From: a virus
DNA length: 64,000 nucleotides
Direction: 5' to 3' (one strand)
Virus record (IMG/VR): IMGVR_UViG_3300029940_000031
Shown: positions 1 through 64,000 of the stretch, piece by piece
How the letters are laid out: the number at the start of each line of letters is the position of its first letter
Numbering within the stretch: the stretch's first letter is position 1
Made by a program: the position numbers and the translations under genes
The notes under the pieces: generated by a model
The model's input: the letters and a program-made list of their open reading frames with translations, nothing else
Told to the model about the DNA's origin: nothing
Databases searched by the model: none

Positions 1-34
1 CGCAGCCTTCGCCACAACTACCACCATATCCCAT
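1..34 (-). CDS. 5' end of a small Gly/Cys-rich ORF running off the window (MGYGGSCGEGC...)
   Basis: Minus strand reads AGGAGG-N10-ATG GGA TAT GGT GGT AGT TGT...; only 11 codons are visible. Confidence 0.3.
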   Translation of the reverse strand, partial: MGYGGSCGEGC

Positions 35-153
35 AACAATAGTGCCTCCTTTAGATTAGAGGGTAAAACTAGGGTTCATTCCATGGATTTTAATGGGTTC
101 ACTTTACCTTATGTTTTCAAGAATGAATTGAGAAGGTCCTTTTGAAAATAGAG

Positions 154-178
154 AAAAGACGCCATAAGGCGCCTTCCT
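154..178 (-). terminator. Hairpin-only copy of the cassette 3' element
   Basis: Minus strand GGCGCC-TTAT-GGCGTC followed by a T-run; same hairpin type as the copies at 951, 1781, 6631 and 7543. Confidence 0.5.
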
Positions 179-234
179 TTTAGGTAGATAAGACTTTAGT
201 TTTCCAATAAAAAAGCCGTTAATTTGAGAATTAT

Positions 235-795
235 TTATTTTTGGATTATAAGAGTGCTCTCACATTTACGACAAGTAATCTTCTCTTCCTCAAAAATGAA
301 TAGATTTTCAGCATCACATTCTGGGCATACAACTGCAAATGGTGTTTTTATATTTTTATAGCATAGGAAAGAAAAGAATGCCATGATTAGAGCAGGTATA
401 ATAAGCATCATAATTAAGAATAGGCCCGCAAAAACGCCTGTAATTATGGAAAGTGGTTTCATTAGTTTTCTACCTACGGAGTTTACTTGATTATCCTTTT
501 TACGAAAAGCAGTAACAAGGTAAGTTTGGGTTTCTTTTACTGGCCTAAATGCATTTACCGTATTGCCATCTTGTTCATCCATAGTGGGATAGGAAGTGTT
601 TGGTCCTTGATATCCTCGTTGTATATAATAATTGTTTGACTCAGCTATTCGTGGTGTATACGAGATTCCAGTTCCAGGTACATAAGTTGTTGTTCTTGAT
701 TCAGGTGAAATAGAGTTCCCTCCCATACCTGTGTATGTAAAGTTAATTTTCACACCCGGAGAAAACTGGATAATTCTACGAAATTTATAACCCAT
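235..795 (-). CDS. Membrane protein with DUF4236-like N-terminus, one or two TM helices and a C-terminal CxxC...CxxC zinc ribbon
   Basis: RBS GGAGAGGA before ATG; N-terminus MGYKFRRIIQFSPGVKINFTYTGMGG resembles the DUF4236 signature; hydrophobic stretch; CPECD...CRKCES. Confidence 0.75.
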   Translation of the reverse strand: MGYKFRRIIQFSPGVKINFTYTGMGGNSISPESRTTTYVPGTGISYTPRIAESNNYYIQRGYQGPNTSYPTMDEQDGNTVNAFRPVKETQTYLVTAFRKKDNQVNSVGRKLMKPLSIITGVFAGLFLIMMLIIPALIMAFFSFLCYKNIKTPFAVVCPECDAENLFIFEEEKITCRKCESTLIIQK

Positions 796-950
796 AATAT
801 TGTATCCTCTCCATCTAATTAATATAATTATTTACTAATTATAACATTTTTTAACTTAATATTAATATATTAAGTTAAAACAGAATAATAAAAAAGAGTA
901 ATATTGAAGTTTACTAATTTAAGGCGTTTTAGAGTCCTTTTTTATAAAAA

Positions 951-1037
951 AAAAGACACCCAAAGGTGCCTTCCGACTTGAACCACTTTAATTTTAATAA
1001 TATGTATTGGACTCCCGTCCAAACATTATTTTACTAC
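951..1037 (-). repeat. Cassette 3' element, full-length copy (conserved ~65 nt plus terminator)
   Basis: Near-identical to 1781-1871, 6631-6719 and 7543-7633; lies 3' of CDS 1092..1610. Confidence 0.85.
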
Positions 1038-1091
1038 CTTAAGTAATGTCAGTTGTTAAGAAAAAAAGGCACTCTTTCGAGTACCTTTTTC

Positions 1092-1610
1092 CTATTCTAC
1101 TTTTAAATTAATTTCTTTACCTGTCATACCGCCACTAGCTTTTAAGAAAAGTCCTTCAGCATCTTTTGGTATATCAAATACAATTTTCCCTGTCTGTGTT
1201 AGACCAGGATTTAATTGTTTTAAGAAGAAGTCAGTTTTTCCACCGTTAGCTAAGTCAAAAGATGATTGACCTTGTACAGAAGATGTGAATTCACGACCTT
1301 TGTTATCTACCAATTTAAAGCTGTTAGTATCAACAGTGATAGCGTCTTTTTGATTATTAGTAAGTGTAACTTCTAAAATCTTAAAGACACCTTGTGCTTG
1401 TTCTTTTGAGTATTCATTACCCACAGAATCTACTGTTTCCATAGATCCTACAGAGATTTTCACATCAGAAGATACACCTTCTTTTGATACCGCTTTAGTG
1501 TCTGTTGAAGTTTGTTCTGTTGAATCTCCACCACCAGCAACCATAGCAATTATTCCGATTACAAATAAAGCTATAATGCCTAGGCATCCAAACTTAAATA
1601 TTTTTCCCAC
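1092..1610 (-). CDS. Membrane-anchored extracellular protein, DUF4352-like Ig-fold domain
   Basis: GTG start after GGAGG; N-terminal TM; pattern FKILEVTLTNN...NSFKLVDNKGREF...NPG...GKIVFDIP typical of DUF4352. Confidence 0.8.
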   Translation of the reverse strand: MGKIFKFGCLGIIALFVIGIIAMVAGGGDSTEQTSTDTKAVSKEGVSSDVKISVGSMETVDSVGNEYSKEQAQGVFKILEVTLTNNQKDAITVDTNSFKLVDNKGREFTSSVQGQSSFDLANGGKTDFFLKQLNPGLTQTGKIVFDIPKDAEGLFLKASGGMTGKEINLKVE

Positions 1611-1674
1611 GTTTGTTCCTCCAATTATGTAAAATGTAAGATTGCCACGTTAATAATAACAAATTAAATATCTT

Positions 1675-1696
1675 TATATTGTCATATTATGTCGAA
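1675..1696 (-). promoter_or_regulatory. Shared upstream motif (gene-sense TTCGACATAATATGACAATATA), copy 1
   Basis: Two 10-bp direct half-repeats (CGACAnAATA / TGACAATATA) about 65-85 nt upstream of the start of 1092..1610; followed by conserved GTTAT-N17/18-TACATT just before the RBS. Confidence 0.6.
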
Positions 1697-1780
1697 AGGA
1701 AATAAAAAGATAGTTTAGAAGTTTTAGACTATATTTCTGTCCTATAATTTATTTTTCCCATCTATCTCTTATTCATAAAG

Positions 1781-1871
1781 AAAAGACACCCTAAGGTGCC
1801 TTCCTCTGACTTGAACCATCTTAATTAAAATAATATGTATTGGACTCCCATCCAATTATTATTTTACCATG
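1781..1871 (-). repeat. Cassette 3' element, full-length copy
   Basis: Begins 25 nt after the stop of 1896..2531; same sequence as the other copies. Confidence 0.85.
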
Positions 1872-1895
1872 TTTATTATCTGTTTTATTAAATTA

Positions 1896-2531
1896 TTACT
1901 GGGCCTCTTGCTCACCTTTAGCTTTCATTTGTTTTTCATATACATATTTTGCTGTTGAAAAATCAGTAGGAAAATCACGTAGTGCCTTATTTATAATATT
2001 TAATTCTTCTTGCGACTTAATTTCAATGTTATTTAAATAGTCAAATGCTTTGGATTGTTTATTTGCAACATAATTTTGAGTAGAATAATCATCTGGGAAG
2101 TCTTTCTTAGCTTTTTCTTTAACCTTATTCATAGCTTCTGTTTTGTCGATGTTCTTTACTGGGTTCGCTAATGTTCCAGTAGTTTGTTCCGGTTTAGGTA
2201 CTTCTTTCTTTTCCGGTTGAGACTCCGGCTTTACGTCTTCTTTTTTAGGCTGTTCTTGTTCTTGCGGTTTAGGTGTTTCTTGACTCGGCTGTGTAGTTTG
2301 TTGAAGTGACCTAGTTTGCTCTTTTTCATAGGAGTCTACTTTAGATTTCAACTCTTTGATTTGTGTTTTTAATTCTTGCTGTTCATTAAAGTGTTGATCG
2401 ATAAGTTTATCCATATCTTTTTGTGAATACTTAGGTTTCATATCTTCTGATTTGGAATCTTTAAAAATAGCTACGGAAGCAATGATAGCTACTAGTACAG
2501 CGATAATTCCAATGATTAGTTTTTTGTTCAT
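1896..2531 (-). CDS. N-terminally anchored coiled-coil, Pro/Glu/Lys-rich surface protein with two C-terminal DFPxD(Y/F)ST..YV repeats
   Basis: RBS AGGAGG; TM IIGIIAVLVAIIASVAIF; low-complexity PKPQEQEQPKKE linker; internal repeats DFPDDYSTQNYV and DFPTDFSTAKYV. Confidence 0.8.
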   Translation of the reverse strand: MNKKLIIGIIAVLVAIIASVAIFKDSKSEDMKPKYSQKDMDKLIDQHFNEQQELKTQIKELKSKVDSYEKEQTRSLQQTTQPSQETPKPQEQEQPKKEDVKPESQPEKKEVPKPEQTTGTLANPVKNIDKTEAMNKVKEKAKKDFPDDYSTQNYVANKQSKAFDYLNNIEIKSQEELNIINKALRDFPTDFSTAKYVYEKQMKAKGEQEAQ

Positions 2532-2593
2532 TTATGTTCCTCCTAAAATACAATAATATTATTATATAACAATTAAATGATTGTAGGTAGAAA

Positions 2594-2641
2594 AAAAGAC
2601 ACCCAAAGGTGCCTTCCTCCGACTTGAACCATCTTAATTTT
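2594..2641 (-). repeat. Cassette 3' element, truncated copy (terminator half)
   Basis: AAAAGACACCCAAAGGTGCCTTCCTCCGACTTGAACCATCTTAATTT, then diverges. Confidence 0.75.
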
Positions 2642-2744
2642 GAAAAATGGCATTGAAGGAATTTCTTTATTTATAACTATATTAGGGATGTTAATAATGG
2701 TATTTTATAGTGATATGAAAAAATTAATTATTAATGAATTTAAA

Positions 2745-2796
2745 ATAAAAAGAAGACCGAACTAGAATAACAATCTAGTTCGGTCTTCTTTTTATT
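2745..2796. terminator. Bidirectional intrinsic terminator
   Basis: 16-bp stem AGAAGACCGAACTAGA / TCTAGTTCGGTCTTCT flanked by A- and T-runs; 3' of 2827..3120. Confidence 0.8.
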
Positions 2797-2826
2797 TGTT
2801 TACTTGGAAAACTTAATTAAAGTTTC

Positions 2827-3120
2827 TTAATTATTACTTGTTCGCCATCCTTCATAATGGCCTGTCCATGAATTTTTACTTACTTCAGTTGCTCCTTTTA
2901 AATACCAAGTCACTCCATCCCACTCTTTTACAGTAGGTATTTCCCCTTTTGATTTGTAACCAGGAAAGTCTTGTTTTTCTTTTTTCTTAACAAAACTTTT
3001 TTTATTATCAATCGTTTTTAATTTTACACCTGTATCAGTAGGTGTTTCCGCAAGTACTCCTCCAGCACCAGATAACATAATTCCAGTTGCTAATGTTCCA
3101 ATTATTACTTTCTTGAACAT
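2827..3120 (-). CDS. Small secreted protein (Sec signal peptide)
   Basis: RBS GGGGG; MFKKVIIGTLATGIMLSGAGGVLA signal, almost the same as that of 56283..56714. Confidence 0.75.
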   Translation of the reverse strand: MFKKVIIGTLATGIMLSGAGGVLAETPTDTGVKLKTIDNKKSFVKKKEKQDFPGYKSKGEIPTVKEWDGVTWYLKGATEVSKNSWTGHYEGWRTSNN

Positions 3121-3422
3121 GAAAAATCCCCCTTTTTTGGAATGAATATTACATAAATAACAATACCATATTATTTGTATTTTCTAACATTTGAATTTAT
3201 TTATAAATATTTAATTGAATATTCAAACTATACAATTAAAATGAAAAGATTTAAAAATAATTAGTTCTATTAGTAGTGAATCTCAAGTCAATGATTGGAA
3301 GAAAACTAAATTATTTATGGGGTAAGAAGTATAGAACTCAAACTTTTTTTTGAATTTATATTCAAAAGTTTACTTTCAAATTAGAAAAGGCTAGTCCCTC
3401 GATACCCTTTTTGGAAATAAAG

Positions 3423-3462
3423 AAAAGACACCCTAAGGCGCCTTCCTTCGACTTGAACCACC
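3423..3462 (-). repeat. Cassette 3' element, truncated copy
   Basis: AAAAGACACCCTAAGGCGCCTTCCTTCGACTTGAACCACC; no intact gene lies in front of it. Confidence 0.7.
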
Positions 3463-3927
3463 TCATATTAATGCAGTATAAATTAATAAAATAATTTATA
3501 TAAATATTTTGTTATACTTCCATGTCCCCTAGCTGATATAATGTATAAGGAAATTATTGGCTAATTAATAGTACATATATATTTGGTGTACTGCCAATAT
3601 CTTAACGAAAATACATACTAAGCAAGATTTGACATGAAAAAGCGTTGATTTTACTACTCTTAGCGATATCTCCAACAAATGCACTTTAATGTAAAAGATG
3701 CGCCTTCTCCAGTAATTATGGATGATATTTTACTGATTTTTATAAAGATGAATTATAAGAGGTTTACACTCTTATTTATAAGCATCTAATATTTTTGGAT
3801 ACACACACATTAGATAGATCTAAAAGGGCTGTTATAAACGAATATGAGAAGCCTTTTTAAAAGATATTTTCTGGTTTAATATTTTTATTAGAAATGAAAT
3901 GTTTGTTTTTTAAAGGGGGTAGCGATA

Positions 3928-5505
3928 TTGATAAGATTTATAATGCTTGATAATAAACAAAATGAATTTAATTTCAAAAATTATACAGATGAATTAATGC
4001 GTAAAGTTGAACAAACTTTAAATTTAACACACTTATCATTTAATCATACTGAGGAATCTAAACGTAGTTGTTCTCTAATCTTAGCTGAAAAAGAATATTT
4101 TGTTGACTTTAGCATTATGTTTAATCTGCTTGGGGCTGATCAACTAAGAGTAGATATTTCAACAAAAGAAAATACTGCTGTTGATAAGGATTTACATGAT
4201 TTGAAAATAATGTTGAAAGACCTAATGGTAGAAGAATGGATGCAATGTGTTTGGCTTGTAGATTATCAATCAGAAGAATTTGCTGAAGATCTATATAAAA
4301 ATATTCACTCTGTTGAAAATAGTTTACGACGTCTAATTAATGCTGTTTTATCTCATCATTTAGGAATTGAATGGTGGAGTTTCATGCCCACTCACTTAAC
4401 AAAAAAATATTCCCAAAGAATCAATGGTTATCGAGAGAAAGCACCAGGATTTAAAGATGTCTATGCAAATTTGTTATCCATTGATACTAGCGATTTGATT
4501 AGCATTCTAAAATTCAAGACATATAAGATAAAAAGTCAATCAATTTTTAACACACCTGACCCTTTTTCACCTGATTCATTGGTTCATAATCCAGCTCTTG
4601 TTCAATTTCAATATATTATGAGTGATATTATAAATAATGATAAATCAATAGAAGATCATAGAGCTGATTTGACTAAATTATTAGAGGAACAAATGGAAGT
4701 AGATATAGATTTTTGGGAAAGTTTTTTTTCTCCATTATTTTCTTGTACACTAAGGGAGTTTAGTGGGAAATGGGAGAATTTTAGTAAGGATAGGAATCAC
4801 GTAGCTCATAATAAGTTAATTGATGATAAGCTCTATCGAAAATTTAAGAGGGTTATGGATGATTTATTTGGGAAAATAACCGAAGCAGAGGAAAAGTTTG
4901 AGGAGGTTCTAAAAATAAAATCTGATGACTTCCTAGAATATATGAAGATGTACGAAGCTGAAAATCTTCATAGAGTCCAAATCGAATCTAGACAGGCCAT
5001 TGCAGAACAGGCAGGAATAGAGATTCTGAGTCAAGATCAAATCTTTTTCTTATTTCTAGAGCATGTTCATGAAACTTTTGGAAATATTAGCGATACAATT
5101 TACTATAGAACTGATATTGATGTGACTTATGATGAACCTGAAACATTAGAATCAGAAAAGATATTCGAGGTTAAAAATAATATTCTTGGAACAAGTATAC
5201 ATGTAGATGCGGATACACTAATAGACGAAGAAGTTGGATGCACTAGTACATTGAAACTATCAGTTTATTATAATGCTAATCTCAAGGAAAACTTTGAAAT
5301 TAGTTTTTTAAATGGTGAGGCAGAATATAATGATGATCAAGGTACTTATATGCCTAAAATAGCAGATGAGCTTGACGTTTCAGATTTAGAAAAAATAGAG
5401 AATTATATCTTTGGATTATTAGAAAAAGAGATGCCAGAGATTTCTGAGGATGATCTTGCTTCCTTTATTCGTGAAACTATAAAAAGAAATTCTGGAGATT
5501 TTTGA
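3928..5505 (+). CDS. HEPN-domain protein (predicted RNase) with unassigned N- and C-terminal regions
   Basis: TTG start 8 nt after GGGGG RBS; helix-1 ENSLRRLI (~aa 130) and DRNHVAHNK = R289-x4-H294, the Rx4H HEPN motif in its RNxxAH form (R codon at nt 4792-4794). Confidence 0.7.
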   Translation: MIRFIMLDNKQNEFNFKNYTDELMRKVEQTLNLTHLSFNHTEESKRSCSLILAEKEYFVDFSIMFNLLGADQLRVDISTKENTAVDKDLHDLKIMLKDLMVEEWMQCVWLVDYQSEEFAEDLYKNIHSVENSLRRLINAVLSHHLGIEWWSFMPTHLTKKYSQRINGYREKAPGFKDVYANLLSIDTSDLISILKFKTYKIKSQSIFNTPDPFSPDSLVHNPALVQFQYIMSDIINNDKSIEDHRADLTKLLEEQMEVDIDFWESFFSPLFSCTLREFSGKWENFSKDRNHVAHNKLIDDKLYRKFKRVMDDLFGKITEAEEKFEEVLKIKSDDFLEYMKMYEAENLHRVQIESRQAIAEQAGIEILSQDQIFFLFLEHVHETFGNISDTIYYRTDIDVTYDEPETLESEKIFEVKNNILGTSIHVDADTLIDEEVGCTSTLKLSVYYNANLKENFEISFLNGEAEYNDDQGTYMPKIADELDVSDLEKIENYIFGLLEKEMPEISEDDLASFIRETIKRNSGDF

Positions 5506-5617
5506 GAATAATCTTGCTTTGTTTGTGTGTGAAAGGTAGGGGGAATTAACTACTTTAAAATAACAGTTTTTAAAGTAGTTAATTTATGTTTAATAATATA
5601 TAGAAGGTGAGAACATA

Positions 5618-6448
5618 ATGAATTGCAACAATGGTAGTTTTACTAACTATGCCAAACAAGATAAAAGTGGGTGGTACTTGCTTGTATGGAATAAAGAAAC
5701 TAATAAAATCGAGAAAAATTTCGATTATAAAAATATACAGAAAATAAAAGGTGAGAATATCACTACAACAGCCTTAAATTATTTGAAAAAGGATGGGTTG
5801 TTTCATACTGTTGATACGAAAAATGTATTGAAATATGAGATAACTCTTCTTTTTTATCAAAAAAAGAAAGTCACAAGTCGCTATATCATGAAATATAAGG
5901 AAAAAATAAACGCTATAGATGGTTATTATGATGGATGGGAATATACAGTGAAAAATGAGAATGGAGTGTTTGGAACTTATGATAAAGATTATACTTTCTG
6001 GGAAGCACATAAAGTTCCGCTATCACTAACCTTATTTCAGATATTTTGCATATTATGCTTGTATATATTTCCAGAGCAAATAACTATTTTTATTAAAGAA
6101 ATAATGTATAAGGACTACAATTTGGAAACTTATGATAAATATTATAATTTGTTAAGTGGAGTAGTTGCTTTTGTACTGTTTATTGTAGCAATAATCAATT
6201 CTACTTTTACTATAATAATTAAAGATTTGATTAAGCTGCATTATTTAAAAGATAATCAAATAAGAATTATTTGGTCAATTGTTATTTTTGAAATGCCTGT
6301 CCTCATAGCTACACTCATAACAGCATGGAAAATAAGTCAGGTTGTAGGAGGAGCAACTTTTAACTCACTGTTAATCTTTAGTATTATATTTATGATTATG
6401 AAAACTGGATTTACATACTTCTTAGAAATAGAAAAAAGGCAGAAATAA
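5618..6448 (+). CDS. Membrane protein: soluble ~140-aa N-domain plus 4 TM helices
   Basis: RBS AAGGTGA; four hydrophobic helices in aa ~145-270; co-directional with 3928..5505 and shares its terminator. Confidence 0.75.
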   Translation: MNCNNGSFTNYAKQDKSGWYLLVWNKETNKIEKNFDYKNIQKIKGENITTTALNYLKKDGLFHTVDTKNVLKYEITLLFYQKKKVTSRYIMKYKEKINAIDGYYDGWEYTVKNENGVFGTYDKDYTFWEAHKVPLSLTLFQIFCILCLYIFPEQITIFIKEIMYKDYNLETYDKYYNLLSGVVAFVLFIVAIINSTFTIIIKDLIKLHYLKDNQIRIIWSIVIFEMPVLIATLITAWKISQVVGGATFNSLLIFSIIFMIMKTGFTYFLEIEKRQK

Positions 6449-6486
6449 TTAAAGGTAGTGTTTAGTGACAATAAAATTGTTTAAAA

Positions 6487-6524
6487 AGATGGTATGGAAT
6501 TTAGATTCTCATACCATCTTTTGT
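6487..6524 (+). terminator. Intrinsic terminator of the HEPN/TM pair
   Basis: AGATGGTATG ... CATACCATCT 10-bp stem followed by TTTTGTT. Confidence 0.85.
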
Positions 6525-6630
6525 TACTTCTCTGTATAATAAAAAATGAATATTTCAAGCTAACGAATTAGCAGTTTGCTATTTAATTTATATGAGTCGT
6601 GCATATTCTGCGGGGCTTTTTTTCATAAAG

Positions 6631-6719
6631 AAAAGACACCCAAAGGTGCCTTCCTCCGACTTGAACCACTTTAATTTTAATAATATGTTGGACGCCAATC
6701 CAAATATTATTTTACCATG
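6631..6719 (-). repeat. Cassette 3' element, full-length copy
   Basis: Begins 32 nt after the stop of 6751..7461. Confidence 0.85.
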
Positions 6720-6750
6720 TTAATAAATATTGGTCATTGAGAAATGACAG

Positions 6751-7461
6751 TTAGTGTTTTTTTACATCCGGTTTCTTTTGTTTTAAAAATGAAATTAGTA
6801 CGTATGCATTTTTAGAATCATCATAAGAAAAATGGCATATAACTTCTTCTGCGTAAAGGTCCCATTTAAAGGATTTACCTTTACCCCCGGATCCAGGGGC
6901 GCCATTACCTTTGTCTCCATCAAATGCAGCAACAACTTCATCATATGTCATGTACTGTTTCAATGAATTATATGACTTGAGTTTATCATAATAATTTTTA
7001 TTACCTTTAAACTCTTCGAGTTCCTTGATTTTATCGTTTAGTTCTTTTTCTTTTCTTGTGTTATCGGAAATAATTCTATCTACTTCTTCTTCGGAAAAAG
7101 TTTTACTTCCAGTTGTGGTATTCGCTCCTTGAATGTTTGGTGCTATCAATGCCATTCCAAAGAATAAGCTGATTGATACTAAAAATGTTAGACCAGTAAC
7201 AATAAAAGTCTTTTTAATAGGCTTTTTATTTATTAATTTAACAAGCGCAATAATAAAAGTAACGATGGTAACCAGTACGAATAAATAGAAAAACCATACT
7301 AATGTCTTAGTGAAAGAATAGGTAAGTATATCAGGATGATCGTATTCCAGTTCAGATACGATCGTGAATATGGTGAAAAATGTAATAACGAAAAATACTA
7401 TAATCCCCGTAATTATAGTTACCAGTGATTGTTTTCTTGTCAGGTTCATAAGTATCTTCAT
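6751..7461 (-). CDS. Polytopic membrane protein (about 4 TM) with coiled-coil and a C-terminal soluble domain
   Basis: Start moved to MKILMNL (ATG 7461) because GGAGTGA sits 5-6 nt upstream; the track ORF extends to 7485. Confidence 0.75.
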   Translation of the reverse strand: MKILMNLTRKQSLVTIITGIIVFFVITFFTIFTIVSELEYDHPDILTYSFTKTLVWFFYLFVLVTIVTFIIALVKLINKKPIKKTFIVTGLTFLVSISLFFGMALIAPNIQGANTTTGSKTFSEEEVDRIISDNTRKEKELNDKIKELEEFKGNKNYYDKLKSYNSLKQYMTYDEVVAAFDGDKGNGAPGSGGKGKSFKWDLYAEEVICHFSYDDSKNAYVLISFLKQKKPDVKKH

Positions 7462-7511
7462 CACTCCAAATGTAAGATTTCTCAACCAAGCATAACAAAT
7501 TCAGTTACAAC

Positions 7512-7533
7512 TATATTGTCAGATTATGTCGAA
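7512..7533 (-). promoter_or_regulatory. Shared upstream motif, copy 2
   Basis: Gene-sense TTCGACATAATCTGACAATATA, then TTGTTA-N18-TACATT, then RBS of 6751..7461. Confidence 0.6.
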
Positions 7534-7542
7534 AGGTAAGAA

Positions 7543-7633
7543 AAAAGACACCCTAAGGTGCCTTCCTCCGACTTGAACCATCTTAATTTTAATAATATGT
7601 ATTGGACGCCAATCCAAATGTTATTTTACCATG
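7543..7633 (-). repeat. Cassette 3' element, full-length copy
   Basis: Begins 44 nt after the stop of the FRG gene. Confidence 0.85.
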
Positions 7634-7677
7634 TTTAGTTGTTTCACACATTGAGAAATGTTATTCGAATCTATATT

Positions 7678-8847
7678 TTATTGAAATTTACTTGTTATGT
7701 ATTTCGCTATATTGTCATAATCTCCATAAATAAATTTACCATTAATCCCTATAAAATTAAGTTCATCAAGAATTTTTTCTTTATTGTTAATGACAACTAC
7801 TTTATCGGGCACAATTCTTTGTATACCTTCAATATAAGGATTATTTATAAATTGACCACTCTGAAGATAATTTTGATATATAAATAATCCTTGTTGGTTA
7901 CGTCCCCTTTCAAAAGTCAATATAGGAGCATATTTAAAATTAGGAAGTATATTTAACCATGCGTTCTTATTCCCTGGTCTGTAATGTATGCTATGTAATA
8001 CTTCTTGTAGATAGACAGTGTAGATGAATATTGTCCAAGAAGGATTTTGTATCTTTTCACTTAGGTTTTTAAATTTCTTTAATTCTAACAACTTCATACA
8101 AGGTTCAAAGAATGCCATTTCATATAGACCTTCATCGTAAGGAGGAAACTTATTTACATCTATGATTGGCATTTCTGATGATATAAAGAAAGATTCAATC
8201 TGTTCATGAAGATCAGCATTTTGTTTTTTTAAGCAATCATAAAATATTTCAGGATGTTCGGTTTCGAATCTTAAAAACGCACCATACATATCTAAGAATA
8301 TATCGTCATTATTAGATGCAAATATTTCTAATATATTCGCATCTTCAAATTTAGTTAAAATGTTTGTAATATCAATAAATTTATCTTTAAACAAATATAC
8401 GAATCCTCTTTCTTCATCTAGCTGTTCTTCATTTGTATCTTTCGGATTTTTATAATCTTGACACGCGAAATATAAGGCTACTAGGGGTGAGGTAGTTACA
8501 TCAATAAGGTTTGTTGGAATCCCATGATGTTGAGAAAAAGCCGAAAAATGAGTACGTTCATCAGGTGTTAATTTGTACCAAACTTCTTTTTTAAACTCTT
8601 TTTGCATATTAAGAAAGGTATTTGCGTTTTTAGTTCCTTGTTCTGATCTATAACCAGGGGGTGTTGTATTTCTTAATCCTGAAGAGAAAGTTTCATGATA
8701 ATTGGTTGGCTCTCCTCTAAATAAATAATTTGTAAATTCCCCACTAGAGAATAAATCTATATACTCAGCTAAGTTCTTTATTTTAGTTACAGCAGGTGTA
8801 TGAAGACCTGTTGTTTCACGGTGCAAATATTGATTTGTATTTGTCAT
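7678..8847 (-). CDS. FRG-domain protein
   Basis: Start set at MTNTNQY (ATG 8847, RBS GGAGGT); hallmark FTNYLFRGEPTNY plus HHGIPTNLIDVT, as in FRG-domain proteins. Confidence 0.75.
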   Translation of the reverse strand: MTNTNQYLHRETTGLHTPAVTKIKNLAEYIDLFSSGEFTNYLFRGEPTNYHETFSSGLRNTTPPGYRSEQGTKNANTFLNMQKEFKKEVWYKLTPDERTHFSAFSQHHGIPTNLIDVTTSPLVALYFACQDYKNPKDTNEEQLDEERGFVYLFKDKFIDITNILTKFEDANILEIFASNNDDIFLDMYGAFLRFETEHPEIFYDCLKKQNADLHEQIESFFISSEMPIIDVNKFPPYDEGLYEMAFFEPCMKLLELKKFKNLSEKIQNPSWTIFIYTVYLQEVLHSIHYRPGNKNAWLNILPNFKYAPILTFERGRNQQGLFIYQNYLQSGQFINNPYIEGIQRIVPDKVVVINNKEKILDELNFIGINGKFIYGDYDNIAKYITSKFQ

Positions 8848-8863
8848 GATAACCTCCAAAATC

Positions 8864-8891
8864 AAAATAATAAAAGCACTCTTCTGAGTGC
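8864..8891 (-). terminator. Terminator of the TM2 gene
   Basis: Minus strand GCACTC-AGAA-GAGTGC followed by TTTTATTATTTT. Confidence 0.75.
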
Positions 8892-8899
8892 CTAGACAA

Positions 8900-9235
8900 T
8901 TAATTCTTAGATAGATCCACACCGTCTGTTTTGTTTCCTAGTGTTGTAGCAGCAGGTTCATTTTGCATTGCCTTCAACATATTAGGATCAATATTAACTT
9001 GAACAGTGTTAACGTTATTTACATTGTTTGTTCCAGCAGTACGGGCCGCAAATAATGCATTCTTGTAATCCACACGTCCGCTTAATAAGAATAAATCAAT
9101 AAACCATAGAATCCCTAATCCTCCGCAAGTCAGAAGATTCAAGATACCCATGCCAATATCCCCAACATAAAATCTTCCTGCACCTAAGAATCCAAGGAAA
9201 ATATGTAATAAATACGCTATACCTTTAGATTTCAT
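8900..9235 (-). CDS. TM2-domain membrane protein
   Basis: GGAG-N8-ATG (M4 of the track ORF); GIAYLLHIFLGFLGAGRFYVGD...GLGILWFIDLF is the TM2-domain pattern. Confidence 0.8.
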   Translation of the reverse strand: MKSKGIAYLLHIFLGFLGAGRFYVGDIGMGILNLLTCGGLGILWFIDLFLLSGRVDYKNALFAARTAGTNNVNNVNTVQVNIDPNMLKAMQNEPAATTLGNKTDGVDLSKN

Positions 9236-9304
9236 CTTTTTCACTCCGTCCTAAAAATATAAAATGTAAGATTTCTAGAACATCATAACAGAAACAGTTA
9301 CAAC

Positions 9305-9326
9305 TATATTGTCATATTTTGTCGAA
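9305..9326 (-). promoter_or_regulatory. Shared upstream motif, copy 3
   Basis: Gene-sense TTCGACAAAATATGACAATATA, then GTTATG-N17-TACATT, then RBS of 8900..9235. Confidence 0.6.
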
Positions 9327-9330
9327 TGTA

Positions 9331-9360
9331 AAATAAAAAAGCACTCATAAGAGTGCTTTT
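9331..9360. terminator. Terminator 3' of the Excalibur lipoprotein gene
   Basis: GCACTC-ATAA-GAGTGC flanked by an A-run and a T-run. Confidence 0.75.
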
Positions 9361-9368
9361 CCATAAAT

Positions 9369-9932
9369 CTAATGTTTTTTACTAGATTTTTTATGTCCTT
9401 TATTTCGTTCACAAGCTACACCATCGCCATCACGATCTAAATGCGAAGCATAAGCTGGGCTATCTGGAGTTATATCATAGTAACCAGCATTATTTGCATC
9501 TGTACAGTTTGCAAAGTGAACTTTCTCTTGTTTAGGTGCAGCTTGTTGCTGAGGTGCTGTATTAGCTGCAGTTTTTTGTTGTTCCTGTTCTTTTGCTTGA
9601 GCTGCTTCTTGTTGTTTCTTTTGTTCTTCCTGTTGTCTTTGAGCCTCTTCTTGTTTGCGTTGTTCATCTAATCGCTTTTGTTCTTCAGCCTTTTTTTGTT
9701 CCTCAGCTTGCTTTTGCTCTTCAGCCTTTTTCTGTTCTTCTAACTTCTTTTGTTCCTCAGCTTGCTTTTGTTCTTCGGCCTTTTTCTGTTCTTCTATTTT
9801 CTTTTGTTCCTCTTCTTTTTTAGTTTCTTGTTTTGGTTCTTCTGATGTACTTGCTTTATCATTTGAACCACAAGCAGCCAATCCCATAAGTAACACGCTG
9901 CATGTTAAAGCCATTAATAATTTTTTGCTCAT
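9369..9932 (-). CDS. Lipoprotein with E/Q/K-rich tandem repeats and a C-terminal Excalibur Ca-binding domain
   Basis: Lipobox LMGLAAC; repeats EEQKKAEEQKQ; C-terminus HLDRDGDGVACE matches the Excalibur DxDxDGxxCE motif. Confidence 0.85.
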   Translation of the reverse strand: MSKKLLMALTCSVLLMGLAACGSNDKASTSEEPKQETKKEEEQKKIEEQKKAEEQKQAEEQKKLEEQKKAEEQKQAEEQKKAEEQKRLDEQRKQEEAQRQQEEQKKQQEAAQAKEQEQQKTAANTAPQQQAAPKQEKVHFANCTDANNAGYYDITPDSPAYASHLDRDGDGVACERNKGHKKSSKKH

Positions 9933-9998
9933 AATTTAATTCCTCCAAGATATATATAATGTAATATTTCTGGACAATCTTATCAAAATAAACATCTA

Positions 9999-10020
9999 TA
10001 TATTGTCATAATGTGTCGAA
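9999..10020 (-). promoter_or_regulatory. Shared upstream motif, copy 4
   Basis: Gene-sense TTCGACACATTATGACAATATA upstream of 9369..9932. Confidence 0.55.
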
Positions 10021-10164
10021 TTAAAACAAAAAAGAGAGAGCCATAACTCTCAATGGGAAAATGATAAGAATTTACCGATGGATATTAGAGCAATATCCTC
10101 TATTTTTTACTAATATTGAATAATGGGAAATCTTATTTTGATTGAACTTCATTTTTTTAAAAAA

Positions 10165-10220
10165 ACTTATAGTTATAAGTTTATTAAATAAGACTTTTAA
10201 TTATAAGTGGACTTATAATT
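10165..10220. promoter_or_regulatory. Two palindromic operator-like sites
   Basis: ACTTATA-GT-TATAAGT (10165-10180) and the perfect AATTATAAGT-GG-ACTTATAATT (10199-10220), 58-113 nt upstream of 10278. Confidence 0.6.
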
Positions 10221-10277
10221 ATTTTGATGTTATATTGAAATCAATAAAAGAAAACTTGGAAGTAGGAGGAAGATGAC

Positions 10278-10688
10278 ATGGCAGACACAGTAACAGTAAC
10301 TTTCGAGCACGCATTGAGAGCAATAAAAGAAAACCTAGAGGTAGGAAGAGGTTACAAGCAAAAGGATATTCGAGAAGTGTTAGAGAAGAACTTTCCGAAT
10401 ATTAACCCTAATCAGATCTCTGGTCTTATGACTCGCTTTATCAATAAATCGCTTTTCGATGTAAAGAGAGAAATAGGACATCGTAATACTTACGTCTTTA
10501 CAGGTGGGAAAGAGATGGCTGGTTTAGGAAATAATGGAATCACAGTGAGAGACTATGTGAAACATACGCTTCAAACGAGTATCGCAAGCCTAAAGACGAT
10601 ATCATTTGGGGATATCAAAAGTGCGGAAGACTTCAACTTACTGAAAAATACGGAAGAGAAGTTGCAGGAGATGTTAAAGGAACTGTAA
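10278..10688 (+). CDS. Small protein, possibly winged-helix DNA-binding (function unknown)
   Basis: RBS AGGAGGA; 136 aa; sits behind the palindromes; the wHTH assignment is only an impression. Confidence 0.6.
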   Translation: MADTVTVTFEHALRAIKENLEVGRGYKQKDIREVLEKNFPNINPNQISGLMTRFINKSLFDVKREIGHRNTYVFTGGKEMAGLGNNGITVRDYVKHTLQTSIASLKTISFGDIKSAEDFNLLKNTEEKLQEMLKEL

Positions 10689-10832
10689 GGCAGAGGTGCA
10701 TCCTCAACTTTTTCTTGCTACCCCCAGTGGTAGTAGTTGAAGGAAATCAGAAGCAAATCATTCGAGGTATTTACATTATGATTTGGAAAACGAAAAGATG
10801 CGACTTAAAACAAAAACTAGGGGGAAAATAGA

Positions 10833-11852
10833 ATGGGGCATGAAATAAACTATTGGATTTCAGAAATGAATAAGCAAGGGATTCCAAATCAACATATTGA
10901 ATTGATGAAAAATAGGGTTCTACAGGGAGAGTCCGAGTATCGTTTGTATTATGATGAAGTAGGCAAGGATACCAAACCGACTCTTGTTAAAGTTAGTAGG
11001 ATTAAAGGGATTAATACAGGATGGTGTACAGAAAACAGAGCAGTTTATGAATTATTTTTTTCTGCTACTGGTGAAATTACAACGAGTGTGCAAAATTTAA
11101 ATACTTTTCGTATTGAAGCAAACCTTAATTCGCTTATAGAGTTAGGCCGGGAAGAACAAAATGAATTTTATGCAAACGCTAAAGAAACCCATTTGAGGGA
11201 CGGTCTTCCTAATTTTAACTATTATCAAAATGATGAAATTTACTTTTCAGATGCGACGCATAGGACAGTCAGCGCTATAATGTTTGATGCTCCGAAGATG
11301 ATGGGATATGTTACTAACTATAGGAAGAATAGTGATAAATACAATAATTATTTAGTACATAAAAATTCTATGCAGAAATGGGAACAGCTAAATGCGGATT
11401 TTAAGTGCATTAATATAATTCGTATGGACAAAGATACGTATGATATATTGAATGGTAAAAAAGACGAGTATAAAATTCAATTGAAAGAGTTTCCTAATAA
11501 ACAGTTGTATTTCCGTTTTGATACACCTATTGTTGAAGTTAATAATCAAAATATGATAGATACAAAGAGAATTGAAGAAGAAAGAGACAGTATAGATGCT
11601 TTAATTCAAAAGTTACAACAAATAGATGATTATTTATTTGCAAATTCAAAAAAACTAGGGAAATTACCGTTATCATTACGTTTAATGAAGAAAATGAATT
11701 TCAACTTGGGATATTTCCTTTTCTATGAGTTATATAAAAAAGAAGTGTATTTGGATATAGATGATCCATCTGATGTTATAGGGTGGAAAATACAAAAGAG
11801 GATTCTTAACGATGTGATGGTTGACAATCAGCCGAAGAAACGGTGGACTTAG
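10833..11852 (+). CDS. 339-aa protein of unknown function with a possible ParB/Srx-like DxxHR motif
   Basis: RBS GGGGGAAA; EIYFSDATHRTVSAIMF resembles the DGxHRxxA core of ParB-like nuclease domains (weak). Confidence 0.65.
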   Translation: MGHEINYWISEMNKQGIPNQHIELMKNRVLQGESEYRLYYDEVGKDTKPTLVKVSRIKGINTGWCTENRAVYELFFSATGEITTSVQNLNTFRIEANLNSLIELGREEQNEFYANAKETHLRDGLPNFNYYQNDEIYFSDATHRTVSAIMFDAPKMMGYVTNYRKNSDKYNNYLVHKNSMQKWEQLNADFKCINIIRMDKDTYDILNGKKDEYKIQLKEFPNKQLYFRFDTPIVEVNNQNMIDTKRIEEERDSIDALIQKLQQIDDYLFANSKKLGKLPLSLRLMKKMNFNLGYFLFYELYKKEVYLDIDDPSDVIGWKIQKRILNDVMVDNQPKKRWT

Positions 11853-11894
11853 TGTTGTTATTATCTTAAAAAATACATTCATTTTTGATAATGC

Positions 11895-12075
11895 AATGGA
11901 ACTTTATTGCCGTTCTTGTTCCATGCTAGGGCTCAAATGTTTTGACACAGCTATATCCATTCTTTCTGGGGTAGAACCCATGCATATGATTAAAAAAGAA
12001 CAGCTTGATTTACGGGACCAGTCTGTCCAAAATCAGAAAGAATTCATCCATCAATTGTTTGAACTTGCACCATAA
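11895..12075 (+). pseudogene. IS6-family (IS240/IS257-like) transposase C-terminal remnant
   Basis: ...FDTAISILSGVEPMHMIKKEQL...IHQLFELAP* resembles the conserved IS6 transposase C-terminus; no N-terminal or DDE part; followed by an IS6-type terminal repeat. Confidence 0.6.
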
Positions 12076-12138
12076 GATACGATTCCGTTAGAGATATATG
12101 CGCTTTATTCTCTTTTATTTTATTTTTGCACCAGGACC
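11957..12138 (+). repeat. Tandem duplication unit 1 of the IS6 right end (ends in the IR ...TTTTTGCACCAGGACC)
   Basis: About 180 bp, highly similar to 12140-12316; reverse complement of the end is GGTCCTGGTGCAAAAA (compare IS257 GGTTCTGTTGCAAA). Confidence 0.7.
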
Positions 12139-12139
12139 T

Positions 12140-12316
12140 CCATTCTTACAGGAGTGGAAGCTATGCATATGATTAAAAAAGAGCAGCTTGATTTACGGGA
12201 TCAGTCTGCTCAAAATCAGGAAGAATTCATCCATCGATTGTTTGGGCTTGCAGCATAAGATACGATTCCGGTAGGAATATATGCGCCTTATTCTCTTTTA
12301 TTTTTGCACCAGAACC
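12140..12316 (+). repeat. Tandem duplication unit 2 of the IS6 right end
   Basis: Encodes ...EAMHMIKKEQLDLRDQSAQNQEEFIHRLFGLAA*, then the IR TTTTTGCACCAGAACC. Confidence 0.7.
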
Positions 12317-12319
12317 TTA

Positions 12320-12583
12320 TTACTCATTGTGCTGTTTGTATCTACGTCTTTCCAATTCTAACGCCTCTTCTTCTGTTAAATCCTTAAACAATTCTCTATA
12401 TCCTACATTGAACATGTCTTCAAGTTCCATCATTTTATCTGGTCTAGGATGTTTTTTGCCATTCTCCCAATTACTTACAGTAGTGTGGTTAACATCTAAA
12501 CGATCCGCTAAAGTATAAATAGTAAATCCTGCATCCATGCGATATTTTCTAAGCCTCTTTGGAAGTTTCTTATTTTTTTCCAT
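12320..12583 (-). CDS. XRE-family HTH protein
   Basis: AGAGGA-N8-ATG (M4 of the track ORF); FTIYTLADRLDVNHTTVSNWENGKKHP is a classic XRE HTH. Confidence 0.8.
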   Translation of the reverse strand: MEKNKKLPKRLRKYRMDAGFTIYTLADRLDVNHTTVSNWENGKKHPRPDKMMELEDMFNVGYRELFKDLTEEEALELERRRYKQHNE

Positions 12584-12702
12584 TAATATCATCCTCTTTA
12601 TCTAAATTATAGAATTTACCTAAACTTCTTTTGTAATAAATTAACCTTAACAAGGATAGATTTCCCATCATAATTGACAATTGTATGTTCCATATTTTTA
12701 CC

Positions 12703-13611
12703 TCACTGTTGATAAATCTCGTACTTTACCTGCGTCTCCTTCTCTAATTCTTGCTCATCAACACTTTCCTTTTCTAAGTCTTCTAATAAGAAATCTAATT
12801 CTACAATTGTAGATAGTGCATTAAACAATCTTAGGGCATCTACTTGCTTCCAATTAATTGGATAGTCACGCCCATGTAATACCCAATCTCGATTTATAAT
12901 TGGTAAACGATTTGAACGCTTATCAAAGTTGCCAGCTTTAAATACGCTATTTAAAAACTCTGCTACCGAAACATAAAATATTATATAGGTTCTATCAGTT
13001 TCTATTTCTTGTTGTACTTGTTTATATTGATTTCTTAATGCTGGCTTTCTTTCTCGTTTCTTTTTGTCAGGATTAATATATTTTTGAAACCTTGGTGTTA
13101 TAAGTATATGGGCAAGATTTTCAATTACAATGAATAAATTTGGAATTACAATTAAATAATTTCCCTTCTCATAGTTATCAAAACATTGTGCAAGAAGCTC
13201 TCTCCATTGCTCAATTAACCCATTTTCAAGTATCTGGGTCTTCATATTCTGATATTCTGTTCCACTTGAATAGAAAGTTTGAATTAATAAGTCCAACTTG
13301 TTTTGATCGTTGACTTCTGATAATTCACTTACTTCATGAAATGACATATGCATTGGAAAAGTCCATCCTTTTTGTCCCAACACCTCGGCTGCCTCTTTCT
13401 CTATTAGCCCAAAATCTCCCCAATCTATATTTCGCAAAGGTTCTAAGGATTTATTGATTGTCTCTCTTATATCGGCAACCAGTTCTGTAAAACCCTTAAG
13501 CACCTCTTGCGTACCCTTTGTTAATTCAAAAGCAGGGGTAGAATGATTTATTCCTTTATCCCGTTTGTCCAATTCTCCCATAACTTCCTTTTTCTTTGCT
13601 TCTATATCCAA
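12703..13611 (-). CDS. 302-aa protein with a C-terminal Rx4H (HEPN-like) motif
   Basis: NRDWVLHGRD = R241-x4-H246 followed by G, as in several HEPN families; TTG start after GGGAGA (start uncertain; ATG at 13581 is the alternative). Confidence 0.6.
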   Translation of the reverse strand: MDIEAKKKEVMGELDKRDKGINHSTPAFELTKGTQEVLKGFTELVADIRETINKSLEPLRNIDWGDFGLIEKEAAEVLGQKGWTFPMHMSFHEVSELSEVNDQNKLDLLIQTFYSSGTEYQNMKTQILENGLIEQWRELLAQCFDNYEKGNYLIVIPNLFIVIENLAHILITPRFQKYINPDKKKRERKPALRNQYKQVQQEIETDRTYIIFYVSVAEFLNSVFKAGNFDKRSNRLPIINRDWVLHGRDYPINWKQVDALRLFNALSTIVELDFLLEDLEKESVDEQELEKETQVKYEIYQQ

Positions 13612-13685
13612 TTTAGTTTTCTCCCATCTTTATAGAATTCTTAGTGTTTTCTAGTTTTATAAAAGAGAAGATAACGAGCCTTCTC

Positions 13686-13976
13686 TTAATCTTTTATTCT
13701 TGTAAGGTCGTCAATATTTATCCTAATCAGTCTTTCAAAATTCTCGTCTACTGCACATATCTCTTCAACTGTGTATATCCCAAAAATCTCTTGAAGTGAA
13801 CATATGTCATATTTAATATTGAATCTTATTAAGTTAGGGCTACTTCCATGCTTCACTTCTAATCAATCCATCTCTGCCTCTTCTTTGCTTGCAAACAATT
13901 TTTGAATTTCAATTTCTCCTTCTCGTTTGACTTCAATATTCCCGTATAAATGATAAAAATTTTTATATTTTTTCAT
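13686..13976 (-). pseudogene. 96-codon ORF interrupted by one in-frame TGA (or two mini-ORFs)
   Basis: RBS AAAGGGGA-N8-ATG at 13976; frame stays open to TAA 13688-13686 except for TGA at 13865-13863. Confidence 0.4.
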
Positions 13977-14018
13977 AGCTATATTCCCCTTTTTGATTAT
14001 TTTTATAAAATATAGTTT

Positions 14019-14459
14019 TTACTGATCATCACGTCTGTATCTTGGTTTAAGAACACATTGCAACACACCTTCTAAGGCTAATCGTCTATGATACCCTGTA
14101 CAAACAGTCCAGTATATTCTAATCCGACCTTGGATTGATTTGAAAAAAAGTATTCGTCTTGTCTGTTTGTTATCATATAGTTTTTCAATATGGCTGTGTA
14201 ATCGTCCTTGAATCCAACCTTCACCTACATATAATATTTCTTCAGTTATTAAATCAACAAACACATATACCCCTCTTTTATCATTAGATACAAATTCTTT
14301 TACTTTGTTTTTGAGCTCTAGACCTTTTCGAAGTTGATCCTCTTCGTTATATTTATATTCCAGAATAAAGTTAGACCACCCTTTAGGTATAAGCGGGAGT
14401 ATGGAATTCTCTAAAAGAAATTGTTCTAAGTTATTATCGAAATATCCATTATATATCAT
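14019..14459 (-). CDS. GIY-YIG-like small nuclease-fold protein
   Basis: KRGVYVFVD...EILYVGEG...GRLHSH...LALEGV fits the order GIY...YIG...R...E. Confidence 0.6.
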   Translation of the reverse strand: MIYNGYFDNNLEQFLLENSILPLIPKGWSNFILEYKYNEEDQLRKGLELKNKVKEFVSNDKRGVYVFVDLITEEILYVGEGWIQGRLHSHIEKLYDNKQTRRILFFKSIQGRIRIYWTVCTGYHRRLALEGVLQCVLKPRYRRDDQ

Positions 14460-14555
14460 TCAAAATACTCACTTTCACACGATTTAAAAACGAGTTTATT
14501 CTATATTTTTACTGTTAGATAATACCATACTTTTCTTAAATCATCTTAATCTATC

Positions 14556-14575
14556 TTTTATTTTTGCACCAGAAC
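14556..14575 (+). repeat. Solo IS6-type terminal inverted repeat (third copy)
   Basis: TTTTATTTTTGCACCAGAACC, same orientation as the copies ending at 12138 and 12316. Confidence 0.65.
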
Positions 14576-14998
14576 CACAAATAGTAATATCCACAGATTT
14601 TAATTTTGAAAATTATGTGAATTAACAAAACAGAACGGTTTATCATTTTTTTCTCCTAAAAAATCTATTTAGTTATTTCGTATAAATAACTTTAAATTAA
14701 CACTTACATCATAATAAATTAGTCAATATATAAATGTAAGTGAATAGAGAAGAAAAATGCACTATTGCATATTCTTATCCGTAAAGCGTAAAAAGCACTG
14801 ATATAAAGCTATTTTCAAATTTTCTCAATATTTTTCTGATAACCACAAGACTGAATTTTGGCAAAAATATGATATTATGAAAATAATAAAATAAACGGAA
14901 CGAAAAAAAGACTCACAGCGTGTGTAAGTAGTGTTCGCATCACTCTTATACCGTTCGCCCGACTCACCAGGGGAACATCTGCCATAAGTCTCTTTTCG

Positions 14999-15015
14999 GT
15001 TACTTCATGAGTAAC
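14999..15015. promoter_or_regulatory. Possible fourth GTTAC-N7-GTAAC operator, upstream of the aimR-like gene
   Basis: GTTACTTCATGAGTAAC has the same arms and spacing as the three operators of the CI/Cro region. Confidence 0.4.
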
Positions 15016-15125
15016 AATTACATTATAACATGCCGATATTACTAAAGCATTACTGTGGTATGAACTTCCTGTTTATAATTTGAGGAAAATAGCGAAGCGT
15101 CTTTGTTCCAAAAGGAGCAAATTTG

Positions 15126-16352
15126 ATGGATCATACACTTATACAAAAAAAAGAAGAGTTCAAAAGAAAAGCATTAATGAATTTCTTAAGTAGCATTATC
15201 GATGAAATTGATTTTCAAAGAAGGAATCAAGAAGACATCGCAAAAGAATTAGGTATTTCAGGAGGGGCACTCTCGAAAAACTTATCAGGTAAAAGTCAAT
15301 TTAATTTTTGGAATATGATTAAGTTACTTAATATCTTGTACGATGACAATGTCTTAAAGAAAAAAGAGATGATGCATAAGTTTTGCTCAGTTACAAAGAG
15401 CAAACAAAACTTGAGAATTGCTATGGAATATGCAAATTCAACAGGTGACTTAGAATTATTAAAATTAATTGTAGATATAGAAAAAACGTCATCGTTGGCT
15501 ATGAATAGAGAGTGGGCTTATGTATACGAATTGGTATGGATGCGAAGTAAAGGTGTCGTTAGTGGTAAAAACTTATTAGAGAAATTAGAAGATCGTAAGA
15601 AAAGTAAGGTAATTAGGACACAAGAAATGAAGGTTTTATACGGAATACTAACTTTTTATACGATGTATGATTTAGAGAAATTCAATTCATTGTTCGAATA
15701 CGCTGAAGTATTATTGCCTAAAGTCGAAGAAATTCAAGATGCTTTTATTAGAACAGCATATGCGGGTAGAATTAAAGAAGGCTTATCTTACGCCTATTTA
15801 ATGCAAGATAATGTTTATAGATCAAGAGAATTGTGTCATGAAATTATGCATTTAAAAGATGATAAAAATTGTTTTTCTCTTTTAAGGGTGTCAGCTTTGG
15901 TATACCTTGCAGAGTCTTATACATTCGAAAGTTACGAAAGAGCTTCTTGGTACATCAATAAATCGTTAGAAATGTTAGGTACATGCCATTTTGAGAGAGC
16001 GATTAAAAGAAAAGAAAATGTTATGAATACCTTTGCTTTTATTAAGCTTGTTTATAATAAAGAACTCGAGGAAATCGAAATATATAACGTATGCGAAGAA
16101 GCTTTTTATCAAGTGTTAATCGGTCATTCTGATGTGGCGGTAAAACTTTTAAAGGAAACTGAAAGAAAAGATGGGAAGTTGAGTCCTATGAAAAAATGCA
16201 TATTAGGATATGCGTTGAAAGACATTGATTTATTAAAAGAATCATTAGTAGATTTCGAGTGTGCAGGTAATAGGTTTTATAGCAAATTACCTAGAAAAAT
16301 GTTGGTAGAATTTTATAAAATTGGTATAATATATGAGGGTGATGCTAAATGA
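15126..16352 (+). CDS. aimR: AimR-like (RRNPP-type) peptide receptor and transcription regulator
   Basis: AAGGAG-N8-ATG; N-terminal HTH QEDIAKELGISGGALSKNLSG, then ~340 aa of helical TPR-like repeats; its stop overlaps (ATGA) a signal-peptide mini-ORF; sits next to the CI/Cro switch. Confidence 0.7.
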   Translation: MDHTLIQKKEEFKRKALMNFLSSIIDEIDFQRRNQEDIAKELGISGGALSKNLSGKSQFNFWNMIKLLNILYDDNVLKKKEMMHKFCSVTKSKQNLRIAMEYANSTGDLELLKLIVDIEKTSSLAMNREWAYVYELVWMRSKGVVSGKNLLEKLEDRKKSKVIRTQEMKVLYGILTFYTMYDLEKFNSLFEYAEVLLPKVEEIQDAFIRTAYAGRIKEGLSYAYLMQDNVYRSRELCHEIMHLKDDKNCFSLLRVSALVYLAESYTFESYERASWYINKSLEMLGTCHFERAIKRKENVMNTFAFIKLVYNKELEEIEIYNVCEEAFYQVLIGHSDVAVKLLKETERKDGKLSPMKKCILGYALKDIDLLKESLVDFECAGNRFYSKLPRKMLVEFYKIGIIYEGDAK

Positions 16353-16507
16353 AAAAATTATTAACTTTAGTAGTGACATTTGCTTTAGTTGGAGTACTAT
16401 ATATATCTCCTGCTAAAGAGCATAAAGAACAATCAGTACAAACAGCGAAGGTTTTTCAAGAAAATACGTATAGAATGATGGTTGATCCTGGAGGTGGAAT
16501 GGGATAA
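16349..16507 (+). CDS. aimP: AimP-like secreted pro-peptide (52 aa), below the ORF-track cutoff
   Basis: MKKLLTLVVTFALVGVLYISPAKEHKEQSVQTAKVFQENTYRMMVDPGGGMG*; Sec-type signal followed by a hydrophilic pro-region; frame checked codon by codon. Confidence 0.65.
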   Translation: MKKLLTLVVTFALVGVLYISPAKEHKEQSVQTAKVFQENTYRMMVDPGGGMG

Positions 16508-16585
16508 TATCCTATTCTATCAAGGATGTAATATAAATACTTAGAATGCGATTGTCTCAAATGAGGCAATCGCATTCGCTGTTTT
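16507..16585 (+). promoter_or_regulatory. Inverted repeat plus strong hairpin downstream of aimP (candidate AimR operator and terminator)
   Basis: ATATCCT-N9-AGGATGT (16507-16529); 11-bp stem GCGATTGTCTC-AAAT-GAGGCAATCGC (16548-16573), then TGTTTTT. Confidence 0.5.
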
Positions 16586-16674
16586 TAGAGGGATTTCCTA
16601 AATATCGGATTCTATATTCGAGAAAATATTGTGAATCGTTCACAAATTACATAGATAAACTGGGGGTTTTAGGG

Positions 16675-16806
16675 ATGAAAAAAGAAAGCTTAGCTGAGGT
16701 ATTATGGAAGACACTTGTAATGGGAGAAACCACAAGTGATGAGAGCAAAAAACAAGAAGTTTCTAATATAGAGTTACTTATTATGAATAAAAAGAATGAT
16801 TGTTAG
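16675..16806 (+). CDS. 43-aa ORF at the aimX position (MKKESLAEVLWK...)
   Basis: GGGGG-N8-ATG; the first 43 codons of the track ORF 16546..16806 run through the hairpin and are unlikely to be coding. Confidence 0.4.
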   Translation: MKKESLAEVLWKTLVMGETTSDESKKQEVSNIELLIMNKKNDC

Positions 16807-16824
16807 CATTTTGCTGACAATCAT

Positions 16825-17160
16825 TTAATCATCTGAACCAAGGGCTGCCTGCATCATTTTATAAAGCATCTCTTGTTCGTGTTTAGGTTTTTGTTCTAGT
16901 TTTTCAAGTAAAACGTCAAACTTCTTTCGTAGGTCAGAGTATTGTTCATTACTTAAATGTGGATCGTCAGATAGCCCTAACAAATAATCAGTAGTTACAT
17001 TTAGTACCTTAGATAATTTAGTTACAGACTCTCTAGATGGAGTTTTTTTATTACCTTCGAATCTTGAGATAGAAGCTTTAGTTAAATTAGTTAGTTCAGC
17101 TAATTCTTGCTGGGTTAAGTTTTTCTCTATCCTTAATTGTTTTAATCTCTCATTAAACAT
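16825..17160 (-). CDS. CI-like repressor (XRE HTH)
   Basis: RBS GGGAGGAAA; LKQLRIEKNLTQQELAELTNLTKASISRFEGNKK; divergent from a Cro-like gene. Confidence 0.85.
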   Translation of the reverse strand: MFNERLKQLRIEKNLTQQELAELTNLTKASISRFEGNKKTPSRESVTKLSKVLNVTTDYLLGLSDDPHLSNEQYSDLRKKFDVLLEKLEQKPKHEQEMLYKMMQAALGSDD

Positions 17161-17186
17161 TTATATTTTTCCTCCCCTAGAAAAAA

Positions 17187-17204
17187 GTTACCCGTAGGGT
17201 CAAC
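17187..17204. promoter_or_regulatory. Operator O1
   Basis: GTTACCCGTAGGGTCAAC, 27 nt upstream of the repressor start. Confidence 0.65.
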
Positions 17205-17345
17205 CTTTAATTATATATTAATACGAATGTTTCTCATAAGTAAACATTAAAAAGGGAATAAAAAGTAAAGCTTTTTATATTTTTCACTGTTTTTTGTCCT
17301 TATATAACATGATTGAAATTTAATTTTATATTTTTTACAAAAAAT

Positions 17346-17362
17346 GTTGTCCTTAGGGTAAC
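17346..17362. promoter_or_regulatory. Operator O2 overlapping the Cro promoter
   Basis: GTTGTCCTTAGGGTAAC; TTGTCC (-35-like) lies 17 nt before TATAAT at 17370-17375. Confidence 0.65.
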
Positions 17363-17401
17363 TTTTGTATATAATAAAAATTGTAAACGAGGTGATCATA
17401 A

Positions 17402-17611
17402 ATGAAAGTTAACCATCAATTACTTTTAAGACTCCGCCGTAAACATAATATGACACAACGAGAACTTGGCGAACGACTTAATAAGGCTAAAGAAACGATC
17501 TCTAGATATGAAAATGGAGTGAAGAATCCTAGCTTACAAACTTTATGTTCTTATGCAGAAGTTTTTGGTGTAACAATAGACGAATTAATGGAAAAGAAAT
17601 TGAAAGTCTAA
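17402..17611 (+). CDS. Cro-like XRE HTH protein
   Basis: RBS GAGGTGA; LRRKHNMTQRELGERLNKAKETISRYENG. Confidence 0.85.
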   Translation: MKVNHQLLLRLRRKHNMTQRELGERLNKAKETISRYENGVKNPSLQTLCSYAEVFGVTIDELMEKKLKV

Positions 17612-17626
17612 TTTTTTTAACTATAA

Positions 17627-17643
17627 GTTACCTTCAGGGTAAC
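17627..17643. promoter_or_regulatory. Operator O3 (perfect palindrome)
   Basis: GTTACC-TTCAG-GGTAAC, 16 nt after the cro stop. Confidence 0.6.
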
Positions 17644-17703
17644 TAAAGCGATTAATTAAAAATAATCGGAAAGCAAAATCCCTTAGAACAGGAGGCGGTT
17701 TAA

Positions 17704-17820
17704 ATGTTAGAAGAAAGCATATTCTCACATTTAATGATATTAGTGGGTGTTACCTTGCTTGCAGGATTCATTCAACTTATGGAATTCATAAACAAACGTT
17801 TGATTGAGGATGAAAAGTGA
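17704..17820 (+). CDS. 38-aa single-TM peptide
   Basis: RBS AGGAGG; MLEESIFSHLMILVGVTLLAGFIQLMEFINKRLIEDEK*. Confidence 0.5.
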   Translation: MLEESIFSHLMILVGVTLLAGFIQLMEFINKRLIEDEK

Positions 17821-17957
17821 TGGGGAAACAACAGCGAGATGAATACGAACGAAAGAAAATATTGTGGATCATAAAGGATTTAAGAGCTAGAGGGATACAT
17901 AACAGCGCAGATAAGGTTGAGGAAATGTATAAGAAGTTTATCACTCTAGCTAAATGA
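17820..17957 (+). CDS. 45-aa basic protein
   Basis: TGATG overlap with the previous ORF; MGKQQRDEYERKKILWIIKDL... Confidence 0.5.
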   Translation: MGKQQRDEYERKKILWIIKDLRARGIHNSADKVEEMYKKFITLAK

Positions 17958-18219
17958 TAAAAGCCCTGCAAGGGGATGCAGGGCAAGACTAAGGGTATTG
18001 AAGAATTGTCGATTCTAAAAGTAAAGGACTTCTTGGAATGTAATAAGTTTAACACGTAGTTCATTAAATTTTTATATAAAGATTTTACAGATTTATGAAC
18101 ACAATAAAATTTGATAAAAGGAGTGATTCATGTGGAAGAAAACAAGAATCAAGCCCCTGCGGTAACAGAGGCTGTTGTAGAAGTGAAAATTCTATTAAAT
18201 AATAAGCAAATTTGTGAAT

Positions 18220-18468
18220 CTAACGTTGTACTTCAACTTGACCAGAAATAGTAGCACTATATCGTTCATGCATACGTTTTCTTAAGTTATCTTCATAAGC
18301 TTTTGTCGCTTCTTTTATAACCATTTCTAGACTGCTCTCTGGAGTTAAATCATTATACTGGTGCGATTGTTCATGGACGTATTTTAAAACACCGTCAACA
18401 ATTTCATGATGAGATAGTTTGAAAATATCATCTAAGTCAACACGAATATTTATAGTAGTTGGTTTCAT
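18220..18468 (-). CDS. 82-aa protein, unknown function
   Basis: RBS GGAAGGAAG; the only minus-strand gene in the early region. Confidence 0.65.
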   Translation of the reverse strand: MKPTTINIRVDLDDIFKLSHHEIVDGVLKYVHEQSHQYNDLTPESSLEMVIKEATKAYEDNLRKRMHERYSATISGQVEVQR

Positions 18469-18817
18469 AAAAACACTTCCTTCCGTCTGATTAATTCGAC
18501 AAAAAGGAGGAAAATCCTACAAGGATAAGACGCGTATTCACTTGTCGTAATATTCAGGGATTTAATGGTGTTCCCCATCTAGTAAAAGGATTCCTGGATA
18601 TTTCGATGTGTGAAAGCATCAAAAAAGCCCGTACAGAAGCACAGGCCAGTTGTTACACATATCGGTAACTAAATTTTAACAAACTTTCAGAAAGTTAGCT
18701 ATTAAAAAATAAAAAACGCTCGATAGCAACGAGCGTTGTAGAGAAAACATTCCCTAAAATTAGCTACCTATATTATACCATAAGTTTTCTCTCAGTAAAT
18801 AAGGAGGAATTCAAAAA

Positions 18818-19018
18818 ATGATTGAAAATCCAATTACTTACGGAAATCATCACGATTCATCAGCAAGAGACTTTATGGATTATTGCCAAGGGTGTGGTGG
18901 AGAAATCTTCTACGGAGAAGGGTACCTTGATTTTAGTGGTGATCCGATCCATACCGAATCCGAATGCATCAAACAGTACGTTGAAGAACATTCAATGAAG
19001 AAAGTAGCGGGTAAATAA
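18818..19018 (+). CDS. 66-aa protein with a CxxC...C motif
   Basis: RBS AAGGAGGAA; CQGCGGEIFYGE. Confidence 0.7.
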   Translation: MIENPITYGNHHDSSARDFMDYCQGCGGEIFYGEGYLDFSGDPIHTESECIKQYVEEHSMKKVAGK

Positions 19019-19019
19019 G

Positions 19020-19196
19020 GTGGTCCTACAAAACAAAATTGAAGCTGAAATTCAAATTATGAAGAGTCTAGTTGAACGATACAAGCAAAGCAAAGAGCCT
19101 GACGCTGCATCAATGGTTGTAGCTTACGAATATGGATTACAAGCACTTATGGAAGTGTATGAAGCTAGTAAACAAACGGAAATAGCACCATTTTAA
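19020..19196 (+). CDS. 58-aa ORF, unknown function
   Basis: GTG start with a weak RBS; fills the gap between two genes. Confidence 0.35.
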   Translation: MVLQNKIEAEIQIMKSLVERYKQSKEPDAASMVVAYEYGLQALMEVYEASKQTEIAPF

Positions 19197-19213
19197 AAGA
19201 AGGGGAGATTCAT

Positions 19214-19846
19214 ATGATAACTGAAAATTACTTTTCTAAATTGGCTCAAATAGATTGTTCGGGACATGTTGAGAAGAAAGGGCGTTTTAATTACTTATCG
19301 TGGGCATGGGCAGTTAAAAAGCTTCGTGAAGTAGATCCAACAGCCACATGGGAAGTAAAACGATTTGATGGAGTGCCTTACCTCAAAACAGATTGTGGTT
19401 ACTTTGTAGAAGTTGAAGTAACTGTACAAGGAATACCACTAAGTCAAATTCACCCGATACTTAACAATCAAAACAAGCCGATTGCAGAGCCTAACAGCTT
19501 TGACATTAACACAAGTATCCAACGTTGCTTAGTAAAGGCAATTGCACTTCACGGATTAGGATTGTACATCTATGCAGGTGAAGATTTACCAGAGATCCAA
19601 GAGGAAATGATTACTGCTCAACAAGTTGGTGCAATTAAATTAAACATAAAAAAATTAGCTACCCTTCGAAAAGTGGATGAAGACACGATTAAAGGATACT
19701 TAGGTATTAAAGAGGTTGGCGAATTGACATTAAAACAAGCTGGAGAAGTACTTAAGAAATTAACAAAGTGGGTTAAACAGGCTGAAAAAGAAACTTCTGA
19801 AACTGAAGAGCAAGAACAAGTAGAAAAAATAGAACAAACAAACTAA
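19214..19846 (+). CDS. Rad52-like single-strand annealing protein (Sak/DUF1071 type)
   Basis: RFNYLSWAWAVKKL and ALHGLGLYIYAGEDLP are typical of the DUF1071/Sak family; early-region position. Confidence 0.7.
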   Translation: MITENYFSKLAQIDCSGHVEKKGRFNYLSWAWAVKKLREVDPTATWEVKRFDGVPYLKTDCGYFVEVEVTVQGIPLSQIHPILNNQNKPIAEPNSFDINTSIQRCLVKAIALHGLGLYIYAGEDLPEIQEEMITAQQVGAIKLNIKKLATLRKVDEDTIKGYLGIKEVGELTLKQAGEVLKKLTKWVKQAEKETSETEEQEQVEKIEQTN

Positions 19847-19861
19847 GGAGATGCTAAACCT

Positions 19862-20038
19862 ATGTTAGACAAAAATCAATCTAAATTCGTCCTTCCGAAG
19901 TGGGTGTGGAAGGGCGCATGGAATGAAAAAGAAGCAAGAGTAAAGGCGATTGAGTACATCACCCCTGATCGCTACCCAGGATATAAAATAATCAAAATTC
20001 AAGGCGACATAGCGGTATGCGAAAGGGCGAATGCGTGA
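19862..20038 (+). CDS. 58-aa ORF, unknown function
   Basis: RBS AAGGAGA; ATGA overlap with the next gene. Confidence 0.55.
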   Translation: MLDKNQSKFVLPKWVWKGAWNEKEARVKAIEYITPDRYPGYKIIKIQGDIAVCERANA

Positions 20039-20259
20039 TGTTTAAGATACCTGTAAGGCGTGGATCGATGAAAGAGATGTTAACAGCAGTTCGGGATTTA
20101 GAAAAACGAGGTTATGACTATGTAACGCCAATTAAACGAATATATAGGGCAGAAAGAACTTTTTATCATGAAGGTAAATTTAGGGGGAGAGAAAAGGTTC
20201 GGTTTACTGGCATGGAAGACAATGTGAGCTATGAATGTTGGATGAAGAAGGTGGACTAA
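20038..20259 (+). CDS. 73-aa protein, unknown function
   Basis: Start moved to M8 of the track ORF because of the TGATG coupling. Confidence 0.6.
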   Translation: MFKIPVRRGSMKEMLTAVRDLEKRGYDYVTPIKRIYRAERTFYHEGKFRGREKVRFTGMEDNVSYECWMKKVD

Positions 20260-21138
20260 ATGGCAAAATACAGACACGTTCAAACTTCATTTTGGTCAGA
20301 TGCAAAAGTTTCAGAAGAGATGACGCCAGAGGATAAATACTTTTACCTCTATCTAATGACTAATGAGCATACAAACCAAATTGGAGTTTATCAGATAACT
20401 AGAAAACAAATGGCTTTTGAATTGGGTTACTCAATTGAAAGTGCAAAAGCTTTATTGGATCGCTTTATTAATCATCATGATTTGGTAGTTTATAACGAAG
20501 AAACTAGAGAACTTTGCATACTTAACTGGGGGAAATACAACCTTAACAAAGGTGGCAAGCCGATTGAGGATTGCATAAAGAAAGAGCTTAAAAGTATTAA
20601 AGATTTATCGTTAGTACGACTGGTGCTAGAACGAACAGAAAACATCTCGTTAGTACAAAAAGTCAGTGTTTATGCGGGTCTTGACGATACGTCACACGAT
20701 ACGTCCACGATACGGGGACAAAAAGAAAAAGAAAAAGAAAAAGAAAAAGAAAAAGAAAAAGAAAAAGAAAAAGAAAAAAAGACTCCTCGTCACAAGTTTG
20801 AAACTTGCGACACCAATGGGGCTAAGTATCTATTTGAAAAAATTAAGGGGAACAATCCTAAGCAAAAAGAACCTAACTTCAATAATTGGGCAAATGAATT
20901 TAGATTAATGCGAGAACGTGACAACAGAGAACCACAAGAGATTAAGGATGTTATTGATTGGTGCCAAGCTGATCCATTCTGGCAGGGGAACATTTTATCT
21001 CCTAAAAAGCTACGGGAAAAGTTCGATCAACTAACTATTCAAATGAAATCTAAAAAGGGAGCGAAGAACAATGCAGAGAGCAGCGGCAGCAATACCAACC
21101 GATATAGCCAAAAAGGTGAATATGATTATGGATTCTGA
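20260..21138 (+). CDS. Phage replisome organizer / DnaD-like replication protein
   Basis: N-terminus YRHVQTSFWSDAKV...EDKYFYLYLMTN... is the replisome-organizer N-domain pattern; (KE)n linker; followed by a DnaC-like loader. Confidence 0.75.
   Translation: MAKYRHVQTSFWSDAKVSEEMTPEDKYFYLYLMTNEHTNQIGVYQITRKQMAFELGYSIESAKALLDRFINHHDLVVYNEETRELCILNWGKYNLNKGGKPIEDCIKKELKSIKDLSLVRLVLERTENISLVQKVSVYAGLDDTSHDTSTIRGQKEKEKEKEKEKEKEKEKEKKTPRHKFETCDTNGAKYLFEKIKGNNPKQKEPNFNNWANEFRLMRERDNREPQEIKDVIDWCQADPFWQGNILSPKKLREKFDQLTIQMKSKKGAKNNAESSGSNTNRYSQKGEYDYGF
20719..20780 (+). repeat. (GAAAAA)n hexanucleotide microsatellite, about 10 units
   Basis: Encodes KEKEKEKEKE... inside 20260..21138. Confidence 0.9.
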
Positions 21139-21880
21139 TGTGTGTGATACACATGGCATGAATAAGATGAAGTTCGGTGGACAAGTTGTTTGCCCTCGAT
21201 GCTTCCTTGAAAACGATAGTAAGAAGCTTCAGCAACAGGAGCAAGCGAAATACGATGCGGATAAAGCAAACGAGAAGAAATTCATGTTTCACCAACAAAG
21301 CATGATCGCAGATAGCAATATTAAACAAGCAAATTTTGATAATTATAAACCTACTAGCAAGGAAGGAGCGAAGAACCTTGAACTTGCAAAGGTCATCGCT
21401 ACGGATTATCTCAATGGTAAAGTATTTAACACGATTATGGCCGGAAATTGCGGGGCAGGGAAAACACATCTTGCTTACGCTATAGCGGATCAGCTTGCAG
21501 GAGCAGGGAAGTCAGTTGTTTTCGTTACAGTTGGCGAATTGCTACGGAAGATTAAAAGTACATTCAGTAAAGATTCTACATTAACAGAGGATGCAATTAT
21601 AAGAAGTTTAGTAAGAGCAGAAGTATTAATAGTCGATGATTTAGGAGCGGAGTTAGGCGCATTAGATGCCAATACAAAAGCGACAAATTTTATTAATAGG
21701 GTGCTATTCGATGTTTTCGATGGTAGGCAAGGTAAATCTACTATCTTCACGACAAACCTCACAGGGAAGCGTTTAGACGAGGCATACGATGAACGAATTG
21801 TATCGCGGATTCTCAATGATTTCAGAACGATTACTTTCAAAGAAACAAAGGATTACAGAAGAAAGGCATTGCCATTTTAA
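21122..21880 (+). CDS. DnaC/IstB-like AAA+ helicase loader
   Basis: Walker A GNCGAGKTHLA, Walker B VLIVDDLG; start set at ATG 21122 behind AAAAGGTGA (the track ORF starts at 21071). Confidence 0.8.
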   Translation: MIMDSDVCDTHGMNKMKFGGQVVCPRCFLENDSKKLQQQEQAKYDADKANEKKFMFHQQSMIADSNIKQANFDNYKPTSKEGAKNLELAKVIATDYLNGKVFNTIMAGNCGAGKTHLAYAIADQLAGAGKSVVFVTVGELLRKIKSTFSKDSTLTEDAIIRSLVRAEVLIVDDLGAELGALDANTKATNFINRVLFDVFDGRQGKSTIFTTNLTGKRLDEAYDERIVSRILNDFRTITFKETKDYRRKALPF

Positions 21881-21895
21881 AAGGGGGAATAAACG

Positions 21896-22159
21896 ATGTG
21901 TGTATGCGAAGGAACGGGAGTAATTAAGAACGATATGGGGAATGGCTGCTATCAATTTGCACCGTGTATTTGCGAAGCAGGGAATCGCAGTCCTGAAGAA
22001 GTGGATAGAAGACGTCATGCCGTTATGGCGGAGTTACGAGAAATTCATCAATTACAACTGGAGGGGAAATGGGATGCCACGACTTGGAACGGATTTGGAA
22101 AAGGAGAATTACACAATGGCGTTGCAGCAGGGAAAGTACATGAAGAAGTCGCGTCGTAA
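21896..22159 (+). CDS. 87-aa Cys-rich protein
   Basis: RBS AAGGGGGAA; CVCEGTG...CYQFAPCIC. Confidence 0.55.
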   Translation: MCVCEGTGVIKNDMGNGCYQFAPCICEAGNRSPEEVDRRRHAVMAELREIHQLQLEGKWDATTWNGFGKGELHNGVAAGKVHEEVAS

Positions 22160-22361
22160 CTTATATATCGCTTTAGAAGAGTTGGATTTAGTGTTTGATG
22201 AAAGCGAAGTGATTCAATTAAGAGAAATGTGGGATGAGGATAAAGATATTCTTGAAATAGCAAAAGAGCTAGGAAGGCATCAACTAGAAATCGCCGCATT
22301 AATTATGGATCAGGCAGATAAGAATAAAATCAAATCGCGTCCAATGGGGTTAGGGGCATGA
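22116..22361 (+). CDS. 81-aa protein with a possible HTH (IAKELGRHQLEIAALI)
   Basis: AAGGAG-N9-ATG inside the track ORF 21942..22361; overlaps the 3' end of 21896..22159. Confidence 0.5.
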   Translation: MALQQGKYMKKSRRNLYIALEELDLVFDESEVIQLREMWDEDKDILEIAKELGRHQLEIAALIMDQADKNKIKSRPMGLGA

Positions 22362-22621
22362 AACAACTAACACTGGAGGATGTAGTCGGAAGTTTTGATT
22401 ATACCGCAACAAGTACCGTGGACAAATTCTTGAAGTGTAATAGCGTTATGACGTACTCAGTAGAGTTTTACGATATAGATGAGAAGTGGAAGCTTCGTTG
22501 GTTTGAGGCGAAGTCCGAGAGCGAAGCTATAGAAATGGCTAAAAAGAAATATGGAAAGATACAGATTATCACCACGTATATTTCCGATAGAACCTTAGAA
22601 GAGATAATGAATTTAGAGTAG
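22358..22621 (+). CDS. 87-aa protein, unknown function
   Basis: ATGA coupling to the previous ORF. Confidence 0.65.
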   Translation: MKQLTLEDVVGSFDYTATSTVDKFLKCNSVMTYSVEFYDIDEKWKLRWFEAKSESEAIEMAKKKYGKIQIITTYISDRTLEEIMNLE

Positions 22622-22893
22622 GAGACATAGCGTTATGACGTATTTAAAGGACAGAAACTCATTTGATTGAACGAGGCACCAGTAGGCGTCATAGCGTCAG
22701 TAGAAACGTTGGGATTATTGGAATCAGAAAGAAATATGGGCCTCGGATTTACTGGCTATGGGCACTAAATAAAAAAATGGTCCTTACTATTACGTAAGAA
22801 CCCCATAATCGAAGAAAAAAAGTCGTATGTGAAACCAGGTGGGAATCACAATAATATTTTAACATCTAAATATATAGTTGTCTATACAACAAA

Positions 22894-22912
22894 GTGAACA
22901 AAATAGTTATTT
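22894..22912 (+). repeat. GTGAACAAAATAGTTATTT repeat, copy 1
   Basis: Followed by the hairpin AGCCCTAG...CTAGGGCT (22922-22948). Confidence 0.8.
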
Positions 22913-23036
22913 AAACGAAGGAGCCCTAGATTTAGGGATCTAGGGCTTCTTGTGTCGGTATAACTCACACAATTTTATGAAAAGAAAAGAACTTACTGAA
23001 GATAACACATAAATGTTTCGTAAATGTATCAAAAAA

Positions 23037-23055
23037 GTGAACAAAATAGTTATTT
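23037..23055 (+). repeat. GTGAACAAAATAGTTATTT repeat, copy 2
   Basis: Identical 19-mer; followed by the hairpin AACCCGTTT...AAACGGATT. Confidence 0.8.
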
Positions 23056-23203
23056 TATGATGAATAAATAAAAGAACCCGTTTGTTATAAACGGATTCTT
23101 CCCACAAGATTTGCAAGAAATTCAAGATAACTAGACCGGAGCACTTATTGAATTTCTTGTGATAATACTGTATGTAAAGGAATCAATAAGGTTAATGAAA
23201 TTT

Positions 23204-23220
23204 AAACAAAATAGTTATTT
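23204..23220 (+). repeat. AAACAAAATAGTTATTT repeat, copy 3
   Basis: 17 of 19 nt identical; followed by the GC-rich hairpin GCCCCA...TGGGG. Confidence 0.75.
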
Positions 23221-23765
23221 GAATAAAAGGAGCCCCATTTGTCTGGGGAGCCCCTAAGGGTAATCGTCAAGTAATGACGTACTCGACTAATTAACAATAT
23301 CATGAATTTTTTGGTAAAAATACTGGTAAATGTGCCCAAATGAGCAGGGCATCAATTTGAATAAAAAAACGCTATTTTAGTAGAAAACGTTGAAAAAGGA
23401 CCCGGAAAAGGGGGAGGGGTCCTTTTTAATGAAACAATAGAACTTTATGGGATTACCAATATATTACCATAAAAGGTAATTTATTTCCAGGTTGTAGATA
23501 TTGAGAAAACTTTATATAAAAACTTCATTTTGTATTAGGTTGGAATATAAAAAGAGCACTTAGTAAAGTGCTCTCGTGACGAGTCTCATTTTATAACGAC
23601 TATTTTATAGAGAAAGGAAATCAGAATATTATATGTGATTCCAGTTAATTGAGTGCTTCTTACAAATTAAAAGCAGCTAGCAAAAGCTAACTGCTCGGTT
23701 CTCCAAGGGGGAACAAGGAGAAAATCTGATGTCATATACAGTATTGACGGAATATTGAATTTTAT

Positions 23766-23954
23766 TCACGAGAGATTATATTCTGAAATTTGGATTATGA
23801 TAGTCGATATTCTCCATATTGACCAGAAAAGAATTAAAAGTTCTAGTGAAATTCCAAGGGTTCTTTTCTTAGTTTTTTGAGATTCTTTTATCAAATAGCC
23901 AACAGCACTAATTGCTATAAGAATGAAAAGAATAAGTTCAAGTGTAACTGGCAT
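23766..23954 (-). CDS. 62-aa two-TM membrane protein
   Basis: RBS TAGGAG; two hydrophobic helices separated by KESQKTKKR. Confidence 0.6.
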   Translation of the reverse strand: MPVTLELILFILIAISAVGYLIKESQKTKKRTLGISLELLILFWSIWRISTIIIQISEYNLS

Positions 23955-24065
23955 TCTATCTACTCCTAAAAATAAGTTTGTATATAACGATTATAAGATA
24001 TTTTCGGTGATTGGTAGTAAAAAATTCAACAAAATAATCCTTTTAATAGAAAGTGGGGAATAACA

Positions 24066-24695
24066 ATGGGGCTAGGAAACCGTGGGATGGCATTTGAAAT
24101 GCTTATCAATCTAGCGAATGAAATGTATCAAAGAGGGGGAGTGGCGCTTATAAACAAGCGTCCGACTCCTGTGAAGGTGTTAAAGAGCAAAAGTGGTCGT
24201 GTACTAAATGGATTCTATGAAGCAAAGAGCACAGTAGACTATGACGGCGTGTATAAGGGACGAGCTATCGCATTTGAAGCGAAGTCTACAGAGAAAGATA
24301 CACGTTTTGATTTAAAGAACATTGCACAGCATCAATTGGATTACTTGGAGAAAGCGGAGAAGATGGGAGCGATATGCTTCTTCCTTATAGAATTCAGTAA
24401 GGATAGGTCAGTATTCGCAGTGCCACTATCAGTCATTCAATCTTATATAAGGATGTCTCATCAACCGAAGGGCAAGAAGTCTATACCAAGAGCAGACTTT
24501 GATATTTATGGGTATTTAGTAGAACAGACAGAACGAGCGCCGATTGATTACTTGCAATATGTTGACGAAGTAGTAGCACCAGTCATGTTTGATGGAATGA
24601 TTCAATTTGATCAGGACTATCAAAAGGTAGCGAATAATATTGAAGCAGCAAAAGAGAAGATGGCCAACAAGAAATGTAAATTATTAAGAGTTTAA
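24066..24695 (+). CDS. recU: RecU-type Holliday junction resolvase
   Basis: NRGMAFEMLINLANEMY...INKRPTPVKV...STVDYDGVYKGRAIAFEAKST...QHQLDYL match RecU conserved blocks. Confidence 0.8.
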   Translation: MGLGNRGMAFEMLINLANEMYQRGGVALINKRPTPVKVLKSKSGRVLNGFYEAKSTVDYDGVYKGRAIAFEAKSTEKDTRFDLKNIAQHQLDYLEKAEKMGAICFFLIEFSKDRSVFAVPLSVIQSYIRMSHQPKGKKSIPRADFDIYGYLVEQTERAPIDYLQYVDEVVAPVMFDGMIQFDQDYQKVANNIEAAKEKMANKKCKLLRV

Positions 24696-24833
24696 TGGAT
24701 AACGGAACCTTGCAAGGTGGATGGTGGGGACTATTCGCTATGCATGTTTCCCTTATTCAACAAAGAGATAGTAAAATTTCACGTACCTGATGTGAATGTA
24801 AAAAGACAAATTCAGAAATAGGGGGATTCCTTC

Positions 24834-25220
24834 ATGGAGAGACAATTAACATTATTACCGACTATTGATAGAGAGACAGAAAAACAGGTTCAGAAAGAAG
24901 TAGTGAAAATACTAAAGGAATACCGCGCATTGAAAACGCGTTTTGAGAATGAAGTGGAGTTAAAACACGAAGGAATCAGTTTGTTCCCGGAGATTAGAGA
25001 CACGAGATATATTAGCAATATCAAGTTCAAGCAGATCGATAAGGCTTTAGGGTACGTTTTAGACTATGACGAGGCAGAAATCATCAAGAAGAAATACTTA
25101 AATGCAGATAAGCCGAAAGACAGCTTTATTTACACTGAATTATCGATGAAGAAAGATCACTTCTATTATAAGAAGAAAAATGCAATTCGATTGATCGCTA
25201 CATCTTTAGGGATGATTTAA
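24834..25220 (+). CDS. ArpU-family late transcription regulator
   Basis: 128 aa; LPTIDRETEKQVQKEVVKILKEYRALK start is typical of ArpU-like proteins; last gene before the packaging side of the genome. Confidence 0.65.
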   Translation: MERQLTLLPTIDRETEKQVQKEVVKILKEYRALKTRFENEVELKHEGISLFPEIRDTRYISNIKFKQIDKALGYVLDYDEAEIIKKKYLNADKPKDSFIYTELSMKKDHFYYKKKNAIRLIATSLGMI

Positions 25221-25230
25221 TAATAAAAAA

Positions 25231-25270
25231 AGCCAAATTAACAGTTTTTAATTAACTATCCATTTGGCTT
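25231..25270. terminator. Bidirectional terminator between convergent genes
   Basis: AGCCAAAT...ATTTGGCT stem with A and T runs. Confidence 0.75.
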
Positions 25271-25278
25271 TTTATGTT

Positions 25279-25617
25279 TTATTTTTTAGGCATCCATGTA
25301 TGTCCGCAATTCATGCAACCATTAACAATATTTTTTCTACCAACAAATCCACTGAATAAAATTATCGGTGGTCCTAGAAGTACAATAAGAAGACCAACAA
25401 TTGCAGAAAGTCCAACAACTCCATCCATAGAATTTCGAGGAACTATAACATATAAAAAATTAGAAACTATTCCAATAGTTATAAGTGTACCTAACAGAAG
25501 AAACAGAATAAAAAACGCCCTTTTGAAATTATAACCACGCTTATTACCGACTATTTGATCTGATTTGCATTTCCTACAAACCACGCGCTTTGTTACTTTT
25601 TCTTGTTGTACCGTCAT
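25279..25617 (-). CDS. Membrane protein with zinc-ribbon motifs at both ends
   Basis: CRKCKS ... three hydrophobic helices ... CMNCGH. Confidence 0.7.
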   Translation of the reverse strand: MTVQQEKVTKRVVCRKCKSDQIVGNKRGYNFKRAFFILFLLLGTLITIGIVSNFLYVIVPRNSMDGVVGLSAIVGLLIVLLGPPIILFSGFVGRKNIVNGCMNCGHTWMPKK

Positions 25618-25745
25618 GTCTAACCATCCTTGCTTTTATAAAATTATAATAGCTTAATTATATGATATTATCACCTGAACTGGATACAAATATTATCAAA
25701 AAAAGAAAAAATATAATAAATTGGAATGTTTATGTTTTTTAAAAC

Positions 25746-25768
25746 TTCGACAAAATACCGACAAAAAT
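25746..25768 (+). promoter_or_regulatory. Shared upstream motif, plus-strand copy
   Basis: TTCGACAAAATACCGACAAAAAT (CGACAAAATA / CGACAAAAAT direct half-repeats), then TTGATA about 20 nt downstream. Confidence 0.5.
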
Positions 25769-25799
25769 GGGGACTAAATAGGGGGAATTTTGATAATGA

Positions 25800-26617
25800 A
25801 ATCAACGGTATTCTTAATGTACAAGCCCTTTGACAACCGCATATCGAAGAGGATTAGTACACCTATAAGTGAAACGTTCTTATGCGAGAATGTCACGTTA
25901 ACGTATACCGCATGGTAGGGCGGGCAAGGCGGTAAGAACCCGCGTTAAGACGAAAAGACCAATGAATGTATAACAATGACATATTTCAGTATGGCGGGTG
26001 TGAGATAACTCGCATTTGTCATGCTGTTTCTATTGTATTTATCAATCAGCTCAGAATGCGTCCTCTGGGTTGATAATAAATATAAGTCTATTTCTCTCTA
26101 ATATGTCGGTTCTTGAAAATGAAATGGGGGTGGTTGCTCATGATTGAGTGACACTTGCATTCTAAAAAGCTAAAAAGTATACGTATCTCGTACATTAGTA
26201 ATTACTCAAGATTCTTATTAATGACCAAAACGAGGGCAAAGAGTTCCACTCTTTGTTTGAGCCAATACAGCGGAAACATTCCCCTTCCGTCCCTCTAGTG
26301 TATTGGTTCAAACAAGGCGTCGGAAGAAACATATACGTCTTGGATATAAATTATTGTATAAACGATTTAATCAGCTAAGGCCATGCGACAGCCGATATAT
26401 TGACCAGCTCTACGGAGTATAAACGAGAAGATTCTTAGTCTTTTCCTAGCCACCGAACGTAAAGCGCGTAGCTAATAAGAGCTAAAAAATTACATGATGC
26501 GGTGGCTTGGAGAAGGTTGAGAGTAATCAGCCTTAAAATGATTGCGAAATTTCCCTTTCGTAAATGTTTCTTCCATCCCCTTGAAAGAAAGCTGTCACTC
26601 CGGTGATGGCTTTTTTT
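25800..26617 (+). ncRNA. Candidate long structured non-coding RNA (family unknown)
   Basis: About 0.8 kb with no ORF of 60 aa or more that has an RBS; visibly more G+C than its flanks; helices 26237-44/26248-55, 26259-69/26299-309, 26448-55/26500-07; ends in terminator 26590-26617. Confidence 0.4.
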
Positions 26618-26626
26618 ATAAAAGGA

Positions 26627-26646
26627 TATTGTTGTCAATTGTCGAA
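26627..26646 (-). promoter_or_regulatory. Shared motif, inverted copy upstream of 26691
   Basis: TATTGTTGTCAATTGTCGAA; together with the upstream AGGATAT it also fits AGGAnnT-N14-GAAT (sigma-H-like). Confidence 0.4.
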
Positions 26647-26690
26647 TAAATAAAGGTGGTTAGCACAAATATCCAAAGGGGGAATGTAGT

Positions 26691-27146
26691 ATGAAAAGCG
26701 TAGAAGTTAATGATTCTTTTACTATTGAAACTTGTATTGGTCAAGCAATGATAAAGGACCGAGAAGCAGAACTTAGAGATATTCTAAAAGGCGTGTCTCA
26801 ATTTCATGATTATGATAAGGAATTTCATGTATTCTATCCACAAAACATGTACGATCAAGAAAAAACTTACAAATTGTACTTCTTCTTCAAAAATGAAGTT
26901 GTTATCGGAGAAAGTGTTAAGGATGAAAATAAAAAAGAATTCGTCACGATTACTAGAATGAAGTACCAAAATATAAACGAAATTAAGATTTTACACCTAG
27001 ATGATACATATTTTCTGCATGCGAAAGCAATTGAAATTGGATTTAATAATGGAAAAAGAATCAAACTGGATAGCTTAGAAGATTCTAAAGCCGGCAAGGT
27101 AGATTCCTTTACAAATAAAATTGAACGTATATACACAATGCTATAA
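26691..27146 (+). CDS. 151-aa protein, unknown function
   Basis: RBS AAGGGGGAA; own terminator. Confidence 0.7.
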   Translation: MKSVEVNDSFTIETCIGQAMIKDREAELRDILKGVSQFHDYDKEFHVFYPQNMYDQEKTYKLYFFFKNEVVIGESVKDENKKEFVTITRMKYQNINEIKILHLDDTYFLHAKAIEIGFNNGKRIKLDSLEDSKAGKVDSFTNKIERIYTML

Positions 27147-27152
27147 ATAAAG

Positions 27153-27183
27153 AAAAGTGCATCCATAATGGGTGCACTTTTCT
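27153..27183 (+). terminator. Intrinsic terminator
   Basis: AAAAGTGCA-TCCATAATGG-TGCACTTTT followed by CTTTG. Confidence 0.8.
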
Positions 27184-27310
27184 TTGTTATATATAAATTA
27201 CACATTAAATGTGAATTTGAACAAAATGGACATTTGGTTAGGAGGATTCTATATAAATAGGTAGAATCTAATTACTTGGTTTACATTTTAATCCAAGGGG
27301 TACAAATTCG

Positions 27311-27502
27311 ATGCGACGTGAAAAGGATTTGTTGAAACAATGGAAGGCGGATTTGCAAGCTGTTCAAGAAGAGAAAAGGATGAAGAAGAAGGCTAAGAAA
27401 AAGAATAAGAAATATAGTATTCCAGGTAATACAGCTGACTTCATGGATGGCAAGAATACTTATCGTAAAGAAAATGGGGTATGGAAGCAAAGAAATAAAT
27501 AA
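27311..27502 (+). CDS. 63-aa highly basic protein
   Basis: RBS AAGGGG; KKKAKKKNKK tract. Confidence 0.55.
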   Translation: MRREKDLLKQWKADLQAVQEEKRMKKKAKKKNKKYSIPGNTADFMDGKNTYRKENGVWKQRNK

Positions 27503-27513
27503 TGTGAGGATAA

Positions 27514-27603
27514 ATGATTTTGATTAAGTGTATAGCAATTATCGTAGGCGCTGCCGTGATCTGGGTGGCGTCTTGTTTGCTGTTAAGGAAAGATAAGACG
27601 TGA
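27514..27603 (+). CDS. 29-aa hydrophobic peptide (MILIKCIAIIVGAAVIWVASCLLLRKDKT)
   Basis: RBS GTGAGGA-N5-ATG; single TM plus a basic tail; below the track cutoff. Confidence 0.45.
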   Translation: MILIKCIAIIVGAAVIWVASCLLLRKDKT

Positions 27604-27720
27604 GATAGACTTGCAAATTGAAATATTATTATTTTGAAACATAGACTAGTAAACAAACTATTTCTACCTTTTAATCATAGAATATGATGAATTCTATTTT
27701 TAGAGGAGGGAATCATATCT

Positions 27721-27933
27721 ATGGGATGGGATAATAATTTTGGACATTCTCGAGATTGTAATAGATTTTGGGATGATTTAGTATTTTGCGGTTGCGGCCG
27801 TAGACGAAGAAGAAACGATTTTAACGACTGTCATTGTAGACGTGACTGCGATTGTGATGAGTGTCGTCGTAGACGTAATCATGACCGCGATCGTGAGCAT
27901 GAACATGGACATGGTGAGCATCAAGATTGGTAA
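27721..27933 (+). CDS. 70-aa Cys/Arg/Asp/His-rich protein
   Basis: RBS AGAGGAGGGAA; CGCGRRRRRNDFNDCHCRRDCDCDECRRRRNHDRDREHEHGHGEH; own terminator. Confidence 0.7.
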   Translation: MGWDNNFGHSRDCNRFWDDLVFCGCGRRRRRNDFNDCHCRRDCDCDECRRRRNHDRDREHEHGHGEHQDW

Positions 27934-27943
27934 AGCCTTTTGA

Positions 27944-27975
27944 AAGAGTGCGATGAAAAAACGCACTCTTTTTTG
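27944..27975 (+). terminator. Intrinsic terminator
   Basis: AAGAGTGCG-ATGAAAAAA-CGCACTCTT followed by TTTTG. Confidence 0.85.
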
Positions 27976-28083
27976 TTATGTTTTTAATTAGTACTTATTA
28001 ACCCGAAGGATGCAGTTTCAATTGGATTTAACATTTTACAAAACAAGCGAACACAACGAACGAAAATAAATGTCCTACTTAAC

Positions 28084-28208
28084 TGTCTAAAAGTTGACCC
28101 TTTTGTACAGTAGAAATGTATAGGGTAAAAACTTTGTAAACAGATAGTTGTTAATGTCTAAAAGATAGTCTAAAATAAAAGTATATAATTCTTAAGACTT
28201 TTAGACTA
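28084..28208. promoter_or_regulatory. res-like cluster of resolvase binding sites
   Basis: TGTCTAAAAG at 28084 and 28155; perfect 10-bp inverted repeat TAGTCTAAAA (28166-75) / TTTTAGACTA (28199-208) enclosing TATATAAT. Confidence 0.6.
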
Positions 28209-28224
28209 TTTTGAGGTGATTTGG

Positions 28225-28800
28225 ATGGCTATCGTTGGTTATGCAAGGGTGAGTACAAAAGATCAAAACTTAGATGCACAAATTGAAAGGTTAACAGAAT
28301 ATGGATGTGAAAAAATATATTCTGAAAAGTACAGTGGAGCTAATAGTGATCGGGAAGAATTACAAAAGGCATTAGAGTATATGAGAGAAGGGGATAAATT
28401 TGTTGTTTGTAAAATAGATCGTTTAGCTAGATCGATATTTGATTTGCATAAGATTGTAAATCAATTAGCTGATAGAGGAATAGCGGTGGTATTTCTTAAA
28501 GAACAAATTGATTTTTCTACACCAGCAGGTAAATTGATGTTTACTATGTTAGGGGCTATTGCTGAGTTTGAAAGGGATTTAATTAACGAAAGAACAGCTG
28601 AAGGAAGAGAAAGAGCTAAAGCAATGGGCAAACATATGGGGCGTAAGGGGCAGGATGAAAAACAGGTGAAGCAGGCTATGAACTTATTCTTTAATAGGAA
28701 AGAGAATGGTTTGAGTGTAAATGATATTTCAAAAATGACGGGAGTTCCGCGTTCTACTCTTTATGCTAAAGCGAAAGAATTAAAAGAGGAGGAATTATGA
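28225..28800 (+). CDS. Small serine recombinase (resolvase/invertase family)
   Basis: MAIVGYARVSTKDQNLDAQ with the catalytic Ser context; C-terminal HTH SVNDISKMTGVPRSTLY; start at ATG 28225 behind GAGGTGA. Confidence 0.9.
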   Translation: MAIVGYARVSTKDQNLDAQIERLTEYGCEKIYSEKYSGANSDREELQKALEYMREGDKFVVCKIDRLARSIFDLHKIVNQLADRGIAVVFLKEQIDFSTPAGKLMFTMLGAIAEFERDLINERTAEGRERAKAMGKHMGRKGQDEKQVKQAMNLFFNRKENGLSVNDISKMTGVPRSTLYAKAKELKEEEL

Positions 28801-28971
28801 TGGAGGAATATGAACAGCTACGGCAGGAATTTTGAAATATAAGTAATCAGTTAAAGTAGCGAATCCGCTGCTTTTTTATTTTATAAAGAATTCACTTTAA
28901 ACATTTTTCATAGTTAAGAATACTTATGTAAATATGGTAACAGATTTGATTCTTGGAATGAGGGGATCGAT

Positions 28972-29247
28972 GTGGATATAACGAAAAGTATGGCAAGAAT
29001 AGTTGTTAATGGGATAAATCTTCCGTTTACTTCAGTTAGGACAACTGCATGGATTAATGGACCTGCAAATGATTTAATTGTTACGACTAGGCAAAGAGTG
29101 AATGAGCTTTATCGTGTTATGTGGTCGCGGGTGCCAGTCATGCTAACAATGTATTTCATTCAGGGGGCGGACATGGTGAGATTTGCTAGGGTTGCAGGAG
29201 TTGATGAAAGTATAACGGGAGAATATATATATCATTTTATTTGGTGA
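28972..29247 (+). CDS. 91-aa protein, unknown function
   Basis: GTG start after GAGGGGA. Confidence 0.55.
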   Translation: MDITKSMARIVVNGINLPFTSVRTTAWINGPANDLIVTTRQRVNELYRVMWSRVPVMLTMYFIQGADMVRFARVAGVDESITGEYIYHFIW

Positions 29248-29292
29248 TAAGAAGAACTTTAAGTAGCCTAACAGCTGCTTTTTTATTTTATA

Positions 29293-29365
29293 AAAAAAGA
29301 ACCTGCAAACCTGCAGATTCTCCTGATAATGATTTATATAAATAAGATTCGAAAATGAGTTCAAG
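29293..29365. repeat. Direct repeat R1 flanking the 2-TM gene pair
   Basis: AAAAAAGAACCTGCAAACCTGCAGATTCTCCTGATAATGATTTAT...CGAAAATGAGTTCAAG. Confidence 0.85.
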
Positions 29366-29378
29366 AACGCTTGTTGAT

Positions 29379-29600
29379 TCAGTCTGTTCTGTAATCGTTG
29401 TTTCTAATTTTCTTTTTTATATCTAAAAATCCTATAAGCATAATTGCTATAAATATTAATTTAGTCCAATAAAATTCTTGATGGAACATTAGCCCATAGA
29501 AGAAATCAAAAGCATATATTAGACCGATGATGGGGAATAGCCAAATCATAAATTTCAAATCTTTTAAATGATATTTGTAATTATTGATTTTTTTCCACAT
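29379..29600 (-). CDS. 73-aa two-TM protein (paralog of 29619..29816)
   Basis: TAGGAG-N9-ATG; ends KKKIRNNDYRTD. Confidence 0.65.
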   Translation of the reverse strand: MWKKINNYKYHLKDLKFMIWLFPIIGLIYAFDFFYGLMFHQEFYWTKLIFIAIMLIGFLDIKKKIRNNDYRTD

Positions 29601-29618
29601 ATGTATCAACTCCTAATG

Positions 29619-29816
29619 TTATGAGGTTCTGTAGTTTTTCTTTTTAAAATCGCGCATGTTGAGGATAAAGAATAGAAGGAAGATAACAGCTCCGATGCCA
29701 TTAATCCAGTAGTATGTGCGCCCTGTTGTGAATCCGTTATAGAATTCATAGGCATTCCAAATTACAAGAAGTACTGAACAGACAGTGGAGATCATTAATG
29801 AGCCAAAACTTCTCAT
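29619..29816 (-). CDS. 65-aa two-TM protein
   Basis: GAGGTGA-N5-ATG; ends FKKKNYRTS. Confidence 0.65.
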   Translation of the reverse strand: MRSFGSLMISTVCSVLLVIWNAYEFYNGFTTGRTYYWINGIGAVIFLLFFILNMRDFKKKNYRTS

Positions 29817-29894
29817 GATTTTCACCTCAATTCAAAATGTTAGAACTTATTTACAATTTTACATTTAAATAAATAGATTTACAAGAAGAGGAAT

Positions 29895-29988
29895 AAAAAA
29901 AGAACCTGCAAACCTGCAGATTCTCCTGATAATGATTTATGGAGCAAGACCCGAAAATATAATACAACAATTCAAAAATGAGTTCAAG
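29895..29988. repeat. Direct repeat R2
   Basis: Same 45-nt core as R1, then a 21-nt insertion, then ...GAGTTCAAG. Confidence 0.85.
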
Positions 29989-30181
29989 TAAATAAAAAGA
30001 ACCCGCTGGAGTTCGGGTCCTTTCAGAAGTGATGATGTATTCTCGGCTCGAGAACTGAGAAAAACACAAAAATATAATACATCGAGTTTTAGAGAATTTC
30101 AATACTAAATTTGGGATTACCATGAGGAGGAGTTATGACGAGTTTCATCCTATTAATATAGAAGGTGGTGGGTGATATGAA

Positions 30182-30940
30182 GTGAAACAAAAACATGAGT
30201 TAGCTCAAGAAGATTACATGCAAGGTATGAAGTATAAGGAACTGGCTGAGAAATATGAGGTTAGTGTTAATACAATTAAGTCCTGGAGAAAAAGGCATGG
30301 TTGGAATCGAAAGAGGGTGCACCAAAAAGATGAAAAAGGGTGCACCCAAACCAAGAAAACAGGTGCACCCTTTGGCAATAAGAATGCGGTGGGTAATTCG
30401 GGTAACAAGAACCCTAAATGGGGTAATAAGAATGCTGTGGGTCATGGCGCTCCAAAAGGGAACCATAACGCTATGACGCATGGATTTTTCCGCAAACACT
30501 TTCCAGAAGATGTGGCGGATTTAGCTGCTGAAATCATGGAGAAGCATCCAATTGATATGTTATGGGAAAACATAACGATTCAATACACAGCTATTATTAG
30601 AGCACAACGATTGATGTTTGTTAGATACCAAGAAGATACGACGAAGGAACTACGCAAGAATAAAGTTACAGAGGGTGGATTTGAAGAAGAATGGGAAATC
30701 CAATTCGCTTGGGACAAACATGCCACATTCCTAAACGCTCAATCCAGAGCAATGAGCACTTTGTCTTCGCTTATTCGAGACTTTGATAAGTTAGCTAATA
30801 TAGATGATGAAAGACGTGCTAAATTGAGCCTGATGAATGCTCAAATAGACAAGATTAGAAATGAATTAAAAGACGAAAATCCAGCAGAAGACAAAATCGG
30901 TCAATACTTGGATAAGTTAGAAGGTGCGTTTAAGAAATGA
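30182..30940 (+). CDS. terS: Terminase small subunit
   Basis: HTH YKELAEKYEVSVNTIKSWRKRHGW, then GNKNAVG-type repeats; ATGA overlap with terL. Confidence 0.8.
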   Translation: MKQKHELAQEDYMQGMKYKELAEKYEVSVNTIKSWRKRHGWNRKRVHQKDEKGCTQTKKTGAPFGNKNAVGNSGNKNPKWGNKNAVGHGAPKGNHNAMTHGFFRKHFPEDVADLAAEIMEKHPIDMLWENITIQYTAIIRAQRLMFVRYQEDTTKELRKNKVTEGGFEEEWEIQFAWDKHATFLNAQSRAMSTLSSLIRDFDKLANIDDERRAKLSLMNAQIDKIRNELKDENPAEDKIGQYLDKLEGAFKK

Positions 30941-32166
30941 GCATGAACGAGCTATATAACAAAAAGCAACAACAAGTATTGAATTACGTTTATAACAATG
31001 ACTACTTCATGTTAATACAGCATGGAGCTAAACGTACTGGTAAAACAATCTTAAACAATGATTTGTTCCTTGCTGAGTTAAGACGAGTAAGAAGAATTGC
31101 TGATAATGAAGGTGTAGATTTACCACAGTATATATTGGCTGGCGCATCATTAGGTACATTAGCAAAGAACGTACTCATTGAACTTACAAATAAGTATGGA
31201 CTTGATTTTCAAATGGATAAATACAATCGTTTTAAATTATTTGGCGTTCTTGTTTGTTGCACGGGTCATTCTAAGATAAGCCATTTAGATACTATTCGTG
31301 GTATGACTGCTTACGGCGCTTATGTGAATGAAGGTTCTCTTGCTAATAAAGATGTATTCGATGAGATTAAATCACGTTGTAGTGGTGAAGGTGCTCGTAT
31401 ATTAGTCGATACGAACCCAGATCATCCGGAACATTGGCTTAAAGTCGATTACATTGATAAAGACGACAACGTAACAATCAAAGCATTTCAATACGAATTA
31501 GATGATAATACATTCTTAAACGAAAGATACAGAGAGCGTATTAAAGCTTCTACTCCTGAAGGAATGTTTTATGACCGTAACATAAAGGGATTATGGTGCA
31601 GTGCTGATGGAGTTGTATATAAAGACTTTAATAAGGATGTACATTATATAGAAGAAACTGATCTAAAAGATATTAAATTCACGAAATACTTCGCTGGTGT
31701 CGATTGGGGTTACGAGCATTTTGGCTCCATTGTTGTTATTGGTGAAGATGATGAAGAGAATCTATACCTTTTAGAAGAACATGCAAAACAACATGAAGAA
31801 ATAGATTTCTGGGTAGGTGTCGCTAAAGACGTAAAATCACGCTATGGTAACATCTTTTTTTATTGTGACAGTGCAAGGCCTGAACATATAAAACGATTCA
31901 AACGAGAGGGATTACGAGCAAGAAACGCTGATAAATCTGTCTTATCTGGTATAGAAATGGTTGCAAAGTACATCAAAACAGAAAGCTTCAAGGCTGTATC
32001 TGAGCGTGTGGAGCGATTTAAGAAAGAAGTATTCATGTATGTTTGGAATGAGAAAACAGGTGAACCAGTGAAGGAATGGGACGATGTATTAGATGCTGTA
32101 CGATATGCTATTTATACAGAGAAAAGTGAAAATAGAAAAGCAAGAGCTGTTAAATCAATTTATTAA
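30937..32166 (+). CDS. terL: Terminase large subunit
   Basis: Walker A HGAKRTGKT; size and position before the portal gene. Confidence 0.85.
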   Translation: MSMNELYNKKQQQVLNYVYNNDYFMLIQHGAKRTGKTILNNDLFLAELRRVRRIADNEGVDLPQYILAGASLGTLAKNVLIELTNKYGLDFQMDKYNRFKLFGVLVCCTGHSKISHLDTIRGMTAYGAYVNEGSLANKDVFDEIKSRCSGEGARILVDTNPDHPEHWLKVDYIDKDDNVTIKAFQYELDDNTFLNERYRERIKASTPEGMFYDRNIKGLWCSADGVVYKDFNKDVHYIEETDLKDIKFTKYFAGVDWGYEHFGSIVVIGEDDEENLYLLEEHAKQHEEIDFWVGVAKDVKSRYGNIFFYCDSARPEHIKRFKREGLRARNADKSVLSGIEMVAKYIKTESFKAVSERVERFKKEVFMYVWNEKTGEPVKEWDDVLDAVRYAIYTEKSENRKARAVKSIY

Positions 32167-32178
32167 GGAGGTGAGACG

Positions 32179-33603
32179 ATGTTTGAACACTATATTCCGT
32201 TGCTGGATGAACAGAATGGCGAGCCTACCTCAAAGTTACTAAAAAAAATTATTGATGAGTTTGAACCATTAAAACAACGTATGATTAACAGGTACGAGCG
32301 ATACAAAGCAAGTGAAAAGGGAGTGCCTATCTTTACTCGCGAGTTTAAAGGTGATGGTAATAAAGACAAGGTTAACAATAAGCTAAACAATGACTTCTTT
32401 TCTGAAATTATCGATACAAAAATCGGTTATATGTTTGGGTTGCCTATCTCATACAGCTTAGATCATGAAGATGATGAAGTATTGAAACGTATTCAGGACT
32501 TTTTAAAAGCGAATCATACTGAGGATGCTGACGCAGAAACAGGGAAGTTCGCTTCTATTTGTGGATACGGAGCGAGACTACTGTATCACGATAAAGAAGG
32601 CATCGAAAAGGTTATGAATATCAAACCTTACGAAGCTATATTTCTTACGAATTCAAGCATTGCAGAACCTAAATACGCTATACGCTGCTATCCAATCAAA
32701 GTAATTGATGGTGATGATTTCAAGGATGGTTACAAAGTAGAGTTTTACAATGAAACAAACATTATTGAGTACACTGGTGAAGATTTAGATAAGTTAACAG
32801 AGACTGACCGTATTCCTAACTTATTTAAAGGTGTGCCACTTATTGGGTTTCCTAATAATGAAGAATTACAAGGCGATGTAGATAAAGCTATTTCCCTTAT
32901 TGAAGGTTATGACCGTTCGTTTTCCGATGTAAACAGTGAGATTGAACAGTTTCGTCTGGCTTATATGATCTTTAAAGGCGTTGATATAGATGATGATACT
33001 ATCGAGAAGCTAAGAAAAACTGGTGCTCTTGATGTAGGTGAAGATGGTGAGGCTTCTTTCTTAACTAAGGACCTTAATGACAACATCTTAGAACACCATC
33101 TTGACAGATTAGAAAAGAATATATGCCGTTTCACAAAGCATGTGAACCTTTCTGATGAATCATTTGGTGGTAATCTTACTGGTGTTGCTATTCGTTACAA
33201 GTTATTAGCTTTAGAAACTAAATCAGGAACATTAGAAATGAAGTTTACTAAGTCATTGCGACAACAATTTAAGTTATTGTTTGATGCTTGGAACTTACGC
33301 TCAAATAAAAGAGAACTAGACTACCTTTGTATGACGTTTCAATTTACGCGAAACCTTCCAGCCAACTTAGCTGATGAAGCTGATGTGCAGTCTAAACTAC
33401 AAGGTTTAGTAAGTGAAGAAACACGATTATCTATGTTATCTGTTGTTTCTGATCCGAAAGCGGAAATACAGAAGATGCAGGAAGAAGAAGCGGATTCCAT
33501 GAATCTCGACAAGGTAGGTGAGCCTAATGGAATGGGACAAGAAGCAGAAACACCTCCAAAAGATAGAGGACGAACTGGAAAAGGCGATTCTCTACCTGTA
33601 TAA
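32179..33603 (+). CDS. Portal protein (SPP1 gp6-like)
   Basis: 474 aa directly after terL; acidic C-terminus. Confidence 0.85.
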   Translation: MFEHYIPLLDEQNGEPTSKLLKKIIDEFEPLKQRMINRYERYKASEKGVPIFTREFKGDGNKDKVNNKLNNDFFSEIIDTKIGYMFGLPISYSLDHEDDEVLKRIQDFLKANHTEDADAETGKFASICGYGARLLYHDKEGIEKVMNIKPYEAIFLTNSSIAEPKYAIRCYPIKVIDGDDFKDGYKVEFYNETNIIEYTGEDLDKLTETDRIPNLFKGVPLIGFPNNEELQGDVDKAISLIEGYDRSFSDVNSEIEQFRLAYMIFKGVDIDDDTIEKLRKTGALDVGEDGEASFLTKDLNDNILEHHLDRLEKNICRFTKHVNLSDESFGGNLTGVAIRYKLLALETKSGTLEMKFTKSLRQQFKLLFDAWNLRSNKRELDYLCMTFQFTRNLPANLADEADVQSKLQGLVSEETRLSMLSVVSDPKAEIQKMQEEEADSMNLDKVGEPNGMGQEAETPPKDRGRTGKGDSLPV

Positions 33604-34444
33604 AGATGCTTTAGAAGAAGTCAGAGGAATACTGGCTTTTTATTATGCCAAATATGCCGTAAATGAGCAGTTGAGTATGCAGGAAATGCGCCGATTCAAT
33701 CGATATAAGAGCATGCAAAGTGAACTGCAACAAGTAATTAATGAAATAACATATGAGAAAAAGAAAACTCTCAATGAAACGCTCTCCAATCAGTATGGAG
33801 AGTCTTTTTATTATACGAGTTATCTCATCGAGAAAGAAGTCGGCGTGGCTCTTTCGTATGGTCTTATTGACCCGAATGTCATTAAACGAGCGGTACAAAT
33901 GCCAATCGATAAAATGACACTCAATCAAAGGTTAAGTACACATCGAGTACAGATAGTTAACCGAATACGCAGGGAGTTATCTATCGGTCTTAGAAAAGGC
34001 GAAGGATATGCAACAATGGCAAATCGGATTAAGCCGATACTTGATGGTGATGCGAAGAAAGCCCAAATGGTCGCTTGGACAGAAAGTGCTAGGGTGCAAA
34101 ACTTAGGTACTTATGACAGTGCTTCTCACGCTTTTGATGAAGGTGTATCAATGAAGAAGATTTGGATTGCTACATTAGATAAACGTACGCGTCCCACTCA
34201 CCAAGCAGCAGATCATCAAAAAGTACCGTTTAAAGGATTATTTAAAGTCGGTGGTTATAGTTGCGAATATCCACATGATAGTAATTTACCTGCTAAAGAA
34301 GTTGTACGATGCCGCTGTACTTTCATTACTGAGGTAGCGGATGTTAGCCCATTTATTGAGAGAAGGGCCAGAAACCCAACTACAGGTAAGAATGAGGTTA
34401 TTACCGCAGTTAGTTATGAAGAATGGAAAGACTCTCTTGAATAA
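33527..34444 (+). CDS. Minor head / head morphogenesis protein (SPP1 gp7 / Mu F-like)
   Basis: WIATLDKRTRPTHQAADHQKV motif; start at ATG 33527 (the track starts at GTG 33518). Confidence 0.8.
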   Translation: MEWDKKQKHLQKIEDELEKAILYLYKDALEEVRGILAFYYAKYAVNEQLSMQEMRRFNRYKSMQSELQQVINEITYEKKKTLNETLSNQYGESFYYTSYLIEKEVGVALSYGLIDPNVIKRAVQMPIDKMTLNQRLSTHRVQIVNRIRRELSIGLRKGEGYATMANRIKPILDGDAKKAQMVAWTESARVQNLGTYDSASHAFDEGVSMKKIWIATLDKRTRPTHQAADHQKVPFKGLFKVGGYSCEYPHDSNLPAKEVVRCRCTFITEVADVSPFIERRARNPTTGKNEVITAVSYEEWKDSLE

Positions 34445-34518
34445 TAAAAAACACTTGAGGGCTTATAGATTACGAACTTAATAGGGCGCAATTATAGGAA
34501 CTCAGAGGAGGAATAATA

Positions 34519-35250
34519 ATGAAACAATTACAAAAGCAAGCGGAAGTACAGTTTTTAAAAGAAAGAGAACTAACAAAGTTACCGTTTCGTTTATCAAATC
34601 TGCAATTCTTTTCTGATCCTGTAATACCTGCAGATGAGACACTACAGAATGAACAAACATCACCTGCGGATGATATAAAAGATTCACTAGTTGAAGAGCA
34701 AAAAGAACCGCCAGTTGGTGAACAAAAAGAACCGAAATTAGATGATGCAACAAAAACATTTATTGAGAAGATGGTACAATCAGCGGAAGATAGAGTGCGC
34801 TCTAAATATTCGAAAGAACTGAATGCAACAAAGAAGGAATTAGAGAACTATAAAACCGCGTCTATGACTGCCCAAGAGAAAGCTGAATATGAGATGAAGC
34901 AACTTCAGGAACAACTAGAAGAGCGAGAAAGAGTACTTCATCAGAAAGAAATGCAGAGTGTTGCATCAGATGGTTTATCAGCGGTTGGATTGGATCTTAA
35001 ATTTGTAGATTTTGTTATTGGTTCAGATGTAGAAGATACAAAAGTTAGGGTGTCAAAGTTTAATGATTTATTCTCTAGTGCATTAGAAGTAAAAGTGGCT
35101 GAAAAGTTTAAAGCTGCTGGCCGAGAAATCCATGTTAGTGGCGGAACTGGAGGGGGATTTACGAGAGAACAAGTAAATTCAATGAGTCAAGCTGAAATTA
35201 ATGCGAACTGGCCACAAATTCAGAAGGATATGCGCAATTGGGGTAAGTAG
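34519..35250 (+). CDS. Scaffolding protein
   Basis: Acidic and coiled-coil; lies between the morphogenesis and capsid genes. Confidence 0.7.
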   Translation: MKQLQKQAEVQFLKERELTKLPFRLSNLQFFSDPVIPADETLQNEQTSPADDIKDSLVEEQKEPPVGEQKEPKLDDATKTFIEKMVQSAEDRVRSKYSKELNATKKELENYKTASMTAQEKAEYEMKQLQEQLEERERVLHQKEMQSVASDGLSAVGLDLKFVDFVIGSDVEDTKVRVSKFNDLFSSALEVKVAEKFKAAGREIHVSGGTGGGFTREQVNSMSQAEINANWPQIQKDMRNWGK

Positions 35251-35367
35251 CACTAGGAAAGTTAAGTGATTTGAATGGTACAGTCAAAAAAATATAAAAC
35301 GAACAAAAGAGATTGCTAGTTTAGTAATCTCTTTTGTTATGGAAAAACATTAAGGAGGAATTAATAT

Positions 35368-36213
35368 ATGTCAGTATCAACTTTTATTCCAACAATTTGG
35401 GAAGCGCGCTTGATGGCGAACTTTCACAAGCGTTCTATTGCGGATTTAATTACAACAACGCCAACGAAAATCGAAGGTAATAAGATTATCTTTAATCGTG
35501 TAGGCGCAGTAAATGTAAAAGATTATAATGGTACAATCGAATGGGATGATACTAACCCTTCTAAAGTAGAAATTAATATGGATCAACAAAAGTATTTTGC
35601 TTTCAAAGTTGATGATGTAGATGCAGTTCAGGCTGCTGGAGATTTAATCGACCCACATACACAAGAGGCAGGAGCGGTACTTCAGGAAACCGTTGATACA
35701 TTCGTATTAGGGCTTTATAAAGGCGCTCATAAAACTCATACAATTGGGAGTGACTCTAGTCCAATTGAGTTATCACCTAAAAATGCATATGATTACATTG
35801 TAGACTTAAATACGATTTTAAATATTAAAAAGGTTCCTAAAACTGAACGATTCACAATCATCAATTCTCAGGTTTTAGGTTTATTATCTAAAGATGATCG
35901 CTTTACTAAGCAACCTGTTGTTTTAGAAAATGGTATTGTTGAAGGACAGATTATTAATGGATCACAAATCGTTGTATCAGAAGAAATTCACGGTACTAGT
36001 GGTAAGTATAAAATTTTAGGTCTTCATAAGTCTGCCATTGGATACGGGACACAGTTAACTGAAACAGAGGCACAACGTCTGCAAAATTCCTTTGCAGATG
36101 GTATTCGTGGTCTTATGGTTTATGGTGGAGATATCCTTCGTCAAGAGTCAATAGCGGTACTTACAGCTACAGTTACATCAATTACTCCGGAAAAACCAGG
36201 TGGAGGGGCTTAA
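35368..36213 (+). CDS. Major capsid protein
   Basis: Strong RBS AAGGAGGAA; position and size. Confidence 0.8.
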   Translation: MSVSTFIPTIWEARLMANFHKRSIADLITTTPTKIEGNKIIFNRVGAVNVKDYNGTIEWDDTNPSKVEINMDQQKYFAFKVDDVDAVQAAGDLIDPHTQEAGAVLQETVDTFVLGLYKGAHKTHTIGSDSSPIELSPKNAYDYIVDLNTILNIKKVPKTERFTIINSQVLGLLSKDDRFTKQPVVLENGIVEGQIINGSQIVVSEEIHGTSGKYKILGLHKSAIGYGTQLTETEAQRLQNSFADGIRGLMVYGGDILRQESIAVLTATVTSITPEKPGGGA

Positions 36214-36256
36214 TAAGCCTTCTCCATTTTTTTCTTTTACGTAAGTAGGTGATTAG

Positions 36257-36568
36257 ATGAAAGATATGAAAGCAGAAATTTTAAAACGTGTAAAACTGCA
36301 AGTACCTAATATAAGTGATGAAAATTTATTAATAAGCATTGAAGATACAATGTTAATGGTTGCTGAGTACACCAATAGAACTATTCCTGAATTCCCTCCT
36401 GCTTATATTGGTATCATCGCTAAAATGGTGGTTCATCAGTATATGGAGCACGAGAGAGAAGGAAAGAAAAGTGAATCGTTAGGTAACTATTCTGTTACTT
36501 ATGATGATGTGGGAGATTATCCAGCAAGCGTCACAAAGGGGCTGAAAGTGAGGTTACGTGTTCGATGA
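36257..36568 (+). CDS. Head-tail connector (gp6-like)
   Basis: Synteny; 103 aa. Confidence 0.65.
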   Translation: MKDMKAEILKRVKLQVPNISDENLLISIEDTMLMVAEYTNRTIPEFPPAYIGIIAKMVVHQYMEHEREGKKSESLGNYSVTYDDVGDYPASVTKGLKVRLRVR

Positions 36569-36909
36569 TTCAGTCAATGATACGCAAGTTTGGAAAAGAT
36601 GCTACAGTACTTCGCAACGCTGGTTCTGATGATGGACCATATCCAACAGAAGAATGGAAAGAAATCAATACTGTTAAAGGTGTATTGGATGCTATCCAAG
36701 GGACAAAGGATGCTCGCAATAAAAAAATAGAAGAGAAAAGCACACATTTCTTTTACTGCATGCTTTTCGACGTAACTATTCAAGATAGATTAGTTATCGA
36801 TAAGAAGGTATACAGCGTTACTTATCCGGGCGATCCAATGAATGCGGGTAGATTCTTTCAAATAGAATTGGAGATGTTGCCATATGAGCATGAAATTCCA
36901 ATCCAATAG
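36565..36909 (+). CDS. Head closure / head-tail adaptor
   Basis: ATGA coupling; synteny. Confidence 0.65.
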   Translation: MIQSMIRKFGKDATVLRNAGSDDGPYPTEEWKEINTVKGVLDAIQGTKDARNKKIEEKSTHFFYCMLFDVTIQDRLVIDKKVYSVTYPGDPMNAGRFFQIELEMLPYEHEIPIQ

Positions 36910-37291
36910 AGCCGCTGTTATGGCGAGACATTTGGCTGCAAAGAAAGCAGCTCATACTGCTATTGGTAAATTTGTATCTTCTAAAGCTAAATTACTTGCT
37001 GCTGTCGACACTGGCAATTTAAGAAGAAGCATTAGTTCTAAAGCAGAGCAAGAAAAAGTTGTTATCGGTACTTCTGCTGATCATGGTATTTATGTTGAGA
37101 AGGGAACAGGAATCTATGCTGTAGACGGTGATGGGCGTAAAACTCCTTGGATGTACCGTGACCCTAAAACAGGGAAGATGGTTAAAACTCAAGGGCAACA
37201 TGCACAGCCTTTTCTTAGACCAGCAGCAGAGAGCAATAAACCGCAAATTACACAAGTTGGCACGCGAACCTATTCGTCGTTAATGAGGTAG
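36884..37291 (+). CDS. HK97 gp10-family neck protein
   Basis: DTGNLRRSIS...IGTSADHGIYVEKGTG motif. Confidence 0.7.
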   Translation: MSMKFQSNRAAVMARHLAAKKAAHTAIGKFVSSKAKLLAAVDTGNLRRSISSKAEQEKVVIGTSADHGIYVEKGTGIYAVDGDGRKTPWMYRDPKTGKMVKTQGQHAQPFLRPAAESNKPQITQVGTRTYSSLMR

Positions 37292-37296
37292 ATAGC

Positions 37297-37659
37297 ATGA
37301 ATGACTTTATAAATATATTACACAGTGAATTAAAACAGATTCATAAAGAAACGTATTATGAAATCGCTAAAACAACCGCTGTAATGCCTTATTTGGTGTA
37401 CATGGTTAATGATGATAAAGAACCATGGGGAAGAAAAAATATCATGCTTACAATTGATATTTACGGTACTTCTGCTCATCTTGCTCAAATAGATGAACTG
37501 ATTACGAAACTAGAAAGCAATCTTCATAGAAAAAGATTAAGCAGCGCTGAATTTGGTGCTGCTATTTCTTATCTTTCGAGTCAGAAAGTACCTGATTCAG
37601 ACCCAAATATCATACGCAAAGAAGTGCGGTTCATTTTAAGAACTTATTTTAAACAATAG
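37297..37659 (+). CDS. Tail completion protein
   Basis: Synteny. Confidence 0.55.
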   Translation: MNDFINILHSELKQIHKETYYEIAKTTAVMPYLVYMVNDDKEPWGRKNIMLTIDIYGTSAHLAQIDELITKLESNLHRKRLSSAEFGAAISYLSSQKVPDSDPNIIRKEVRFILRTYFKQ

Positions 37660-37673
37660 AAAGGGTTGATTAT

Positions 37674-38267
37674 ATGGCAGCTCCACAACCAAAACCAGAA
37701 AATGTTCTCTTCGGAGACTGGGGGGCATTCTTCTTTAATTACGGGGAAAAAGATGAACTACCAGTAGGTGCCACACAAGGTGGCGGTTCTTTTAAGTATG
37801 AACCAGAGTTTAAAGAAATTGAATATGATGGTTCTCCTGGTGACACTATGGGGATGAAACGTATTACGAAATCAAAAACTCAAATCAGTTTTAAAACACT
37901 TGAATTCCTTGATAAAGATAAAATTAAAAACTTTATTGCTGGATTAAAAGTATCAGAAGAGACTGTTACGAAAGATGGAAAAACCCTCAAATACGATGTA
38001 ATTGAAGCAACGGAACGTCTTACGAAAGAAAGCTATCTTAAAAATGTAGCATGGGTTGGCGAAACTTTAGGTGGCGATATTGTTGAAATTATCGTATATA
38101 ACGCATTATCTGACGGTTCATTAGAACTAGGATTTGAAAATGAGAGTGAAGTTGTTCCAGAAGTAACATTCACAGGACATCGTGATCCAGAAAACATTCG
38201 AAAAGTACCATGGAAAAAACGTATTTTAACAGCGACAGAAGCAGCAAAATTAATACCGGCAGGTTAA
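37674..38267 (+). CDS. Major tail protein
   Basis: Synteny; followed by a terminator-like hairpin and then the chaperone pair. Confidence 0.75.
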   Translation: MAAPQPKPENVLFGDWGAFFFNYGEKDELPVGATQGGGSFKYEPEFKEIEYDGSPGDTMGMKRITKSKTQISFKTLEFLDKDKIKNFIAGLKVSEETVTKDGKTLKYDVIEATERLTKESYLKNVAWVGETLGGDIVEIIVYNALSDGSLELGFENESEVVPEVTFTGHRDPENIRKVPWKKRILTATEAAKLIPAG

Positions 38268-38313
38268 AAAGTAGGGGAAATCCCTGCTCTTTTTATTTTA
38301 AGGAGGAATAAAT

Positions 38314-38742
38314 GTGACTATTGCAATTCAAGAAAAAGAATACAAAGTGAGACAAATTCATGGCGGAGATTTATTTTCCGTAGTTCGTATTTTGAAGAAA
38401 TCAAAATTCAAGGTTGATATTAACTTGCTTAAAGATTTAATGATGGGTGTACGAAGTAAAGAAGGTGCAACACAAGCAGATGTATTAGCTGCACAAGAGA
38501 TGTTCGGTTACGACATCATTATGAAGTTTATCTTTGGATTAGAAGAAGCTGAGCAAGAATTTTTCGAGTTTATTTCTGATCTATTAGTGTGTGAAGATGA
38601 AAACGGTAAAAAAACATCCCCAGATTGGGAAACAATACGAACTTTAAATCTAGAAGAGTTAGCGAAGTTGTTTACTGCAATTAAAAACTCAGAAGTTGGA
38701 CTGGTTAAGCTTTTTTCCAATGCGGTGAACTTGATGAAATAG
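38314..38742 (+). CDS. Tail assembly chaperone (gpG-like)
   Basis: GTG after AAGGAGGAA; directly upstream of the tape measure gene. Confidence 0.75.
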   Translation: MTIAIQEKEYKVRQIHGGDLFSVVRILKKSKFKVDINLLKDLMMGVRSKEGATQADVLAAQEMFGYDIIMKFIFGLEEAEQEFFEFISDLLVCEDENGKKTSPDWETIRTLNLEELAKLFTAIKNSEVGLVKLFSNAVNLMK

Positions 38743-39053
38743 ACTTCATCGATACGTTAGCTTCTCGTTATCCGAACATGGAGTACATACGTGGTTTGGA
38801 TGCCGAGATAGTTATTAATTTGTATCTCACCGCAAAGAAAAAAGAGATGGACCGCATGTTATGGGAAGAATGGTGCGCCCTACAACCATACTGCGATGAA
38901 ACATTTCCTCAATTTAAACATAAGCGTGAAAATCCAACGCAAGAACAGGTACAACAATACAATGATTTAATCGAACAACTACCGAAACAGAAACTCACGA
39001 AAAAAGAAGTGTTCGCTCGAGTTGCGAAAATCCGCGGAAAGGCGGGTGAATAG
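38709..39053 (+). CDS. -1 frame extension of the chaperone (gpGT-like)
   Basis: The -1 frame is open from 38709 to the TAG just before the tape-measure ATG; T6 run at 38711-38716 in the overlap. Confidence 0.6.
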   Translation, partial: AFFQCGELDEIDFIDTLASRYPNMEYIRGLDAEIVINLYLTAKKKEMDRMLWEEWCALQPYCDETFPQFKHKRENPTQEQVQQYNDLIEQLPKQKLTKKEVFARVAKIRGKAGE

Positions 39054-41993
39054 ATGGAATTATTTAAGATGTTTGGATCAATCTTCTTAAAGGACGATCA
39101 GCTACAAAGAGGATTGGCTAACGCTGAAAGAAGTGGACAACGAACAACTGGTATTTTAGGTCGTGGATTCGGACAAGTCGGGCAAGCAGCAGTAGGATTA
39201 GGTTCTTCTGTTGGCGGTGCTGCTATAGCTATGGGTGGATTAGTCGGTGTTACAGTAGGGGTAGGAGCTGCGATTGCTGGTGTAGTAAAAGTCGGTTCTG
39301 AATATACCCAACAGATGTCAAAAGTAGAAGCTCTCTCTGGTTCTAATGCTTTACAAATGGCTGAACTGGGAGCGAACGCACGTAAATTAGGTGCTGAAAC
39401 ACGTTGGTCAGCTACAAACGTAGCTCAAGCCTATGAATATATGGCCCTTGCAGGTTGGGACTCCAACCAAATGATTGCAGCTAGTAAACCGCTACTTGAC
39501 TTAGCGACAGCTGGTGCATTAGACCTTGCAAAAGCTTCAGATATAGTAACCGATACAATGACTCCATTTGGTATGAAAGCTTCAGAAGCAGGAAGAGCTG
39601 CTGACGTATTCGCGCTGGCCCAAGCGACTGCCAATTTAAACGTTGAGCAGCTGGGCGAAACCATGAAATACGCTGCTCCAGTAGCGGCTACATTTGGTTT
39701 GAATATTGAAGAAACTGCCGCAATTGCTCAGATATTTGCAAATAACGGTATTAAAGCTTCAATGGCTGGTACGGCATTACGTGCTGGTTTATCTCGGTTA
39801 GCAGCACCACCAAAAGAGGCTGCTAAATCATTATCTGCATTAAATGTAACTGTTAAAGATTCTGAAGGTAACATGAAACCAATGAATGAAATCATCGGAC
39901 AGTTACATGACGGATTTGGAAAGTTATCTGAATCTCAACAAATTGCCGCTGCAAAAGCAATATTCGGTGAGGAAGCCTATGCAGGGTGGATTCAAGTTAT
40001 CAAGGGTGGACAACCTGCATTTGATGATATGGTAAATACACTAGAAACTTCTGAAGGTTCTGCCAAAGTTATGGCTGAAACAATGGCCAACAACTTATCG
40101 GGTGCAGTTGACGGAGTTAAATCTAGATTAGAGAATTTGGGACTTGTTGTATTTTCTCATGTTGAACCTGCACTTGTTGCTATGACTAATGGAACAAATA
40201 GCGCAGTGAAATCTCTTACTGACTGGCTTGATCCATCTGGTAAAGCGGTCGAAGCAGCTAAATTAATGCAACAAACTGATCAGCAGTTAGCTCAATCTAA
40301 AGCTGTTCTTGATATGAATCTCAAAAAGGGGAAAATAACGCAAGAAGAGTATAACGAAAAGTTAGCTCTATCTAAGAAGCATGCCGAAGATATGATGAAC
40401 GCTGATGGTATGTTAGCTCAGAAAAAAGAAGAGTTAAAAATGAAGGTTGAAGAAGGGAAAATGACTCAGGAAGAAGCTAATAAAATTCTTGATGAGTCTG
40501 AGGTTGAATATCAAAAACTTCAACAAGGTATTGAACAAACACGTCAACGGCAAGAAGCTATGAATAAGGTATTCGAACCACTTCGTAATGCCATTGGTAT
40601 CATCCAACAAGTAGGCGCTGCGATTGAGCAGTTCTGGATTGCTGCAACTGGAGATAGAGATGCGCTAGTTGAAGGGTATGACATCCTTACTAAACTAGGT
40701 TTTTCATCTAATGCAATTCAGTTTATACAAGAAACTACCGCCGCTGTACAGTATGGTATAGAAACGATGAAAGCTCTCGTATCTGGCGATTGGGGATCTG
40801 CTAGTAACTTCTTAGATAAGTTAGGTTTTTCACCTGAACAAAAAGCAGATATTATTATGTTCGTTCAGGATGTGCACGCTCAATTGAGTAGTTTCATAGA
40901 AAATGTACAAGCTTTGATAGCAGCGCAAGCACCAGTAATTATGGGAATAATCGGCGCTACTTGGGACTTTATTAAAGGTGTATTCAATACAATAGCTCCT
41001 TACTTAATGCCTTTACTGACAGATGTAATGTCGTTTGTAAATGGGATTATATCTCAAATCACTTCGTTTTGGAAAGAAAACGGAAATCAAATTGTACAAG
41101 CTGTAAAAAATGCCTTCTCAATCATTCAATCTATTATAGCTTTTGTAATGCCAGCTGTAATGATGATTGTAAAAAGTGCATGGGACGCTATAAAAGATAT
41201 TATCCAGGGTGCTGTTAATCTCATTATGGGAATTATTAAATTTTTCGCATCTGTTTTAACTGGTGATTTCTCTGGAATGTGGGCAGGGATAAAACAAATC
41301 TTCAGCGGTGCAATCCAGTTAATCTGGGGGCTTATCCAATTTTCGTTTGTTAAACAAATTTTTGGTGCAGTGAAAGGGCTCGCATCTTCTTTTGGCTCTA
41401 CGATTAGTAGCATGTGGTCTACTGTTGTTGGATATTTCAAGACATTTATTAAGGAACCAATCGCTTCTGTAGTTCGTATGGCAATTGATATAGGTGAAGC
41501 TGCTATGAAAATTAAAGACAAACTGATTAATCCTATTAAAGAAGCTTGGAGTGGAATTATGGGCTGGATTGATAAAATTAAAAACGGTGTAGCGAATATG
41601 TTTAGTGGCGTTCACATTCCTGTTCCGAAGATTAGTGTAAATGGATCATTAAACCCGATAAATTGGGCAAGTGAGGGGCTTCCTTCATTTAGTGTCAAAT
41701 GGGCAGCAAACGGCGCTTTAATCAAGCCTGGTAATCCTACATTGATTGGTGTCGGCGACGCGAGAGGATATGACGAAACTGTTTTGCCTCTCCGTAAACA
41801 AACATTCGATGCGATTGCCAATGGAATAATGGGATCGCTACCATTAGTACAACAAGCTGGGGCACAACAATACGCATCACAAAGCCCAACTGTTTTGCAA
41901 ATCAATCTAAACGGACGAGAAATAGCGAAGGAAATTTACTCAGATGTTAATGAATTTCAAGAACAAGAAAAAGAAAGACGTAAAGTATTTTAG
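39054..41993 (+). CDS. Tail tape measure protein
   Basis: 979 aa; conserved core MSKVEALSGSN...ATNVAQAYEYMALAGW; hydrophobic C-terminal half. Confidence 0.9.
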   Translation: MELFKMFGSIFLKDDQLQRGLANAERSGQRTTGILGRGFGQVGQAAVGLGSSVGGAAIAMGGLVGVTVGVGAAIAGVVKVGSEYTQQMSKVEALSGSNALQMAELGANARKLGAETRWSATNVAQAYEYMALAGWDSNQMIAASKPLLDLATAGALDLAKASDIVTDTMTPFGMKASEAGRAADVFALAQATANLNVEQLGETMKYAAPVAATFGLNIEETAAIAQIFANNGIKASMAGTALRAGLSRLAAPPKEAAKSLSALNVTVKDSEGNMKPMNEIIGQLHDGFGKLSESQQIAAAKAIFGEEAYAGWIQVIKGGQPAFDDMVNTLETSEGSAKVMAETMANNLSGAVDGVKSRLENLGLVVFSHVEPALVAMTNGTNSAVKSLTDWLDPSGKAVEAAKLMQQTDQQLAQSKAVLDMNLKKGKITQEEYNEKLALSKKHAEDMMNADGMLAQKKEELKMKVEEGKMTQEEANKILDESEVEYQKLQQGIEQTRQRQEAMNKVFEPLRNAIGIIQQVGAAIEQFWIAATGDRDALVEGYDILTKLGFSSNAIQFIQETTAAVQYGIETMKALVSGDWGSASNFLDKLGFSPEQKADIIMFVQDVHAQLSSFIENVQALIAAQAPVIMGIIGATWDFIKGVFNTIAPYLMPLLTDVMSFVNGIISQITSFWKENGNQIVQAVKNAFSIIQSIIAFVMPAVMMIVKSAWDAIKDIIQGAVNLIMGIIKFFASVLTGDFSGMWAGIKQIFSGAIQLIWGLIQFSFVKQIFGAVKGLASSFGSTISSMWSTVVGYFKTFIKEPIASVVRMAIDIGEAAMKIKDKLINPIKEAWSGIMGWIDKIKNGVANMFSGVHIPVPKISVNGSLNPINWASEGLPSFSVKWAANGALIKPGNPTLIGVGDARGYDETVLPLRKQTFDAIANGIMGSLPLVQQAGAQQYASQSPTVLQINLNGREIAKEIYSDVNEFQEQEKERRKVF

Positions 41994-42005
41994 GCAGGTG
42001 ATGGT

Positions 42006-43478
42006 ATGACGGGAATTAGTTTCTTTAGTTTTAATGGGGAGAGGAATCCGAATGTAATACCATTGCAGGGTAAAAAACGCCCTGCATGGGCTCCTTTGGA
42101 ACGTACATTTCTTGAAGTTCCCCACTATCCAGGTGGGCGTTTGATAAGAACACAAACAAAAATGAGGAAAATAATTGTACCAGTTTCATTATTTTATGAA
42201 TCTATGGAAGAAGCCGAAAAGTTAAAGGAAGAAATAGCTAATTGGCTTATTACAGACCAACCTCAAGAACTGATCTTTGATGATGAAAAAGATCGTACGT
42301 ATTTGGCCGTTATTGATGAATCTTTTGACCCACAGCAATTAGTGAATTTAGGAGAAGGAGTACTTACTTTTATTTGTGAAATGCCATATAAATTAGGTCC
42401 TACAAGAATCGTAGAATTTCAAGCTAATGAGCGTGGGCTAGTGGCGAATATTCAAAACAAAGGAAGTCTTGAATCTAACCCAATTATTAAAATTGAGGTA
42501 ACGAAACCCTCAACTTTTCTTGATGTATGGAATGGAGATAATTACTTTCGTATTGGATGGCCGCTTAGAATGGATCAGGTACCTGTTGAGAGAAATCAGC
42601 GTGTTATGTGGGATGAAATGTCTACCACTATAGGATGGACGGATGTTCCGAATGCAGAAGATATGGTAGGGGGAGGAGCTTTCAAAGTGGATGCAGGCTC
42701 ACGCCTAGTTCCGGTTTATTTAGGTGAAACAAACATAAAAGGATGGCATGGTTGCATAGCCAAAAAGAACATTCCGCAAGGGCCACTGCAAGACTTTATT
42801 ATGCAGGCGTATGTTGGGGTAAGAAGCTCGCATCCAGATCAAATGGGACGCGTTGAAATAGGTTTATTGGATGAAAACAGCGACTATGTAGCGCGTATTT
42901 CTATGAATGATGTCCATTGGCAAGCTGAACAAAATACAGGGTTCGCTAAGCTTGGCAACAAAAAGAAACCAGCTGGTGAGCAAGTACTTATAAATGAACC
43001 AGGGGACCATCCTACTACATGGAATCAATATCGTGGTCGCTTGTGGTTAGCACGTACCGGTAATAGGTGGGAAGCGTATATTTCTAAGTTTTTATGGAAT
43101 ACCGAAAAGGATGACTCGGAACGCTTTGTTGTGTGGGAAGATGAAAACAATGTGAATATGGACAAAGTGGCACAAGTTCAAATTAGCATCAGTCAATTTT
43201 CGGATAACATGTTCTGTACAGACATGAGCATTGATGATTTGAAAATCTGGAAGGTCAATATGAATACACAAGATAATCCACCTTACATTTTTGATGTTGG
43301 AGATAAGGTAGTTATTGACACCGAGCGAAGCCTTGTATCGATTAATGGTAAAAAAGTTATAAATTTAAAAGATATATTCAGTGATTATCCAGTTGTTAGC
43401 AAAGGATCAAACAAGCTTGAAATTATGCCTTCCGATGTGGGAATAGCCAAAGTAACATATAGGGAGAGATATCGATGA
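42006..43478 (+). CDS. Distal tail protein (Dit)
   Basis: Synteny after the tape measure gene. Confidence 0.75.
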   Translation: MTGISFFSFNGERNPNVIPLQGKKRPAWAPLERTFLEVPHYPGGRLIRTQTKMRKIIVPVSLFYESMEEAEKLKEEIANWLITDQPQELIFDDEKDRTYLAVIDESFDPQQLVNLGEGVLTFICEMPYKLGPTRIVEFQANERGLVANIQNKGSLESNPIIKIEVTKPSTFLDVWNGDNYFRIGWPLRMDQVPVERNQRVMWDEMSTTIGWTDVPNAEDMVGGGAFKVDAGSRLVPVYLGETNIKGWHGCIAKKNIPQGPLQDFIMQAYVGVRSSHPDQMGRVEIGLLDENSDYVARISMNDVHWQAEQNTGFAKLGNKKKPAGEQVLINEPGDHPTTWNQYRGRLWLARTGNRWEAYISKFLWNTEKDDSERFVVWEDENNVNMDKVAQVQISISQFSDNMFCTDMSIDDLKIWKVNMNTQDNPPYIFDVGDKVVIDTERSLVSINGKKVINLKDIFSDYPVVSKGSNKLEIMPSDVGIAKVTYRERYR

Positions 43479-46400
43479 GAGCACCTAGCGGCACACTTCA
43501 TGTCATTGATTTTAAAACGGACCAAATTGTTGCTAATATCCAGCCACAAAATTATTGGGATGATATACGTCATTGGGAGATTAAGAACAATATCGATACT
43601 TTAGAGTTTAAAGTGTTTGATAATACAGAGCATGCAGTGACACTTATGCAGCAAAATTTAGTATTAAAAGAAGTACGTGATGGACGGATTGTTCCTTATG
43701 TTATAAATAATGAAGTTGAAAAGGATTCAAGAGATAGATCACTTACTGTACGTACTTCGGGTGCATGGGTTCAGATAGCAAAAGACGGTTATATCATGCC
43801 GCAACGTATAGAAGGTAAAACAGTAAATCAATTCATGGATATGGCTCTTGTAGGTACGAAGTGGAAACGCGGAAAAACTGAGTATGCAGGTTTCCATACA
43901 ATGACCATCGATACCATTATAGATCCTCTTACCTTTTTAAAGAAGATAGCTGCTTTATTCGATTTAGAGGTTCAATACCGTGTGGAAGTAGTCGGTTCAC
44001 AGATTGTAGGTTGGTACGTGGATATGGTGAAAAAACGTGGTAGAGACACTGGTAAGGAAGTCACTTTAGGTAAAGATTTAGTCGGTGTTAGACGTATTGA
44101 GCACTCTCGGGATGTCTGTACTGCCTTAGTCGGATTCGTCCAGGGCGAAGGGGATACCATTATTACAGTTGAAAGCATTAATGATGGTTTACCTTATATT
44201 ACTGATAGCGATGCCTATCAACGCTGGAATGAGAACGGTAAACATAAATTTGGTTTCTATTCTCCGGAGACAGAAGAACAAAATATGACACCAAAGCGTC
44301 TCCTTACTCTTATGAAAACAGAGTTCGCAAAACGCGTTAATACTTCTGTTGTTTACGATGTAGAAGCAGCGGCTATAGGGCGTGTATTCGGATTATCTCA
44401 CGAGCTAATTAATGAAGGCGATACAATTCGAATTAAAGATACTGGATTTACACCGAAACTTTATTTAGAAGCACGGGTAATCGGTGGTGATGAATCATTT
44501 ACAGACCCTTCACAAGATAAATATGTATTTGGTGATTATCGCGAAATTACCGATCCGAATGAAGAAATGCGGAAATTATACAATAGGCTTCTTGGGCAAT
44601 TAACTGGTAAGGCAAACAAAGAATTGTTGGATCAGCTAGAAAAATTGGTAGAAGAGAACGGAAAAACAATTGAAACCATACGAGAAGAGTCTAAAGCCGT
44701 TAAAGAGTTAGCACAAAAAGTTCAAGAAAATTTGAAGAATAATACCGTTAATATCATTGAATCTAAGCAGCCACCCACAGAGAATCTTCAAATTGGTAAA
44801 ACGATATGGCGAGATATTAGTACCGGTAAGCCTGGTTTTTTAAAAGTGTGGAACGGTAAGGATTGGGAACTTCTTATTCCTGATGTAGAGTCAGTAAAGG
44901 AAGAAACACTGAAACAAGTTAATAAAGATATTCAGCTTACAAAAGAAGAATTAAACAAAAAAGTAGAAGAAGCGCAAAGTGAAACCAATGGACAATTTAA
45001 GGAAGTTAAAAACAGTCTCCAAGGAGTTTCACAAACTATTAAAAATGTACAAAACTCTCAAGGTGAAATTAATAAAACTGTTTCTGAAATGAAACAAACT
45101 AACGAGGGTTTTACTAAATCTATTGAATCGTTAACAAAAAAAGATGGTGAAATCGCTGAAAAATTAAATAAAGTGGTAGAGACTGCTGAAGTTACGAAAA
45201 AGACCATCTCTGAGGTGCAGCAAACAACTAATAATCTAAAGAAAACCACAACTGAAATTACAGAAAAAGCTGGCCAGGTTAGTGAGAAGTTGGAGAGCGT
45301 AGAAAAGAAAGTTAATAATGATAAAGCTGGAGGACGTAATCTTTTATTAGATTCAAATGTTAAATACGAAAAAACAGATTATCTAATCAATCCATATTCT
45401 TTAACTGAAAATTTTGTTGCAGGCGAGGAATACACTTTTGTAATTAAAGGAAGTGTCCCGCAAGGCCAACAATTTGGAATTTGGCAGAATGGTGGTTCAA
45501 ATAATGTTGGATATGCAACAAGTGCCTATGCTAACGGAATAACTTATGTAACTTTCAAAGCTGTTGCAACTACAAGTGGGAATGAACGGAGATTAAACTT
45601 ATATAATTATCCAAATAATGCTACAAAGGCAATTGTAGAATGGGTTGCTTTATATAAAGGGAATAAGCCGCAGGATTGGACACCAGCTCCAGAAAATCAA
45701 GTAACGAATGATGAATTCACTAAAAAAACAACCGAGATTGAAAAAAGTGTGAATGGTATTAAAGAAAGTATTAAAACGGTAGAAAAAACACAAGTCGATT
45801 TTAGCGAGCGTGTGACTACTGTAGAGAAAACAGCAGACGGTATTAAAGAAAAAGTTACTAGTTTACAAGAGATACAAACTAAACAAGGTACGCAGTTACA
45901 GGAGGCTAAAGCAGGTTGGGAAACTACTGCAAAAGCTTTGGAAGGAAAAGTTGAAATAAAAGATGTTGAAGATTATGTTGGTGGGATCGGTAATCAAACT
46001 GTATTACGGAATGTTCTTTGGAAGAATGACACAAAATATTGGGTTCTTCAATCAGGTGCAACAAGAGATACACAAGTCACTTATAAGGGATGCAATTCAC
46101 TTAGTGTTATTACTGCAGGTAATGCGAGCAATTTGTATAAAGGTGCATCGCACGAGTATATAAATGCGGGGCCTGGATGGAATTATGTTTTCTCTGCTTA
46201 CTTTTATACAGATAACAAAGCTAGTATAGATGCCGGAGCTGCTATCGAGCTCCAATGTTACGATGTAAACAATAAAATGATTAAAAGTTACTTGCAAGAA
46301 ATAACTATTTCACAAGGAACATGGATTCGTACACATGTGGCAGGGCTATTAATCGAAGGCACAAAAAAAGTTAAAGTGCTGTTTTGGGTTCGTAAAAATG

Positions 46401-47791
46401 GTCGTCTATGGATGGCACAACCCATGCTACAAATTGGTGATAAACCTTCTTCGTTTATGGAGAACCCTGTTGATATTGTAGATAAAGATAAAATCATGGA
46501 AGAATTGGCCGATAAGATAGCAACTAAAGATTACGATAGAAAAGTAACCGAATTAGAAAGAGGTATTAGCGCTACTGCAGAAGGCGTCGAAATAACATCG
46601 AAGAAACAAGAAAAGTTTATTAATGAGACTTACGCCGTTTATGTAAAAGAAACGGGTTCTAAACTTAAAGTTCTTGATGAAGGAATCCTTGCAGAAGTTA
46701 AAAAAGGTAATATCATCGCAGCTATTAACTTTTCATCGGAAAAATTAGAAATTGATGTTTCAAAGGTAGCCATTAATGCCGATACAATGGTGAAATGGTT
46801 AACCGCAAAGGGTATTGATACAAATATCATCAAAGTTAATGGCGATAAAATTACCATCGATAAAAACGGCGTTACTATTAAAATGTTAGACTTCCTTTTT
46901 GAAGATGAATGGGGAACGAAAACAACTGTTATGCCAAAACGAAATTTAATAGCCGATCATGATTTTTCTAGTGTTCCAAAATTGAACATAGGTAACCCAA
47001 ATTATCAGGGGTTTGGTGCTGGATATGGTCTACCTTGGAAAGTACAAGGAAACGGTGTAGTGATAGAAAATAACACTTTTATATTTAACTATGAACAAAT
47101 GGTAAATGCAGTCCGTGTCGACACGTATAATTATCCAGAAACAAAGGTTCAAAACGGGATTCATCCAGGAAACTCTTATACATTGTCAGCACATTATAGA
47201 ACCGCACAGATTAACGGTGTGCGTACAACTGCAAAACCACGATTGCAGGTATGTTTTGTTACGCCATTGGATGAAGTGAGTTATAAAATTTGGCATGAAA
47301 TATATAAAGATTTTCCAGAGCCATCTACATTTTATGGTGAAATTAGAAGGTATAATTTCACATTTACCGTTCCTAACAATTACAATCCACAAGAACATAT
47401 GATTGTAGTTAAAGTTACAGCTGCAAATGCGCAAGTTTCTGCGGGGAGGGCTGTTTGTGTTTCAGGGATAACATTGGTTAGTGGTAACTATGCTTGCATG
47501 TATAACTGGGATCGTGCGGCAGCAGAAAGGGCCGATGGTCTTCAACCGTTTAATAGAATTGCTATAGGCAGCGTAAATAACAACATAGGTCCAGCTGCTC
47601 ATGGGCAGACCTTTGATATAAGTACAGAAAAGGATGTATTCATAAATCAACCTATTCTAACGCAGGGAATAAATTTAGGGCGTAATAAAATGGGCCAAGC
47701 TGGGTCCATTCGTTTCTTTGATGGCGGTCAAGGCTATGGGTTTTATTTTATGGGAATGGGAGGACAATGGTACAAGCTACCTAACGTTTAG
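43475..47791 (+). CDS. Tail-associated protein / receptor-binding fibre (Tal-type N-terminus, coiled-coil middle, beta-rich C-terminal modules)
   Basis: 1438 aa; ATGA coupling to Dit; long heptad-like region at aa ~380-620. Confidence 0.8.
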   Translation: MRAPSGTLHVIDFKTDQIVANIQPQNYWDDIRHWEIKNNIDTLEFKVFDNTEHAVTLMQQNLVLKEVRDGRIVPYVINNEVEKDSRDRSLTVRTSGAWVQIAKDGYIMPQRIEGKTVNQFMDMALVGTKWKRGKTEYAGFHTMTIDTIIDPLTFLKKIAALFDLEVQYRVEVVGSQIVGWYVDMVKKRGRDTGKEVTLGKDLVGVRRIEHSRDVCTALVGFVQGEGDTIITVESINDGLPYITDSDAYQRWNENGKHKFGFYSPETEEQNMTPKRLLTLMKTEFAKRVNTSVVYDVEAAAIGRVFGLSHELINEGDTIRIKDTGFTPKLYLEARVIGGDESFTDPSQDKYVFGDYREITDPNEEMRKLYNRLLGQLTGKANKELLDQLEKLVEENGKTIETIREESKAVKELAQKVQENLKNNTVNIIESKQPPTENLQIGKTIWRDISTGKPGFLKVWNGKDWELLIPDVESVKEETLKQVNKDIQLTKEELNKKVEEAQSETNGQFKEVKNSLQGVSQTIKNVQNSQGEINKTVSEMKQTNEGFTKSIESLTKKDGEIAEKLNKVVETAEVTKKTISEVQQTTNNLKKTTTEITEKAGQVSEKLESVEKKVNNDKAGGRNLLLDSNVKYEKTDYLINPYSLTENFVAGEEYTFVIKGSVPQGQQFGIWQNGGSNNVGYATSAYANGITYVTFKAVATTSGNERRLNLYNYPNNATKAIVEWVALYKGNKPQDWTPAPENQVTNDEFTKKTTEIEKSVNGIKESIKTVEKTQVDFSERVTTVEKTADGIKEKVTSLQEIQTKQGTQLQEAKAGWETTAKALEGKVEIKDVEDYVGGIGNQTVLRNVLWKNDTKYWVLQSGATRDTQVTYKGCNSLSVITAGNASNLYKGASHEYINAGPGWNYVFSAYFYTDNKASIDAGAAIELQCYDVNNKMIKSYLQEITISQGTWIRTHVAGLLIEGTKKVKVLFWVRKNGRLWMAQPMLQIGDKPSSFMENPVDIVDKDKIMEELADKIATKDYDRKVTELERGISATAEGVEITSKKQEKFINETYAVYVKETGSKLKVLDEGILAEVKKGNIIAAINFSSEKLEIDVSKVAINADTMVKWLTAKGIDTNIIKVNGDKITIDKNGVTIKMLDFLFEDEWGTKTTVMPKRNLIADHDFSSVPKLNIGNPNYQGFGAGYGLPWKVQGNGVVIENNTFIFNYEQMVNAVRVDTYNYPETKVQNGIHPGNSYTLSAHYRTAQINGVRTTAKPRLQVCFVTPLDEVSYKIWHEIYKDFPEPSTFYGEIRRYNFTFTVPNNYNPQEHMIVVKVTAANAQVSAGRAVCVSGITLVSGNYACMYNWDRAAAERADGLQPFNRIAIGSVNNNIGPAAHGQTFDISTEKDVFINQPILTQGINLGRNKMGQAGSIRFFDGGQGYGFYFMGMGGQWYKLPNV

Positions 47792-47802
47792 GAGGAAAAT
47801 AT

Positions 47803-48171
47803 ATGAATGATTACAAAGATTTACAAGGTTACCCCTTACAAGCAGGGCAAGGTGCTCCGTTTGCTGGTAGGTTAGTAGATTCAGAAAGAAACGAAAACGG
47901 AGTATTTGTGCGAATTCCTTTTGATATGCTAAACAATGCCGGTTTATATGGTGCGAATAAAGTAGAGGTGTGGGGAGAAACAGATGGAACGATATATTTC
48001 CGTATTGCAACAAGATGCGAAATATGTAAACGTGGCGCGCGTTTGTATGAATTAGAAACGGGTTTTGGGAAAAAGAGACTTTGTTCTGATGATTATTTTT
48101 CATTTACTGGTCAACGCCCTCCGCAAGAGACACAAAAAACTGAAAATAAAACGCGAATAGAGCAGCCATAA
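47803..48171 (+). CDS. 122-aa protein: AbrB/SpoVT-like N-terminus (?) plus a CxxC...C motif
   Basis: FVRIPFDMLNNAGLYGANKVEVWGE; CEICKRG...LCSDD; lies between the fibre and holin genes. Confidence 0.6.
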   Translation: MNDYKDLQGYPLQAGQGAPFAGRLVDSERNENGVFVRIPFDMLNNAGLYGANKVEVWGETDGTIYFRIATRCEICKRGARLYELETGFGKKRLCSDDYFSFTGQRPPQETQKTENKTRIEQP

Positions 48172-48210
48172 GCTGGTCTTTATTTATTATCTAAAAAAGG
48201 AGAGGAAAAG

Positions 48211-48636
48211 ATGGATCGTATTGATGTATTATTAAAAACCTTTATTGCCACTTTTGGTGGCTTCTGTGGGTATTTCTTGGGAGGATGGGATGCAACATTG
48301 AAAGTTCTAGTAATCATGGCAGCTATCGACTATATCACAGGAGTAGTTGCAGCAGGATATAACGGAGAATTAAAAAGTAAAGTTGGTTTCAAAGGCATCG
48401 CCAAAAAGGTGGTGCTTTTTCTTTTGGTCGGAGCGGCTGCACAACTAGATTCAGCACTTGGAAGTAACAGTGCAATTCGTGAAGCGACTATCTTCTTCTT
48501 CATGGGTAATGAGCTACTTTCACTTTTAGAAAATGCTGGTCGAATGGGTATTCCGTTGCCACAAGCTTTAACAAATGCAGTTGAAATTTTAGGTGGTAAA
48601 CAAAAACAAGAAGAGAAAAAGGGAGATGTTCAATAA
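48211..48636 (+). CDS. Holin (holin_4_1 / toxin-secretion holin family)
   Basis: Three TM helices; AIDYITGVVAAGYNGELKSKVGFKGIAKKV signature. Confidence 0.85.
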   Translation: MDRIDVLLKTFIATFGGFCGYFLGGWDATLKVLVIMAAIDYITGVVAAGYNGELKSKVGFKGIAKKVVLFLLVGAAAQLDSALGSNSAIREATIFFFMGNELLSLLENAGRMGIPLPQALTNAVEILGGKQKQEEKKGDVQ

Positions 48637-49571
48637 TGGAAATCAGAAAAAAATTAGTTGACCCAAGTAAATATGGTACAAAGTGTCCGTATACAATGAA
48701 CCCTGAATTAATCACGGTCCACAATACTTACAACGATGCTACAGCAGAAAACGAAGTGGCTTATATGATTCGTAACGATAATCAGGTTTCGTTTCATATC
48801 GCGGTAGATGATAAGGAAGCTGTACAAGGAATTCCTTTAGAGCGTAACGCGTGGCATTGTGGCGATGGTGGCGGAAATGGTAATAGAAAGTCTATCGGGG
48901 TTGAGATTTGCTACTCTTTAAACGGTGGAGATCGATATTATAAAGCTGAAGATAATGCAGCCATCATTGTAGCTCAACTGATGAAACAGTACAATATTCC
49001 GATTAGCAAAGTTCGTACACACCAATCGTGGAGTGGGAAATATTGTCCGCATCGAATGTTAGCAGAAGGACGTTGGGATAACTTTATCGAAAGAGTCCGA
49101 AACGCATATTACGGTGGTGAAAATAACGTATCCCCAACCCCTACACCGCCTTCAAATAGTGAGACAGGCATTGCATATATTGAAGGGAATAATGTTAATC
49201 TTCGTAAAGGTCCAGGTACAGGATATGGAGTTATTCGCCAATTAGGTAAAGGTGAGTCCTACCAAGTATGGGGCGATTCAAATGGGTGGCTAAACTTAGG
49301 CGGCGATCAGTGGGTATATAATGATTCATCATATATTCGTTATACAGGAGGGGATACACCGGAATCTTCTAAACCTACAAATGATGGCATTGGTGTAGTG
49401 ACCATTACAGCTGATGTATTACGTGTTCGTACTGGTCCGAGAACTAACTATGGCGTCGTGAAGAATGTGTATCAAGGTGAAAAATATCAAACGTGGGGAT
49501 ATAGAGACGGTTGGTATAATGTTGGTGGCGACCAATGGGTTTCTGGTGAATATGTAAAGTTTGAAAAGTAA
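48636..49571 (+). CDS. Endolysin: N-acetylmuramoyl-L-alanine amidase (Amidase_2/PGRP) plus two SH3b-like repeats
   Basis: ITVHNTYNDATAENEVAYM...FHIAVDD...NAWHCGDG; duplicated C-terminal GW(L/Y)N(L/V)GGDQWV modules. Confidence 0.9.
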   Translation: MEIRKKLVDPSKYGTKCPYTMNPELITVHNTYNDATAENEVAYMIRNDNQVSFHIAVDDKEAVQGIPLERNAWHCGDGGGNGNRKSIGVEICYSLNGGDRYYKAEDNAAIIVAQLMKQYNIPISKVRTHQSWSGKYCPHRMLAEGRWDNFIERVRNAYYGGENNVSPTPTPPSNSETGIAYIEGNNVNLRKGPGTGYGVIRQLGKGESYQVWGDSNGWLNLGGDQWVYNDSSYIRYTGGDTPESSKPTNDGIGVVTITADVLRVRTGPRTNYGVVKNVYQGEKYQTWGYRDGWYNVGGDQWVSGEYVKFEK

Positions 49572-49737
49572 AATATATTACTATGCAAAAGAATAGTTTG
49601 GTAAAAAACAAAGGCTGTCCTTAATGGGGAGTCTTTTTTGTCAATGGATCACCACAATATAAAGTTCACAATAGCAAAGGGAAAACATACTATATTACTG
49701 CAAATGAAGCCTATGTGTATGTGAAGTGAGAAGAAAA

Positions 49738-49767
49738 AGACCGCCCTTTTTTTGGGAAGGGCGGTCT
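49738..49767. terminator. Bidirectional terminator
   Basis: AGACCGCCCTT / AAGGGCGGTCT 11-bp stem. Confidence 0.85.
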
Positions 49768-49771
49768 AATA

Positions 49772-50074
49772 TTATTTACTTTCGTTTAATATACTTTGAA
49801 GTGATTGTTCTACCTTATGCATTTCACCTAATACAGGGTTGTCATAGTCACTTGAACAATCAAGATATGCTCTTACTCCACCAAAAATTTTGAAATCCAC
49901 TCTAGATAGTGAAGTATGTTCTTTAGTTTCTAAAATGGTTACAGCTGATTTATAGCGTTTAATTATATCATCAATCATTCTTTTGCCTTTTACTTGATTT
50001 TCTTTTTCAAGAGTTTGAATGATGTTATTCATTTGTTTTTTTAATTCAGTAATATTTTGGTCCTGTGTAAGCAT
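49772..50074 (-). CDS. Putative immunity protein for the LXG toxin
   Basis: 100 aa, acidic, immediately 3' of the toxin gene (25-nt gap). Confidence 0.6.
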   Translation of the reverse strand: MLTQDQNITELKKQMNNIIQTLEKENQVKGKRMIDDIIKRYKSAVTILETKEHTSLSRVDFKIFGGVRAYLDCSSDYDNPVLGEMHKVEQSLQSILNESK

Positions 50075-50099
50075 TTAAATACCTCCATTTTCATTTCAA

Positions 50100-51470
50100 T
50101 TACTTATTTGGTACTTTTCGTACATCTGAAATCCATTCTAAAGGCCAGTTTTGTGGAAGTAAAACTTGATCTCCACCACCTTTCAACGTAGTCCCGCTCA
50201 TTGTGTATTGTTCAGCTACTTTTCCAAGATTAAGAGTTTCGCCTTCCGGAACTTTAATCGTAGCCTCATACATTCTACTATTTTTCCATTCCGGTAAAAG
50301 AGCTGTATCTAGTTTCGCTTGTATTCGATTTTGAGCGGGGACAGTTGTAGCGAAACCACCGCCTGCATCAGCACTATGCCCAAATGTACGATATAATGTT
50401 ACCTCTTCATTAGTTTTTACAGTTCTAAATACTCCATCTGTAAATGAATCTCCAATCCAAGGTGGTAAATTCGCTTTTTCTATTTCAGTTACTTGATGAT
50501 CGATACTTGTAGCATATTTTTTTATGTCTGAGGCACGATCAGCTTTTTTAATAGTATTAGCAGCTTCAACTGCATTCGCAGTCATTTTTACCCCTTTGCC
50601 AACTTTGGCAATTTTTCCGACTGGTGTAAGACCAGCTACAGCCATTCCTCCAGCAAAAACCCTTTCCCAAGTGGAAAGTTTTTCGCCAGTAGATGGATCG
50701 ATACCGTCCCAAGCACGACGAACATCGTATTCACCACTTATTTCACCAGCAATATCTCTAGCTAATTTTTTACCATCAAATCCTTTTTCCTCCGAAGAAA
50801 GTTTACCACACATTGCACCTTCTTCGATTGATTTATCAGCCTGACGCTTCCTATCTTCTTCAATCGCTTGAATAGAAGTAGTCCACTCCATATTCAACAC
50901 TTGCGTACTAAATGTTCCGCTTGCAGGACTAAATCCTTTGCCACTTTGCACTTCCGCAAGACCTTGTGCGATACTCGCAGCTAGTTGAAGTGCTGTAGCA
51001 TAGTTATTGCTAGACGCTTGATTAAATTCATATAGGTGATTTAACTTTTCTTGAAGTTTGTGTCTCATGACAGTAAAAAGATTCGCCATAGCGTCCATAC
51101 TTGGCATCGGCATAGCTTGACTGATAGCTTCCATACTTGCCTTCATTCGGTCAATTTCTCGAATTTGTTCTAATATTTCTTGTTCAATTACATCAGTTGA
51201 AGCGACCTGTGATTGAAATTGACTTGGAAAGGCATCATTCTGATGAATTAGTTCTTCACACAAGTAAATAATCCCTTGGGCTAAGGGACGGAAGGTTTGT
51301 ACAAAAAATGCTTTGGCACTACTATATGTTTGTCCTTGTAGAACAGTATCAATTGCAAAAGCATCAATCGACTGAATAACTTGTTCCATACCTTGAATGG
51401 TAGCGGTACATACAGCATTCATATCTTGTGTTTGTGTATGCACTTCCCCTAAATACATATTTAAACTCAA
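50100..51470 (-). CDS. LXG-domain polymorphic toxin (T7SSb substrate type) with a TNT/NADase-like C-terminal domain
   Basis: N-terminus IDAFAIDTVLQGQTYSSAKAFF (LxG); C-terminus LYRTFG...GGGFATT...ALLPEW...GKVAEQ...LKGGGDQVLLP resembles the TNT-type pattern (tentative). Confidence 0.7.
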   Translation of the reverse strand: MSLNMYLGEVHTQTQDMNAVCTATIQGMEQVIQSIDAFAIDTVLQGQTYSSAKAFFVQTFRPLAQGIIYLCEELIHQNDAFPSQFQSQVASTDVIEQEILEQIREIDRMKASMEAISQAMPMPSMDAMANLFTVMRHKLQEKLNHLYEFNQASSNNYATALQLAASIAQGLAEVQSGKGFSPASGTFSTQVLNMEWTTSIQAIEEDRKRQADKSIEEGAMCGKLSSEEKGFDGKKLARDIAGEISGEYDVRRAWDGIDPSTGEKLSTWERVFAGGMAVAGLTPVGKIAKVGKGVKMTANAVEAANTIKKADRASDIKKYATSIDHQVTEIEKANLPPWIGDSFTDGVFRTVKTNEEVTLYRTFGHSADAGGGFATTVPAQNRIQAKLDTALLPEWKNSRMYEATIKVPEGETLNLGKVAEQYTMSGTTLKGGGDQVLLPQNWPLEWISDVRKVPNK

Positions 51471-51539
51471 AAATCTCCCCCCCCTTTTTTAAACAAGTAA
51501 ATCATACCAATTTAAGGAGGAAAATGTAAAAATATTTTT

Positions 51540-51881
51540 TTATTTAGCATCAATAATATCAATAAATTTCAACGTTATTTTATTATAAAATGCATCCGTA
51601 CAAATTATAGATTTATTCAACGGATCAATATCAATGACGGTCATATAGCTAGTAAGTAAAAATCCATCTTCATAATATGTAATCAATATTTCTTCTTCAG
51701 AAAGCAGCGAACATAATAGTGTATTCTCAATAAGTTCTTGTTCATCCTGGGTTAATGTAGGGCGTTCTACTTTTGTCTTGTTTTTAATAATCTCACAGAT
51801 ACCTACGAATTGTTCTGGCATCGCTGCGAATGGAGTCCATTTAACCATTCCTCTTCCTTTTGGCATATTAGCGTTGTTCAT
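51540..51881 (-). CDS. yolD: YolD-like protein
   Basis: MPKGRGMVKWTPFAAMPEQF motif; overlaps the polymerase stop. Confidence 0.8.
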   Translation of the reverse strand: MNNANMPKGRGMVKWTPFAAMPEQFVGICEIIKNKTKVERPTLTQDEQELIENTLLCSLLSEEEILITYYEDGFLLTSYMTVIDIDPLNKSIICTDAFYNKITLKFIDIIDAK

Positions 51882-53143
51882 GATTTATGTCCCCCTAACA
51901 ATGTGTTTCTGTATCTTGCTGTTGCACTATTTGTATACGAAATTCCTCTTAATATGCTGTTCTTACCAAATTTAGTGCGTATTTCGTCCATTACTTTCGT
52001 TAGTTTCATTTCTTTTTCTCGTTGTATTACATTATAGAATAGTGAGATTTGTTCTTCGCCTTCATGGATTAAGTTAGTTAAAGAAACATTTATGGATCTA
52101 ATGGGCTCCCCAGTGTAAAACTTGTGTAAAAAATATGTACAAATCTTATATATATCCATTGTTAAATTGGTCGGTCGGTTCATAGTGTGAGTTTTTCTGA
52201 AGCCACCAGAGTAATTTCTGCTATAACCAATGGAAAAATGAACAGTTTGAGCTAGTTTGTTTTGCCTTCGCATTCGATAACAAACTTCTTCTATATGCTC
52301 CAGTAGAATAATTGGAAACTCTTCTATGGTGTAATCGCGCATAAGTATTTGGCTTTTACCAATAGAAGTTGTTGCTGGAACATATTTTTCTGATATACGG
52401 CTAAAATCTATGCCGTTGCTATGTAAGTGCAATTCTTCGCCAATGACCCCGAAGCTTTGTTTTAAGTATTTAAGTGGGTATTGCGCTAAGTCTCCGATTG
52501 AATGAATTCCTTTTCGGTTTAACTTCGCTTCTGTTTTACCCGAAATCCCCCAAAACTTACTAAGTGGTTGTATTGGCCATAATTTTATGGGTACATTTTC
52601 GTACTTCCAGTATGCTATGCAATCTTTCGTTTTCTTCGCTTCTACATCTAAGGCAACCTTGCTCATTAAAGGGTTTGGACCAATTCCTATCGTGCATTCA
52701 ATTCGCGTCTTAGCATATATCTCTCGTTTGAATTTCAATGCAAATTCATATGGATCATTAGCAAATAAATGAATACTATCCGTAATGTCCATAAAGAACT
52801 CATCGATGGAATATTGGTGAAAATCCTCAATTGGCACGTATTGTAGGGCCAACTTAGTAATGAAATTAGAACATTTTATGTAAGTACTCATAATTGGATT
52901 TATCACAAGGATATCTTTACGACGTGGTATCTCATACAATCTCGCCATTTTCTTAACGCCTAATGCTTTTAATGGTGGAGTTGCAGCCAAAACAATTGAA
53001 CCACTCCTATTCACATCACCAACTACAGCCAATTTAGTATGAAGTGGGTCTAATCCCATTTTGATGCACGATACACTGGCATAGAACGAACGAAGATCTA
53101 CACATAAAACAATTCGATTTGGCAATATTGAATAGTCATACAC
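51878..53143 (-). CDS. Y-family (UmuC/UvrX-like) translesion DNA polymerase
   Basis: VLCVDLRSFYASVSC... N-terminal motif; 421 aa; GTG after GGGGG. Confidence 0.85.
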   Translation of the reverse strand: MYDYSILPNRIVLCVDLRSFYASVSCIKMGLDPLHTKLAVVGDVNRSGSIVLAATPPLKALGVKKMARLYEIPRRKDILVINPIMSTYIKCSNFITKLALQYVPIEDFHQYSIDEFFMDITDSIHLFANDPYEFALKFKREIYAKTRIECTIGIGPNPLMSKVALDVEAKKTKDCIAYWKYENVPIKLWPIQPLSKFWGISGKTEAKLNRKGIHSIGDLAQYPLKYLKQSFGVIGEELHLHSNGIDFSRISEKYVPATTSIGKSQILMRDYTIEEFPIILLEHIEEVCYRMRRQNKLAQTVHFSIGYSRNYSGGFRKTHTMNRPTNLTMDIYKICTYFLHKFYTGEPIRSINVSLTNLIHEGEEQISLFYNVIQREKEMKLTKVMDEIRTKFGKNSILRGISYTNSATARYRNTLLGGHKS

Positions 53144-53163
53144 CGTTATTCCCCCTAAATAAC

Positions 53164-53200
53164 AGAACGTTAGTTCTTATTATATACGAATGTATGTTCT
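53164..53200 (-). promoter_or_regulatory. Two LexA (Cheo) boxes flanking a TATAAT -10 element
   Basis: AGAACGTTAGTTCT (53164-77) and CGAATGTATGTTCT (53187-200) match GAAC-N4-GTTC; minus-strand TATAAT at 53184-53179. Confidence 0.75.
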
Positions 53201-53255
53201 TTTATGAAGAGGTTTTTATAAAAAAATAAAAATAGCCCCACCGGTTTTAGTGAAG

Positions 53256-53486
53256 CTACATCCAAAATTCATTTTCATTTATGTTTTTCCCTAACTTCTT
53301 CAATCCCCTTGTTATTTGGGATATAGTCGAAAATTTAGGTGTGTATTCTTTATCATTACAAACTTTTGAAATAGTACCCCTACTCAACTTAGCAGCCTTC
53401 TCTAATTCCCCTTGTGTGATTCCTTGTTTATCTAACCACTTACCAAATTTACTACGTTTTTTGCCTAATCCAAACACCTTTACCAC
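53256..53486 (-). CDS. XRE-family HTH protein
   Basis: GITQGELEKAAKLSRGTISKVCND; start codon uncertain. Confidence 0.7.
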   Translation of the reverse strand: MVKVFGLGKKRSKFGKWLDKQGITQGELEKAAKLSRGTISKVCNDKEYTPKFSTISQITRGLKKLGKNINENEFWM

Positions 53487-53776
53487 CTCATGAATAGCTT
53501 GCCCTTTTCGTCATTTTTTTAAACACGAGAAAAAAACTGACATAAAGACCAAACAGTACACAATACTCTTTACCATACCAAACAAATTACGATTCTCAGT
53601 TCCGATTTGATAGCCTGTTAAAACTTCGTTTCACCTATTCCGAATAGAATACGGTCACAGAATAATACTTTAGACATTGAAAGATTAGTATTTTCAATGA
53701 TTCATAGCTGTTTTTATCTCTTCTAATCTTCAGGGACTATTCTTGCAGAATACAGAAAGAACGGTGGTGTGAGTTT

Positions 53777-55072
53777 GTGATATTTGAGTTAGTTAGTTCA
53801 GCTGCTGTCGGTGGTGTAGTCTTTCTATCAAAAATGCATCAAAAAGGAGCAACAAATGATGCATCCAAGATTCAAAGGATCTGCGCGAACTGCGGATTAA
53901 AAGTAAAAGAAGGGAAAGAGACTAGGACTATACAGCTGCTTCGCAAAACGAGGAATAATTGGGGAGTTGAATATGCGTATAGAATACCGCTTGGTCTTAG
54001 CTTCTCCGATTTCGAACAAAAAATACAACATTTAGAGGATGGATTAAATCACAAGAGCAAGGTTTATGATTTCAAACTACAAGACTTCAAATCTCTTCGA
54101 CTGCGAAAAGATATCTTAAAACAAATACAAAACATCATAAATAAGAAAAAACTCGTTAGAAAGGAAATTGAGCTGTCTTACGATGGTTTATTAAAAATAC
54201 GCGTTTATGAGAAAGGAATACCTAATTTCGTTAAATTTGTAGAGGATATGATGAGGCAATGTAGAGGTTGGGAGGTTCCGATTGGTTATACGAGGGATGG
54301 ATTGATAAAACATGATTTTGATCAACTAGCGCACATGATATCAGCCGGCATGACGGATATGGGTAAATCAAATGTATTAAAACTTATAATTACATCCCTG
54401 GTACGCAACCAACCAGAAAATACAAAGCTATTCCTTATAGATTTGAAGGGTGGTCTCTCTTTTAACCGTTACAGATTCTTAAACCAGGTCGAATCAATTG
54501 CGAAGAATCCAGAGGAAGCCCTAGAGACTCTAAGGGAATTGCAAGATAAACTGAATGCTAGAAACGAATACTTACTAGAAAAAGGATACGAAGATATAAA
54601 AGAAGCTGGGGATCCAGTACGTTACTTTGTAATTGTTGATGAAGCAGCCGACATAGCGCCATATCAGGAGTGCAGGGACATCATTGTTGATATAGGGCGT
54701 CGTGGCAGGGCAGCGGGATTTCGCTTGGTGTATGCGACACAGTACCCAACAAACGAAGCGTTACCATCGCAGCTACGACAAAACATTGGCGCTCGTGTTT
54801 GTTTTAGATTACAGACAGAGGCAGGGAGCCGTGCTGTACTTGATGAGGGCGGCGCAGAAATGCTTCCTAACATAAAGGGGAGAGCGATATACCAAACAAA
54901 TGAGAAGAAGGTCCTACAGACGGTTTATATCGATAATAAGCAAATAGATAACATCATAAAGCCACACATTAACATCAGAGCGAGGAAGGAGCATGAAGAT
55001 GCAAAAACTAGCCATGAAGGAAGCGAGAACGGAAAGTATACTCTTGAGCTTGAAGAAACTCGGCTTTCTTAG
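53777..55072 (+). CDS. FtsK/SpoIIIE-family DNA translocase
   Basis: N-terminal TM; Walker A GMTDMGKSN; Walker B YFVIVDEAAD. Confidence 0.85.
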   Translation: MIFELVSSAAVGGVVFLSKMHQKGATNDASKIQRICANCGLKVKEGKETRTIQLLRKTRNNWGVEYAYRIPLGLSFSDFEQKIQHLEDGLNHKSKVYDFKLQDFKSLRLRKDILKQIQNIINKKKLVRKEIELSYDGLLKIRVYEKGIPNFVKFVEDMMRQCRGWEVPIGYTRDGLIKHDFDQLAHMISAGMTDMGKSNVLKLIITSLVRNQPENTKLFLIDLKGGLSFNRYRFLNQVESIAKNPEEALETLRELQDKLNARNEYLLEKGYEDIKEAGDPVRYFVIVDEAADIAPYQECRDIIVDIGRRGRAAGFRLVYATQYPTNEALPSQLRQNIGARVCFRLQTEAGSRAVLDEGGAEMLPNIKGRAIYQTNEKKVLQTVYIDNKQIDNIIKPHINIRARKEHEDAKTSHEGSENGKYTLELEETRLS

Positions 55073-55589
55073 CAGGAAGCAAATCCAAGTACTCCATGAC
55101 CTTGGTGGTGACAGGAATGCTTCCCGTGTAATGAAGTCTCTTGAAGAATATGTTTCTAGCTTTAGGGATGGAGAGAAGGTGTATTATCTCAACAAAGAAG
55201 GGCGCGAACGTATCGGAAGCAAGAAAATACTCAAGCGTTCGAATCAATTTCGCCATTACATTATGAGGAATGATATCTACATCGCTTATGAATGCCCGAA
55301 AACGTGGAAGCAGGAAGTGAAAATGAATGTGAAAGGTATCGTTTCCATAATTGCAGATGCACTATTCACTGATAATGGCCGTTATCACATTGTAGAAGTG
55401 GATCATGAGCAAAAGATGAGCGCAAACCGTATCAAGATGCAGAAGTATCGTAAATTGATTGAATGCAATGTGTTTGAGAAGCCACCTAAATTTATTTGGT
55501 ACACCACAACGGAATATCGCAGAAAACAACTCCAGAAGCTTTGTGAGGGATTGGATTGCAACATCTTTACAGTTACTGATTTCCATTAA
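54993..55589 (+). CDS. Replication-relaxation family protein
   Basis: RBS AGGAAGGAG; wHTH-like ILLSLKKLGFLSRKQIQ; partnered with the FtsK-like gene. Confidence 0.65.
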   Translation: MKMQKLAMKEARTESILLSLKKLGFLSRKQIQVLHDLGGDRNASRVMKSLEEYVSSFRDGEKVYYLNKEGRERIGSKKILKRSNQFRHYIMRNDIYIAYECPKTWKQEVKMNVKGIVSIIADALFTDNGRYHIVEVDHEQKMSANRIKMQKYRKLIECNVFEKPPKFIWYTTTEYRRKQLQKLCEGLDCNIFTVTDFH

Positions 55590-55608
55590 AAATAGGGAGA
55601 TGGTCCAT

Positions 55609-56097
55609 ATGGCAGCAGAGACAATGAGCATCAAAGATTTTATGGATGGCAACTATGGGGCAAAGAAAAAGTGGAGCTTGTTCAAAAAGAAAGCAAAAAA
55701 ATACGTACCCGTGGCGGCGCGAATAAGTATTGTGATCGGTAGTGCTATTATATTCAGCAATATTATAGATATTCCGCATGTATTTGCTGACGGTAATAAC
55801 CCAGACGTGAATGAAGTATTTAAAGATGTGCAGTCAAACGATGGGAAGATAAAAAATTATATAGATGGCCAACTGTACAATCGTATTGTGAATGCATTTG
55901 AACCAGTCATTTTCTTAATTAAAGCAGTGTCATATCCGATAGCATCCGTTGTAGCGTTATGCGGCGGTCTATTCATTATGGTTGGTAGCCAGGAACGGGG
56001 ATTCTCTCTTATATCAAGGGCAGGGATCGGATATATAGTAGTCCAAATGATTCCGTTGTTTATGAGATTGCTTGTTGAGATCGCTAAGGCTATCTAG
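55609..56097 (+). CDS. 162-aa membrane protein (about 3 TM)
   Basis: ATG 55609 behind GGGAGA (M51 of the track ORF). Confidence 0.65.
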   Translation: MAAETMSIKDFMDGNYGAKKKWSLFKKKAKKYVPVAARISIVIGSAIIFSNIIDIPHVFADGNNPDVNEVFKDVQSNDGKIKNYIDGQLYNRIVNAFEPVIFLIKAVSYPIASVVALCGGLFIMVGSQERGFSLISRAGIGYIVVQMIPLFMRLLVEIAKAI

Positions 56098-56282
56098 TCC
56101 TACTTAATGTAGGACTTTTTCATATGATAATAACCATCTATCGTTATTATCAGACAACATATCTTAACTCAACATTCGCAATAAATAGTTTTATGTTTCT
56201 AAAATTGTAATATATTTACATTTACGAAAATCGAAAGTATGATGAAGGTGCAAGCTATAAAACTATTAAAGGGGGATTTTTT

Positions 56283-56714
56283 ATGTTAAAGAAACTAGCA
56301 ATTGGGGCATTAGCAACTGGGATTGCTTTATCTGGGGCCGGAGGAGCATTTGCAGCCGAACAACCTAAGGTAGTTGATAAAAAGGTTTCATCCAATTCCA
56401 TAGCATCGGTTGATGTAGGTAATGGGCAAACTGACGGAACACTTTATTCTATTAGTGCTTATCGTTTAATTCCAGTAAAAGCTTCGAGTTTAAGTCAAAA
56501 ATCACTTTCTGTGGATTTATGGGGACACTCAGATACTAAAATTTCTATTTATGAAGATAGCGAGTATGGTAGACTTTTAGGTTCATGGACAATGTCTGAA
56601 ACACCAAAGACTGTAAGCATTAACCCTAGTAAAACTTATTATTTACGTATTGGTGTAATGCCATATAGCCAAAATAGTCCGTGGAACTATGTGGTAAATT
56701 GGCAATTTAAATAA
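56283..56714 (+). CDS. Secreted 143-aa protein
   Basis: Signal MLKKLAIGALATGIALSGAGGAFA; terminator at 56724-56750. Confidence 0.75.
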   Translation: MLKKLAIGALATGIALSGAGGAFAAEQPKVVDKKVSSNSIASVDVGNGQTDGTLYSISAYRLIPVKASSLSQKSLSVDLWGHSDTKISIYEDSEYGRLLGSWTMSETPKTVSINPSKTYYLRIGVMPYSQNSPWNYVVNWQFK

Positions 56715-56806
56715 TTAAGAAAAAGTCCTGTTTATACAGGGCTTTTTTCTTTGCAGGAATTTGCTACTCATCATGGAATACTCTCACTAGGAGGTGTTGT
56801 GACGTT

Positions 56807-57394
56807 ATGACGGACGAAATTGTTTATTCTGCTAGTGAAGTATACAAAAGACTAGGAATAAGTGATAGCACCCTTAGAAAGTACATGGAAGTATTACAGC
56901 GCGAGGGATTCGCAGTAAAGAAAGATAACCGTGGCAGACGCCAATACACAGACAATGACATTATGGTGATTGAGAAATTAATTGAACTGAGTAAGCATGA
57001 CGGTATGACGCTAGAGAAAGCAGCGAAGATGATTGCGCAGCAAATAGAGAAAGTTAATCCGGATCTGATTCAAGAAGAGGCTGAAGAAACGGATTTAGTG
57101 CCATTCCACATTAAACAGCAATTACAGGAACAGTACAGCGTTATGGCGCAAGAAATGAATCAGAGTATGTTAGCGATGGAGAAACGATTAAGTGAGCAGG
57201 CGAAGCAAAGTAACGAGGAAATCAAAGCAAGCGTAGAAGCACATAATGAACGAGTGGAAAAACGATTGGAAGCGCGTGATGAGACTTTGATGAAGACATT
57301 ACGAGAAATGCAGGAAACGAAGAGAGTGATGCAAGAATTTCGAAATGAGGTTGCTGCAGCGAAAGAGAGGAAGCCGTGGTGGAAGTTCTGGTGA
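56807..57394 (+). CDS. MerR-family HTH protein with a long coiled-coil
   Basis: YSASEVYKRLGISDSTLRKYMEVL; ends KPWWKFW*. Confidence 0.75.
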   Translation: MTDEIVYSASEVYKRLGISDSTLRKYMEVLQREGFAVKKDNRGRRQYTDNDIMVIEKLIELSKHDGMTLEKAAKMIAQQIEKVNPDLIQEEAEETDLVPFHIKQQLQEQYSVMAQEMNQSMLAMEKRLSEQAKQSNEEIKASVEAHNERVEKRLEARDETLMKTLREMQETKRVMQEFRNEVAAAKERKPWWKFW

Positions 57395-57502
57395 AAACAA
57401 GGCGGTTCCCTTGTGAGAGTAGGGTTCCTCTTTGTCTTCGCTACGGATAATGATGCGCTTTGTTAAAATCAATTTAAATAAAACATTTGGAGGAATGGAC
57501 TT

Positions 57503-58003
57503 ATGTCTAATGAAGTTTTGCCTTTCACAGTAAGACTAGCTACTCCAGAAGATTTTTGGAATATATCAAATATAAACAAGCAAGTTCAACAGTTACATAT
57601 AGAGGGAAGACCAGATATTTACTCTGATACTTCAGCTTCTTTGGATCACAATGCATACGAAGAGTGGCTTAATGATAAAACCATAGAGATATTTGTAGTA
57701 GAGGCCAATAATAAAGAGATTCTTGCTTATTTAATCTTAGATATTAAAGAACCAGCCGAAAATCCAAAGTTAGTTGAGCGAAAAGTACTCTTTATCCGCA
57801 ATATTGGTGTAAGTGAAATATGTCAAGGAACAGGAATAGGAAAAATATTAGTACAAAAAGCATTTGAGTATGCTAAAGAAATACAAGCAACAAGTGTAGA
57901 ATTAAATGTTTTAGAATTTAACAAGAAGGCTATACAATTCTATGAAAAACTTGGATTTAAAACACAGAGTCGGCAAATGGAATTTGTATTACCTGATGCT
58001 TAA
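57503..58003 (+). CDS. GNAT N-acetyltransferase
   Basis: IRNIGVSEICQGTGIGKILV...FYEKLGF (motif A). Confidence 0.85.
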   Translation: MSNEVLPFTVRLATPEDFWNISNINKQVQQLHIEGRPDIYSDTSASLDHNAYEEWLNDKTIEIFVVEANNKEILAYLILDIKEPAENPKLVERKVLFIRNIGVSEICQGTGIGKILVQKAFEYAKEIQATSVELNVLEFNKKAIQFYEKLGFKTQSRQMEFVLPDA

Positions 58004-58028
58004 AACTATTTCCTATATCGATAAGGGA

Positions 58029-58060
58029 AAAGCCCGATTAAATTAACCGGGCTTTTTTTG
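58029..58060. terminator. Bidirectional terminator
   Basis: AGCCCG...CGGGCT followed by TTTTTTT. Confidence 0.8.
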
Positions 58061-58065
58061 ATGAC

Positions 58066-59004
58066 TTATTTCGTTATATCAATAGCCTTCATTAGTGGTA
58101 CGGATATATTCCAACCTGCTTGTGATGTATAAGAATAACTTCCTTCAATATTTCCTGTTACTGTAACTATATCTTTTTCAACAAATTCTGTTGGTTTATC
58201 GAAGGTTACATAGACAATGTCGTTGGTGTTATATCCATATGACCTTTTTGTAACAGCTAATCTAATATCAGTTGAACCGCCACTTTCTATGATCTGAACA
58301 ATTTCACCAGTATATTTCACTAATTCGTCCTTGTGTCCATCCGGATTTTTCTTTAATTCAGGATAAGAAAGATCTTTTGCTAGTTTCTTTTTTTCTTCAA
58401 TTTTTACTTTTTCGGCTTCTTCTGCTGATAGAGCATTTTCAATATTTACTTTTCCAGCATTAATTCCTCTAACTTTAAATCCATTTTCTATCTCTTCTAA
58501 TTCCCCATTAGATTTATAGTTTTTTTCGAAATTGTCATAGTCTTTGAATGCATCTAATGCAGCTTTGTTTTCGGCATCAACAGTAAAAGTCATTTTAAAA
58601 TCATAGTTTCCATTTTTAACAACTTCACGTCCTGACGTTTCGGATACATGGTCACCAAATTCAAAATGAAAATTCCCATCATGAACAGTGCTCTCTTTTG
58701 ACATTACTGCTATATATTCTTTTTCTGGCTCTTTGATAACACCTTTTGCTTTTGATCCTTCCGGCATATTTGTTTTTACATTTACCGTTAACATTTTAGT
58801 TTCTGGATTATAAGAGTATTCGCCTACTTCAAAATTAATTGCTTCTTTTTGTGCTTCTTTTTCGGCTTGTTCTTTTTCTAATCTTTGCTCATGTTCTGTC
58901 CAAGATTCCCTTTTTTTCTCTTCTGCTTTTTCTCCATTCCCACAGCCGCTAGCGAAGAGCGATGCAGCAAGAATAATTCCGCCAATTTTATAATGTCTTT
59001 TCAA
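58066..59004 (-). CDS. Lipoprotein
   Basis: GGAGGA-N7-TTG gives MKRHYKIGGIILAASLFASGC (lipobox); the track ORF starts 15 nt upstream. Confidence 0.75.
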   Translation of the reverse strand: MKRHYKIGGIILAASLFASGCGNGEKAEEKKRESWTEHEQRLEKEQAEKEAQKEAINFEVGEYSYNPETKMLTVNVKTNMPEGSKAKGVIKEPEKEYIAVMSKESTVHDGNFHFEFGDHVSETSGREVVKNGNYDFKMTFTVDAENKAALDAFKDYDNFEKNYKSNGELEEIENGFKVRGINAGKVNIENALSAEEAEKVKIEEKKKLAKDLSYPELKKNPDGHKDELVKYTGEIVQIIESGGSTDIRLAVTKRSYGYNTNDIVYVTFDKPTEFVEKDIVTVTGNIEGSYSYTSQAGWNISVPLMKAIDITK

Positions 59005-59297
59005 TGCACGATCCTCCAAGATGTTTTGTAATAAGCTTTTTGTCGTATTATATTATAACAGAAATGTAATATTGTTCAATTTTGTTACTGAGATTCCATT
59101 TTTAAGGTGATTAACTTTTCTTTTATAGGTAGTCCATCGCTAAATGTCTTCTATTAATGATAATTATTTAAATGAACTAGTGGTGGAAGTTCTGGTGAGG
59201 GTAAGGAGACCAGGTTAGTTGAATAAGGAATAATACCATTTTCTTCTATTTGGATATATAATTAATTTGTATTTTATATATAAGTGGGAGGAAATTT

Positions 59298-59768
59298 ATG
59301 ACTACAAATAAGGACTACATTCGTTATATTCGGGAAAAAGTAGGGCACGATTTAATATTTCTTAATTTTGCTGGAGGTATTGTTTATAACGAACGAAATG
59401 AAATCCTTTTACAAAAGAGGGGAGATAGAAATGAGTGGGGTCTTCCAGGTGGTGCTATGGAACTTGGAGAATCTCTTGAAGAAACCGCTAAACGAGAAAT
59501 ACTTGAGGAGACAGGATTAAATGTTGAAGTTGAACATCTTATAGGTGTCTACTCTAAATACTCTGGTGAGTTTCCGAACGGAGATAAAGCTCAGACTATC
59601 GTTCATTGTTTTCAATGCAAGCCAATTGATGGGGAACTTACTACAGACGGTATTGAAACTTTAGATTTAAAATACTTCCCAATAGACCAAATACCGAAAT
59701 TATTTACAAAACTACACGAAGATGCCTTAGAAGATTGGCTTTCAAAAAGAAAAGGTGTATTTAGATAA
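59298..59768 (+). CDS. NUDIX hydrolase
   Basis: Nudix box GGAMELGESLEETAKREILEETGL. Confidence 0.9.
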   Translation: MTTNKDYIRYIREKVGHDLIFLNFAGGIVYNERNEILLQKRGDRNEWGLPGGAMELGESLEETAKREILEETGLNVEVEHLIGVYSKYSGEFPNGDKAQTIVHCFQCKPIDGELTTDGIETLDLKYFPIDQIPKLFTKLHEDALEDWLSKRKGVFR

Positions 59769-60095
59769 AAAGACTTTCAAATTAATTATTCATAATATTT
59801 AACCAACTGGCGCTTTAATTGAACAAGAAAATAAAAACTTTTAACTTCCCCTAAAGATAATTAAGTTAATGATCTAGTGGTGGAGGTTCCTGTAAGGATA
59901 AGAAGAGGAACGTATAAAAATAGAGTTGTAGAAATAGAAAGAGTGGATTCCTTCTAAGAGTAAGGATTCCCCTTTTTCATTGCTACTGATAATGATGCGT
60001 TATGTTAACTGCATATGTATAGAGTATACAGTCAAAAAAGCACAATACATCGCTTCTTCTAAATGGTACAATTAGGGAAAGAGGGGTGGAAGAAT

Positions 60096-60284
60096 ATGTA
60101 TGATTACAAATTTGTGAAAGTCGAAATGGATGGATGGAAAGGGCAACCCAAAGAAGATTATAAGCGTATTATTATAGAACATGCTGAAGATGGTTGGGAA
60201 TTTGTTCAAGTCCTTACTCTAACACTTGCAGGATATACGACTTCTTTGGAGATTATCTTCAAACGAACCAAAGAACTTCTTTAA
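60096..60284 (+). CDS. DUF4177-like small protein
   Basis: MYDYKFVKVEM...EDGWEFVQV pattern; RBS GAGGGGTGG. Confidence 0.65.
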   Translation: MYDYKFVKVEMDGWKGQPKEDYKRIIIEHAEDGWEFVQVLTLTLAGYTTSLEIIFKRTKELL

Positions 60285-60478
60285 AAAACGAAAGAAGTTT
60301 GCCTTAAATAACATACAAAAAGAACTGGAGTATTTTGGAATCTAATAGTTCTCGATTTAACTTATAAGACAAATAAGCTAATATTAATCAACTCCCAATA
60401 ACGAAAGTTATGTACATAAGATAGTGATTGTAGTAAGAGTATAACTACATAAAAAATAAGCCCTACAAAAAGTAGGGA

Positions 60479-60745
60479 TTATTTTTTATCAGAAACTATG
60501 TCATTTAGAATGTTCTGCTCATGTGCATTCAATTTATTAGCAATGTAGTAATCCAATATTTCATCAATAAGCTCATAATTTTTCATGTCTTTCATTGTGC
60601 AAATGGTCTTTATTTTATTAAGTGTTTCAGGCGATACTTTTATATTTTTTCTGTCTGCTGCTGACAATGAATTCTTTTTCTTTGTCGCAGGATTATCTTG
60701 AACAGGTGTCACAGTCACTAAGTATTTTTTATCCAAATTGACCAC
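60479..60745 (-). CDS. Second RHH-like small DNA-binding protein (paralog of 60859..61233)
   Basis: C-terminus IKVSPETLNKIKTI...YELIDEILDYYI parallels the ParB-like gene; start codon uncertain. Confidence 0.65.
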   Translation of the reverse strand: MVNLDKKYLVTVTPVQDNPATKKKNSLSAADRKNIKVSPETLNKIKTICTMKDMKNYELIDEILDYYIANKLNAHEQNILNDIVSDKK

Positions 60746-60805
60746 TCCTATTTAGTATATTATCCCAAACTATTAAAACTAATTTGCGTATCTTATGTAG
60801 AGAGA

Positions 60806-60860
60806 AAAGTGGAAATATAGAAATATCCCTATTTCTAAATAGGGATATTTCTATATTTTT
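60806..60860. repeat. Iteron/palindrome cluster
   Basis: TAGAAATATCCCTATTTCTA followed by AATAGGGATATTTCTA. Confidence 0.8.
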
Positions 60861-61233
60861 AAATCTCTGTTAATAGCTTGAATTTTCTTTTCTGTTCAGG
60901 CGTTAGCTCATTTTCTACATAGCGATCTATAAGTAAATCGATGATTTCATAAGCGAATTTTGTGTTTGTAAGTTTCATTAATACTTCTAGTTCTTCTTTT
61001 GATTGATTAGAAATTTTAATGCTGCCTTGCTGATTTTTAAATTTCTTTTTTGATTCAGTTTTTTCGTTTCTTTTTTCTTTTCGAGTTACTTGTTTTTCTT
61101 CAGACTTAGGTTGAGAAGGAGTAACTGGAACCTCGTTATTTTCCACCGTAGCTTGTCCTTGCTCTGGTACATAAGGCTCAGTAGGTTCAAAGTTACTTTT
61201 CTTTCTACCTAATAAACCAGGAGTTCTCGCCAT
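60859..61233 (-). CDS. Centromere-binding protein (ParG/omega-like RHH, type Ib ParB analogue)
   Basis: ATG one nt after the parA stop; disordered basic N-terminus; C-terminus IKISNQSKEELEVLMKL...YEIIDLLIDRYV. Confidence 0.7.
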   Translation of the reverse strand: MARTPGLLGRKKSNFEPTEPYVPEQGQATVENNEVPVTPSQPKSEEKQVTRKEKRNEKTESKKKFKNQQGSIKISNQSKEELEVLMKLTNTKFAYEIIDLLIDRYVENELTPEQKRKFKLLTEI

Positions 61234-61234
61234 T

Positions 61235-62056
61235 TTAAACACCAACCTTCATTTTTTCAAACATATCAATACGAGATAATAATTCATCACTAATTGTTTC
61301 GTATAGTTCAATTACATTCATATCATGTCTATCTTTTTCAGTGATACCATTAACATCAAATCGTTTAATACGCTCCATTTGAGGAACGATGTTTTTGAAT
61401 AGGTTTTCTTCACCGAAAATTTCACGTGCATTTTCCATGATATATTCGTCAACCTTACCGTTATTTTTTAATAGAACAGGAAGAATACCGACTACTTCAA
61501 TATCAAGATCATATTGTTCTTTTAACTTGATAAGCTCATTAACATAATTCTCAGCGCCAGTAAGAGAACGTTCTTGTGTTTGTAGAGCGATTAGAACATA
61601 ATCAGAAGCTACAACGGCGTTCTTTGTAACTTCTAATGACATTGGAGGAACATCGATAAATATGTAGTCGTATTTATGCTTTATCTTTTCAAGCAATCCT
61701 CGGAAGTAATGATCTTCTTCAGCTTCCGAAGAACAATTTTTATAAAGGAATTTTGCGAAGTCCTGGAAATCAACGTAAGAAGGAATTAAATATAAGTTAT
61801 CCGTAATTTCTACTTCTAAGCCATCCAAGTTCCCCTCTTGTATCCCTTTCATTAATGTTTTTTCAACAGTAACGATTTCATCAGGGTTAAGGATTGATTT
61901 TGTTAACATTAAAGATTTTGTTGCGTTACTTTGTGGATCAAGATCAACGAGTAATGTACGCTTACCTTTTTTAGCAAATTCATAAGAGTTCAATACAGCA
62001 TTTGTGGTTTTACCGACTCCACCTTTGTAATTACCTACAGTAATTGTAATGGCCAT
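61235..62056 (-). CDS. parA: ParA partition ATPase
   Basis: Deviant Walker A NYKGGVGKTT; start at ATG 62056 behind GGAGTG. Confidence 0.9.
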   Translation of the reverse strand: MAITITVGNYKGGVGKTTNAVLNSYEFAKKGKRTLLVDLDPQSNATKSLMLTKSILNPDEIVTVEKTLMKGIQEGNLDGLEVEITDNLYLIPSYVDFQDFAKFLYKNCSSEAEEDHYFRGLLEKIKHKYDYIFIDVPPMSLEVTKNAVVASDYVLIALQTQERSLTGAENYVNELIKLKEQYDLDIEVVGILPVLLKNNGKVDEYIMENAREIFGEENLFKNIVPQMERIKRFDVNGITEKDRHDMNVIELYETISDELLSRIDMFEKMKVGV

Positions 62057-62086
62057 TTTTAACACTCCAGTTATAGTTTTTGAAAT

Positions 62087-62175
62087 TTCCCTATATCCCT
62101 TTATAGAAATAGGGAAAAATAGAAATAGGGAAATAGGGATATTTCTAACTATAGAAATAGGGATATTTCTATATC
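62087..62175. repeat. Iteron array upstream of parA
   Basis: Repeated (T)AGAAATAGGGA(A/T)A units, including TAGAAATAGGGATATTTCTA twice. Confidence 0.85.
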
Positions 62176-62338
62176 TTTATGAAAATTATAACAATGATGT
62201 TTGGGTTATGCAATAGAATCATAGAGTTAGTAATTAATAACAGAAACGTTGATATTAAAAGATTTTTCAGTTGTATGAAGTATAGAAATTTAAGTAATAA
62301 ATCTGAATTTTTTTATAGGAGATAGTAGACGCAAAAAT

Positions 62339-62430
62339 AATAAAAATAGGGAAATATAGATATAGGGAAAAGGGGAAATATCCCTATATCTATAAGTGGA
62401 AATAGGGAAATAGGGAAATAGGGATATTAT
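62339..62430. repeat. Second iteron array
   Basis: AATAGGGAAAT in multiple direct and inverted copies; GGAAATATCCC palindrome. Confidence 0.85.
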
Positions 62431-62853
62431 TCAGAAAGTGTGCAAATTCACTGTTTACAAAGGATAATGCTTGTTGTAACGTAGTAAACAACAAGCACCA
62501 TTCTACAAAACAAAACATAATTTGATATTTTACATAAATGAAGATCATGAAGATTGAACGAGATAAATTAAAGACAATTGAATATGAACACAAAACAAAA
62601 AGCCACTCCCGTATGCTAATGGCTACCAACCTTTAGCGGGAATGACTTGCTCTAGCAAGTGTACCACCACTTGACTAGAAATTAGCTGTATTAACCCACA
62701 GTGTTAACGTTTAAGAAGTGTACCACCACTAACCTTAAACAACTATGCCTTTTCACGAGGCTTCTTTGATATACCCATTTTATCTATTGTTTGACTAAAA
62801 TTCAACTAGTAAATGCTAGAATTGTATTTTTTGTAGTCAAAAGATATATAGCG

Positions 62854-62926
62854 GGCATCTCTAAACCTAGAAGTCTTGTGAATCTACAGGCCATTTAGGA
62901 ATTGGAGATGCCTTTTTGTTTTTTGT
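62854..62926 (+). terminator. Long hairpin with T-run (end of a plus-strand small RNA?)
   Basis: GGCATCTC (62854-61) pairs with GAGATGCC (62905-12), then TTTTTGTTTTTTG. Confidence 0.6.
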
Positions 62927-63696
62927 TCGCGTGGAATTGCCTGATACCACGTAAATAAAAACTGATAAGCCGTAATTTCGTGCTTCTATATAGAGGGAAC
63001 GTGTTACGTGCGTGGCTAGCTGTTGGTCGTGCAGGGGGTACAGAGTATGCGCCTACAAAAACAGCACCCCTCATTAGAATCCTGTTCTTCTGGTGAGGGA
63101 GGGCGAGAACTTGCCCAGGGACGATTCCCTAAAAGGTTCGGGAGGTTATCGTTAGCATTACGGTGCTAGGGAGTACATTCAGTTTGTCGTGTAGGGACGA
63201 TATTACAAGGACAAGCCATAGAAAAAGGATGTATGCGGTGAAAATCGCTGAGTGAACAGGGTCTATACATACGGATACCTTATAAGTGACCGCATGGCGA
63301 AAACAAGACGCTTATCCATCTATTTTGATCGATTACTTTTTTGTGATCTTTCAAAGTAGGGGATAAATTTGCCTTCCAGCCGTGTTCCATAATCGTTCCC
63401 ACATGATAAAAACCCTCAAGACCTTCAGTCAAGCTTAATTACGAAGAAAAGCAGAAAAATATGAGAGTGTTTAACTCATGGGGGAATGAATCACTAAGAT
63501 AGAGGAATAAATATAGGATTTACTACTTTTTTGGTTAGAGGATAAGGGGACGGATGGTAGAATAGGTTTTATTGCAAGATTTGGTTTTACACATCGGATA
63601 TAGTACGTGAAATTTATAAGGTTAATTTCTTGTTTATAGAAATTAATTATTATTTTACAATTGATTAGAAGGATAAAATTTAAGGGGAATATTTTA

Positions 63697-64000
63697 TGAC
63701 TAATAATCTTATAGAGAAGAATTGGATAGATGATTTTATTAAAACAGATGTATTTTCAGAGGCTTTAGGTATGGTATGGCGTAATGGTTATGAATCAGGA
63801 GGTTATTTTCAATTCACTCATAAGTCACAAGTGATAGTAAAAAAGTTTGCTGATTTCTTTGGGAAAGAAACAAGATCAAGATATTGTGAAGATAAAGGGT
63901 ATGTGGAATGGTATATGTCTATGAATAGTGACCATCCATTTATTACAAAGGTAAAAGAATTTGGTTGGACACCGATACGAGGAAAATCTAGGTTATTTCC
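63697..64000 (+). CDS. Partial CDS (runs off the window), unknown function; faint LAGLIDADG-like look
   Basis: AAGGGGAA-N6-ATG; MTNNLIEKNWIDDF...ALGMVWRNGYESGGYFQF...VKEFGWTPIRGKSRLFP. Confidence 0.6.

Follow-up and report, generated by a model that had tools for sequence, protein, structure and literature searches.

The window analysed here is the whole 64,000-nt stretch of the IMG/VR virus record IMGVR_UViG_3300029940_000031. Its host replicon is a pBCA2-like Bacillus cereus phage-plasmid with genes for terminase, portal, tail, holin, ParA and AimR (PMC8026635), in keeping with the phage-plasmid setting named in the original prediction. Two plus-strand genes, ORF1 and ORF2, lie amid minus-strand ORFs with a gap of 113 nt between them, and this gene pair was found just where it had been described (Table 1). 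Copies of a terminator-like repeat, whose usual place is after each minus-strand cassette gene, mark both edges of the plus-strand block. In all contigs of the window's plasmid lineage the pair is intact and the right flank is variable. The original prediction had placed the features of the locus correctly but had missed the hairpin between the two genes, the C-terminal truncation of ORF1 and the lack of conservation of the pair.

Table 1. Features of the ORF1-ORF2 locus in window coordinates, with the basis for each
Feature	Position	Strand	Remarks and basis
Left-flank ORFs	235-795, 1092-1610, 1896-2531, 2827-3120	all minus	
Terminator-like repeat, copy 1	3423-3460	-	Orphan, no minus-strand gene upstream; left edge of plus-strand block
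Conserved non-coding leader upstream of ORF1	3708-3915	+	Alignment with ORF2-only plasmids
9-nt direct repeat TTTTTAAAG, left copy	3907-3915	+	Bounds ORF1 indel; sequence and alignment
ORF1	3928-5505	+	TTG start, 525 aa; agrees with RefSeq call in pBCA2
ORF1 N-terminal alpha/beta domain	3928-4263	+	aa 1-112; AlphaFold2 secondary structure
ORF1 HEPN core	4264-4827	+	aa 113-300; HEPN_Swt1 matches in family members cover both model halves
Helix-1 motif E130-N131-x-L-R134-R-x-I-N138	4315-4341	+	Alignment of 27 relatives
R289-N-H-V-A-H294, Rx4H catalytic motif of HEPN RNases	4792-4809	+	Alignment and sequence position
ORF1 long single helix	4825-5013	+	aa 300-362; AlphaFold2 model
ORF1 C-terminal beta-rich domain, acidic	5110-5442	+	aa ~395-505; AlphaFold2 secondary structure, pI
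58-nt tandem duplication, 1.9 copies (ORF1 3′ scar)	5423-5534	+	Tandem Repeats Finder, sequence, full-length relatives
AT-rich hairpin in the ORF1-ORF2 gap, perfect over 17 bp	5544-5584	+	Fold, alignments
9-nt direct repeat TTTTTAAAG, right copy	5567-5575	+	Bounds ORF1 indel; sequence and alignment
ORF2	5618-6448	+	276 aa; agrees with RefSeq call in pBCA2
Hairpin and U-tract after ORF2	~6486-6526	+	Fold; UUUUGUU after stem; likely intrinsic terminator
Terminator-like repeat, copy 2	6631-6668	-	Downstream of minus-strand gene 6751-7485; right edge of plus-strand block
Right-flank ORFs	6751-7485, 7678-8922, 8900-9244, 9369-9932	all minus	

ORF1 had been read as a HEPN protein from two short motifs, ENSLRRLI near residue 130 and DRNHVAHNK with R289-x4-H294, the latter in a form known from Abi-type and Swt1-like HEPNs, and both are present as described (aa 130-137 and aa 288-296). 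The core runs from a first helix with VENSLRRLIN through an insert of ~100 residues to a helix with DRNHVAHNKL. In an alignment of 27 relatives reaching down to 30% identity, residues E130, N131, L133, R134, I137 and N138 are invariant, as is the whole stretch from R289 to L297 (RNHVAHNKL); ENxLR and RNHVAH are not chance matches. R289-N-H-V-A-H294 thereby conforms to the Rx4-6H catalytic motif of the HEPN superfamily, in which the R is followed by a polar residue. Independent evidence of motif conservation comes from this alignment and from the family clusters described below, and not from our 40 genome loci with ORF1 relatives, which were retrieved with both motifs as search patterns and conserve them by construction. 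Pfam HEPN_Swt1 (PF18731) is the best and sole recurrent profile match of the family, found in 21 of the 27 members (E < 0.01, best E 1.1e-6), with helix-1 ENxLR and RNxxxH aligning to the two halves of the model. The window ORF1 itself scores 20.6-21 bits (E 4-6e-4), below the curated cut-off of 27.5 bits, whereas one distant relative reaches 29.7 bits over profile positions 5-109, spanning both motifs. At the level of sequence, a curated HEPN match would thus belong to the ORF1 family by transitivity and not to the window sequence alone. The domain is also atypical in being split, with the helix-1 motif and RNxxxH ~155 residues apart as against one ~115-residue HEPN_Swt1 domain; across the family, an insert of ~50-100 residues divides it, and large extra domains lie on either side. 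The AlphaFold2 model (mean pLDDT 84) is mostly helical over aa 113-300, the part in which a HEPN domain would form an up-and-down bundle of four helices. A Foldseek search with the whole-chain model against PDB and BFVD recovered no HEPN structure and no significant match (weak matches only, E ≥ 0.0026), and a profile search of PDB sequences found nothing. The HEPN assignment is supported by the profile matches across the family and by the invariant motifs.

The HEPN domain of ApeA is C-terminal, whereas that of ORF1 is central, a difference in domain order to which the original prediction had already drawn attention. The N-terminal domain is possibly a sensor or regulatory domain, and the long helix seen in the model may serve as a coiled-coil or dimerisation lever. 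The C-terminal ~225 residues (aa 301-525) are indeed acidic (pI 4.3, 52 D/E and 23 K/R), and the beta-rich domain within them has no similarity to the N-terminal domain detectable by hhalign. Measured against the pYGD83 copy, which is independently truncated, dN/dS of ORF1 is 0.45 overall, with 0.59 in the N-terminal domain and 0.30, the lowest of four regions, in the HEPN core. Being below 1 in every region, these values place ORF1 under purifying selection.

The family to which ORF1 belongs is large, uncharacterised and normally solitary; at 90% identity it falls into 62 clusters, at 50% identity (E ≤ 1e-3) into 872. Most of the 872 clusters are 560-600 aa long and match the whole profile, including a C-terminal double zinc ribbon with four conserved CxxC pairs. 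The order of parts is an N-terminal alpha/beta domain, the insert-split Swt1-like HEPN core, the long helix, the beta-rich domain and the double zinc ribbon, a layout whose two alpha/beta domains, split core, helix and ribbon together are distinctive. PLSDB holds 146 plasmids with an ORF1 relative, 108 of them typed as conjugative. A homologue is present in pYGD83, which has no ORF2, and B. anthracis pXO1 has only a split partial copy, a broken copy being found on plasmids of pXO1 size. UniRef names some relatives ‘Apea-like HEPN domain-containing protein’. A literature search found no paper mentioning the family.

The window ORF1 has lost the double zinc ribbon through a 58-nt duplication and a deletion. 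Copy 1 of the scar encodes ...EMPEISEDDLASFIRET, while copy 2 is frameshifted, supplying the stop codon and still reading NNLALFVCER, the start of the lost ribbon; full-length relatives continue ...DDLASFVCEECRE... where the window copy breaks off. Homology to the pYGD83 ORF1 gene ends at window position 5447, and from 5436 onwards the window is homologous to the ORF2 locus of B. dicomae. As most of the family conserves the missing ribbon, the window ORF1 could be impaired. Taken further, it might be a decaying, non-functional remnant, inactivated by ribbon loss and carried as a passenger in the ORF2 leader, which would suit its fairly relaxed overall dN/dS, the absence of the ORF1 body from B. 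dicomae, the split pXO1 copy and the published description of pBCA2 as a possibly degenerate plasmid prophage (PMC8026635). We think this unlikely, however: the 525-aa frame is intact and keeps every invariant HEPN residue, selection is evident throughout and most clearly in the catalytic core, and the identical protein occurs on at least 7 contigs. Moreover, an independently truncated lineage of 504-509 aa, represented by one cluster of 25 member sequences, persists without the ribbon as well, and some distant relatives likewise lack it. Such natural ribbon-less variants are ready-made tools for asking what the zinc ribbon does.

In the 5′ leader of ORF2, ORF1 constitutes a precise ~1.66-kb indel between the two TTTTTAAAG repeats, since on plasmids with ORF2 only the same leader runs straight into ORF2. 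Positions 3708-3911 of the window are 85% identical over 206 nt to three such loci, where the leader abuts the ORF2 homologue; at the junction, the alignments read GTTTTT(T)AAG on the leader side, followed immediately by TAGTTA. The event was probably an insertion of ORF1 rather than a deletion. We presume that the leader holds the promoter and 5′ UTR region; it matches no Rfam family, and promoter-like hexamers are not commoner in it than in shuffled sequence. The region of the intergenic hairpin (5500-5620) folds at -29.8 kcal/mol (z = -5.0), and the right arm of the hairpin is resident leader sequence, present also in ORF2-only loci; it is possibly a partial terminator or processing site. 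The terminator proposed after ORF2 is likely, as 6449-6540 folds at -23.7 kcal/mol (z = -4.0) with a U-tract, and this hairpin is conserved with ORF2 in B. dicomae, where homology extends to window position 6596. With both genes on one strand and close together, a single shared leader and a terminator after ORF2, the two are probably co-transcribed here, with ORF1 promoterless and using its own ribosome-binding site. At nucleotide level, these junctions reveal how promoterless cassettes are stacked into the accessory arrays of Bacillus phage-plasmids.

ORF2 agrees with its first description as a soluble N-domain followed by four transmembrane helices: hydrophobic segments at ~aa 133-155, 183-201, 217-237 and 245-268 follow a beta-rich soluble part of ~130 aa, and the AlphaFold2 secondary structure agrees with four helices. 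It belongs to a small family, of 13 clusters at 90% identity, and has no match in Pfam or NCBIfam and no structural match. PADLOC likewise has no model matching ORF2, so the pair corresponds to no named or candidate system; the original prediction, too, had been unable to assign it to a named one. Relatives of ORF2 follow a NERD-like gene at one locus, Avs1a/Avs1b-like genes plus DUF1643 at two, and the gene of a 650-aa Priestia protein with an RNxxxH motif at two more, and stand alone at four. The 650-aa protein carries its motif, RNQIVH, at the C-terminus, and one 30%-identical relative of it is named an ApeA-like HEPN protein by UniRef. The closest outside relative of ORF2 (87% aa identity) is in B. 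dicomae, where the ORF1 body is deleted and ~100 nt of the ORF1 3′ end are kept. Between the window and pBTHD521-3, a recombination breakpoint falls inside ORF2, and its membrane half has therefore been exchanged independently of ORF1.

The original prediction joined the two genes into an abortive-infection or exclusion module. In such a module the HEPN RNase could have the membrane protein as its sensor or anchor, or be joined by it as a second effector. The shared transcriptional arrangement, the constancy of the pair within the plasmid lineage and the position of ORF2 relatives downstream of other nuclease-type or defence genes are what one would expect of such a module. Co-occurrence across genomes speaks against it: in none of the 40 genome loci does an ORF2 relative lie within 8 kb of the ORF1 relative, of the 146 PLSDB plasmids bearing an ORF1 relative only 2 have an ORF2 relative too (4 PLSDB plasmids have an ORF2 relative), and ORF2 relatives without ORF1 occur in at least five lineages. 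Added to this are the B. dicomae locus with its mere ORF1 3′ end, the direct fusion of leader to ORF2 on ORF2-only plasmids, the strong hairpin between the genes, the separate exchange of the membrane half and the failure of ORF2 to match any PADLOC model; relatives of the 650-aa Priestia protein, for their part, precede MmeI or AbiH rather than ORF2. The module is not supported, and we consider it improbable. ORF2 is best read instead as an independent membrane-protein cassette of four helices, which has a conserved leader and terminator of its own and came to lie beside ORF1 in a single phage-plasmid lineage, rather than as a conserved partner. The main value of the analysis is corrective, as the HEPN-plus-membrane pair appears to be a lineage-specific juxtaposition rather than a system.

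The recurrence of ORF2 relatives beside nuclease-type and defence genes leaves room for a loose functional link. It is very doubtful, though conceivable, that the ORF2 family is a portable membrane add-on, picked up time and again behind unrelated immune genes of nuclease type, to all of which it would lend a second effector or sensor; the window pair would then exemplify a modular design of the kind ‘nuclease plus membrane module’. The ORF1 family would, separately, be a new stand-alone HEPN immune sensor-effector. The proposed partners of the ORF2 family are the Swt1-like HEPN protein, the Priestia RNxxxH protein, the NERD-like protein and the Avs1-like STAND system.

Several known systems share features with ORF1. 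PDC-M34 is an untested multi-gene phage defence candidate from guilt-by-embedding (10.1101/2024.01.29.577857), and the profile of its B component matches the first half of the ORF1 HEPN core in PADLOC (aa 120-166, E 3e-5, with relatives down to 1e-8). This match is partial, the PDC-M34B profiles having 147-192 positions against 525-590 aa in the ORF1 family, and the system requires an A component as well, for which PADLOC found no match either in ORF2 or in four further ORFs within the window's first 12 kb. HEC-08 is a single-gene defence with HEPN and C-terminal zinc-ribbon-like domains that depends on H128 of an Rx4-6H motif (10.1101/2024.01.29.577857). It shares with the full-length ORF1 family the plan of a HEPN RNase that stands alone and ends in zinc ribbons, but its HEPN domain, of the DUF3644 type, lies at the N-terminus, and the ORF1 family has extra alpha/beta domains. 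Pfam detects no DUF3644 in ORF1, PADLOC at E ≤ 1 returns PDC-M34B only and the window copy has no ribbon; the resemblance is architectural and limited to full-length relatives.

ApeA, a single-protein HEPN anticodon nuclease that deoxydinucleotides activate (10.64898/2026.01.26.701840), is likewise a HEPN defence protein that stands alone, and much of it is a non-catalytic sensor part. It was set aside for ORF1 on the central position of the HEPN core and the absence of any ApeA profile (PADLOC, E ≤ 1) or HEPN_Apea match (Pfam). DARNA/PD-T7-3 is a HEPN tRNA anticodon nuclease that is switched on when phage SSB presents ssDNA to it (10.64898/2026.02.22.705581); as a single-protein abortive-infection RNase with an Rx4H motif, active sites formed by HEPN dimers and a separate sensing domain, it is comparable in plan. 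DARNA differs in its N-terminal HEPN domain (aa 1-159), its all-helical Pds5-like C-terminal domain and its total length of 456 aa, and it has no sequence match to ORF1. A type III toxin-antitoxin system, with an AbiF-like HEPN protein and an RNA antitoxin, was rejected as well: there is no tandem array upstream of ORF1 and no Rfam match, and within 3100-6800 Tandem Repeats Finder detected no repeats besides the 58-nt scar and an AT-rich stretch with a 13-nt unit in 2.4 copies.

The neighbours of ORF1 relatives at the 40 genome loci are variable. At one, Gabija GajA/GajB lie directly upstream; at four, the relatives are cargo of Tn7-like TnsC/TnsD elements; Cas3 is found at one locus and STAND NTPases at two; and two others have, respectively, a McrB-like EVE protein with a Schlafen-like gene and a SoFic/PDC-S04 gene. 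PADLOC places an FRG-domain PDC-S15 candidate 1.2 kb away in the window, and sister plasmids have DarT-Macro nearby. When 10 further large neighbours were scanned with PADLOC, one matched. The association with defence genes is anecdotal, and a defence or exclusion role for ORF1 is plausible from this context. Our preferred reading, held with somewhat better than even confidence, is that ORF1 is a candidate stand-alone, infection-activated HEPN RNase in a zinc-ribbon-less variant, with ORF2 as an independent cassette and not its functional partner. By analogy with ApeA, DARNA/PD-T7-3 and HEC-08, all of them single-protein HEPN defences that have been tested, we infer that ORF1 would dimerise so that two Rx4H motifs build one composite RNase site, which would stay inactive until the non-catalytic domains sense an infection cue. 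Once activated, the enzyme would cut host RNA, probably tRNA or mRNA, and the infection would be aborted, protecting the host population of the phage-plasmid.

The matching Pfam family takes its name from Swt1, an enzyme of RNA surveillance, and ORF1 relatives are borne by many largely conjugative Bacillus plasmids, mostly among neighbours that are not recognised defence genes; still, a non-defence RNase, whether a toxin for plasmid addiction or an enzyme with which the mobile element processes RNA or regulates, is very unlikely in view of the variable neighbours, the lack of an adjacent small antitoxin-like gene or repeat RNA, the presence of the gene in Tn7 cargo and next to Gabija, Cas3 and STAND genes, and a patchy distribution typical of defence genes. 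If the ORF1 family is active in defence, a widespread new family of stand-alone HEPN RNases would join bacterial immunity, its 872 clusters reaching across Bacillota and its members being common on B. cereus group plasmids and found as Tn7 cargo and on a phage-plasmid.

The window is 99.9% identical to the Bacillus cereus plasmid pBCA2 (NZ_CP015728.1), which combines terminase, portal, tail, holin and endolysin genes with ParA, a replication-relaxation protein and AimR, and which is assigned in the literature to the 'group 7' plasmid prophages, perhaps as a degenerate one (PMC8026635). Within their array of single-gene cassettes, which otherwise run on the minus strand, ORF1 and ORF2 are the only plus-strand genes (see table). 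The original prediction took them for a two-gene abortive-infection or defence module, made up of a HEPN protein and a membrane partner; of this interpretation the HEPN assignment stood and the two-gene system did not. Its description of the locus was borne out, the ORFs, motifs, ORF2 helices and hairpin all lying where it had placed them. ENSLRRLI occupies aa 130-137 of ORF1 and DRNHVAHNK aa 288-296, giving R289 and H294; the part beyond aa 300 is acidic, as claimed (pI 4.3); the first ~130 residues of ORF2 are soluble and precede four hydrophobic helices; and the hairpin 3′ of ORF2, proposed as a terminator, has a strong predicted fold. With Rfam at a permissive threshold, 2500-8000 yielded nothing but two sub-threshold chance matches, both outside the locus. 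Promoter sites were no commoner than in shuffled sequence, so no promoter was assignable, and no type III antitoxin-like repeats were found upstream of ORF1.

Features of the window, domains of the ORF1 model, and settings of ORF1 and ORF2 relatives in the genome and plasmid loci compared with the window (L handles)
Feature	Position or locus	Strand	Remarks
ORF1	3928-5505	+	TTG start, 525 aa
ORF2	5618-6448	+	276 aa
FRG-domain protein	7678-8922	-	1.2 kb right of locus
Conserved element AAAAGACACCCTAAGGTGCCTTCCTCCGACTTGAACCA..., 38-58 nt	1781-1818, 2594-2631, 3423-3460, 6631-6668, 7543-7580		same orientation
Alpha/beta domain	ORF1 aa 1-112		AlphaFold2 model
Mostly helical region	ORF1 aa 113-300		AlphaFold2 model; both motifs
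One very long helix	ORF1 aa 300-362		AlphaFold2 model
Beta-rich domain	ORF1 aa about 395-483		AlphaFold2 model
ORF1 relative, Gabija GajA/GajB	L004		directly upstream
ORF1 relative, Tn7-like TnsC/TnsD cargo	L007, L008, L010, L015		
ORF1 relative, Cas3 near	L016		
ORF1 relative, large STAND NTPases near	L013, L021		
ORF1 relative, McrB-like AAA_5-EVE protein and Schlafen-like gene near	L022		
ORF1 relative, AAA ATPase with S8 peptidase near	L024, L038		
ORF1 relative, SoFic/PDC-S04 gene near	L037		
ORF1 relative, serine recombinases near	L026; L020, L032		L020, L032 by clustering
ORF2 relative alone	L046-48		B. thuringiensis plasmids
ORF2 relative after NERD-like 631-aa gene	L043/44		
ORF2 relative after Avs1a/Avs1b-like genes and DUF1643	L045, L058		Tn7-like cargo
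ORF2 relative after 650-aa protein and 51-aa gene	L055, L057		Priestia
ORF2 relative without ORF1	L054		B. dicomae

ORF1 belongs to an uncharacterised family of stand-alone candidate defence RNases of the HEPN type, in which it represents a new variant without the zinc ribbon. Relatives found by a word-seeded search fall into 62 clusters, from Bacillaceae and Paenibacillaceae; an exhaustive profile search returned 872 clusters at 50% identity (E <= 1e-3), 312 of them at E <= 1e-10. Family members are mostly 560-600 aa long, with the whole profile matched. In an alignment of ORF1 with 27 relatives (A1), two blocks are invariant, V-E130-N-x-L-R134-R-x-I-N138 and D-R289-N-H-V-A-H294-N-K-L, and the typical C-terminus is a double zinc ribbon of ~60 residues with four CxxC pairs, the spacing of which is preserved even at 25-30% identity. 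Because the 40 genome loci that we compared were fetched with the two motifs as search patterns, motif conservation in them is circular; independent support comes from the word-seeded search, the A1 alignment and the exhaustive profile search. The sole recurrent family match for ORF1 and its relatives is Pfam HEPN_Swt1 (PF18731). Window ORF1 scores 20.6 bits, below the cut-off of 27.5 bits, and 21 of the 27 relatives match at E < 0.01 (best E 1.1e-6). A distant relative in L014 reaches 29.7 bits over profile positions 5-109, an alignment that spans both the helix-1 motif and the Rx4H motif; in other relatives one half or the other of the profile is aligned. The predicted HEPN nature of ORF1 is thus upheld by the matches of its relatives and the invariant motifs, with no fold-level match, and profile and motif evidence make a good case for a core of Swt1-like HEPN type, split by an insert.

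A PDB sequence search with the family profile gave nothing below E 1.5, and PADLOC nothing beyond partial matches of ORF1 and its relatives to PDC-M34B, itself a candidate only. By the tests applied, ORF1 belongs to none of ApeA, HEC-08 and PDC-M34, and searches by protein accessions, PF18731/HEPN_Swt1 or PDC-M34 found no literature on the family. The AlphaFold2 model of ORF1 has a mean pLDDT of 84. Searched as a whole chain against PDB and BFVD with Foldseek, it matched nothing at E <= 0.001 and no HEPN structure; weak matches to small alpha/beta domains (AdoMetDC-like, CENP-N, KA1, EagT6/SciW) presumably stem from the terminal domains. Internal duplication was rejected, as hhalign found no similarity between the N-terminal and C-terminal domains.

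The loss of the zinc ribbon can be followed at the nucleotide level. Full-length relatives in A1 read ...MPEISEDDLASFVCEECRE... and continue into the ribbon, and window ORF1 reads ...MPEISEDDLASFIRETIKRNSGDF and stops. A 58-nt tandem duplication (5423-5534, 1.9 copies by Tandem Repeats Finder) covers this end; its second copy is out of frame and is the source of the stop codon, and still encodes NNLALFVCER, the beginning of the lost ribbon. Homology of the window to the ORF1 gene of pYGD83 stops at 5447. The pYGD83 protein (511 aa by ORF scan; cluster representative 509 aa) ends a few codons before window ORF1 and with a different tail, so that the two truncations are independent; the ribbon is also missing in some distant relatives, and is present in, for example, the full-length copies on pCER270 and pBc10987. 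Between the two truncated lineages dN/dS is 0.45 overall, falling to 0.30 in the HEPN core, indicating that the gene is still constrained, and some truncation-linked impairment is possible.

Genomic distribution argues against a joint system of ORF1 and ORF2. In all 40 loci, which come from species-representative genomes, tblastn (E <= 0.01) found no ORF2 relative up to 8 kb from the ORF1 relative, and no conserved partner is common among the neighbours across these loci. PLSDB contains 146 plasmids with an ORF1 relative, among them many large B. cereus group plasmids (e.g. the 270-kb plasmid of B. cereus AH187) and B. anthracis plasmids of about 180 kb with a partial, split copy; ORF2 relatives occur on 4 plasmids only, and both on just two, pBCA2 and pBTHD521-3. 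With 0/40 loci, 2/146 plasmids and ORF2 relatives in varied other settings, the proposed two-gene module did not hold. Among the PLSDB matches, the pXO1-sized plasmids H64-H92 (about 180-225 kb; B. anthracis and B. cereus) carry no more than a partial ORF1 relative (aa 1-322, 42% identity), in nearly all rows in two pieces annotated as one or two hypothetical proteins. This copy looks like a decayed family member.

The ORF2 family is small (13 clusters). ORF2 had no match in NCBIfam, Pfam or PADLOC, and a Foldseek PDB search with its model (mean pLDDT 67) gave nothing meaningful. The NERD-like 631-aa protein of L043 has no similarity to ORF1 by BLASTP. The 650-aa protein preceding the ORF2 homologue in Priestia carries the motif RNQIVH, and UniRef gives the name ApeA-like to a relative 30% identical to it; the HEPN status of the 650-aa protein comes from this motif and this one name only. 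By hhalign it has no similarity to the ORF1 family, and its closer relatives have MmeI or AbiH downstream in place of ORF2, so its neighbourhood is variable too. Recurrent pairing of ORF2 with HEPN proteins was therefore rejected as evidence for a system. ORF2 evolves fast (dN/dS 0.39-0.70), has its own conserved leader and terminator, and sits among small membrane or secreted accessory genes, all of which fits an independent accessory membrane protein, possibly involved in exclusion.

Two of these neighbourhoods have features of their own. In L045 (979-6828) and L058 (692-6525), from Sporosarcina and a metagenomic contig, the ORF2 homologue ends a conserved same-strand block in the order Avs1a-like metallo-beta-lactamase protein, Avs1b-resembling trypsin-NACHT protein, DUF1643, ORF2; in L045 the block immediately follows a Tn7-like TnsD gene. 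The Priestia protein (645-655 aa; L055, L057, L061, L062) bears a C-terminal YRNQIVHNG motif and adjoins a Y-family polymerase/YolD pair in L055 and L062. Downstream lies an ORF2 homologue, MmeI or AbiH; the protein seems to be a further HEPN candidate that stands alone within a hotspot.

Nucleotide junctions bear on how the two genes came to be adjacent. The leader of ORF1 (3708-3915) is homologous to the sequence directly upstream of the ORF2 homologue in L046-48 and L043/44, where GTTTTT(T)AAG|TAGTTA marks its junction with the counterpart of window 5567-5617. A 9-nt direct repeat, TTTTTAAAG, lies at 3907-3915 and 5567-5575. As the leader is joined straight to ORF2 elsewhere, 3916-5575 behaves as a 1660-nt indel between the TTTTTAAAG repeats, containing the ORF1 ribosome-binding site, ORF1, the scar, and the left arm and loop of a 17-bp hairpin. 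This hairpin (5544-5584; -29.8 kcal/mol for 5500-5620, z = -5) pairs the terminal part of the ORF1 segment with resident leader sequence. The ORF2-only arrangement with leader is found in two ORF2 lineages only 50-57% identical to window ORF2, and the ORF1-containing one in the youngest lineage only. Insertion of a promoterless ORF1 cassette into the ORF2 5′ leader is thus the more parsimonious direction, and repeated deletion between the direct repeats a possible, less parsimonious one. In B. dicomae, ORF1 was later deleted and ORF2 retained: only window 5436-5540 of ORF1 is left there, and the left arm of the hairpin is missing. Compared with pBTHD521-3 (L063), the window differs at a single position between 3000 and about 6000, diverges by about 10% over 6000-6600 and shares no homology past 6700. 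The sharp change at about 6000 places a recombination breakpoint inside ORF2, at its soluble/membrane boundary, with the membrane half exchanged between alleles. The leader (3708-3911) is 85% identical to L046-48 over 206 nt and the ORF2 coding sequence downstream only 72-80%, which suggests that the leader holds a regulatory element. Compared with shuffled sequence, the leader has a modestly stronger predicted fold (z = -3.0).

Tested single-protein HEPN defences act as infection-activated RNases (10.64898/2026.01.26.701840; 10.64898/2026.02.22.705581; 10.1101/2024.01.29.577857). ApeA is activated by deoxydinucleotides (10.64898/2026.01.26.701840) and DARNA/PD-T7-3, whose HEPN dimers cleave tRNA anticodon loops, by ssDNA bound to phage SSB (10.64898/2026.02.22.705581); HEC-08 has zinc ribbons in addition to its HEPN domain and needs the His of its Rx4-6H motif (10.1101/2024.01.29.577857). 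By analogy with these three, ORF1 would be a dimeric HEPN RNase, which may stay inactive until its non-catalytic domains sense infection. The ORF1 family is large, yet this mechanism class is familiar and the proposed pairing with ORF2 fails.

The defence-gene context of ORF1 relatives (see table) is suggestive and not systematic; PADLOC matched 1/10 further large neighbours, and strong defence-island enrichment is accordingly not claimed. The FRG-domain protein beside the locus (Pfam FRG, E 5e-17; PADLOC single-gene candidate PDC-S15, E 1.9e-31) is a second defence candidate. In the sister plasmids L049 and L051, a DarTG-like pair of DarT and a Macro-domain protein lies about 3.5 kb right of ORF2, in a replacement region also holding bPH_3 and DUF4429/SHOCT; as this region is replaced in some pBCA2-like plasmids, it is a variable hotspot. 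Distant ORF1 relatives (about 26% identity) from Lachnospiraceae and related genome bins (L020, L022, L025, L028, L039) have a gene for a Schlafen AlbA_2 / Fic-like_C protein of about 465-490 aa downstream in the same direction; it could be a clade-specific partner or reflect one shared island.

The window has five copies of the AAAAGACACCCTAAGGTGCCTTCCTCCGACTTGAACCA... element (chance expectation 0); apart from the orphan at 3423, all closely follow a minus-strand cassette gene on its 3′ side. It has no Rfam match, so this recurrent repeat is not a known RNA family. A minus-strand terminator scan found two of the five copies (3423, 6631) terminator-like, and parts of the element are present in 201 Bacillus plasmid and 7 Bacillus phage records. 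The element may double as a terminator and a site of recombination through which cassettes are shuffled.

Follow-up and report, generated by a model that had tools for sequence, protein, structure and literature searches.

A phage-plasmid arbitrium module: AimR/AimP and an AimX-position mini-ORF beside a CI/Cro-like switch

The window, by which we mean the whole 64,000-nucleotide stretch that was analysed, carries an arbitrium AimR/AimP module with a mini-ORF in the AimX position beside a CI/Cro-like switch, and the element that carries it is a phage-plasmid. The region very probably represents the lysis-lysogeny switch of a B. cereus-group phage-plasmid, in the form of an intact "extended arbitrium" module. 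Its genes are arranged in the order aimR-aimP-aimX-aimC(reverse)-aimL, in agreement with Waukesha92 and PfNC7401, and all five ORFs are full length, with identical copies on 24-46 public contigs. Because each of the proteins has strong homologues, the module is far beyond chance. The arbitrium gene order next to a CI/Cro switch, as proposed in the initial annotation, is thus borne out by the sequence and the predicted fold, and the ORFs, the ATGA overlap, the hairpin and the palindromes all lie where that annotation had placed them.

Waukesha92-like phages, Wbeta and BMBtp14, which carry the B. cereus-group extended arbitrium, have the same gene order and similar gene sizes. The same architecture in B. 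cereus-group phages was reportedly described by Stokar-Avihail et al. in 2019. The output had been thought to be possibly new (an AimX-like product or direct control of CI), but the aimX-aimC-aimL arm is the published extended arbitrium of B. cereus-group phages (bioRxiv 10.1101/2025.11.23.689978), and the module is an ordinary, catalogued and already known member of this group. Thousands of members of the family have been catalogued, and this one contributes a further peptide variant, MMVDPGGGMG. The module is embedded in a complete siphovirus-like genome, with a Sak-type single-strand annealing protein encoded at 19214-19846, 3′ of aimL. Pfam and PADLOC gave no match for the upstream ORFs at 10278-14459, a DNA-level search of phages with aimX-aimC-aimL found no relatives, and a LexA box was looked for in the module, including upstream of aimX, and not found.

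The AimR receptor and its peptide

15126-16352, plus strand: aimR, arbitrium peptide receptor with an HTH and a TPR-like solenoid, 408 aa (PF22871, phrog_1728, AF2/Foldseek)
16349-16507, plus strand: aimP, 52-aa pre-pro-peptide (ATGA overlap with aimR, phrog_2682, alignment with Waukesha92 AimP)

The receptor is a full-length AimR and not a regulator of the PlcR, NprR or Rap type. The ORF at 15123-16352 (plus strand) encodes 409 aa from a TTG or 408 aa from the ATG at 15126, and the 408-aa protein is 100% identical to an NCBI entry named "AimR family lysis-lysogeny pheromone receptor". Homology is directly evident from the matches to PF22871 (E=1.2e-40; score 140 bits, cut-off 26.7; 305 of 309 model positions covered) and phrog_1728 (E=2e-129), and a Pfam search of the receptor gave no PlcR, NprR or Rap family match. 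Searching the PDB with the single AimR sequence (phmmer) returned nothing relevant; a profile of the AimR clade was needed, and it matched the solved AimR chains of SPbeta, phi3T, Katmira33 and ATCC13952 with E values of 3e-18 to 6e-15. The fold is equally direct. In the AF2 model (pLDDT 91.8), the top 16 Foldseek matches in the PDB are all AimR, with TM of 0.72-0.78 for full-length alignments; AimR matches had E values of 1e-10 to 1e-8 and TM of 0.6-0.75, against 1e-3 or weaker and 0.33-0.47 for PlcR, Rap and NprR. Together, the Pfam family and the AF2 fold identify the 408-aa HTH and helical-repeat protein of the initial annotation as AimR, and the receptor groups with AimR rather than with the non-phage RRNPP regulators NprR, PlcR and Rap. 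A contig scan with AimR returned one relative only.

The stop codon of aimR and the start codon of aimP overlap as ATGA at 16349-16352. As judged from the sequence, which is exactly the 52-aa ORF quoted earlier, AimP begins with a signal-peptide-like N-terminus (MKK, a hydrophobic stretch of 16 residues and SPA), followed by a hydrophilic pro-region. The ORF had been called unannotated, but 27 contigs in NCBI carry an identical protein under the name "hypothetical protein", and it also matches phrog_2682 (E=6e-21). AimP aligns with the AimP of Waukesha92 and of PfNC7401, with P47, G48, G49 and G50 invariant in the alignment with Waukesha92, and its C-terminal MMVDPGGGMG aligns with MMSEPGGGGW, the C-terminus of Waukesha92 AimP. 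This Waukesha92-like decapeptide is active at 1 uM (PMC11945551). By analogy, the mature signal is most likely MMVDPGGGMG, its length being taken from this one aligned relative. A new peptide code had been suggested, but the tail falls into the known xxxDPGGGxx class, which is on record for arbitrium clades of the B. cereus group (PMC6669507, PMC11526630), and the same tail, RMMVDPGGGMG, is found in at least five other loci. The AimP variants were collected from loci fetched by the leader DNA pattern; tblastn of AimP against phages gave a single weak match.

A close relative by receptor is pFORC087.3 of B. cereus FORC087 (AimR 88.8% identical, AimP tail identical), and AimR of the PfNC7401/PfIS075 phages is 75.5% identical. 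Waukesha92-like phages share the PGGG of the AimP tail, and the structural genes of Waukesha92 are 87% identical to those of the window, whereas its AimR is only ~29% identical. SPbeta and phi3T share the AimR fold (TM about 0.75) at a sequence identity of ~18-20%, as well as an aimP directly downstream, a long dyad 3′ of aimP (their operator, and the candidate operator here) and the activation of aimX by peptide-free AimR (proposed for the window), but their signal is a hexapeptide (xxxxGA) instead of the predicted ~10-residue xxxxDPGGGxx, and SPbeta-type systems lack an adjacent aimC/aimL pair. The arbitrium of SPbeta/phi3T was reportedly the subject of Erez et al. in 2017 and of Gallego del Sol et al. 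in 2019. The AimX of SPbeta-type systems acts differently, via MazF/YosL or as RNA (PMC10769878).

Cis elements between aimP and aimX

16507-16529, either strand: inverted repeat ATATCCT-N9-AGGATGT, arms complementary at 6 of 7 positions, spacer 9 nt
16544-16587, plus strand: intrinsic terminator after aimP with a 15-bp stem, 4-nt loop and T-run (terminator scan and inverted-repeat search)
16594-16625, either strand: 32-bp imperfect dyad TTTCCnAAATATCnnATTnnATATnnnnGAAA, candidate AimR operator, with blocks invariant in 7 of 7 clade members
16630-16644, either strand: palindrome TGTGAA-N3-TTCACA, sharing bases with the -35-like TTGTGA of a candidate aimX promoter

The two elements singled out earlier in this region are both present, but neither keeps the role given to it. 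The inverted repeat at 16507-16529 is real but short, falling below the repeat finder's list, and it is not conserved: the segment that contains it is absent from PfNC7401, pAW63, pXO2, p97 and pYGD83 (five of the seven members of the AimR clade), and the repeat is degenerate in pFORC087.3. It is probably not functional. The hairpin at 16548-16573 is the core of the 15-bp stem at 16544-16577, which is followed by GCTGTTTTTA and scores as an intrinsic terminator; it is the aimP terminator. This terminator is invariant in the AimR clade, and other clades have a stem of different sequence in the same place.

The best candidate for the AimR operator is the dyad at 16594-16625, whose outer boxes, TTTC...GAAA, lie 24 bp apart. 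Its blocks are kept even in conjugative plasmids without aimX and aimC, and other AimR clades have long dyads of their own at the equivalent position. In SPbeta and phi3T, the AimR operators have a similar architecture, 6-bp inverted repeats set 25 bp apart (PMC6458997). Since the intergenic region of the window's clade contains, beyond the terminator arms, no conserved perfect 6-bp inverted repeat with a spacer of 15-32 bp, the operator assignment is drawn solely from the conservation footprint; the sole other such pair in the window's intergenic region, ATTCTA-N22-TAGAAT, is not conserved.

The palindrome TGTGAA-N3-TTCACA is unique in the window, against 0.06 copies expected, and is kept in four AimR clades and in the pXO2/pAW63 family; the -10 of the candidate aimX promoter that it overlaps is weak (TAGATA). 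Rex/Fnr/CRP-type regulators have the consensus TGTGA-N6-TCACA, and such a reading was considered but not taken up, the spacing here being one base shorter. Both the operator candidate and this common element emerge from footprinting phage-plasmids together with pXO2/pAW63-type conjugative plasmids: terminator, dyad and palindrome are directly seen to be invariant across the phage-plasmids and conjugative plasmids of one AimR clade. The pXO2/pAW63-type plasmids carry an AimR of the window's clade (65-72% identity), AimP tails ending in ...MGDPGSGMG and ...MVGPGGGMG, and the same cis-region, but their AimR-AimP pair adjoins repS, with no aimX, aimC or aimL downstream. The three elements are also as in the window in pFORC087.3 and PfNC7401/PfIS075. 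In the Waukesha92-like group, the aimP terminator is likewise followed by TGTGAA-N3-TTCACA, and the conserved leader upstream of aimR is the same.

The AimX-AimC-AimL output arm and its control

16675-16806, plus strand: aimX, 43-aa ORF, predicted AimC antirepressor (phrog_12565, E=4e-23; GGGGG Shine-Dalgarno 8 nt upstream)
16795-16825, either strand: 14-bp hairpin between the convergent aimX and aimC (inverted repeat, 93% complementary)
16825-17160, minus strand: aimC, 111-aa single-HTH repressor (HTH_3, E=2e-15), convergent with aimX
17187-17203, either strand: AimC operator-like site GTTACCCGTAGGGTCAA, GTTACC-N5-GGTAAC-like, adjoining the aimC promoter
17346-17375, plus strand: TTGTCC-17-TATAAT, candidate promoter of aimL; the operator-like site GTTGTCCTTAGGGTAAC overlaps it
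17402-17611, plus strand: aimL, 69-aa Cro-like HTH protein (HTH_3, E=8e-18), divergent from aimC
17627-17643, either strand: perfect operator-like palindrome GTTACCTTCAGGGTAAC, directly after aimL

The 43-aa ORF expected in the aimX position is present, as are the HTH genes taken to be a CI-like repressor after it and a Cro-like gene beyond. Identical AimX and AimL proteins are found on 24 and 31 contigs, respectively. Extended arbitrium systems are defined by an AimC of 80-140 aa without autocleavage domain, an AimX of 29-80 aa and AimL as a small HTH protein (Kabel et al., bioRxiv 10.1101/2025.11.23.689978). The 111 aa of the window's AimC fall inside this range; Pfam found no peptidase (S24) autocleavage domain in it, and it matches 9IAQ over the HTH (E=2e-4), the PDB code of a structure deposited by Kabel et al. 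(bioRxiv 10.1101/2025.11.23.689978). GTTACC-N5-GGTAAC-type sites with up to two mismatches occur four times in the 64 kb, against 1.35 expected, and all four lie in the module. In pFORC087.3 and Waukesha92, too, aimL is followed by a copy of the respective element's operator motif, although the motifs themselves differ from that of the window (TTGACCTTAGGTCAA in pFORC087.3 and GGTCTC-N5-GAGACC in Waukesha92).

The output cassettes also differ. AimC is 37% identical in pFORC087.3 and 24% in PfNC7401/PfIS075, and DNA similarity to pFORC087.3 ends at ~16653, between the palindrome and aimX; in Waukesha92, AimX is 16% and AimC 24% identical. We compared pairs drawn from 21 distinct modules. Where AimC identity reaches 70% or more (16 pairs), AimX identity is always 50% or more; where AimC identity falls below 50% (175 pairs), AimX never attains that level. 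The Spearman correlation between AimX and AimR is 0.10. AimX identity is thus directly observed to track AimC and not AimR. As units, AimR-AimP (sensing) and AimX-AimC-AimL (output) shuffle independently, which supports the antirepressor model from sequence data alone, and AimX is, by analogy with published relatives, predicted to be an AimC antirepressor.

In the circuit that we propose, aimR and aimP would be co-transcribed and translationally coupled. The signal peptide would direct AimP out of the cell, where trimming would leave the C-terminal peptide; after re-import, this peptide would bind to the TPR-like domain of AimR. This processing, like the DNA binding and the antirepression that follow, is modelled on published relatives. 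Peptide-free AimR would bind the DNA between the aimP terminator and aimX, presumably at the dyad, and switch on aimX transcription. AimX would then bind AimC and keep it off the GTTACC-N5-GGTAAC-type operators, so that the promoter of the Cro-like aimL and the early lytic/replication operon could fire. At high peptide, AimR would be inactive, no AimX would be made, AimC would repress, and the element would stay or become a prophage. As to this direction, two reviews state for Wbeta and Waukesha92-like phages that added peptide leads to lysis or induction and not to lysogeny (PMC9917116, PMC11945551), which conflicts with the direction given by Kabel et al. (bioRxiv 10.1101/2025.11.23.689978).

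The output of AimR might instead be an RNA, the aimX transcript reading through the weak hairpin at 16795-16825 and acting against aimC as antisense or by transcriptional interference. The two genes are convergent and 18 bp apart. Because the T-run comes after the hairpin on the minus strand, the hairpin would be the aimC terminator, and because it has a T-run on that strand only, plus-strand read-through into aimC is plausible; an antisense-aimC RNA was also the model originally proposed for B. cereus-group arbitrium, as cited by Kabel et al. (bioRxiv 10.1101/2025.11.23.689978). However, aimX encodes a member of a conserved small-protein family (phrog_12565) and is preceded by a Shine-Dalgarno sequence, and it is the AimX protein sequence that co-varies with AimC. 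Furthermore, recoded and start-to-stop aimX alleles in phi106 and phiW23 indicate that the protein is needed and not the transcript (Kabel et al., bioRxiv 10.1101/2025.11.23.689978), and inducing AimX with IPTG lifted the repression by AimC in constructs from Waukesha92, Wbeta and BMBtp14 (bioRxiv 10.1101/2025.11.23.689978). We consequently regard an RNA output as improbable.

The full length of the five ORFs, their identity on many contigs and the conservation of promoters, terminator and operators make it very improbable that the module is a decayed or silent remnant without control of the element, even though the sister plasmid pBCA2 is identical to the window up to ~14899 and then continues with another cassette, whose annotation shows two fragments of AimR. 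We give practically no credence to the receptor being a non-phage RRNPP regulator (PlcR, NprR or Rap type) of host or plasmid functions. Its clade does adjoin repS on pAW63 and pXO2 without aimX and aimC (65-72% identity), and for this reason the clade is not restricted to phage decisions; yet fold and sequence group the receptor with AimR, so that membership in those families is refuted, and the window's aimR is embedded in an aimX-aimC-aimL switch within a complete siphovirus-like genome.

The aimR leader and a candidate antisense RNA

14870-14878, plus strand: candidate distal aimR promoter, extended -10 TGATATTAT, putative function
14903-15015, minus strand: candidate structured antisense small RNA of ~113 nt, overlapping the aimR leader
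14999-15015, either strand: palindrome GTTACTTCATGAGTAAC, exact match, forming the 5′ hairpin of the RNA candidate
15022-15030, minus strand: candidate promoter of the antisense RNA, extended -10 TGTTATAAT, no good -35, putative function
15102-15121, plus strand: hairpin UUUGUUCC-AAAA-GGAGCAAA, predicted in the leader fold to sequester the aimR Shine-Dalgarno

The only possibly new item of the region lies upstream of aimR. The block at 14903-15015 is near-invariant in 33 distinct phage and plasmid sequences from at least six AimR clades, and its consensus fold is more stable on the minus strand (-37.4 kcal/mol) than on the plus strand (-24.8), with sequence variation that leaves G.U on the minus strand and A.C on the plus strand. 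The predicted RNA has a 5′ hairpin ahead of a three-way junction with a long closing stem, after which comes U7. The minus-strand structure comprises 39 pairs, 99.2% paired, five of which show double changes, and was reached by none of 500 shuffles; the diverged copies in pBCA2 and L011 fold alike (z of -2.6 to -4.3). No credible RNA family or tRNA was found with Rfam at the gathering threshold (whole window), with Rfam at E<=10 (14600-15300) or with ARAGORN. A minus-strand ORF of 36 aa at 14875-14985 was rejected as a coding explanation, since relatives have 1-nt indels in the loops and the ORF crosses the terminator.

The palindrome GTTAC-N7-GTAAC at 14999-15015 matches exactly, and the window contains a second exact copy only at 17627-17643. 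The site at 14999-15015 had been taken to suggest cross-talk with the CI repressor, but it is kept in relatives whatever their type of AimC, including relatives with unrelated AimC operators, and it is better read as an RNA hairpin. It is GTCAC in 11 of 26 relatives, with U.G pairing kept on the minus strand.

The flanking signals are conserved as well. At the candidate distal aimR promoter, which overlaps a promoter scan site at 14858-14887, TG-n-TATTAT is conserved in the 33 distinct relatives with the same leader. At the candidate antisense promoter, the plus-strand block CATTATAACATG is invariant in the leader-sharing relatives except for the core-only copy L011, and is also present in pBCA2. 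The hairpin at 15102-15121 has an invariant 5′ arm; its 3′ arm reads GGAGCAAA or GGAACAA, with pairing kept across clades.

We tentatively suggest, with somewhat less than even confidence, that the block encodes an undescribed antisense small RNA (minus strand, from ~15015 to 14903) with its own promoter and terminator stem, which would pair with the aimR leader and, together with the hairpin sequestering the Shine-Dalgarno, would add RNA-level control of receptor and peptide, the block also marking a boundary of cassette swaps between phage-plasmids. The candidate is absent from Rfam and was not met with in the literature searched. Such an RNA, if real, would be a new regulatory layer in the communication systems of B. 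anthracis/cereus/thuringiensis-group phages. In pBCA2, we also observed that AimR is split into two ORFs, and such decay appears to have occurred there.

The arbitrium module and its phage-plasmid setting

The initial annotation read 14999-16806 as an arbitrium-like module, and all of its items (the ORFs, the ATGA overlap, the inverted repeat, the hairpin, the HTH genes and the palindrome) were confirmed from the raw sequence and the list of ORFs. The layout is as follows, with genes taken from both sources.

14999-15015: palindrome GTTACTTCATGAGTAAC
15123/15126-16352, plus strand: aimR, 408/409 aa
16349-16507, plus strand: aimP, 52 aa
16507-16529: imperfect short inverted repeat (raw sequence)
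16544-16577: full stem of a strong hairpin, then GCTGTTTTTA; an intrinsic terminator by scan score
16675-16806: aimX, a 43-aa ORF
16825-17160, minus strand: aimC, a convergent 111-aa HTH gene
17402-17611: aimL, a divergent 69-aa HTH gene

In the raw sequence, the aimR TGA stop and the aimP ATG start overlap as the tetranucleotide ATGA. The arbitrium reading is right, and both sequence and predicted fold support it; the architecture has been described and this member of it is already annotated, so nothing in the module itself is new.

AimR aligns to 305 of the 309 positions of the Pfam PF22871 model (E=1.2e-40; 140 bits, cut-off 26.7) and also matches phrog_1728 (E=2e-129); an NCBI protein with 100% identity over 408 aa is already on record as an "AimR family lysis-lysogeny pheromone receptor". 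About 120 AimR relatives (46-89% identity) have PF22871 too, and a clade profile built from 38 of them (A6) matches the AimR chains solved for SPbeta, phi3T, Katmira33 and ATCC13952 over ∼345 of 407 positions (E 3e-18 to 6e-15). The AlphaFold model is all-helical (mean pLDDT 91.8, pTM 0.88), and its best 16 PDB matches are all AimR structures (E 8e-11 to 4e-8), with TM 0.72-0.78 for full-length alignments. Because PlcR, Rap and NprR match it only at E≥1.7e-3 and TM 0.33-0.47, the receptor does not belong among the non-phage RRNPP regulators, the affiliation that the initial annotation had set against an arbitrium receptor.

AimP starts with MKK, followed by a 16-residue hydrophobic stretch up to SPA and a charged pro-region, and matches phrog_2682. 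It aligns with the AimP proteins of pFORC087.3 (83% identity, last 19 residues identical), PfNC7401 (tail ...YMEVGPGGGMG) and Waukesha92 (tail ...MMSEPGGGGW), and P47-G48-G49-G50 is invariant in this alignment. The Waukesha92-like group peptide MMSEPGGGGW is cited as active at 1 µM in a review (PMC11945551); the alignment predicts MMVDPGGGMG as its counterpart here. The difference from the xxxxGA hexapeptides is real, but tails of this type are not novel: those of phage B83 (clade 7; ...MADPGGSVG; PMC6669507) and RBClin15 (clade 9; ...RMMVDPGGGGW; PMC11526630) have been described, and RMMVDPGGGMG occurs in five further elements of a locus panel fetched through a shared DNA motif. Furthermore, 27 public contigs encode the identical 52-aa AimP.

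As a whole, the window is a phage-plasmid, with head and tail genes at 87% identity to those of Waukesha92; the exact module is also found on a 70-kb NCBI contig. The circular 70-kb pBCA2 of B. cereus has the same sequence as the left 14.8 kb of the window, to ∼14899, save four substitutions; identity ends at ∼14900, beyond which pBCA2 carries another arbitrium cassette, in which the annotation splits AimR into two fragments, AimP has 51 aa and AimC has 116 aa. Four ORFs at 10278-14459 (136, 339, 302 and 146 aa), which separate the plasmid backbone from the arbitrium module, gave no Pfam or PADLOC match; since pFORC087.3 has a DUF4297 protein at the equivalent position, this region resembles a variable cargo slot. 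Past the structural genes of the phage, 50100-51470 and 53777-55072 hold an LXG/PT-TG polymorphic-toxin-type protein (minus strand) and an FtsK/SpoIIIE-family ATPase, both of them cargo or plasmid functions.

Output arm and AimC operator-like sites

The suggestion that the output arm might be new does not hold. Waukesha92 and PfNC7401 share the order of the window (aimR, aimP, small ORF, reverse HTH, forward HTH), and this "extended" architecture is present in ∼75% of ∼9,300 AimR loci (Kabel et al., bioRxiv 10.1101/2025.11.23.689978). In that study, with Waukesha92, Wbeta and BMBtp14 constructs among those tested, AimC represses the aimL promoter, and aimX acts as an antirepressor through its small protein product rather than through its transcript; the AimX protein stops AimC oligomerisation and DNA binding. 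The window has every feature of the extended architecture, with an AimC of 111 aa (HTH only), an AimL of 69 aa and an AimX of 43 aa, the last with a Shine-Dalgarno sequence and membership of a PHROG family. As a caveat on mechanism, two reviews describe the peptide as pro-lytic in Wbeta and Waukesha92-like phages (PMC9917116, PMC11945551), the opposite of the Kabel et al. model.

Coupling between components was assessed from pairwise identities among 21 distinct modules. AimR and AimP identities are correlated (Spearman 0.70), and AimX identity follows that of AimC (0.53) rather than AimR (0.10): AimX is ≥50% identical in 16/16 pairs with AimC ≥70% identical, and in 0/175 pairs with AimC <50%. 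Three or more different AimX-AimC cassettes accompany the RMMVDPGGGMG sensing unit (those of the window, the pFORC087.3 type and locus L005). Because AimX tracks AimC and one sensing unit is combined with several cassettes, these comparisons support the idea that AimX and AimC would be partners at the protein level and that sensing and output units would shuffle independently. In locus L023, compared with loci L001 and L033, an AimX of the L033 type accompanies an AimC with a pFORC087.3-type-like N-terminus; this AimC may be chimeric, its HTH and its AimX-binding C-terminus having come from different lineages.

Four sites match GTTACC-N5-GGTAAC with ≤2 mismatches in the 64 kb (1.35 expected; ≥4 in 2/100 shuffles), all within 2.7 kb.

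14999-15015: operator-like site, the palindrome of the initial annotation
17187-17203: operator-like site adjoining the aimC promoter
17346-17362: operator-like site overlapping the -35 of TTGTCC-17-TATAAT, the best aimL promoter
17627-17643: operator-like site, perfect third copy, right after the aimL stop codon

Other motifs occupy the same places, including that after aimL, in pFORC087.3 (TTGACC-TTA-GGTCAA) and Waukesha92 (GGTCTC-N5-GAGACC). The copies after aimL hint at repressor looping or tetramer binding.

Candidate AimR binding sites

In SPbeta and phi3T, the operators are 6-bp inverted repeats 25 bp apart, downstream of aimP (PMC6458997). The inverted repeat noted at 16507-16529 is present here but is unlikely to be the AimR operator, since the segment is absent in 5/7 members of the same AimR clade. 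The conjugative plasmids pAW63, pXO2, p97 and pYGD83 carry AimR of this clade (65-72% identity) adjoining repS, without aimX/aimC, and share with the window a ∼125-bp block, after which similarity stops. The block holds the terminator and two further elements.

16594-16625: imperfect 32-bp dyad TTTCCnAAATATCnnATTnnATATnnnnGAAA
16630-16644: palindrome TGTGAA-N3-TTCACA

At the position of the dyad, Waukesha92 has its own long dyad, TTCGAAGT-N16-ACTTCGAA, as does the QYMMTDPGGL clade, TAAAACTTTT-N13-AAAAGTTTTA. Because the 16594-16625 dyad is shared with the conjugative plasmids and other clades have their own at the same position, we propose it, with moderate confidence, as a candidate AimR operator. 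The TGTGAA palindrome is single-copy in the window (0.06 expected), present in four AimR clades with similar HTH recognition helices and absent in two with a different helix.

AimP tails in these plasmids (L053-L056 in the locus panel) include ...MGDPGSGMG and ...MVGPGGGMG, and the pXO2 AimR copy matches in two pieces. In these pXO2-type plasmids, which share the terminator-dyad-palindrome block, a LexA-box-like AGAACAAACGTTCT lies ∼110 nt downstream. No LexA box was found in the module; across the window, the one SOS-type signature observed is a pair of adjacent LexA-box-like sites, AGAACGTTAGTTCT (53164-53177) and CGAATGTATGTTCT (53187-53200), before a Y-family (ImpB/UmuC-like) DNA polymerase gene (51878-53143, minus strand).

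Conserved aimR leader and an antisense RNA candidate

Many phages and plasmids match 14800-15115 (the first ∼316 bp of the query) at 84-90% identity and carry no annotation there. A 17-mer from this block retrieved 44 viral contigs. Across 33 distinct sequences, the DNA hardly varies between ∼14800 and the ribosome-binding site of aimR, although the aimR genes that follow fall into at least six clades, mutually only 21-43% identical. The 14999-15015 palindrome lies inside the block (GTCAC...GTAAC in many relatives). It had been taken to suggest cross-talk with the CI repressor (AimC), which is unsupported because the palindrome is kept whatever the AimC type. A conserved hairpin at 15102-15121 is predicted to sequester the aimR Shine-Dalgarno sequence (GGAG) by pairing it with CUUUGUUCC, which lies upstream and is invariant; its 3′ arm differs between AimR clades with pairing retained, which suggests translational control of the receptor.

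The block also contains what may be the only new part of the region, a structured antisense small-RNA candidate across the aimR leader (14903-15030, minus strand). Rfam and ARAGORN returned nothing for it, and a literature search found no paper connecting aimR with such an RNA. Copies occur in loci L001 and L003-L048, pBCA2 (L052:6972-7085) and a metagenomic viral contig (L011:628-745). RNAalifold gives 39 pairs, with 99.2% of cells paired and 5 pairs changed on both sides; 0/500 shuffles attain these values, and slid controls are 40-54% paired. The consensus fold is -37.4 kcal/mol on the minus strand versus -24.8 on the plus strand, and at variable positions, as at several that are invariant, the minus strand has G·U pairs where the plus strand has A·C mismatches. 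Together, covariation and G·U asymmetry favour the minus strand. The predicted architecture comprises a 5′ hairpin, a three-way junction and a closing terminator stem followed by U7 (14903-14909), and is the same in the diverged copies of pBCA2 and L011, the latter in a different gene context (z -2.6 to -4.3). The cassette boundary between the window and pBCA2 falls where the conserved RNA element begins. A putative extended -10 of its own, TGTTATAAT (reverse complement of 15022-15030), is invariant and precedes the 5′ hairpin by 7 nt. A candidate aimR promoter is conserved as well.

14870-14878: conserved candidate distal aimR promoter, TGATATTAT

If aimR is transcribed from this promoter, the ∼113-nt RNA candidate would be fully antisense to the leader.

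Follow-up and report, generated by a model that had tools for sequence, protein, structure and literature searches.

The segment 25805-26617 (+ strand) of the 64,000-nucleotide viral DNA stretch analysed here (the window) is very probably a non-coding RNA gene of a temperate phage of the Bacillus cereus group. It is flanked by the replication/regulation and packaging modules and is unannotated in the GenBank records of the phages and prophages that carry homologues. The gene of an ArpU-family late transcriptional regulator is found upstream (24834-25220, + strand; NCBIfam TIGR01637, 47 bits versus a cut-off of 43.1). An ArpU-family or sigma-like regulator is encoded upstream on the same strand at every locus assessed, namely those with enough upstream DNA and a regulator found by tblastn; in other phage genera a sigma-70-region-4-like factor takes the place of ArpU (sigma-type phages). 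Four direct repeats (CGACAAAA, CGACAAAA, GGACTAAA and GGGGAATT; 25748-25789, + strand) with 11-12 bp spacing form a putative ArpU/Ltr binding box. In many relatives only a few bases separate the arpU stop codon from the first repeat; in the window the two are kept apart by an inserted minus-strand gene (25279-25617). The box had been described in a first-pass annotation of this DNA as a copy of a shared upstream motif, which was not confirmed, no second copy being found in the window, and its likeness to late-activator binding repeats had gone unnoticed. A −10-like hexamer, GATAAT (25792-25797, + strand), follows without a −35 region. Hexamers can be aligned in all promoter types (GATAAT, GTAGAT, ATGAAT, GCAAAT and TAAAAT, each followed by a G), conservation of the RNA sequence begins just downstream, and transcription would start near position 25804.

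Ltr-dependent late promoters are known for RinA, LtrC, ArpU and LtrA (Quiles-Puchalt et al. 2013; PMC3753634), the ArpU-family proteins being described as activators. The published boxes, made of 2-4 copies of a direct repeat of 7-8 nt, are positioned directly distal to the gene of the activator, and repeat specificity is linked to the activator C-terminus (PMC3753634). The locus studied here has the same organization, with direct repeats distal to the activator gene whose type follows its C-terminus. Five repeat types track the ArpU clades and C-termini, a correlative relationship; the window and phage 0105phi7-2 share repeat type and C-terminus, and IEBH and PfNC7401 differ in both. These features make it quite probable that the RNA is driven by an Ltr-dependent (ArpU) late promoter. 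In the Ltr systems of staphylococcal and enterococcal phages the promoter is found directly before terS, whereas here a structured and terminated RNA of 0.5-0.8 kb comes first. The picture of late transcription is changed by this arrangement, in which a non-coding RNA and its terminator, not terS, follow the Ltr-dependent promoter; how the packaging genes are reached becomes a testable question.

The predicted RNA is about 815 nt long, conserved and organized in multiple hairpins of the + strand, at least eight helices being backed by sequence comparison. The first-pass annotation had proposed a structured non-coding RNA of about 0.8 kb extending from a promoter-like motif to an intrinsic terminator. 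This proposal is upheld by covariation, strand-specific G-U pairs, strand-asymmetric folding energy and the lack of a conserved ORF, and membership in a structured + strand non-coding RNA family is highly probable. The longest + strand ORF within 25746-26617 has 47 amino acids, in agreement with the earlier statement that there is no ORF of 60 amino acids or more preceded by an RBS. Across 45 distinct homologues the longest ORF shifts strand, position and length (46 to 138 amino acids), and no ORF is conserved in frame, strand or position. The 39-codon ORF that had been noted at 25796 does exist (39 or 42 codons, 25790/25796-25918, + strand). It is not a conserved protein because the equivalent ATG of IEBH starts a reading frame that runs through the conserved AAGCCCTTTGACAAC block in another phase. 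The G+C content is 0.38-0.40 inside the region versus 0.27-0.33 in its immediate flanks, as had been remarked.

Folding of the whole + strand yields −261.6 kcal/mol, with a z-score of −7.55 relative to shuffled sequences versus −1.99 for the − strand. The first-pass annotation had called for covariation to be examined in the homologous regions of related phages. A total of 32 base pairs with changes on both sides was found over three alignments (9, 15 and 8), with 98.8, 99.1 and 94.6% of the cells paired, respectively; slid controls for the same alignments gave 1-4 such pairs and 25-48% of cells paired. The helices also feature many G-U pairs, which are workable on the + strand only. All four helices that had been singled out from the window sequence are present. 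Six pairs are changed on both sides in GAGCCAATACA/TGTATTGGTTC; AGCCACCG/CGGTGGCT lies within a helix of 13-16 bp with three such pairs, and GCGGG/CCCGC (25920-25943) has one, changed in four cells. The remaining helix, CAAAGAGT/ACTCTTTG, has only invariant or one-sided positions (A-U to G-U).

The 5′ domain (25805-25985; this and the following features are on the + strand) is highly conserved. It is nearly invariant in 42 distinct sequences and there is therefore little covariation to be had. It includes the GCGGG/CCCGC hairpin (25920-25943), which displays an GGUAAGAA loop. Hairpin B (25987-26026) consists of an 18-bp stem rich in G-U pairs and, after it, a U-rich tract, a terminator- or pause-like arrangement. 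Its energy is −25.4 kcal/mol (z −7.1), it appears as terminator-like in scans of the window and of IEBH, and 99.8% of its cells are paired, with ten pairs showing one-sided changes only (G-U versus A-U or G-C). The next hairpin, P-A (26033-26085; 9 + 10 bp, z −5.5), has 12 pairs changed on both sides and 99% of cells paired.

A Shine-Dalgarno-like G-box (GGGGGUGG, 26126-26133) is found further downstream, followed by AUG AUU GAG UGA (the whole spanning 26126-26151). Coding by this 3-codon frame was considered and rejected: the segment covaries as a 4-bp hairpin (CUCA/UGAG, 26137-26148) and not as codons, with the variants UUCA/UGAA, UUUA/UAAA and UCCA/UGGA changing three of the four pairs on both sides. 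Sigma-type phages retain AAAGGGGUUGAUUCUC-AUG-UAG at the G-box. Among 43 RNAs, 26 have the G-box as the best partner within the molecule for the 3′ C-rich seed described below, which is weak evidence for their pairing because any anti-Shine-Dalgarno/Shine-Dalgarno pair has C-rich/G-rich complementarity. The 5′ stabiliser of the B. thuringiensis cryIIIA mRNA, STAB-SD, is a Shine-Dalgarno-like sequence in untranslated RNA from the same bacterial group. The G-box, GGGGGUGGU, is similar to the ideal GGAGGUGAU. Unlike STAB-SD, it is positioned about 320 nt into the RNA, precedes a 3-codon (or start-stop) mini-frame, and its stabilising role is only putative.

The small hairpin CAAAGAGU/ACUCUUUG (26237-26255), the first of the helices named earlier, has 98% of cells paired, with invariant or one-sided positions only, and overlaps an alternative pairing with 26309-26317 that would extend the neighbouring helix downwards. 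This neighbour, hairpin P-B (26251-26317; up to 19 bp, six pairs changed on both sides), carries a C-rich apical loop (26270-26298). At least five unrelated versions of the loop are found in 46 sequences, all 46 with CCC or CCUCC; the loop sequence was replaced at least four times, its C-richness being kept each time. Hairpin E (AAGGCGU/ACGUCUU, 26314-26341), whose loop begins with CGGAAGAA, has 100% of cells paired and an almost invariant stem, an invariance that is partly ascertainment because the hairpin served as search anchor. Pairing of its loop sequence GGAAGAAAC with GUUUCUUCC is perfect in the window and imperfect in most relatives, and was not adopted. The long hairpin L1 (26440-26515) includes AGCCACCG/CGGUGGCU and an inner hairpin (26457-26469); it is shared with sigma-type phages, and both-sided changes affect 3 + 1 of its pairs, 94.5% of cells being paired. 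It is followed by hairpin P-D (AAGGUUGA/UCAGCCUU, 26513-26534), in which four pairs are changed on both sides.

The RNA ends at an intrinsic terminator (26590-26617) with a 9-bp core stem, a UCCG loop and U7, positioned where it had been placed before and folding at −18.4 kcal/mol (z −7.3). A consensus terminator scan listed the orthologous IEBH hairpin and omitted this one from the window. The terminator is kept across the family with varied, compensated stems, and the DNA beyond it diverges into many classes. A conserved terminator with divergent DNA beyond it agrees with the RNA being a discrete product.

About 100 homologous loci were identified, all in phages or prophages of the B. cereus group and all overlooked in the first-pass annotation. 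A search of 185,579 species genomes with the exact core pattern, which may miss divergent relatives, found it only in 10 species of this group. The part common to ArpU-type and sigma-type phages is the 3′ half of the RNA and not its promoter-proximal half; in sigma-type phages a hairpin with a U8 run after it is present about 100 nt into the RNA. Helices are interleaved with invariant unpaired blocks and the peripheral modules are swappable. One member, L060, has an insertion with T-arm-like motifs; its identification as a tRNA or tmRNA was rejected, as ARAGORN finds no cloverleaf and Rfam is negative.

The last segment of the RNA (26533-26616, + strand) resembles the riboregulator RsaE/RoxS, a likeness absent from the first-pass annotation. 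It comprises a hairpin (26542-26563, loop UUUCCC), an unpaired seed (UUUCUUCCAUCCCCUUG, 26567-26583) and the terminator. In isolation the module folds as hairpin, unpaired seed and terminator (z −6.2). In a search of Rfam at E-values up to 10, the window aligned over the full RF01820 model with 29.2 bits (E 0.018). Full-length alignments were also obtained for four relatives (51.1, 47.4, 45.0 and 43.6 bits; E 1e-5 to 2e-4). The gathering score of 79 bits is not reached in the window, in 12 further loci or by any family member. Mirror-image matches to the ylbH leader on the opposite strand cover the same spots as the RF01820 matches.

RoxS has a CRR2-AU-CRR3 arrangement whose C-rich regions pair with G-rich Shine-Dalgarno sites (PMC4409812). 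The phage module shares with RsaE/RoxS the hairpin with a C-rich loop and the intrinsic terminator, and between them carries a seed of the CCC-AU-CCCC type; relatives match the Rfam model consensus UUCUCCCAUCCCCUUU exactly. The loop equivalent to CRR1 is UUUCCC in the window, AUAUCCCCU or AUUCCCCU in relatives, and a third version has no C-run. In the window the seed reads UUCC-AU-CCCC and is unpaired in the module fold. The CRR2 equivalent is thus weakened in this copy (UCC), because UUCC replaces the exact CUCCCAUCCCCUU found in most relatives. We regard a genuine relationship of the 3′ 85-110 nt with RsaE/RoxS as likely. Unlike RsaE/RoxS, the module is phage-borne and not chromosomal, forms the tail of a structured RNA that extends about 700 nt further upstream, lacks its own promoter and would be controlled by the phage late activator, versus ResD/Rex for RsaE/RoxS. 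A sequence scan revealed no promoter-like site before 26533, and the bases preceding this position belong to L1 and P-D, two covarying helices of the long RNA. A literature search yielded nothing linking RoxS/RsaE to phages and nothing describing the region 25805-26617.

Searches of Rfam recommended earlier for this region, carried out at gathering thresholds and at E-values up to 10 in the window and its relatives, gave no GOLLD, ROOL, OLE, HEARO, intron, riboswitch, T-box or 6S RNA, and no family at threshold. Six matches up to E = 10 fall within 25500-26800, none to GOLLD, ROOL, OLE, HEARO or group I or II introns, and no tRNA family is among the matches in the window or L060. Weak matches to miRNA and HTH-XRE families (E 0.4-8) were dismissed as chance. 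GOLLD and ROOL are reported to reside in phages (PMC12286853). The present RNA is likewise a large, conserved, multi-helix non-coding RNA of Firmicutes phages; it differs by having no sequence or structure match to them, by its confinement to the B. cereus group, by its tie to a late regulator and by its sRNA-like 3′ module. Its genome position recalls another kind of phage RNA. The lambda 6S RNA and StxS of Stx phages are short RNAs (74-194 nt) initiated at the late promoter PR′ and ended at tR′; they are constitutive and extended by the Q antiterminator, and StxS illustrates that a late-promoter product can act as a trans sRNA. The shared traits are location between the late regulator gene and the late genes and an extent from late promoter to terminator. 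Here, in contrast, the regulator works as an activator, and the RNA, which is highly structured, exceeds the short RNAs in length by a factor of 4-10.

Our preferred reading, to which we assign a probability of about 0.45, is that the late promoter gives rise to an RNA that stops at its own terminator and works in trans by means of C-rich anti-Shine-Dalgarno seeds. The RNA is probably transcribed from the ArpU-dependent late promoter and, by this origin, would be the first late product to be made. Either the terminated molecule or a 3′ fragment processed from it may then pair through its C-rich seeds with G-rich Shine-Dalgarno regions, the candidate seeds being the 3′ tail, the hairpin loop of the 3′ module and the P-B apical loop. 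Because its tail resembles RoxS/RsaE the phage may imitate the host regulator, in which case mRNAs of host central metabolism, or phage mRNAs made earlier, would be repressed in translation or stability late in infection. The G-box (26126-26133) might mask the 3′ seed in cis, or bind the 30S subunit and stabilise the downstream RNA, and polymerases that pass the terminator might go on to transcribe the late genes beyond it. No more than about 100-150 nt enter into the seed model, which offers no explanation for the strongly conserved 5′ part of roughly 700 nt. A wider proposal, which we find somewhat unlikely, is that phages captured host RoxS/RsaE and joined it to a large undescribed RNA, so that one molecule would gate late transcription, through the promoter-proximal terminator-like hairpin and the final terminator, and would reprogram host central metabolism or translation through sRNA mimicry.

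An unlikely alternative to trans action is that the RNA works in cis as a late-operon leader, at the 5′ end of the sole ArpU-dependent transcript, whose structure renders RNA polymerase terminator-resistant or in another way gates read-through into the packaging genes, the RoxS-like tail being incidental or secondary. The put RNA of phage HK022 makes RNA polymerase terminator-resistant. Such a role here would agree with the extreme sequence conservation of the 5′ domain, with the terminator-like hairpin B about 180 nt into the RNA and with the sigma-type hairpin and U8 at about 100 nt. It would also account for a locus at which terS is reached only 1.7-3.5 kb downstream and past further intrinsic terminators (27155-27190, 28853, 29261 and, in IEBH, 4837), and at which the Ltr box, which drives terS in published systems (PMC3753634), is unique in the window. 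However, ArpU- and sigma-type phages share the 3′ half and not the promoter-proximal part, minus-strand genes separate the RNA from terS in the window, and the strong conserved terminator with variable DNA beyond it argues for a discrete product. Furthermore, Rfam searches gave no similarity to any known antiterminator RNA. We find it quite improbable that the molecule is a GOLLD- or ROOL-like large ornate RNA, serving as scaffold, multimer or device for protein sequestration, with its C-rich motifs as tertiary or protein contacts. A phage-borne RNA of about 0.8 kb with many covarying helices, invariant unpaired blocks, swappable peripheral modules and, in one member, a T-arm-like insertion has the right appearance, but no Rfam large-RNA model matches even at E-values up to 10 and the part with a significant RsaE-like alignment has the design of a known riboregulator.

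A decoy or sponge, very improbable in our view, would dispense with mRNA targeting: the G-box with its start codon, or the RoxS-like tail, would titrate host factors such as 30S subunits, a RosA-like sponge of RoxS or the RNases acting on RoxS. A sponge RNA with G-rich sites is reported to control RoxS (PMC8216469), and this precedent is joined by retention of the G-box with an AUG at Shine-Dalgarno spacing in both phage types and by the best-partner status of the G-box in 26 of the 43 RNAs. A single G-box per RNA is nonetheless a poor sponge design, and CUCA-UGAU-UGAG covaries as a hairpin and not as codons. That the region is not an RNA at all, being a decayed protein gene or a DNA-level site (cos/pac, origin or recombination site), could have been suspected from its unannotated position between the replication/regulation and packaging modules. 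This explanation is largely refuted and its probability close to nil: no ORF is conserved, compensatory changes keep the helices, G-U pairs suit one strand only, folding energy is strand-asymmetric and the ends of deposited phage records fall outside the region.

Large conserved structured RNAs are rare and mostly without known function. The one analysed here offers three handles: a promoter with its activator, a terminator, and a tail whose chemistry is understood from RoxS/RsaE (C-rich seeds and Shine-Dalgarno sites). If the mimicry is true, phages hijack a core metabolic riboregulator of Firmicutes, which would provide a direct route to RoxS-type targets in the B. cereus group, including B. 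anthracis and B. thuringiensis. If the capture proposal also proved true, the RNA would establish a new class of large RNAs in phages and be the first example of phage mimicry of this core Firmicute sRNA. About 1 kb of seemingly empty DNA in many deposited phage genomes could now be annotated. An exact TTCTCCCATCCCCTTT search in IMG/VR for RoxS-type seeds retrieved only this RNA family and about 18 unrelated chance matches, and no extended antisense target above chance was found within the window. A second TTCTTCAATCCCCTT at 53296 lies within a minus-strand ORF and was discarded as a chance match. Seed matches in the window are only about 1.7-fold above expectation, which together with the antisense result counts against the trans-acting reading.

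The region between the ArpU-family gene (24834-25220; TIGR01637 match, 47 bits) and the plus-strand ORF at 26691 carries no plus-strand ORF longer than 47 aa, in agreement with the first-pass annotation, which had found none of 60 aa or more with an RBS. Its G+C content is 0.38-0.40 compared to 0.27-0.33 in the immediate flanks, an enrichment also noticed there. The terminator proposed at 26590-26617 has a folding energy of -18.4 kcal/mol (z -7.3); a simple terminator scan did not list it and listed its orthologue in phage IEBH. The plus strand of 25805-26620 folds at -261.6 kcal/mol with a z of -7.55 against dinucleotide shuffles, the reverse strand with just -1.99; shuffle controls overstate significance because the family sequences are related, and the slid controls described below are the fairer comparison. 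Among 45 distinct full-length copies the longest ORF varies in strand, position and length, which argues against a gene remnant. These features and the covariation of its helices support the earlier proposal of a structured non-coding RNA: as judged by comparative analysis, the locus (25805-26617) is a structured RNA encoded on the plus strand, neither a gene remnant nor a DNA site.

Three MAFFT alignments, with anchors of our own choice, were used to count the base pairs of structures that we named ourselves, with a slid control in which the same measure was taken after moving the 3′ partners by 1-3 columns. In all three the helices are supported above the control. The segment 25971-26160 has 99.1% of cells paired and 15 pairs changed on both sides (2-3 when slid), 26129-26355 has 98.8% and 9 (1-2 when slid), and 26422-26551, sigma-type phages included, has 94.6% and 8 (1-4 when slid). 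The 18 pairs of hairpin B (25987-26026) include several G-U pairs and change only between G-U and A-U or G-C; since its G-U pairs can exist on one strand only, this hairpin points to a plus-strand RNA rather than a DNA site. Three of the four helices originally drawn show covariation, while the fourth, CAAAGAGT/ACTCTTTG, is conserved with one-sided changes and has a competitor in an extended form of the neighbouring helix. The first 180 nt of the RNA are near-invariant, so covariation can neither back nor refute structure there, and the invariance of hairpin E (26314-26341), a search anchor, is partly ascertainment. Across the family, the stretches between conserved blocks differ by the exchange or insertion of entire hairpin modules.

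Searches of phage records with blastn matched 22 records, all B. cereus-group phages, including the Cecivirus phages IEBH, 250, LY4, PfNC7401 and PfIS075 as well as 0105phi7-2, with 75-87% identity across 0.5-0.9 kb and nearly always in annotation gaps. In the curated 0105phi7-2 record (OQ317942.1, 49076-49972) locus tag 0105phi72_078 is missing exactly over the RNA, suggesting that a gene call was once removed there. A core of ~170 nt was also matched in Waukeshavirus, Rockvillevirus and related phages, whose alignment shows the entire 3′ ~330 nt in common with the window RNA. A pattern scan of IMG/VR added 65 loci, a scan of one genome per species 10 (every one in B. cereus-group species), and a second pattern scan with the C-rich tail 22 further loci beside ~18 chance matches. 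None of the resulting ~100 loci from phage records, IMG/VR and one genome per species lies outside the B. cereus group. In neither the window nor 12 relatives did any Rfam family reach its threshold, and the element is absent from Rfam 15. The candidates raised initially, GOLLD and ROOL, gave no match in the window region even at E up to 10, nor did OLE, HEARO, introns or riboswitches. The RNA is unannotated in the deposited genomes and no mention of it was found in the literature searched.

Where enough upstream DNA and a tblastn regulator match were available, the upstream gene on the same strand is always of one of two kinds: an ArpU-family protein or, in phages that have the 3′ half alone in common, a factor that contains a sigma-70 region 4 domain. 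No regulator was matched by tblastn at L030 and L062, two loci for which 4 kb of upstream DNA is available. Many loci have, right behind the arpU stop codon, 2-4 direct repeats spaced at ~11 bp and then a -10-like hexamer with no -35; in the window these are the putative late transcriptional regulator (Ltr) box (25748-25789), of which the 64-kb window holds no second copy, and 25792-25797. The five repeat types track ArpU clades: the window and 0105phi7-2 have both repeat type and ArpU C-terminus in common, whereas for IEBH and PfNC7401 both are different. For RinA, LtrC and ArpU, experiments have shown that specific activation of the late promoter requires the repeats located directly beyond the activator gene, that these repeats suffice for it, and that the activator C-terminus determines specificity (PMC3753634); the loci with repeats described above have the same arrangement. 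We infer that ArpU-dependent late transcription would yield this RNA as its first product. Between arpU and the repeat box the window carries an inserted minus-strand ORF (25279-25617) of 112 aa with CxxC…CxxC ends, two hydrophobic segments and no Pfam or NCBIfam match; in relatives this position is empty or holds a DNA methyltransferase or a different small gene.

The sole meaningful Rfam match in the region is RsaE/RoxS (RF01820), aligned over the full model at 26533-26616 (29.2 bits, E 0.018) and found at the same spot in relatives with 51.1, 47.4 and 45.0 bits (E 1e-5 to 2e-4) and, in another, 43.6 bits. A match to the ylbH leader, the known mirror image of RF01820, is present on the opposite strand in relatives. 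Three elements are spanned by the alignment, namely the 5′ hairpin of RsaE (UCACA...ACAU-CCCCU-UGU...CGUGA), the unpaired UUCUCCCAUCCCCUUU and the terminator. When the window module is folded by itself, a hairpin with a UUUCCC loop and then 14 unpaired bases bearing UUCCAUCCCC precede the terminator. C-rich regions (CRRs) of RoxS pair with G-rich Shine-Dalgarno sites, two bases separating CRR2 from CRR3 (PMC4409812), and the phage tail has this layout with a two-base gap, the CRR2 counterpart being weakened (UCC) in the window. The module never reaches the RF01820 threshold of 79 bits, shows no promoter-like sequence of its own and is directly preceded by covarying helices, for which reasons we call it RsaE/RoxS-like and not a member. 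In PfNC7401 (3113-3175 of the locus) and in L065, the DUF3800-VIII RNA motif (RF03075; 60.4 bits versus a 40.2-bit cut-off) directly follows the C-rich seed, replacing the plain terminator hairpin of other members.

Hairpin P-B (26251-26317) is a second C-rich display, with a covarying stem and at least five unrelated versions of the apical loop, which contain CCC or CCUCC in 46/46 cases; one version repeats CUCCAUCCCCUUGAAA. At the locus on the minus strand of IMGVR_UViG_3300030497_000372 (3011-3317 of the locus) this loop is replaced by a ~75-100-nt insertion (fold z -3.4) with two T-arm-like motifs, GGTTCAATTCC and GTAGGTTCGATTCCTAC, on a fully compensated stem, GAGGTAACAG/CTGTTACCTC; neither ARAGORN nor Rfam found a tRNA in the insertion.

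The reading that we favor, at a probability of about 0.45, is that a late, terminated RNA would act in trans through anti-Shine-Dalgarno C-rich seeds as a mimic of host RoxS. It draws on the significant RsaE-like alignment, the conserved seed (26567-26583), the recurrence of C-rich loops on a stem that covaries, and a conserved terminator with variable DNA behind it. Sequences 3′ of the terminator fall into many classes: the window has a DUF3908 gene (26691-27146) with its own terminator, then small ORFs, a serine recombinase and minus-strand genes, with terS first at ~30182, while IEBH and LY4 have terS 1.7 kb downstream of the RNA with another terminator between. From this variety, and from the distance and terminators before terS, the RNA behaves as its own unit. 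The trans-acting mimic leaves the conserved 5′ 700 nt unexplained. Its main rival, a cis-acting late leader governing read-through, would fit three observations: the Ltr box is unique, hairpin B resembles a terminator and comes early in the RNA, and further terminators stand ahead of terS. Against it, the promoter-proximal half is the part that ArpU-type and sigma-type phages do not have in common, and we hold it less likely than the mimic. A structural or protein-binding role, as suspected for GOLLD and ROOL, seems less probable again.

Phage-borne structured RNAs and riboregulators with C-rich seeds are kinds already known; what appears new is their combination in a predicted 0.5-0.8 kb structured RNA at a putative Ltr-dependent late promoter, with a RoxS-like tail and conserved 5′ domains. 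An internal G-box, GGGGGUGG (26126-26133), is a near-ideal Shine-Dalgarno sequence at the usual spacing from an AUG whose frame stops after 3 codons; in sigma-type phages the counterpart reads AAAGGGGUUGAUUCUC-AUG-UAG. Among internal segments, the G-box is the one that pairs best with the 3′ seed in 26/43 RNAs, though any C-rich seed prefers the sole G-run present, so that the suggestion that it may mask the seed, or bind the 30S subunit and stabilize the RNA, is a weak one.

Several further elements lie between the RNA and terS. Just 3′ of the RNA terminator, TGTCGAATA (26648-26656), found at the same place in many loci, resembles ATGTCGAAAT, which in sigma-type phages lies at the presumed promoter preceding the RNA. 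The palindromic-core element ATTACACATTAAATGTGAATTTGAACAAAATGGACATTT (27196-27236), which may be an operator or promoter, is conserved 3′ of the RNA terminator in IEBH, 250, LY4 and many IMG/VR loci; in the window the DUF3908 gene and its terminator are inserted between the two. A 70-aa plus-strand ORF (27721-27933) very rich in Cys, Arg, Asp and His (…CGCGRRRRRNDFNDCHCRRDCDCDECRRRRNHDRDREHEHGHGEHQDW) has a good RBS and is followed by a terminator. Near-identical terminator hairpins AAAGTAGCGAATCCGCTGCTTTTTTATTTTAT at 28853-28874, at 29261-29280 and in the IEBH locus (4837-4860) suggest shuffling of small gene-plus-terminator cassettes. A ~47-bp direct repeat, AAAAAGAACCTGCAAACCTGCAGATTCTCCTGATAATGATTTAT, containing a terminator-like hairpin (29286-29332 and 29896-29942) flanks two small minus-strand membrane-protein-like ORFs (29379-29825).
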